Below, piece by piece: positions 1 to 48,175 of a DNA stretch of 48,175 nt (position 1 is its first letter; every line of letters begins with the position of its first letter). Origin of the DNA: Eledone cirrhosa (lineage: Eukaryota); assembly GCA_964016885.1 (NCBI GenBank), contig CAXHJY010000691.1, positions 1 through 48,175 on the forward strand, read 5' to 3'. The position numbers were made by a program, and so were the translations under genes. The notes below the pieces were generated by a model, which was not told the DNA's origin, searched no databases, and was given only the letters and a program-made list of their open reading frames with translations.

Positions 1-16463: not shown

Positions 16464-17472
16464 AAAAGCAGGTTTTGCTTTGTTTAAGATAGTTGCATGT
16501 ATTTGCTGCTGACCACTGAAATGTCAAGCAGACGACTCTAATCGTCCGTATCATTCCACAGATCTATAAATAGATGTGTTAAATACCAAATTGGATGAAA
16601 TGTCACCACACTTAACATTAAATAATAAGGAATATATTTCACGATTTAATCGAGTCGAAGTCAAATGGAAACTTTCATGTGAGACCAAAACTGTGTATGT
16701 GAAAGGATTGGAAATGATCTCGACATTCGATGTATTATTGATATAAACTACGCTATGTTGATCTAGTTGCTGTTGCTCCATCTCGGGTCAATTCAAAGGT
16801 CTATAACTACAGGCGTTCCCGTCTTCTATTACGACATAGTGTGTCTAAAAAGAAGCCGATTTTTGGACTGAACCAAGGAAGCTATGTTTCCATTAGTATA
16901 TCCATTGCTGAAGCTATCTTCCAGTAGCAACTCCTAGCAGAAGTCACTGTTTGTTCGATATCAGGAGGTGATATTTGAAGACATACTTAGAAAGCACAGA
17001 GCCGAAACAGATACAAAAAAGCATCCTGTCAACCAATCTATCTGTCCGATACAGGTACGCTGTTTATGAACCCCGAAAGAGTGAATCACACAGTTGATCT
17101 CAACGGAATTTGAACACAGAGCGCAAAGAACCGGAAGAAATGCGGTTATAAACAAGCTCTTTTGTAACAAATATTGTGACCTTCTCATTGACTATGTGCT
17201 TCCTCTTCGTTTGGATTTTGTTTTATTTACTCCATCTTGCTTTATATATGTAAGTTAAGACAACTTGAGGCTAGAAAAGCGAAACTGACGGGATCTGAAA
17301 CATGCCCTTATTGCTTGCTATGAGACCATATTCAGAAACACACTATACAATGCCTGACAAACCTTTTGTGCCCAGTTGTGTACATGAGTATATTTTTTGT
17401 TCTAATATTTCATTTTAATTTAATTTTATTTTTTTTTAGATTTTAACTGCCATATTTATGTCTACAGATAAT

Positions 17473-17580
17473 TGTTTCTACTATTGGCACAAGGCCAGAA
17501 ATTAACCAGTACATTACTGGTACTTTATTTTATCGACCCCGTATGGATGAAAGGCAAAGTTAACCTCGGCGGGATTTGAA
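17473..17580 (-). mobile_element. 5'-truncated SINE, main family, 11-bp TSD
   Basis: CTACAGATAAT at 17462-72 and 17581-91 flanks the core and tail. Confidence 0.88.
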
Positions 17581-17727
17581 CTACAGATAATAATGGTTAG
17601 TTACATAGCATAGAAGTGCACGTTACAAGCTATATATATATATATAAAACATGAGAAGAAAGAAGAATACTGCGTGGTTGCACATAGGTTACATATGATA
17701 AAAAAAAGTCCTTCGTATAATCATAAT

Positions 17728-17894
17728 TGTTTCTACTTTAGGCACAAGGCCAGCAATTACCCAGTGCATTACTGGTACTTTATTTTATCGACCCCCGTAA
17801 GGATGAAAGGCAAAGTCAACCTCGGCGGGATTTGAACTCAGATCGTAAAGGGACGTAACTATGCTGGAAAGCATGGCGTCCGACCCTCTACCGA
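17728..17894 (-). mobile_element. SINE, main family, 12-bp TSD
   Basis: TATAATCATAAT at 17716-27 and 17895-906; nearly identical to 27145-27295. Confidence 0.9.
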
Positions 17895-18010
17895 TATAAT
17901 CATAATAATACGCCAATTGTATTTGTATGTTTGTATATATATATATATGGCTTCGGCCTGTCGGCTGGAACACATCATAGAGTAATAGAGAAATCCCCGT
18001 AACTCTATAA

Positions 18011-18015
<5 letters not shown>

Positions 18016-18054
<39 letters not shown>

Positions 18055-18212
18055 ACACCACACCACACCACGCCACGCCACGCCACGCCACGCCACGCCA
18101 CGCCACGCCACGCCACGCCACGCCACGCCACACCACGCCACGCCACACCACGCCACACCACACCACACCACACCACACCACACTACACTACACCCACACC
18201 CACACTCACACT
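18016..18212. repeat. (CA)n grading into (CACCA)n and (CACGC)n pentamer array
   Basis: Read directly from the sequence. Confidence 0.95.
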
Positions 18213-19140
18213 GTACTTCCTATATCTGTCATATTGCTCCAATAAGAAATTCGCTTTTTAATCACACGGTCCTACAGTTGTCTGTGTAAATAGTTACTTC
18301 TCCGAAGTTACTCATACATTTAATCCTGTATGTCAAATGCTGAACATTTATATAATTATATCCTAGAAATAAATTATCAAAAATATCATTTTTATTATCA
18401 AACACTTTCATCTGTCAGTAACCAACATAAATTATGAACTTTCTTTTATGCAAACCATAAATTTATCAAAACGCAAATTTCCAACTGGCTATGATTGTTC
18501 ATAAATCCAGTAAACCTAGTATACGTATATGGCTTGTCAATCCTGGACTCCAGAAATGAAATATTCAACGTTACTGCCGTCATCATTGCTGGCAATGATC
18601 CATAAGTTATTAAGTGGATACATTTTATATAGTAATATCCAACATAACAGGTTACCCCACCTTGATTCAATGTTTGTGATGAGAAATTACTCCATGAATC
18701 AAACTATGGAAGGATTAATTAATTACTAAGATAGAAACGTAAAATATTTGAGTCGGTAGCTCGGAGATCAGTGAGTCGCTCCAGGTAGGGCCGCTATTTC
18801 TCCGAATTGGGAGATCACAGTTCCGATTCTTTGCTTAACGAAATTTGGTAGCACCTTCATTCCGTGTATTAACATAAATAAATCACTATCATAAAACTCA
18901 TGGGTTCGAATTCTTTAATGTGCAGAGGCTTGTATTCTTGAGCAATATATTATATTTCACATCGTTACTTCTGCCAGATGTTACAACCGACAGATGGTAT
19001 CAGCAATAAAAAAAAACCAATAGAAACATTGTTTCCTTGGTCCGATCTGACGATCGGCTCTTTTCCTTTCCATTTGCGCGTGCGTGTGAATGTGTGTGCA
19101 TATGTATGTGCGTGTGTGTATATTTGTGTGTCTCTGTGTG

Positions 19141-19216
<76 letters not shown>

Positions 19217-19718
19217 GAACATCAGTTTCTCCTATATTTGTGTGTTGCGTATGTAGGTGTAAGCTATCTTAGTAAGTAACAAAGAGTCTACTGTTTGTCC
19301 ATACACACACACACACACATATATGTATCTATATATGTATATATATATATCTGTGTGTGCGAGTGTATGTGTATGTCTATGTATATATATGTATGGATTT
19401 ATATGTATATTTATACATAAATATATATATGTACATATCATACACACACCTACTTTTTATTATTATTATTGTCCTTCTGTAAGATATATATTTAGTAATA
19501 AACGGGACATTCCACAATGACGACTGTACGGTTTGGTATCAACAGACTGTCCTGAAATATCCGGCTTTAACTTATCTATTTGCATATTTATTTGTTTGTT
19601 GTTTATTATTTGTTTATTTACAACTGCTGGGGCTATTTGTGTGACACAACGCCACACACCACGCGCACTCACACATGCCTACGCAGAATACAACATGTAC
19701 ATATACTCTGTGTGTTTA

Positions 19719-19726
<8 letters not shown>

Positions 19727-19765
<39 letters not shown>

Positions 19766-19821
19766 TTACGTATACATACACACATATACATGCACAAACA
19801 CATACACACATATACATACAT

Positions 19822-19885
<64 letters not shown>

Positions 19886-20203
19886 GTATACATACATACA
19901 TGCACAAACACATACACACACATATATACATACATACATATATACAAACATATATATATATATATACATACACACATACATACATATATATATATACACA
20001 TACACACATACACACACATACACACACATATATATATATATATATATATGTGTATGTGTATGTATATATATATATATGTGTGAGACATTATATATATATA
20101 TATTTATATATATATATATACATGTACGTATACATACACATACATACATGCACAAACACATACACACATGCACAAACACATACACACACACACATATATA
20201 CAT

Positions 20204-20250
<47 letters not shown>

Positions 20251-20335
20251 CACGTATACATACATACATGCACAAACACATACACACATATATACATACA
20301 TATATACAAACATATATATATATATATATATACAT

Positions 20336-20366
<31 letters not shown>

Positions 20367-20450
20367 CACATACACACACATACACATACATATATATATG
20401 TGTGTATGTGTGTGTGTATGTATATATATATATATGTATGTGTGTGAGAC

Positions 20451-20493
<43 letters not shown>

Positions 20494-20535
20494 TTACGTA
20501 TACATACACATACATACATGCACAAACACATAAAT

Positions 20536-20590
<55 letters not shown>

Positions 20591-21003
20591 TATATATATA
20601 TATATATATATATACACGTATACATACATACATGTACAAACACACATATATACATACATATATACAAACACATATATATATACACACACACATACATATA
20701 TATATACACATACACACACATACACACATATATATATGTGTATGTGTGTGTGTGTATGTATATATATATATATGTGTGTGTGTGTGAGACATTATATATA
20801 TATATATTTATATATATATATATATACATTTACGTATACATACACATACATACATGCACAAACACATACACACACACATATATACATACATACACACACA
20901 CACATATATATATATATATACACGTATACATACATACATGCACAAACACATACACACACATATATACATACATACATATATACAAACACATATATATATA
21001 CAT

Positions 21004-21034
<31 letters not shown>

Positions 21035-21072
21035 CACATACACACACATATCTATATGTGTATGTGTGTGTG

Positions 21073-21126
<54 letters not shown>

Positions 21127-21180
21127 AGTGTGTGTGTGTGTATGTGTGCATGTGTGTATATATATATATATATATAATCT
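19727..21180. repeat. Higher-order tandem repeat (~340-370-bp unit, ~4 copies) built from microsatellite sequence
   Basis: Marker CAT(T/G)TACGTATACATACACA at 19763, 20121, 20491 and 20827; GTGTGAGACATT near 20078, 20442 and 20782. Confidence 0.85.
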
Positions 21181-21514
21181 CTGTAAATTAAAAGCCATTC
21201 AAGTCATCCAATCATAATTTTTTTTTTTTTTTGTGAAGTAGAAGATTGAAGAAAACATCATCATCATGATGAGGATGATGATGATGGGGAGGAGGGGAAT
21301 ACTGATGCTGTTGCTTCTAAAATAAAAACAACAAGAATACTAATATGTGCAGTTTTTGTTGTTGTCGTTGTTGTCTATTTTAAGAATTTCAACACTTAAA
21401 AGAGTATATTGCACAGTCACCTTATGGAATGTGTCATGGAAGTAACCATCTCAGACAATAGAGATCACTTCAGAACTATCTATGTTATTAATCTTACTGA
21501 TGGTGCTGTTTCCG

Positions 21515-21710
21515 TTATGTGTGTGTTCGTGTGTATCTGTGTGTGTGCACATGTGTGTGTGTGTGTTTATGTGTGTATGTCTGTGTGTGTGTGTGTGTCT
21601 GTGTGTGACTGTGTGCACGTATGTGTATGTGTGCGTGGGTATGCGTCTGTGCGTGTGTATGTGCGCATGCGTGTGTGTATGTGTGCGTGTTTTTGTATGA
21701 GTGTGTGTGC
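21515..21710. repeat. Degenerate (GT)n microsatellite
   Basis: Read directly from the sequence. Confidence 0.9.
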
Positions 21711-21904
21711 TTGCTTAGATTTTTGTTTTGTTTTGTCTTCGTCTGTTTCAGACATTTCAATTCTAATCTGGACACGTACGCCTTAGGCTATTAACGACTA
21801 AAAGGAGATTTCAGTTCATACAGATGAACACAGTTTTTTCCCCTTCTCCCTACAAGTACATTAAAGTACTTAATAGAATATATCCTCTTCTATGAACACT
21901 ATTA

Positions 21905-22040
21905 GTACTACCACTATCATCACTACCACTACTACTACTGCCACCACCATCACCACTACCACAACCATCACTACAACCACTGCCAGTAACACCACCGCCA
22001 GCAGCAGCACCACCACCACCACTTATTACTACTACTTCTA
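21905..22040. repeat. (ACT/ACC)n trinucleotide repeat
   Basis: Read directly from the sequence. Confidence 0.9.
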
Positions 22041-22139
22041 ATCGTTGTTCGTCCTTTTTTTTTTTTCAAACGAAAGATGTATTAAAATAAAACAGTAAAT
22101 ATATTCCCATAATTGTATGTCTTGTCTAGAGAACTGTGT

Positions 22140-22380
22140 CATTGATATCGAAGACGTGGTCATTGTTATCGAGATGTATCGAAGGCGTGGTCATTGCTAT
22201 GGAAGACGTGGTCATTGCTATTGAGGTGTATTGAATACGTGGCCATTGCTATAGAGATGTATTGAAGACGTGACCATTGCTATCGAGGTTTATCGAAGAC
22301 ACGGCCATTGGTATCGAGATGTAATTGCTATCAAAGACATGGCCATTGCTATCGAGATGTATTGAAGACGTGGTCATTGC
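22140..22380. repeat. Minisatellite, 31-bp unit CATTGCTATCGAGATGTATTGAAGACGTGGY with 21-bp deletion variants
   Basis: About 8-9 diverged tandem units. Confidence 0.9.
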
Positions 22381-22595
22381 TTTTTGTTGCCAGCATAGCT
22401 AAATGGTACAGAAGTTAGCTTCACAATTATGAGATCTCTTGTTAATTTCACTACGTAAACCAGTGACGTTCTACAGTATTCTCGATGTGAACAATGTCTT
22501 GTTAAGGGTAAATGAAACTTGTGTGCAAGCCCTCCTACTACATATAAACTGTGGTGTGATACGCTATGTCAGACTAAGTCTCCAAAAGTATTACG

Positions 22596-22856
22596 TTAAC
22601 CCTTCCGTTACCATATGTCTAAATGAAAGACGTTATCTCTGATTTTCAAATAATTTTGAAAATAATTAAAAATCCAGATGGATTTAGTAAAATTACTTCT
22701 TACTCATTATTTAGCTGGTGTGTGGAGCATAACTTAAAGATTCTTACAAAAAATTATGATAGAAAGTTTTTAGATGAATATAGATACTTTAAAACAAACA
22801 GTTTTGCATCATAGAATCGGGGGCGCTTTCAAGCGGTTTGGTGTCAAAAACGTTAA
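22596..22856 (+). mobile_element. Possible degraded piggyBac-like MITE
   Basis: TTAA-CCCTTCCGTTACCA ... TGGTGTCAAAAACG-TTAA; the TIR match is only 8/14. Confidence 0.35.
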
Positions 22857-23289
22857 AAGTACAAGTGCATGTAGAGAACACAGGAACTATAATTCAATGA
22901 GTAAGTTGTTCCATTGTTCCAGTTATTGGAATACATATCATCGAAACTGACGAGAGACCTGTACACTTACTCGATAGTTTACCGGATTACATTTCTAACA
23001 AGCCCCAATTTTACTTCTTTCATCATTTGATAAATCCCCTTAAAATCCGGATTGTTTAAGGGGAGTAAAAATACTGGCAAAATTGTTATAGAACTTGTAA
23101 GGTGGCTTGTTTCCTGTCGTCAGCCAATAAGGGAATGATTTGGGGCAATTACGTATATAAATATATAATGTTTACAAATTGCTAAATTTTATTATTCACA
23201 AAGTTGGCTTTAAAACAATTGATGATTACATAACTATGAAAAAGAAAGATAAAGGCAAAATTAAGTAATGAGAAAATGGGGAAGGAGGA

Positions 23290-23430
23290 AAGAAGGGCAG
23301 ATCTGGCTGTATGGGAATATAGAGGAAAGAACTATAAATGCCATAAATGGGATGAGCCGCGCGAGGTGGGGTGGTTGTTGCAGCGGGTGTCGCTAGCCAT
23401 TGACCGCAGAAATATATTTGCAGTTTTGCC
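23290..23430 (+). pseudogene. Remnant of the C-terminal restriction-like endonuclease of a CRE-type non-LTR retrotransposon
   Basis: DEPREVGWLLQRVSLAIDRRNIFAVL resembles the GEPR...FL.QR.S.AIQRGNA..V end motif of CRE-clade elements (recalled, not searched). Confidence 0.55.
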
Positions 23431-23539
23431 AAGAGCCCATCACTCTCTCCCCCTTCTCGCTCCTTTTCTTCTGTGGCCCTAGAGTCCTTGCTTTTTCCTG
23501 CCTTTTCTCCTCATTTATTTTATGGCACGTATATATTTA

Positions 23540-23735
23540 TTTCTAATTTATACACAATGCCAGCATATGTGGGGGAAAGGGTAAAGTTAATTAAATGGAC
23601 CCCAGCATTTGATTGGTACTTTATTTTATCGATCTTTGAACGATGAAAGGCAAATATAAGTTCCACATGATTTGAACTCAGAATGTAGAAAGCTGGAATA
23701 AATACTGCAATGACGCTCTACCAATTTTGCCAACC
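23540..23735 (-). mobile_element. Degraded SINE, main family
   Basis: TGGTACTTTATTTTATCGA...GATGAAAGGCAAA...ATTTGAACTCAGAA. Confidence 0.75.
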
Positions 23736-23974
23736 CTCATATTTTAATGATACCCTTTTTTATCTACTATCCTATCAAAGTATAATTTATACAATTTATT
23801 CAGATGTCATATTGTATGGTCCTGTAACTCCTCATAGAGTCGGAAAGGAACTGTAGTGGCATTTTTAAGCCTTGCGGAGCCCATCTCCGCTCCAAAAGTC
23901 TGAACATAACGGATTTCTTCCGAAGAAGGATAGAAAGTGAGAGAGATAAAAGTAAGAAAGATATATAGTGGAAG

Positions 23975-24135
23975 AATCAAGCCCAGTACTAGATTGGTAC
24001 TTTTTTTATCGACCTCGAAAAGATGAAATACAAAGTTGACCTCGGCAGGATTTGAACTCAGACAGCAAACAGTTGTAACGAATACCGTAAAGTATTCTAT
24101 CCGACGTTCTAACGATTTTGTCAATTCATCACCCA
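23975..24135 (-). mobile_element. Degraded SINE, main family
   Basis: TGGTACTTTTTTTATCGACC...AAAGTTGACCTCGGCAGGATTTGAACTCAGA. Confidence 0.78.
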
Positions 24136-24837
24136 TCAGAAATCATATACCATGGATCATATTACTATCTAACATAGATAACTCACCAGTTGTTTTAAAA
24201 TTAGCTAATGACAATTGTAATGTGCTGTACATAGAAGACGTACGGCAAATTTTCAAAATTTATTTTAGGAAGAAATTTACCTCTCCAACTCCGGGAAATA
24301 TGGTAACGCATAGTAATTTTACAATAAAATGTGGTTATTATGAGACGCATGAAACAGTTTAAGTTATGGGTTTCACTACATTCATTGAAAAACATTAATT
24401 ACTTGGTTAATTGTATATTAGCTTGTATAATAATTGTGTTTTTCTAAATGATAATTACCGCATCTATAGGATTGTTGAGAGCTGTAATTATACTTTTGGA
24501 CTATTATCAGTCTGATATGAGGTATATAACTGATTTAAGGACTAAACATTGTAATTCTTACACTTCCTGTTTAGTGCAAGGCTATATTCTGTTTGAGGAT
24601 TTTGATATTTTATTGCAGTTATTAGAACTTGTTAGAATGGCTATTGTTGATTACACTAGGTTTTTCTTATCTACTTCCTGATTGAGGACATTTCAAGGAT
24701 AGAGAATTTAAATACAAACTTTAATAACATCGAAAATTTTCCCATGATAATATCGAAAAATTTCAGTGTGGAGAACTAACAACGTAGTGATCCCAAAATT
24801 ACGCAATGAAAGAAATACATTCATACATACATGATCG

Positions 24838-25090
24838 CACTCCGTCGTTTACGACGACGAGTGTTCCAATTGATCCGATCAACGGAACAGCTTGCTTGTG
24901 AAATTAACGTGCAAGTGGCTAGCATTCCACAGGCACGTGTACCTTAACGTAGTTCTCTGGGAGATTCAACGTGACACAGTGTATGACATGACTGACCCTT
25001 CGAATTACAGGTACAACTCATTTTTGCCAGTTAAGTGAACTGGAGCAACGTGAAAATAAAGTACCTTACTCAAGGACACAACGCGCCGCA
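24838..25090 (-). mobile_element. SINE of the third family, 5'-truncated
   Basis: Minus strand GTTGTGTCCTTGAGTAAGGTACTTTATTT (typical post-tRNA SINE core); homologous to 13910-14075 and ~13553-13650. Confidence 0.7.
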
Positions 25091-25139
25091 TACACACACA
25101 CGCACACGCACACACACACAATGGTAGAACCATCTTTCA

Positions 25140-26400
25140 AGTAGCTCGATTTCTCCCTAGCTCGTGTGATTTCAGATGGTTGACAAATCCAGTTCCGAAA
25201 GAAATCGGCCACAAACATTGCACTTCAATTCCTATTGGATTTTGCAGGCATTGCACTTGGGTCCCGTTTACGAAACAAACACTTCAAAACAGCATGGTCC
25301 ACTCGCTTTATTCTCAAAGATATCACATTCATACTCGATTATCATTCTCCATGATATACGACCTTCAGCCAGTCTGCCAGTTCTCCATACCAATCTTCAG
25401 AGCTTTAAGATTGTCTTTTATGACATCCCTAAACCGCTTCTTTGGTTTATGCTGTGGCCTTTTTTCTCGGGTCAGTTCCCTATGAAATAACTATTTAGGC
25501 AGCTTTCCACCTTTCATCCTGACCACATGACCAGCCCAAAGTATCTGGTTATAATAAACCTCCTCTCAATACTGGTTCTACCCGTTTTCTCAAGTACCGC
25601 AGCATCAGGTGTGAACAACTTGACGTCCAGGATGCGTCATATACAATGCTCTTCAAACCTTTCTAACTGTCTGGTGTGATGCCTGTAATTTGTCCACGTT
25701 TCGCATCCAAAGAGAAGGGCTGTAAGAACACAGGCTTCATAGACAGAGAGCTTCGTGCTTTTTGTGATGCCTCGGTCTGACCTGACTCGTTTCTCGAGCT
25801 TCCCAAAGGCAAGACTTGCTTTCGCAATTCTGTGATCTATTTCAGCATCGAGGGTACCATCTCTTCTAAGTGAACTTCTGAGATACACAAAGCTGTCCAC
25901 CACTTCAAGTCTTTTTTCTCTTACAAAAATGTCTGACTCTACATACACTTCCCCAGCTGGTGGAGTGTACACGACCGTTGTCTTTTTTCTACTAATATTT
26001 AGCCCAAACACAGTGTATGCATTTGAGAAGATGTTCAATATCAACTGCATGTCTTCTACAGTGTGTGCCACAAAATCTGCATCATCATTATACCGGAACT
26101 CCCTGACAAGAGTGCCAAAAGTTTTGGACTTGGTGTTAAACCGTCTTTGATTAAAGACTCTGCCAGAGGTTCTAATTCGTAAGTATACACCAATTTTGAA
26201 GTCTTGGAAAGCATATGTCAGCAGCACGGCGAAGTAGTTGAAAAACAAAGTGGGTACGGGTATTTCACCCTGCTTGACACAGTTTTCCACTGAAAGTGTC
26301 CCACTGAAGTCCCCTTTTGCTTTCATATTATGATGGAATTTTTTTAATATTCCAACAAATTCATGAGGGCATCCAAGTTTCCCGAATATGACTCACAATC
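25140..26400 (-). mobile_element. 5'-truncated RTE-clade LINE (RT C-half, C-terminal region, C2H2 knuckle), degraded
   Basis: ORF 25637-26326: VKQG..P.PTLF...GVYLRIRTSGRVFN.RRF...YNDD...FGLNISRKKT...FVYL.S.L...EIDHRIAKAS.AFGKL...TKLSVY..CVLTALLFGCETW. Downstream broken frames give WAGHVVRM...LPK and KCNVCGR...NHLKSH. Confidence 0.92.
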
Positions 26401-27144
26401 TTCTAATTCAAGGTAGTTGTCTTATTAATGCTTTCCGAGAATGTGTTTGACAATTAGATCAAACGATGGGCATGCATAGAACTTAGTATTGTGCATTGTA
26501 TCTATGAAACATGAATCTTGTTTTTAATTCTTGATTTAAGTTTTCCCGTGCTTGATCCAGTGAATTTACTGCATAAGTACCCAAAGCAGAAACTTTCTTT
26601 GTTCAATATCTCTACAAAACTTCTTCACCAGACCAAGCTTGATATATAAAGGTCACACAGTGTTTTTGTTTATGTTTTGTTTCTTGTTTCAACCACAGTT
26701 TAGATGTTAACGTTTTTTTTTGTTTTGTTTTTTCGCTAACAATTAATTATTTTCTGAAAGGTTAGTCTTTTCTCAATTGCTGATCCTCTTTGGCTTTGCT
26801 CTACAAAAGAAATAGACATTTTGTGTAGCTACTTTGGTAACCAAGAAGAAAGTTCATCTTTAAGGTTTATACAAATCACCTGCTGGTGACCTTAGTACAT
26901 TATCTCCCCAAATACTTGAGTGATTGTTGCATATCCCCCTTTCATATTTGAAAAGTCATTAATTGAAATTGAGCCATATTTGTTGCTGTTGCTTAGAACT
27001 AGTAATAAAAGTTAACATACATTTGGCATGTATTTTAATTCACCCATGTTCACCAGAAAGCATCTGGAATCAATGCACAATGTTAAGGGACATCTACATG
27101 GTTGTTTAGCCTGTTAAAATTGCAAGGAACTCTTCTTCAAATAA

Positions 27145-27295
27145 TTGTTTCTACTTTAGGCACAAGGCCAGCAATTACTGGTACTTTATTTTATCGACCC
27201 CGTAAGGATGAAAGGCAAAGTCAACCTCGGCGGGATTTGAACTCAGATCGTAAAGGGACGTAACTATGCTGGAAAGCATGGCGTCCGACCCTCTA
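27145..27295 (-). mobile_element. SINE, main family, 11-bp TSD
   Basis: TCTTCAAATAA at 27134-44 and 27296-306. Confidence 0.9.
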
Positions 27296-28706
27296 TCTTC
27301 AAATAAAACCCCACCATCATAAAGAAAGGGGACACATTAGAATATAGTCATAGATACCCCTACAAAGACGGTATAATCACAACTGAAATTACTTTGATCA
27401 TAGTTTGCTTGATCATGGTTTATCTGGAGCCAAACAAGAGAAAAGCAATAACAGCAGCAACATAGAGCAGTAAATCTATTTTCCTGCTACGGTGATAAAT
27501 AGATTAAATTAAATTTATTATGTCTGTGCAAGATCGCAAATAATTACATGATTTAAGTATAAAAATACTAATTTATAGATATAAAATCCTGCCTAACGTA
27601 TTCTTCTAATATGTATTTCACTATTAGTGACTGTTAATACGAAACATTAAACTACGTTGCATGTGGAACTATTTTTAGTACCTTTATAAGAAAACATTTA
27701 ACCGAAATTTGTCTTTCATTATAATTCATGTTCAAAAATTTGTCTTAATTAAATTCCATCAATTTATAAATCACAAACAATAAATAGACAGTTACAAATA
27801 AATACAAATAAACAACAAATGACTACTTTAAATTCAATTTCTTAATTGCTTTTAGATAAACTTTGTCAGCACTACTAAAATATCAAGAAAAAAATACAAA
27901 ACGAAACAAACATGGTAACCAAAATGGCGCAAAATTCAAATTTACATATATAACTATTTTTTTATGAAATATCTTTACTGAAATAAGAAATAGCATTCAT
28001 CAAAATGCAAATTAAATTATGTTTACAATATAACAGCTAAATATGCAATGTTTTATGTGTTGAATCAGTTTATAAAGACCAACTTATACCACGATAAGTC
28101 GCATAGCATCCACTCAGAATGATAGACTAGGGTCCCTAACATCAGCACACTAAGGGATATATCAGCATATAAAAAAGTATACTGTATTTCAAAAGCTAGA
28201 GCTGGTAGAGGGGAAATTGGTGGTATATTTGAAATTAGTGTCACAAATCTACCCAAGGATATATATAATTTTGAAAGCGCTAGAATAATTTTCTCTGTGT
28301 GATCATTAATAGAGATCTGCTTTCGCACACATAAGCACAGTAGCTATATATAACCAGTACAAACAAAGAAGAAAATGCTTAGTATTTAGAATGCATATAT
28401 TTAAGTGGATACATTTTAACATATACTTACTATTCTGAATCGCTGTTAGCCAGAAACCCGGAATAGTAAGTACGTTACATTCTCAACTGATGTTCTGTAA
28501 ATTATATTAAATTAAGATGTATTCTTTGTTAGAAGCTTGAATTATTGTGAGATCAGGATAACGTTTCTCCTCACCCCAATTCAGCAATGGGGTCTTGTTA
28601 TATAATTAATATACATTAGTTATTTAGTAAAACAATATTTTTATAGCACTTGATTGTTGAATTAGCAATATTTATTTCAAGTCCAGCAGTCATTATTTCT
28701 ATCCTT

Positions 28707-28894
28707 GGCAGTGGATTGGCAGTATCGGTAGAGGGTCGGACGCCATGCTTTGACGCATAGAGTTATTTCCCTTGCCATTCTGAGTTCAAATCCCGCCGAG
28801 GTTAACTTTGCCTTTCATCCTTACGGGGTCGATAAAATAAAGTACCAGTAATACACTGGGTAATTGCTGGCCTTGTGCTAAAAGTAGAAACAAA
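28707..28894 (+). mobile_element. Full-length SINE, main family, 13-bp TSD
   Basis: TATTTCTATCCTT at 28694-706 and 28895-907; very similar to 14973-15159. Confidence 0.92.
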
Positions 28895-29031
28895 TATTTC
28901 TATCCTTGGCGGAATGCTCTTGAAGAAGCTTAGAATGTAAAGAATAGGGAGGAAATTTATGAAATGGATAAAATACTTTGCGATCGAAAAACAAATTTAT
29001 GAACGTGAAGGAATGCATCACACCAAGAACC

Positions 29032-29074
29032 ATTGTTAACAGCTGCATTCCACCAACTGGTGTCATCAGATAAT
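29032..29074 (-). ncRNA. Degenerate hammerhead-like motif (A15.1>U)
   Basis: Minus strand: ATTAT-CTGATGA-CACC agtt GGTG-GAAT-GCAGCTGT-TA-ACAAT; stem I pairs at 4 of 5 positions. Confidence 0.35.
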
Positions 29075-30599
29075 TTCCTTCTGTTACACATCTGAGACTA
29101 ATCGAATGAGTTGAAATGATCTGTGACCGAAATTCTTTTTTTGTTTTCATGACATAGATCACCTAATTAAATAGATTCATACACAATGTCTTCGAATGAA
29201 TTACTGCCCAAACAATCACCCTAATTGAGCGTTTCTTTTAATAAAACAAACTTGAGTATTTGCGACACTGCAAGAGACAACATACAAAAACCTGGCAACT
29301 GTATTTTACAAGACTTATAGTTTATATGAAAGATCGTGTCATACCAGAGAAGCAGAACAGATTTGATAAGCCAAGAATCGATGTAAAGAATAGTTATTGG
29401 TAATCAGTTTGCTACTGAAGACTGAAAGTAAAGTAAAATATAATATAAATTAAAGTAAACGGATTACTGAAAAACATTTGATAGGGTTTCGAGTATTCGG
29501 ATATAAGAGAGAGGGGGAAGTCTATAAAAAAAAGCTCCCTTATTACATAATATAACAATTATCATCAACAAGAAATGAACACTTTTATACCACAAAATAC
29601 TGAAGATCTAACATGAAAAAGAAACATAAGAGTATTTTTCAGGGGGAATTTCATTCCTAATGTCACTGAACCAAACGACTCGTGGTTTCAAAGAATATAT
29701 ATAAAATATATGTAATCTTCTGTATATGGATGATTTGAAATTGGGGACAACAGCCAGCTAAGGAATTTGGATACTAGACTTAATTTGCCGTCCAGAGTAA
29801 CACCGGGTTAATATTGGCTGCCTTTAGTGAAATTCACTCTATTTCAAATGTTTGGAGCAGACTTGAAGATAACCCATGAATCGATAACACCATTAAAATT
29901 ATAGGTGAACTTTGCCTACTAAGTTCGATTTAGACACTGAATTCAGAGATATAAAACAGGAATATTCACTTACATAATATAAAATATGATTATAGAGGAT
30001 GTATGTATAGTATATTTGGTAATATACAGTATGTTTAATTAAAAACATTTAGAAGACCATTCGCTATCAGTTTTAAAGTAGTGACTATGTCACTTACTTA
30101 TATCTTCGGCAAAGGCTGGGAGAGTAGCTGACAGCTGTTTCTCGCTACTTGGCGTTTATCAAAGCCACGCATTCACCTGCCTTTGCCGAAAATTATAGAA
30201 GCTGGATTCTTATAGAATTCCAGTAATAATCAGGAGCTGATTATACAGAGCGATTGCCGGTCCAGCAAAAATTAAAAATTTGGATTGGTGCTCTGAAATA
30301 GCGATCTATACGAAAAAAAAAAAAAAAAAAAACATAATATGTATTTGTACATAAGATGTGAGTAAATATGTATGTTGGTACAGAAGGAATACCCACGTAA
30401 TATCAAACAATCTCCCCCCCCCCACACACACACACACGCACACACGCATGCGCGCACGCACGCGCGCGCGGTATACGTTTCACGTATTATTTTTAATCTA
30501 CCGTACAATTAGCGAATTCTGTGTCTTTTTTGCTAGATCTGGATGACGCGAAGGTGCCTATGACATTTGGAGTCCTTCTGTGACTGATGTAACTAAAGC

Positions 30600-31310
30600 T
30601 ATTGATGCTCAATATAAACTGTTGCTGGTCGCCAATATGCGTGATGAATAGAGAGGCGATTAAGTTTATCCAATTTGATTCGTCAAATTTCTGAGCACAA
30701 ATCCTGACATGTCAAATTTAACTTTTATCTCTCCAGTAAAGATATGAGGCCAACCAGTCCGATGAACAGCTGCTATTGTAGTAGCAGTAGAAATGTTGTC
30801 AGAGGCTGCTACAACATGCCTGTCAGCGACTTTATGCCTGTCAAACGAGTGGTCTTTTACTGGATGTGGTCTAAGGCAGACATGTCAAACATGCGGCTCG
30901 CGGGCCGCATGCGACCCTTTACAAGCACACCTGCGGCCCGCCCAAAGGTTTTTACAGCGCGAGCGTAATATAAAATAAAAAAATATTAGTTGTAATGTTG
31001 CGCAATTAGTTGTCATGTGTGGTCCTCAGACAACACATATGTCACCCATGTGGCCCTCGGAGGACCCTCAGTTTGACATGCCTGGTCTAAGGTGTTGTCA
31101 ATGTCGCAGCAGCACACCATTGTAGAGGGTCGGAATTTGTCGAGGTCTGAATTATTTTCTGGCTCTGGAGAAAAGGTTTTAGCCATGTTTAGGATGAACG
31201 TTCGCCATGAGAGATCCTGAGTAATAAGGAGGCCTAGCATTCAGAACGAGCACAATGGCCTTTCTAATTGCGTGCTGTTCAGGCTTAAGAGTAGTGTGAT
31301 ACATTGATGT
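30600..31310 (-). mobile_element. Old LINE RT C-terminal fragment interrupted by a hAT MITE
   Basis: MLGLLITQDLSWRTFILNMAK at ~31178-31240 matches the LG..I..DLSW..HI..IAK motif that follows the RT domain. Boundaries are approximate. Confidence 0.5.
30877..31084 (+). mobile_element. 208-bp non-autonomous hAT (Charlie/Buster-like) MITE
   Basis: TIRs CAGACATGTCAAAC / GTTTGACATGCCTG (13/14); perfect 8-bp TSD GTCTAAGG at 30869-76 and 31085-92 with central TA; subterminal ATGCGGCTCGCGGGCCGCAT near-palindrome. Confidence 0.93.
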
Positions 31311-31386
31311 TTTAATTCCATACAAACACCGACACATACATTGAATATAAATGTTGTGTTACAAATAGTACATTTATATAGAGTTG

Positions 31387-31496
31387 CAAATCCCGCCGAG
31401 GTTGACTTTGCCTTTCATCCTTACGGGGTCGATAAAATAAAGTACCAGTAATGAACTGGCTAATTGTTGGCCTTGTGCCTAAAGTAGAAACAATTA
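31387..31496 (+). mobile_element. 5'-truncated SINE, main family
   Basis: CAAATCCCGCCGAGGTTGACTTTGCCTTTCATCCTTACGGGGTCGATAAAATAAAGTACC...GTAGAAACAATTA. Confidence 0.88.
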
Positions 31497-31849
31497 TTTT
31501 CCTATAAATTGCCCACCGATCGAGTCATCTCTTTCCTGAACAATGCCGGGTACTACTGCTATTATATAAATATAAACAGCGTGCATATAATCTATATACT
31601 CACATGTACATATGCATTATAATTGATTTAAGATATATGTACATATGTTTGCATGCATACATAATAATCGTGCATACATATCAAGTAATTAATAAACTCC
31701 CTGCCTACACACAATACACACCCACCGTGTGTGTGTGTACTAGTATCTATTAATGTATACGTGAGTGTATCTGAGTATTTGTTTCTCTGTACAAGGAAGC
31801 TTTATAAGCAGTGAAAGTGATATCAGCATAAAGACCTTTTTTTCGGGCG

Positions 31850-32108
31850 TACAATAACAATAACAACAACTGCAGCAACAACTTCAGGCAGCAACAACAG
31901 TGACAACAACAGTAATAACTACAAACACAAGAAATACACAAACAAGAGCTGCAACAACAACAACAGTAACGGCAATAACATCAACGTTGACTAATTTGCT
32001 TTTTGCAGTCCCGATTGCAGCAACAACAACATCTGCACCTGCAAGTGCATTAGTAGTAGTGGTGGTGGTAATAGTAATAGTAGTAGTAGTACTAGTAGTA
32101 GTAGTAGC

Positions 32109-32147
<39 letters not shown>
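31850..32147. repeat. (CAA)n and (GTA)n trinucleotide repeats
   Basis: Read directly from the sequence. Confidence 0.9.
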
Positions 32148-32278
32148 TTTCCAAGTTATCTAAAATTAAATAATTAAATAAATATATGGCGTTCTGTTTC
32201 AAAGAGAGTGGTGGGGGACCGTGAGAACTTGTGAGGTAGTATATATATATTATAGTGTCTAGTAAGGCTTTGTGTTGA

Positions 32279-34753
<2,475 letters not shown>

Positions 34754-35280
34754 CGAGCTGATGTACCCAGCTTCGCTGGGGTAAACAGATAAGAGATGAC
34801 AGGTAGAAGAGAAAATGACTGTATTGGATGTTTGTCTGGTTTACTACAAAAAAAAAAAAACAGTAAAAACAAACCTTCCAGATACACCAGATTCTTCGTT
34901 TTACCGTTCGTACATAGTAGATGAAGATTTCTAGGTCTTTCCACTCATGAACAATCTACATATAACTGTCCATGGGTAAAAAGTGATTCTCTTGTATTCA
35001 ATTCTACAACGTTGAACCTCTGAGCCTGAGCTTTATTTATGGTCATAGCAAAACTGGCTCTAACAGGGAACTGAAATCTTGAGAATTTGAATGGCAGCTC
35101 GATAGAGGAATGGATAAGAGGTATCGTGGGAATAAATGCATTTTCTCTTTGATGATTACCTCCGAGAATAGTGACCTCTAGGAGATGGTTCATCATCCAC
35201 CTGACTGTAAAATGTGTGCCATTGTATAGAAGTGGCGTGTCCACGTTTCTCAAAAGGATGATGGAAGTTCCAATATTTTA
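34754..35280 (-). mobile_element. 3' end of an autonomous-type Helitron: PIF1-like helicase C-terminus and terminal hairpin
   Basis: IGTSIILLRNVD.PLLYNGT...FIP.IPL...LPFKFSRFQFPVRASFAMTINKAQAQ...[11 protein letters not shown]...[11 protein letters not shown]. Hairpin CCCAGC-GAA-GCTGGG (34766-80), then CTCG|T (CTAG expected). Confidence 0.9.
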
Positions 35281-35287
35281 TATTATA

Positions 35288-36459
35288 CTAGCAGTGTATC
35301 CCGGCGTTGCACTGGTAAGAACATTGGTAATAGCACCTCCAATGAGAAACGTTTATTTGTGAGTGCCTGTTAAAAACTCATGAAAATATACCGACAGGAA
35401 ACTTGTTTTATTTGGATAAAATTAAGAAGTTGAAAGTACAGTTTAGCTATCTACGTGCATTGTTCATATAAATATTGTAGAGCCCCTTCTTTTCATACTC
35501 ATCTGTTTTGGCCTATTGGAGTAAATGTGAAAGAGAAATTCACAGGTTAAGTTGGCAGAAGGTTCAAATGCAATAGCAGTAAGCCGTAGGCTACTTACCT
35601 CAAAAGTTCATTCGCACTCTTGTCACTAAGTTACTCTTTCTCTCTATCCCTCTCGGTGCAGTCCCTTGCGAATTTCTCGCGTAGGCCTGGTGTAGATTTG
35701 CACCCGATCCATCTGCCCGATGCACATGTCCGCTTTGTACGACTTTTGGAGGAAGGAGTGACCAGCAGTACGTTGTTCCGTATTATTACGAAAAGGTGTA
35801 GCAGAGAATCCCGCGTGAACTAACAGCTCGGGAAAAAACTGCTTACCTCGAAGATTCATTCGCCATCGTTCTTGTCAACGTTCCGTTTAGTTGGTATTTG
35901 TTGGTCTACAGTTAGATAAATTGTGCACAAAGGGTTAATGTTTATTGGCAAGAAGTGGCAACTGGGCTGGCTTGCCTCGCTTATATTATATATTAAAATA
36001 ACAGATTAAAGTTTAAGCAAAGAATCGCTGCTTTCACCCTTAACGGGATCTTCTGAAATTAAAAAAAATCAATCTGTGAATCCTAAAGTAAATATTTCGA
36101 AAAACGTTGCAGCCGAAGGAAAACAGGAAGACGATACTTTGGTTGTTCGTGAAGACGTTCCCTGGCAATGAACGGAAAGTAGCGAACATAATACGTGATC
36201 AATGTTTGTCATAATGTCGTAATGCAGACATACAGGCAGATATCATAAGGGCCGCGACAGAGATCGATAACCGGCGCCTAACACCCCTTTAACTACAGAA
36301 AATTGAAAAATAAAAGCTGCAGTTAATATCTTTAGACCGCAAGGCATATATAAATGCAAGTTTGAAGTCAATCGGAGTAGAAATGTGGATTTGTATAGAC
36401 TTTGTAAAAATGAGGACACACACACAGACAACTACAGTTTTATATATATGTATAGAAGA
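35288..36459 (-). mobile_element. Non-autonomous Helitron (~1.17 kb)
   Basis: Minus strand starts A|TCTTCTATACATATATATAAAACTG and ends with the imperfect hairpin CCAGTGCAACGCCGG, then GATACACTG-CTAG|T. This fits the TC...CTAG termini and A/T target of Helitrons. Confidence 0.7.
36144..36188 (+). ncRNA. Degenerate hammerhead-like motif
   Basis: TGTTCG-TGAAGA-CGTTC cctggcaat GAACG-GAAA-GTA-G-CGAACA. Stems I and II pair, but C3 and most of stem III are missing. Confidence 0.4.
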
Positions 36460-36569
36460 TATAGATAAGTATTGAAGTTTCCGTTGAAAATTGAAAAAGT
36501 CATAGGAGTGAAGAGTGCTCTATGTAAGTACCAGAGCAAAATTTAATGTATAATAAACAATACAATATA

Positions 36570-36645
36570 ATTACCTCATTACCAGAGGTTTCCCGAATAA
36601 GACGAATACGAAAAACGTCTTCATTCGTTCGTCGGACAAGGCAAT
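36570..36645 (-). ncRNA. Family H4 hammerhead, U4>C mutated core
   Basis: ATTGCCTTGT-CCGACGA-...-GAAACCTCTGGTA-ATGAGGTAAT. Confidence 0.55.
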
Positions 36646-39243
36646 TTAAAACAGTGAAATATTTGAAAAGTCTCCTCAAGAAATGCAAGAGTTTAACGGG
36701 CAAAAAAAATATAAATAAAAGTAATGCAAAGGATATATAAAAAAATAAGGAAATATAGTTAGGGTATGTGTATATGTATGTATATACACTCACAAATGTA
36801 CATATGTGTGTATGTACAAATGCATGTGTATGGTGAAAATGTGTGCGTAAGTACATATATGAGGGCAAGTATATTTGTGTATATGTGACCACAAATACGT
36901 ATATAATATGAGTTGAAAAAGAAATTGTAAGATAAAATAGTTAACACGCATCCAGATACAGGTATTAAATACACATACGAGTATGAAAGCTCGCGTATAA
37001 AGACACATACACGCACGGTCACTTATATGCGGAAGATAAAGAGGGAAGGGAGTGTAATAGTAAAAAGAAGTGTTATTCTCGATATATGTATAAAAATGAA
37101 ACAATATATGAGAATGAAAAAATTGTTTAAATCAAAGAGAAAGTAATCAATTAACACTAGAGAAAAGAAAACAAACATAGCTACGGACGTATATAAAAAT
37201 ATTTATACACACAAATACGTACAGACAAAAGCGCATGCATGCGTACATACATACACACGAGGCACGTATATATATATTGCCACATGTATATCTAATCACA
37301 CGTACGTACGCGACTATATATATACATATATACATACACACCCATACATACATACATATACATATACACACATATACATACACATACACTTACATTCGCC
37401 CGCATACGCACACACGTATAAATATGTAAAATACATAGATATAAAAAAACATAGATATAAAAACACACATACACACACATATATATACGTACGCACGCAC
37501 ACATACGGAGGCGTTCGTATACATATACAGAACGTATACACACATAAGCACACTCACACACATAGATACAGATTATAAACCAGCCATATGAATAAATGAG
37601 TACAAATATAAAATCGGCTGCGAAACAACAGAATATATCTGGAGTGGAAAACGCAAGTGACATGTAATATCAGGTAGTAAAAGAAAATGGGGAAGTAAAA
37701 TGTGGAATGTGAAGATATTAGGTAAATGAATCGAAAAGTAGGGGGGGGGGTTACTGGTGGATGTGAAGTAAAAATAAAAATAAAATTAAAAATAAAGTTA
37801 AAAATGAAAGTAAATCAGAAAGAGAAGTCTGTAAAGAGGATAATTTAAGGAAAGTGAAGAATAAGAGTTTATGGAGGATAAGTATCTGAAAGTGAGTTAA
37901 GTTTATATGAGCTGGAAAGCCTGCCTAAATACAAAATCAGAAATTTTCACCAGAAACCACACTTGCTTTCCAGTTCATATAAACTTAACTCACTTTCAGA
38001 TACTTATCCTCCATAAACTCTTATTCTTCACTTTCCTTAAATTATCCTCTTTACAGACTTCTCTTTCTGATTTACTTTCATTTTTAACTTTATTTTTAAT
38101 TTTATTTTTATTTTTACTTCACATCCACCAGTAACCCCGCCCCCTACTTTTCGATTCACTTACCTAATATCTTCACATTCCACATTTTATTTCCCCATTT
38201 TCTTTTACTACCTGAACCACATGTCACTTGCGTTTTCCACACCAGATATATTCTGTTGTTTCGCAGCCGATTTTATATTTGTACTCATTTATTCATATGG
38301 CTGGTTTATAATCTGTATATATGTGTGTGAGTGTGCTTATGTGTGTATACGTTCTGTATATGTATACGAACGCCTCCGTATGTGTGCGTGCGTACGTATA
38401 TATATGTGTGTGTATGTGTGTTTTTATATCTATGTTTTTTACATACTTATTTATACGTGTGTGTGTATGCGGGCGAATGTAAGTGTATGTGTATGTGTAT
38501 GTATATGTGTGTATATGTATATGTATGTATGGGTGTGTATGTATTTATGTATATATATAGTCGCGTACGTACGTGTGATTAGATATACATGTGGCGATAT
38601 ATATATACGTGCCTCGTGTGTATGTATGTACGCATGCATGCGCCTTTGTCTGTACGTATTTGTGTGTATAAATATTTATATATATATATATGTGTGTACG
38701 TGCGTACCTATGTTTGGTTTCTTTTCTCTAGTGTTAATTGATTACTTTCTCTTTGATTTAAAAATGTTTTTCATTCTCATATATTGTTTCATTTTTATAC
38801 ATATATCGAGAATGACACTTCTTTTTACTATTACACTCCCTTCCCTCTTTATCTTCCGCATATAAGTGACCGCGCGTGTATGTGTCTTTATACGCGAGCT
38901 TTCATACTCGTATGTGTATTTAATACCTGTATCTGGATGCGTGTTAACTATTTTATCTTACAATTTCTTTTTCAACTCATATTATATACGTATTTGTGGT
39001 CACATATACACAAATATACTTGCCCTCATATATGTACTTACGCACACATTTTCACCATACACATGCATTTGTACATACACACATATGTACATTTGTGAGT
39101 GTATATACATACATGTACACATACCCTATCTATATTTCCTTATTTTTTTATATATCCTATGCTTTACTTTTATTTATATTTTTTTTTTCCCGTTAAACTC
39201 TTGCATTTCTTGAGGAGACTTTTCAAATATTTCACTGTTTTAA

Positions 39244-39318
39244 ATTGCCTTGTCGACGAACGAATGAGGACGTTTTTCGTATTCGTCTTATTCGGGAAAC
39301 CTCTGGTAATGAGGTAAT
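39244..39318 (+). ncRNA. Family H4 hammerhead, 1-nt core deletion
   Basis: ATTGCCTTGT-CGACGA-...-GAAACCTCTGGTA-ATGAGGTAAT. Confidence 0.5.
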
Positions 39319-39382
39319 TATATTGTATTGTTTATTATACATTAAAAGATATAGATATAGATAATTGTATATAAATATATAT

Positions 39383-39388
39383 ATGTGT

Positions 39389-39470
<82 letters not shown>

Positions 39471-39486
39471 ACGTGCGTATGTATGT

Positions 39487-39538
<52 letters not shown>

Positions 39539-39590
39539 GCGTGTGTGTGTGCGTGTGCGTGCACGTGCGTATGTGTGCGTGTGTGTGAAC
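39383..39590. repeat. (GT)n microsatellite
   Basis: Read directly from the sequence. Confidence 0.95.
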
Positions 39591-39887
39591 CAGCGTCCGA
39601 ATCGTGTGTTTAATTCTCTGTGTATCTGATTAAGTATTTATGTGAAGATGTGTGTGTATATAACTTACTAAAGCGTAACGTACGTAACGAACGCACAAAC
39701 ACACTCATATACAAACTGTGACATCGTCGTTGTGTTATAAAAATATCCGCTTACTTGTCTGTAGTAGATTATTTTAGATAAAGTGTTACATTGTTTTAAT
39801 CCAAATGAAAATAAAATTATGTTGATGCTCCTTGATTTGATTTGCTCGAGCCTTTTTTTGGAATGCATAAGGAAAAAAACAGACAGA

Positions 39888-39956
39888 CATGTATGTATGT
39901 ATGTATGTATGTATGTATGTATGTATGTATGTATGTATGTATGTATGTATGTATGT

Positions 39957-39990
<34 letters not shown>
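39888..39990. repeat. (ATGT)n plus (GT)n microsatellite
   Basis: Read directly from the sequence. Confidence 0.95.
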
Positions 39991-39992
<2 letters not shown>

Positions 39993-42160
39993 TGCCAACA
40001 CTATCTGAGCAATGCTGATGGAATATTTTCCACATCATGCAGATAATGTAGCGCTCACGGCGACGTTGGAGAGAATAAAGTTTGAGTTTTTCTAGTCGAA
40101 TCCAATAGTCAAGGCCTGACATGCGATCTATCTTTTTCGTGATTGACCTTTGAGGAACTTCATTTTTCATGATACTTCGTTTCGTATGGGGAGACCACAG
40201 TGGAGAACAGTATTCAAGGTGGGGTCGGGCAAAAGCGGGGAAGGATAATAATGTGGATATCCCTCGACTGGAAGGTTCTGAGAATCAAGGAACACATTCT
40301 GTGAGCCATGTCAACTTTGCTGTTTATATGAATGGCTCAGCTTATGTTGTTGTCCACAATTACTCCCAATTCTCTGATGTTGTTGGCTACCACTAGAATT
40401 TCACCTGAAGGAAGGGAGTATGGGAGTTTCAGGGCATCCTCTTTTCCAAAGGGGATTAACACAAATTTATTCTCGTTCAGCAGCATATTGTTCTTTTCCG
40501 CCCATTGGATAAAAGCCAGTAGATCTGATTAGAGGCATATCCGGTCACCCACGCCATTGATGACTTTCTGGAGCTTGGAATCATCTGCGAAGATTGTTAT
40601 GCTGCTCTGCTTGATGATGTCAGTAATGTCATTAATTTAGATAATGAAAAGAAGTGGGCCCAACACAGTGCCTTGTGGGACACCGCCACAGACTTTGGCT
40701 GAGCTGGATTTTTCTCCTTCGACTACAACATGTTGGGCTCTGTTTGACAGGAAACACTTGATTCACTGCAGCGACTTTCCAGTGACACTAATGTTGGATA
40801 GTTTTCTCAGTAGAATGTTATGATAACCCTGTCAAAGGTCTTACTGAAATCAAGGTAGATGACATTAGTGTTGGAGCCCTCTCCATCAAAGTGATGCAGT
40901 AACTGCGTTAGACAATCCATTCCATTACGGAACCCATGTTGGTTGGAGTTCAGCAGATTGTTGCTTTCAAGAAAGTGAATTATTCGTGATCTCACCACCC
41001 TCTCAAATACCTTAATGATATGAGAGGTGAGTGAGATCAGACGGTAATTCACGGCAAGAAATTTGTTTCCCTTTTTGAAAACTGGGACAACAGACTGGGA
41101 TAGTAAGTTTTCTGGTATATATCCAGCATCCAGTGAGTTTCTCCACAGATTAGCAAGCAGGGAACCTATCGGGGCCTGCTGCTGAATTGTGTTTAGTTTC
41201 TTGTATTGCCGCTAAGACATCAGGGGCGTCAAACATTATGTCCGATATGGTGTGTTGGGGATTAACATCACTGATACAGCTCAGATCAGCCATATCAGAA
41301 TTGGTGAAAACTGAGCAGTATTGTTTCTGCAGTTTCACCCATTATCTTGGAGAGTGCCATTTTCATCAATTAGAGGGCCAACAGTGGAGTCAGTGACTTC
41401 GTGTTTTTTTTCGCAAATGAAAAGAACACTTTGGGATTGTGTTTGATTTTCTCAATGACCCTGGCCTCTTCAGCTGCTCTTTGATTGTTGATGATGGACA
41501 TCATGCTGTTTTGGAAGTTGTATTTTTTAGATTCCAGTCAAATGGGTGTGTTGCTGCTGGCAGTATTTCAGTTTGTTGACTTTTTGCTAATTCTTTTAAT
41601 TTTTCTGATAAGTGTTCTTCTATTTCTAGAGATTCTACACTTAGATTTGTTTACAGATCTTAATGGGGTATTTTTTGCACATATATTTGCTACATTGTCT
41701 ACAAATGTCTGCCAGGATTTTTTTTATGTTAGTGGGTGTGTGTGAGTGTACGTGAAAGACCAATCGACATGTGCAAGATCATGATTGATCGCTTCCCAGT
41801 TTGCATTATGAAGATCCATGGTGTCAAACGGATGAACTGGAGAGATGTCATTGGGTTTGCTTTTTGGACGGTGGAATCTCAGATCTCAGAGAACCATGTG
41901 ATGGTCTGAGAGTAGAGTGTTTTCCACTGCAATATTGTGGATAGTGTTAGTGTGGTTACTGAACATTAGGTCCAAGATGTGGCACCTTGTTGGTTTGAGC
42001 ACAAGTTGGGACAGGGAAAGCTCATCCATGAAGTCAAGAAGCGATTCTACTGCCTCCTTGCCAGGGGTTGAGGTGGAAAAACCTGGTATCAAGCTGTTTG
42101 TGGACCAGTAAACACCGGAGAGGTTGAAGTCCTCCAATATTAAGATGTTGTCAGGGTGAC
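39991..42160 (-). mobile_element. Degraded CR1/L2-group LINE ORF2 (APE C-half, linker, RT); truncated at both ends
   Basis: [11 protein letters not shown]...PTR.HILDLMFSN...LSDH; NYRLISLTSHIIKVFERVV...NQHGFR; YLDFSKTFDRV; FADD; KLYSLQRRRERY. Many stops and frameshifts; paralogous to 44316-47320. Confidence 0.92.
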
Positions 42161-42375
42161 ACATACATATATATATACATATATATAAAACATATATATA
42201 CACACATATATATATGAAACATATATATATATATATACATATACACACATATATACATATATATATATATATACATACATATATATATATATATACATAC
42301 ATACATATATATATAAATACATACATATATATATACATACATATATATATACATACATATATATATACATACATA

Positions 42376-42411
<36 letters not shown>

Positions 42412-42513
42412 CATATATATATATATACATACATCTATATATATACATACATACATATATATATATACATATATACATATATATATACATACATATATAT
42501 ATATATACATACG

Positions 42514-42927
42514 ATGCGCTGAATGAGTGTGTTTTTTTAGTCCAGCCAACGACTTGAAAACTCTGGTACAAACACTACACTTGTGACAGTTATTGACACA
42601 TAGTGCTGGGCCCATGGTACCATGTGACGACAAGTGCAGAGAGATCTCCAGATATAAAGCAATGCCTGTGCTGTGTTTTCCTTCTCCGAGAATTCTGCCT
42701 TGAAAAAAGCAAAGGGGGTCATCTCTCCCGGTGATTTTGGATGGCCATTGACATTTAAGACCTCCTTTGCCCTTTGACAGGTTTTGTTTTTAGTCCTGCA
42801 AGATGTCCAAAGTCACCCTCCTCACCAAGAAACCTTGGTGGGGTTGCCAGTTTAGTCGCCAACGACCCGACCATGAGACAGGTTGTACTGGGATACATGT
42901 TACCAGTAGCACCAACTGGTGACCTAA
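42514..42927 (-). mobile_element. Short non-autonomous RTE-like derivative, copy A (5'UTR-like head joined to C2H2-knuckle end)
   Basis: Minus strand GCGACTAAACTGGCAACCCC...AAAACAAAACCTGTCAAAGGGC (RTE 5'UTR-like, recalled), then [18 protein letters not shown]. 42514-42731 is homologous to 43168-43514. Confidence 0.5.
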
Positions 42928-43034
42928 CATACATATATATATATATACATACATATATATATATAGACATACATACATATATATATACATACATACATAT
43001 ATATATATATACATACATACATATATATAGATAC

Positions 43035-43065
<31 letters not shown>

Positions 43066-43100
43066 CATATATATACCTACATATACATACATACATATAT

Positions 43101-43514
43101 ATGGTGGCTGCTAACTCGTTTTCGAGTACGGCCACTACTTTATATCCATGTAGGAGAACCCCTACAAATGCGCTGAACGAGTGTGACTTTTTAGTCCAAC
43201 CAGCGACTTGAAAACTCTGGTACAAACACTACACTTACTGACAATTACTGACACATAGTGCTGGGCCCATGGTACCATGTGACGACAAGTGCAGAGGGAT
43301 CTCCAGATACAAAGCAATGCCTGTGCCGTGAAGCTTTTATAGTGAGCAAAGGCACTGCACAAAGCCAGTCCCACTCTCTTAACCAAGATGATATTTACCA
43401 AAAAGAAGAACAAGTCAACATCATTGGATACCATCAGGGTTGCAGGTGTTATATCAGAGTTTTCCTTCTCCTGGAATTCTGCCTTGACAAAGACTAAGGG
43501 GTCATCTCTCCCGG
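43101..43514 (-). mobile_element. Short non-autonomous RTE-like derivative, copy B (with 3' tail)
   Basis: [24 protein letters not shown], then a short 3'UTR with hairpin ACTCG-AAAA-CGAGT running into a microsatellite tail. Confidence 0.5.
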
Positions 43515-44315
<801 letters not shown>

Positions 44316-47300
44316 AACTTTGATAACTTTGATAGGTTTCGGCTAGTATTGGCCCAGGTCATGTCTAACTTAATAGCACCACCTGGCGAAGTCTTACAAA
44401 TCAGTGTTTGGGCACCAGGGCCCACTCGAGCAGGGAGTTATTTTTTACGGAGGCATATCCGGGTGTAGGAGGCTTATCCAGGATTTCTTGAAGGAATTTA
44501 TCCAAAGACTTCTTGAACTTGATGGGGTCTGCCTCTGCTTTGATGTGTCTTGGTGTAATGTTAAAGAGTGCAGGGCCAATTGAGGTGAAATAATTGTGCC
44601 GTATTGTGATGCGAGTGGGATTTTTGTCCTGGGCAGATAGCACGGGGCCCAAGCCTTGGGTGTACACTAAAGGTGATGCCAACATAATTTGGGCTAAGCT
44701 GATGGAATATTTTCCACATCATACAGATAATGTAGCGCTCACGGCGACGTTGAAGAGAATAAAGTTTGAGCTTTTCTAATCGACTCCAATAGTCAAGGCC
44801 TGTCATGCCAACTATCTTTTTTGTAATTGACCTTTGGGGTGCTTCAACTTTCATGATACTTTGTTTCGTGTGGGGTGACCACAGTGGACAACAGTATTCA
44901 AGGTGGGGTCGGGCAAAAGTGGAGAAGAGAAGGACAACAGTGTGGATATCTCTCGACTGGAAAGTTCTGAGACTCCAGGAACACATTCTGCGGGCCATAT
45001 CAACTTTGCTGTTTATATGAGTGGCCCAGCTTATATTGTTGTCCACAATTACTCCCAGGTCTCTGATGTTATTGGAAGCCACCAGAGTTTCACCCGAAGG
45101 AAGAGAGTATGGTAGTTTCAGAACATCTTTTTTTCCAAAGTGGATTAGTTCAAATTTATCCTCATTCAACAGCATATTATTCATCTCTGCCCATTGGATA
45201 ACAGCCAGTAGGTCTGACTGAAGGCAAGTCCGGTCACCCATCTCATTGATGACCCTTTGGAGCTTGGAATCATCTGCGAAGATTCTGATGTTACTGTGTT
45301 TGATGATGTCAGTAATGTCATTAATGTAGATGATGAAAAGAAGTGGGCCCAACACAGTGCCTTGTGGGACGCCACTGCGGACTTTGGCAGGGCTTGATTT
45401 TACTCCTTCGACTACAACATGCTAGGTTCTGCCTGTCAGGAAACATTTGATCCACTGTAGTAACCTTCCAGAGACACCAATATTGGATAGTTTTTTCAGT
45501 AGAATCTTATGATCAACCCTGTCAAAGGCCTTGCTGAAATCAAGATAGATGACATCAGTGTTGGAGCCCTCTCCTAAGGCTCTCAAAACATCGTCAAAGT
45601 GATGCAGGAGCTGCGTTAGGCAGTCCCTTCCATTACGGAACCCATGTTGGTTGGAGTTCAGCAGGCCGTTGCTTTCAAGAAAGTGGGTTATTCGTGATCT
45701 CACCACCCTCTCAAATACCTTGATAATATGAGAGGTGAGTGAGATCGGACGGTAGTTCACTGCAAGGGACTTATTTCCCTTTTTGAAGACTGGGACAACG
45801 GACTGGGACAGAAAGTTTTCAGGAATATAGCCAGTATCCAGTGAGTTCCTCCACAGATTAGCAAGAGGAGTTGCAAGTTGGTGTCGACACACCTTCAGGA
45901 CACAAGCAGGAAACCTGTCGGGGCCTACTGCTGAATTGTGTTTAATTTCGTTTATTGCCGCTAAGACATCAGGGGCGCCAAACGTTATGTCTGATATAGT
46001 GTGTTGGGGGTTAATATCACTGATACGGCCCAGATCGGCCATATCAGGGTTGCTGAAAACAGAGCAGTATTGTTTCTGCAGTATCTCGCCCATGGTTTTG
46101 GCATTGTCCTGGAGTGTGCCATTTTCATCAACTAGGGGCCAACAGTGGAGGCGGTGACCTTGTGTTTTTTAGCGAATGAGAAGAACACTTTGGGGTTGAG
46201 TTTTATTTTCTCAATGGCCCACCTCTCTTGAGCTCTTCTCTGGTTATTGATGATGGTCACCATGCATTGCTGGAGGTTATATTTTTTTGACTCAAGCAGA
46301 GTGATAGCCATTGAATGTGTGTGTTGCTGTTGGCAGTATTTTAGTGAGTTAATTTTTTTGTTTGTTCTTTTTATTTTTCTGATAATTGTTTTTCTGTCTT
46401 GGGGGATACTGCACTTGGTTTTTTTCACAGGTTTTGGTGGGGTGTGTTTTGTACATATATTTGTGACAGTGTCTACAAAGATCTGCCAAGATGTTTTGAT
46501 GTTGGTGGAAATGTGTGCGTGTGTAAAAGACCGGTCGACATGTGATAGTTCGTTCATAATTGCATCCCAGTTGGCATTGTAGAGATCCATGTTATCAAAT
46601 GGGTGGGCTGGAGAGAGGACCCTAGGATTAGCTTTCGGCTGGTGGAATCTCAGGTTACAAAGAACCATATCATGGTCTGAGAGAAGGGTTTTTTCCACTG
46701 TAATATTATGTATAGTGTTAGTGTGGTTACTAAACACTAGATCCAGAATGTTCTTCTGATGCCTTGTTGGTGCAAGGACAAGTTGTGACAAGAAAAAACT
46801 CATTCATGAAGTCAAGAAGTGACTTGACAGCCTCTTTGAAACAGATTATGGGTGTTTGTGGTGGCCTATAGAGCCCAACTAATGTCAGGTCATTGGCTTT
46901 ATTGTGCACAGTGACTGATTCACAGTAGCCATTAGAGAATGTTGTGTTGCCATCTGCCGTAAAGGAAATCATGGCAGTTCCACCCTTCCTTCTGCCAACA
47001 CGATCCGCACGGATGGTTGTGAAATTTCTCACTCTTACTTCGGCCACCAAGTGGGAGTTGTCAAGGTGGGTCTCAGTAAGAATGAAGAAGGTGGTGTGAA
47101 ATGGATGGTTACCAACCCAACCTCAATGAATTAGATCTTCCGTTTCTGTGCATTGATGGATGGGCTAATACCTTGTGTATTGAGTAAAAATGTGGAGGCT
47201 AGTATAGTGGCTGGTTTTGACTGTTGAAGGGGGCTTGTTTTGTGATTGTGTGTTAGTGACAGCAAGGTTGGTGTTGGGTGATGGCCTAAAATGTTTTTCT

Positions 47301-47317
47301 CTCTATCTGTTTTGCCA

Positions 47318-47320
<3 letters not shown>
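44316..47320 (-). mobile_element. CR1/L2-group LINE: near-complete ORF2 (APE endonuclease and RT) with 3'UTR and tandem tail
   Basis: LLNTQGI; FILTETHL; RADR...KGG; LYRPP; ILDLVFSN; SDH; NYRPISLTS; YLDFSKAFDRVDH; SGVPQGTVLGPLLF; FADD; PHLEYCCPLWSP; stop at 44401. Tail is (ATCAAAGTT)x2 at 44316-33. Confidence 0.95.
44401..47200 (-). pseudogene. LINE ORF2 split into ORFs 46730-47050, 46132-46803, 45422-46093, 44561-45355 and 44401-44685
   Basis: Consecutive domain fragments separated by frameshifts and a stop. Confidence 0.9.
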
Positions 47321-47662
<342 letters not shown>

Positions 47663-47793
47663 GTGAGGTTTTTTTTACAAAATGAAAAATAACCGAGGTG
47701 TCCTACACGAGTGGAAGTATAAAGAAAAAGGGATGAAATCGAAAATGCAACTGAAGTCTTATTTTTTTTAAAAATATATATATTTATTTGATT

Positions 47794-47831
47794 CCTTTAC
47801 CGGTTTCGCAGTTCTTCTGCTTTTCAAAAGG
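47794..47831 (-). ncRNA. Mirror copy of the family H5 hammerhead
   Basis: Exact reverse complement of 47907-47944. Confidence 0.7.
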
Positions 47832-47906
47832 TGAGTTGAGATGGAGGGTCTGTGGTTTTTCTCACATCTGATGTGAGAAAAACCACAGACCCTCCATCTC
47901 AACTCA

Positions 47907-47944
47907 CCTTTTGAAAAGCAGAAGAACTGCGAAACCGGTAAAGG
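47907..47944 (+). ncRNA. Minimal type I hammerhead (family H5) with compensatory U3-A8 core pair
   Basis: CCTT-TTGAAAA-GCAG aagaa CTGC-GAA-ACCGGT-A-AAGG; G10.1-C11.1 pair, palindromic stem III, GUA triplet, AATAAA at 47950-55. Confidence 0.72.
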
Positions 47945-48013
47945 AATCAAATAAATATATATATTTTTAAAAAAAATAAGACTTCAGTTGCATTTTCGAT
48001 TTCATCCCTTTTT

Positions 48014-48020
<7 letters not shown>

Positions 48021-48112
<92 letters not shown>

Positions 48113-48130
48113 CACATATACATACATACA
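48021..48130. repeat. (TA)n microsatellite
   Basis: Read directly from the sequence. Confidence 0.95.
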
Positions 48131-48175
48131 AACGGATCTTAGAAGGATGTTCAACAACTTGACATACAACCTTCC

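Follow-up and report, generated by a model that had tools for sequence, protein, structure and literature searches.

A perfect palindrome in a genome assembly raises the question of whether it is a genuine feature and, if so, what kind of element left it there and by which route. The question arises for the window considered here (the whole 48,175-nt stretch of DNA that was analysed), in which the sequence-only reading had described a perfect 303-bp palindrome with 151-bp arms and a one-nucleotide loop. This description was borne out: the arms, at positions 47718-47868 and 47870-48020, are exact reverse complements of each other (151/151) around the single centre base T47869, and outside of microsatellites the window has no other perfect palindrome with arms of at least 14 bp. 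No coding frame was found within the unit. The palindrome was also said to be embedded in (TA)n, which is correct for the right side, where the array follows directly, but not for the left side, where 60 nt of unique sequence (47658-47717) intervene. Both flanks share the same C-only polarity, which would be expected of an insertion into a single array, while a mirrored left flank would show G. The pure (TA)n runs beside the unit are 71 and 77 nt long and would mask any target-site duplication. The coordinates of all features are collected in Table 1.

Table 1. Features of the palindromic unit and its flanks, with positions in the window (a dot marks features to which no strand is assigned).
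Feature	Position	Strand	Observation
Left flank, (TA)n array with TACA interruptions, likely insertion target	47319..47657	.	20 C and 0 G on the plus strand
60-nt 3' extension (tail), left copy only	47658..47717	-	Present in family contigs or reads of 4/4 runs mapped
Left repeat copy, sense minus, 5'-truncated at 47870	47718..47870	-	Ordinary copies match through 47870, then shared upstream sequence
Minimal type I hammerhead motif, left copy	47794..47831	-	Predicted cut after 47798
Head-to-head junction at a 3-nt mini-palindrome native to the element (CAG in its sense orientation)	47868..47870	.	Unbroken family alignment to 47870
Right repeat copy, sense plus, tail-less, ends at TATA into (TA)n	47870..48020	+	Mirror position 47718 is a family end
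Minimal type I hammerhead motif, right copy	47907..47944	+	Predicted cut after 47940
AATAAA hexamer	47950..47955	+	Mirror at 47783-47788, minus strand
Right flank, (TA)n array with TACA interruptions	48021..48130	.	7 C and 0 G on the plus strand

The left arm and its tail were used as query for a search of public sequencing runs, which returned 14 carriers among 19 rows, from 10 studies. Five of the listed runs contain half or more of the query words, and no RNA run is found among the listed carriers, which is neutral on expression. Four of the 19 listed runs (X1, X4, X5 and X17) were mapped onto positions 47658-47905, a stretch which starts at the outer end of the tail itself and which none of the pieces listed covers in full; runs X8-X14, with small word shares, were left out. 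Run X1 may be the source sample, X4 has another organism label, and X17 consists of raw reads from another study with the species label of X1. The pieces placed on this stretch amount to 4091 contigs for X1, 75 for X5, 8 for X4 and 2280 raw reads for X17. These numbers, which are not a copy number, show that the arm is an abundant repeat. Pieces fitting both arms (846 contigs of X1 and 518 reads of X17) can supply depth right of the centre.

The limits of the two arms can be read against the other copies of this repeat. At least 42 contigs of X1, at least one of X4 and at least 475 reads of X17 run past 47870 into one shared upstream sequence, known from 30 letters, and the palindrome centre is therefore a truncation point. 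Since the family copies align unbroken up to 47870, the loop base T47869 is native to the left copy, G47870 is common to both copies, and the two overlap by one base on the native CAG. At the opposite end, family copies stop at 47718 and continue into (TA)n in at least 37 contigs of X1, at least two of X4 and at least two of X5, and this position is the exact mirror of the end of the right arm. The 60-nt tail stretch also belongs to the repeat family, being covered in X1, X4, X5 and X17. Some X1 pieces cross the palindrome centre with gaps (record 7, with a depth of 183 and 8 gap letters, and record 8), and X1 also has joints skipping 31 and 43 nt, as expected if other copies carry inverted junctions of their own. 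Of the 8 contigs of run X4, several match the minority alleles of the window exactly, and one crosses the centre into ordinary upstream sequence.

The palindrome had also been described as carrying, on both strands, a minimal hammerhead followed by a polyA signal, and the two parts of this claim fared differently. The motif can be parsed as a type I hammerhead with a 4-bp stem I, a U3-A8 core, a 4-bp stem II with a 5-nt loop, GAAA, ACCGGT and a GUA triplet, the palindromic ACCGGT taking the place of stem III in each arm. Each motif reads outward from the palindrome centre, from which it starts 37 nt away, and lies 76 nt from the tail-less end and 136 nt from the tail end. With a type I hammerhead descriptor the window gives only two matches, 47907-47944 (+) and 47831-47794 (-), in agreement with the presence of the motif on both strands. 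The same descriptor matches 5 of 20,000 dinucleotide-shuffled arms, a figure which is optimistic since the descriptor was composed after the motif was seen. Variant rows are rarer in the hammerhead core (1 in 29 nt) than outside of it (30 in 140 nt; Fisher p 0.019), in a comparison of rows that are not independent and from which the zone 47757-47798, skipped as repeat and including the 3' strand of stem I in the left copy, was left out. Rfam gives no hammerhead at gathering score in the window, and at E values up to 10 the 46 weak matches within 47650-48030 include no hammerhead either and consist of miRNA and sRNA models matched through the hairpin, all of them below gathering score. The hammerhead region does not fold better than shuffles (z -0.53). 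The calculated energies are +0.7 kcal/mol for the active monomer, -18.9 kcal/mol for an active dimer formed via ACCGGT, -12.8 kcal/mol for the two best monomers and -20.3 kcal/mol for the best dimer. These values fit a motif which would work only in pairs, and for the ribozyme of the unit no activity is predicted in the monomeric state; dimeric hammerhead cleavage is reviewed in PMC6765202, as far as the available part of that text goes. The G10.1-C11.1 pair is present and the palindromic helix III is suited to dimers. As for the polyA signal, AATAAA is indeed found after each hammerhead but it also arises in 1969 of 10,000 shuffles of its AT-rich stretch, so that it is no evidence of such a signal, and this part of the claim was rejected as chance.

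These observations raise the question of which type of element the repeat derives from. We are highly confident that the 303-bp unit is a real inverted stump of a Penelope-like element (PLE). It consists of two 5'-truncated, head-to-head copies of the hammerhead end of the abundant repeat, likely a PLE pLTR, which likely arrived in one recent insertion into (TA)n. Since no RT or endonuclease frame is linked to the arm family, it is the architecture that carries the identification. In the available portions of PMC3846280 and PMC8557442, insertions of endonuclease-positive PLEs consist of a 5'-truncated copy joined head to head with an inverted one; only one end has a tail, the target is AT-rich or a microsatellite, and a hammerhead lies near the 3' end. 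The unit likewise has a hammerhead-bearing terminal repeat in a microsatellite target and a 5' truncation with an adjacent head-to-head inverted copy. According to the same portion of PMC8557442, an inverted 5'-truncated copy with an optional tail of 30-40 bp is typical of PLE insertions, and the text of PMC3846280 available to us reports palindromic head-to-head junctions. Here the tail is found on the left copy only, and the tail-less end is common to other copies of the family. The unit differs from those insertions by the absence of a coding part and by its tail of 60 nt, which exceeds the published range. It also differs from Pen2a_Av, which in the part of the literature accessible to us has a 15-bp overlap and an inverted pLTR that is 37 bp shorter, whereas the unit is nearly perfectly symmetrical with a one-base overlap. 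The earlier proposal of a very young head-to-head pLTR product is supported and corresponds to a published PLE structure. The layout is already in print and the unit is a real feature of a known kind; it has no coding frame and was likely dead on arrival.

The hammerhead itself can be compared with those of known PLEs. The core boxes of minimal PLE hammerheads (C3-G8 or U3-A8; GAAA; UH) are present together with helices I and II. In the sections of Cervera and De la Pena 2014 (PMC4209133) at hand, U3-A8 minimal hammerheads are described, as well as dual motifs on opposite strands, 100-700 bp apart. The minimal PLE hammerheads of that study are of type I with a short helix I, and share with the unit the U3-A8 core, the G10.1-C11.1 pair and a palindromic 15.2-16.2 region. 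In the same sections such opposite-strand hammerhead pairs, 100-700 bp apart, are reported for Schistosoma mansoni; helix II has 7-8 bp in S. mansoni and 4 bp in the unit. The unit also lacks the extra base between positions 9 and 10.1, which the same sections list as recurring and which lies outside of the descriptor. According to what is available of PMC8557442, the Hydra-clade PLEs resemble the unit in having (TA)n as target, a copy in inverse orientation and hammerheads on the two strands, and Penelope-13_HM in particular has a 5'-truncated inverted copy with a hammerhead on both strands. The Hydra rows available from supplement S2, however, have a CTGA core and a stem III of 3-4 bp in 26/26 cases, while the unit has TTGA and a 2-bp stem III. 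As the U3-A8 core occurs in 0/26 of these rows, the unit was not filed under the Hydra clade. The Hydra-like element present in the window was considered as parent of the arm and rejected, the two having no sequence match.

A coding partner for the arm family (RT and GIY-YIG) was not found within the unit, in metagenome and viral scans or in a search of the supplement of PMC8557442. Six short motifs, five from the unit and one from the Hydra-like element, gave no match in that supplement, in which line breaks may hide a match. The exact 27-nt motif had no match in the metagenome scan, and a looser motif pattern was met at five metagenome loci and one viral locus, all six of which were set aside as chance, being found in DNA of 46-61% GC with no further likeness. 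We found no description of the arm family in the literature, and it may already be catalogued in Repbase or Dfam, which were outside that search. PLE families of an octopus genome are listed in PMC13282606, with no mention of palindromes or hammerheads in the part of the text available.

A second head-to-head pair is found about 10 kb from the unit. It belongs to an unrelated PLE, spans 36542-39346 with its centre at about 37942, and has arms of about 1.4 kb in which 1334 of 1360 aligned bases are identical (98%; 26 mismatches and gaps). Because its arms have diverged, this older pair is not a library fold-back. Its centre is asymmetric, the right copy being about 45 nt longer, and each arm has a long-stem hammerhead-like motif, the core of which is altered in both. 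At the outer end the right copy stops in microsatellite, whereas the left copy continues beyond the corresponding point, an extension being thus present on one copy only.

The single locus matters little, as its layout was already published, but how PLEs make the inverted copy is unsettled, the choice being between self-priming and priming on both target strands. We favour the latter route for the 303-bp unit, with about an even chance of being right. The element's endonuclease would cut both strands of a TA-rich target, and from each target 3' end an RNA of the same kind would be reverse-transcribed. One cDNA would begin at an outer start site and thereby carry the 60-nt tail, while the other would begin at an inner start site, TATA, and have none. 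Both would terminate about 37 nt past the ribozyme in the upstream direction and be joined at the native CAG via the one-base overlap. The preference is due to the two RT start sites bounding the tail, which would give one tailed and one tail-less arm directly. The available part of PMC11167929 describes in vitro work with a purified PLE protein, which cleaves both strands of the target, extends them and begins reverse transcription at two sites bounding the tail; insertion in that system did not need ribozyme cleavage. The weakness of two-strand priming is that two independent cDNAs must stop within one base, which calls for a stop hot spot, of which there is only a hint. Stops at 47867-47869 into TA are seen in at least 181 reads of X17 and at least one contig of X5, and may represent few loci.

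Self-priming is the main rival route, possible but more doubtful. One tailed cDNA would fold back at the native mini-palindrome and copy itself, and the copy would be cut or joined at TATA on the tail boundary. This would account well for the one-base loop on native sequence and for the 151/151 identity, which includes minority alleles (e.g. G47731, at a position where 85% of the X1 depth is A). It is also how the available text of PMC3846280 reads the palindromic head-to-head junctions of rotifer PLEs, and in the portion of PMC8557442 at hand the tail is explained by the endonuclease resolving the intermediate. Priming by fold-back would however depend on just one base pair closing a one-base loop, and the centre of the older pair is asymmetric, with one copy longer than the other. 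The in vitro extension of both target strands, with two start sites bounding the tail, also speaks against self-priming, within the limits of the part of PMC11167929 cited above. As the family is young and counts thousands of copies, with a sharply defined tail boundary and junctions of several kinds, a genome-wide tally of junction symmetry and of shared private variants could separate self-priming from two-strand priming.

A fold-back artefact of the library or assembly, an option already raised with the first description, is very unlikely. The perfect symmetry would be in line with it, and the long (TA)n arrays at both sides invite misjoins. A fold-back would however have copied the tail and the left flank, while the right arm stops at the tail-less end of the family. 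The right flank has the same polarity as the left one instead of being mirrored, and is followed by unique sequence. A diverged pair with the same layout is also present in the same window. The small probability kept for an artefact is due to the exact 303-bp junction, across which no piece from an independent run is found among the pieces listed from the four mapped runs. Perfect palindromes thus need not be artefacts in microsatellite-rich assemblies.

It had also been suggested in part that the palindrome is a mobile unit in its own right, of MITE-like or retrozyme-like kind, which moves as a whole of 303 or 363 bp and whose hairpin serves as a ribozyme switch; this is very unlikely. The X1 contig crossing the centre at a depth of 183, compared to 8-20 for other listed pieces, could be a repeated palindromic form, and the hairpin would be very stable. 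The 8 gap letters of that contig nevertheless mean that its centre differs. Other joints skip 31 and 43 nt, and many copies are non-palindromic. Copies cross the centre into non-mirror sequence (the X1 contigs and X17 reads counted above), and the centres of the inverted pieces differ, so that the common palindromic body and termini of a MITE or foldback element are not found. There are no tandem monomers, and there is no promoter in the 37 nt between centre and ribozyme. Animal non-LTR retrozymes are, like the unit, short, non-coding, hammerhead-bearing and pLTR-related according to the available part of bioRxiv 10.64898/2026.07.22.740005, but the same part defines retrozymes as tandem forms, i.e. 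arrays, while the unit is a single head-to-head pair with no tandem array at the locus. As regards the proposed conformational switch, the read-through RNA of the palindrome is predicted to form a hairpin of 150 bp (-252 kcal/mol). This follows from the symmetry, as it would for any perfect palindrome, and is hence no evidence of a switch; the kind of motif present would moreover need a dimer. Whichever strand is transcribed, the antisense arm comes first, so that in read-through RNA the ribozyme would be enclosed in duplex as soon as it is made. It is equally improbable that the family is a mass-amplified non-coding mini-PLE with a preferred RNA 5' stop ~37 nt upstream of the ribozyme, in which palindromes would recur and some be re-mobilised whole, with the hairpin holding the ribozyme off and the dsRNA leading to editing or silencing.

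The window contains several other repeats. A third copy of the element forming the older pair is found at 7912-9434 (-). At about 9066-9398 it retains the remnant of an endonuclease C-terminus, with CxxC, E, N and CxH, and about 1 kb beyond the stop, on the downstream side, it has a hammerhead at 8003 (-) that looks intact and has the core CTGACGA. For the endonuclease remnant, a first homologue search scored none of 24 candidates and a representative search gave 2864 relatives. No Pfam family was assigned to the remnant, and a weak Pfam GIY-YIG match (E 0.05-0.07) was obtained for 2/6 of its relatives. The long relatives P0072 and P0131 encode a PLE-type RT with Hydra-clade motifs, namely RWK (P0072), DKT and CxCx5-6C. 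Of the three copies of a further repeat (9378-9813, 11591-12116 and 5732-6245), the first lies directly against the 5' truncation of the PLE remnant. The segments 9378-9813 and 12026-11591 form an inverted pair with 98% identity, at a distance of about 1.8 kb.

A decayed LINE occupies 44400-47300 (-), with endonuclease-like and RVT_1 frames, and a partial copy that is 80% identical is found upstream, at 39991-42060; each of the two is interrupted by TA arrays or lies next to them. This LINE (APE/RT, 44.4-47.3 kb) was also considered as parent of the arm, but no link was seen, and it lies beyond the TA array. A fragment of the RT of another non-LTR element is present at 25637-26392 (-) (RVT_1, E 0.004). 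Finally, a SINE-sized repeat of about 120-200 bp, which may resemble an octopus SINE and which, with the TA/CA microsatellite load, would suggest a cephalopod host, is found in a dozen or more copies with 72-96% identity, within 14331-15168, 16275-17902, 23540-25012 and 27134-31501.
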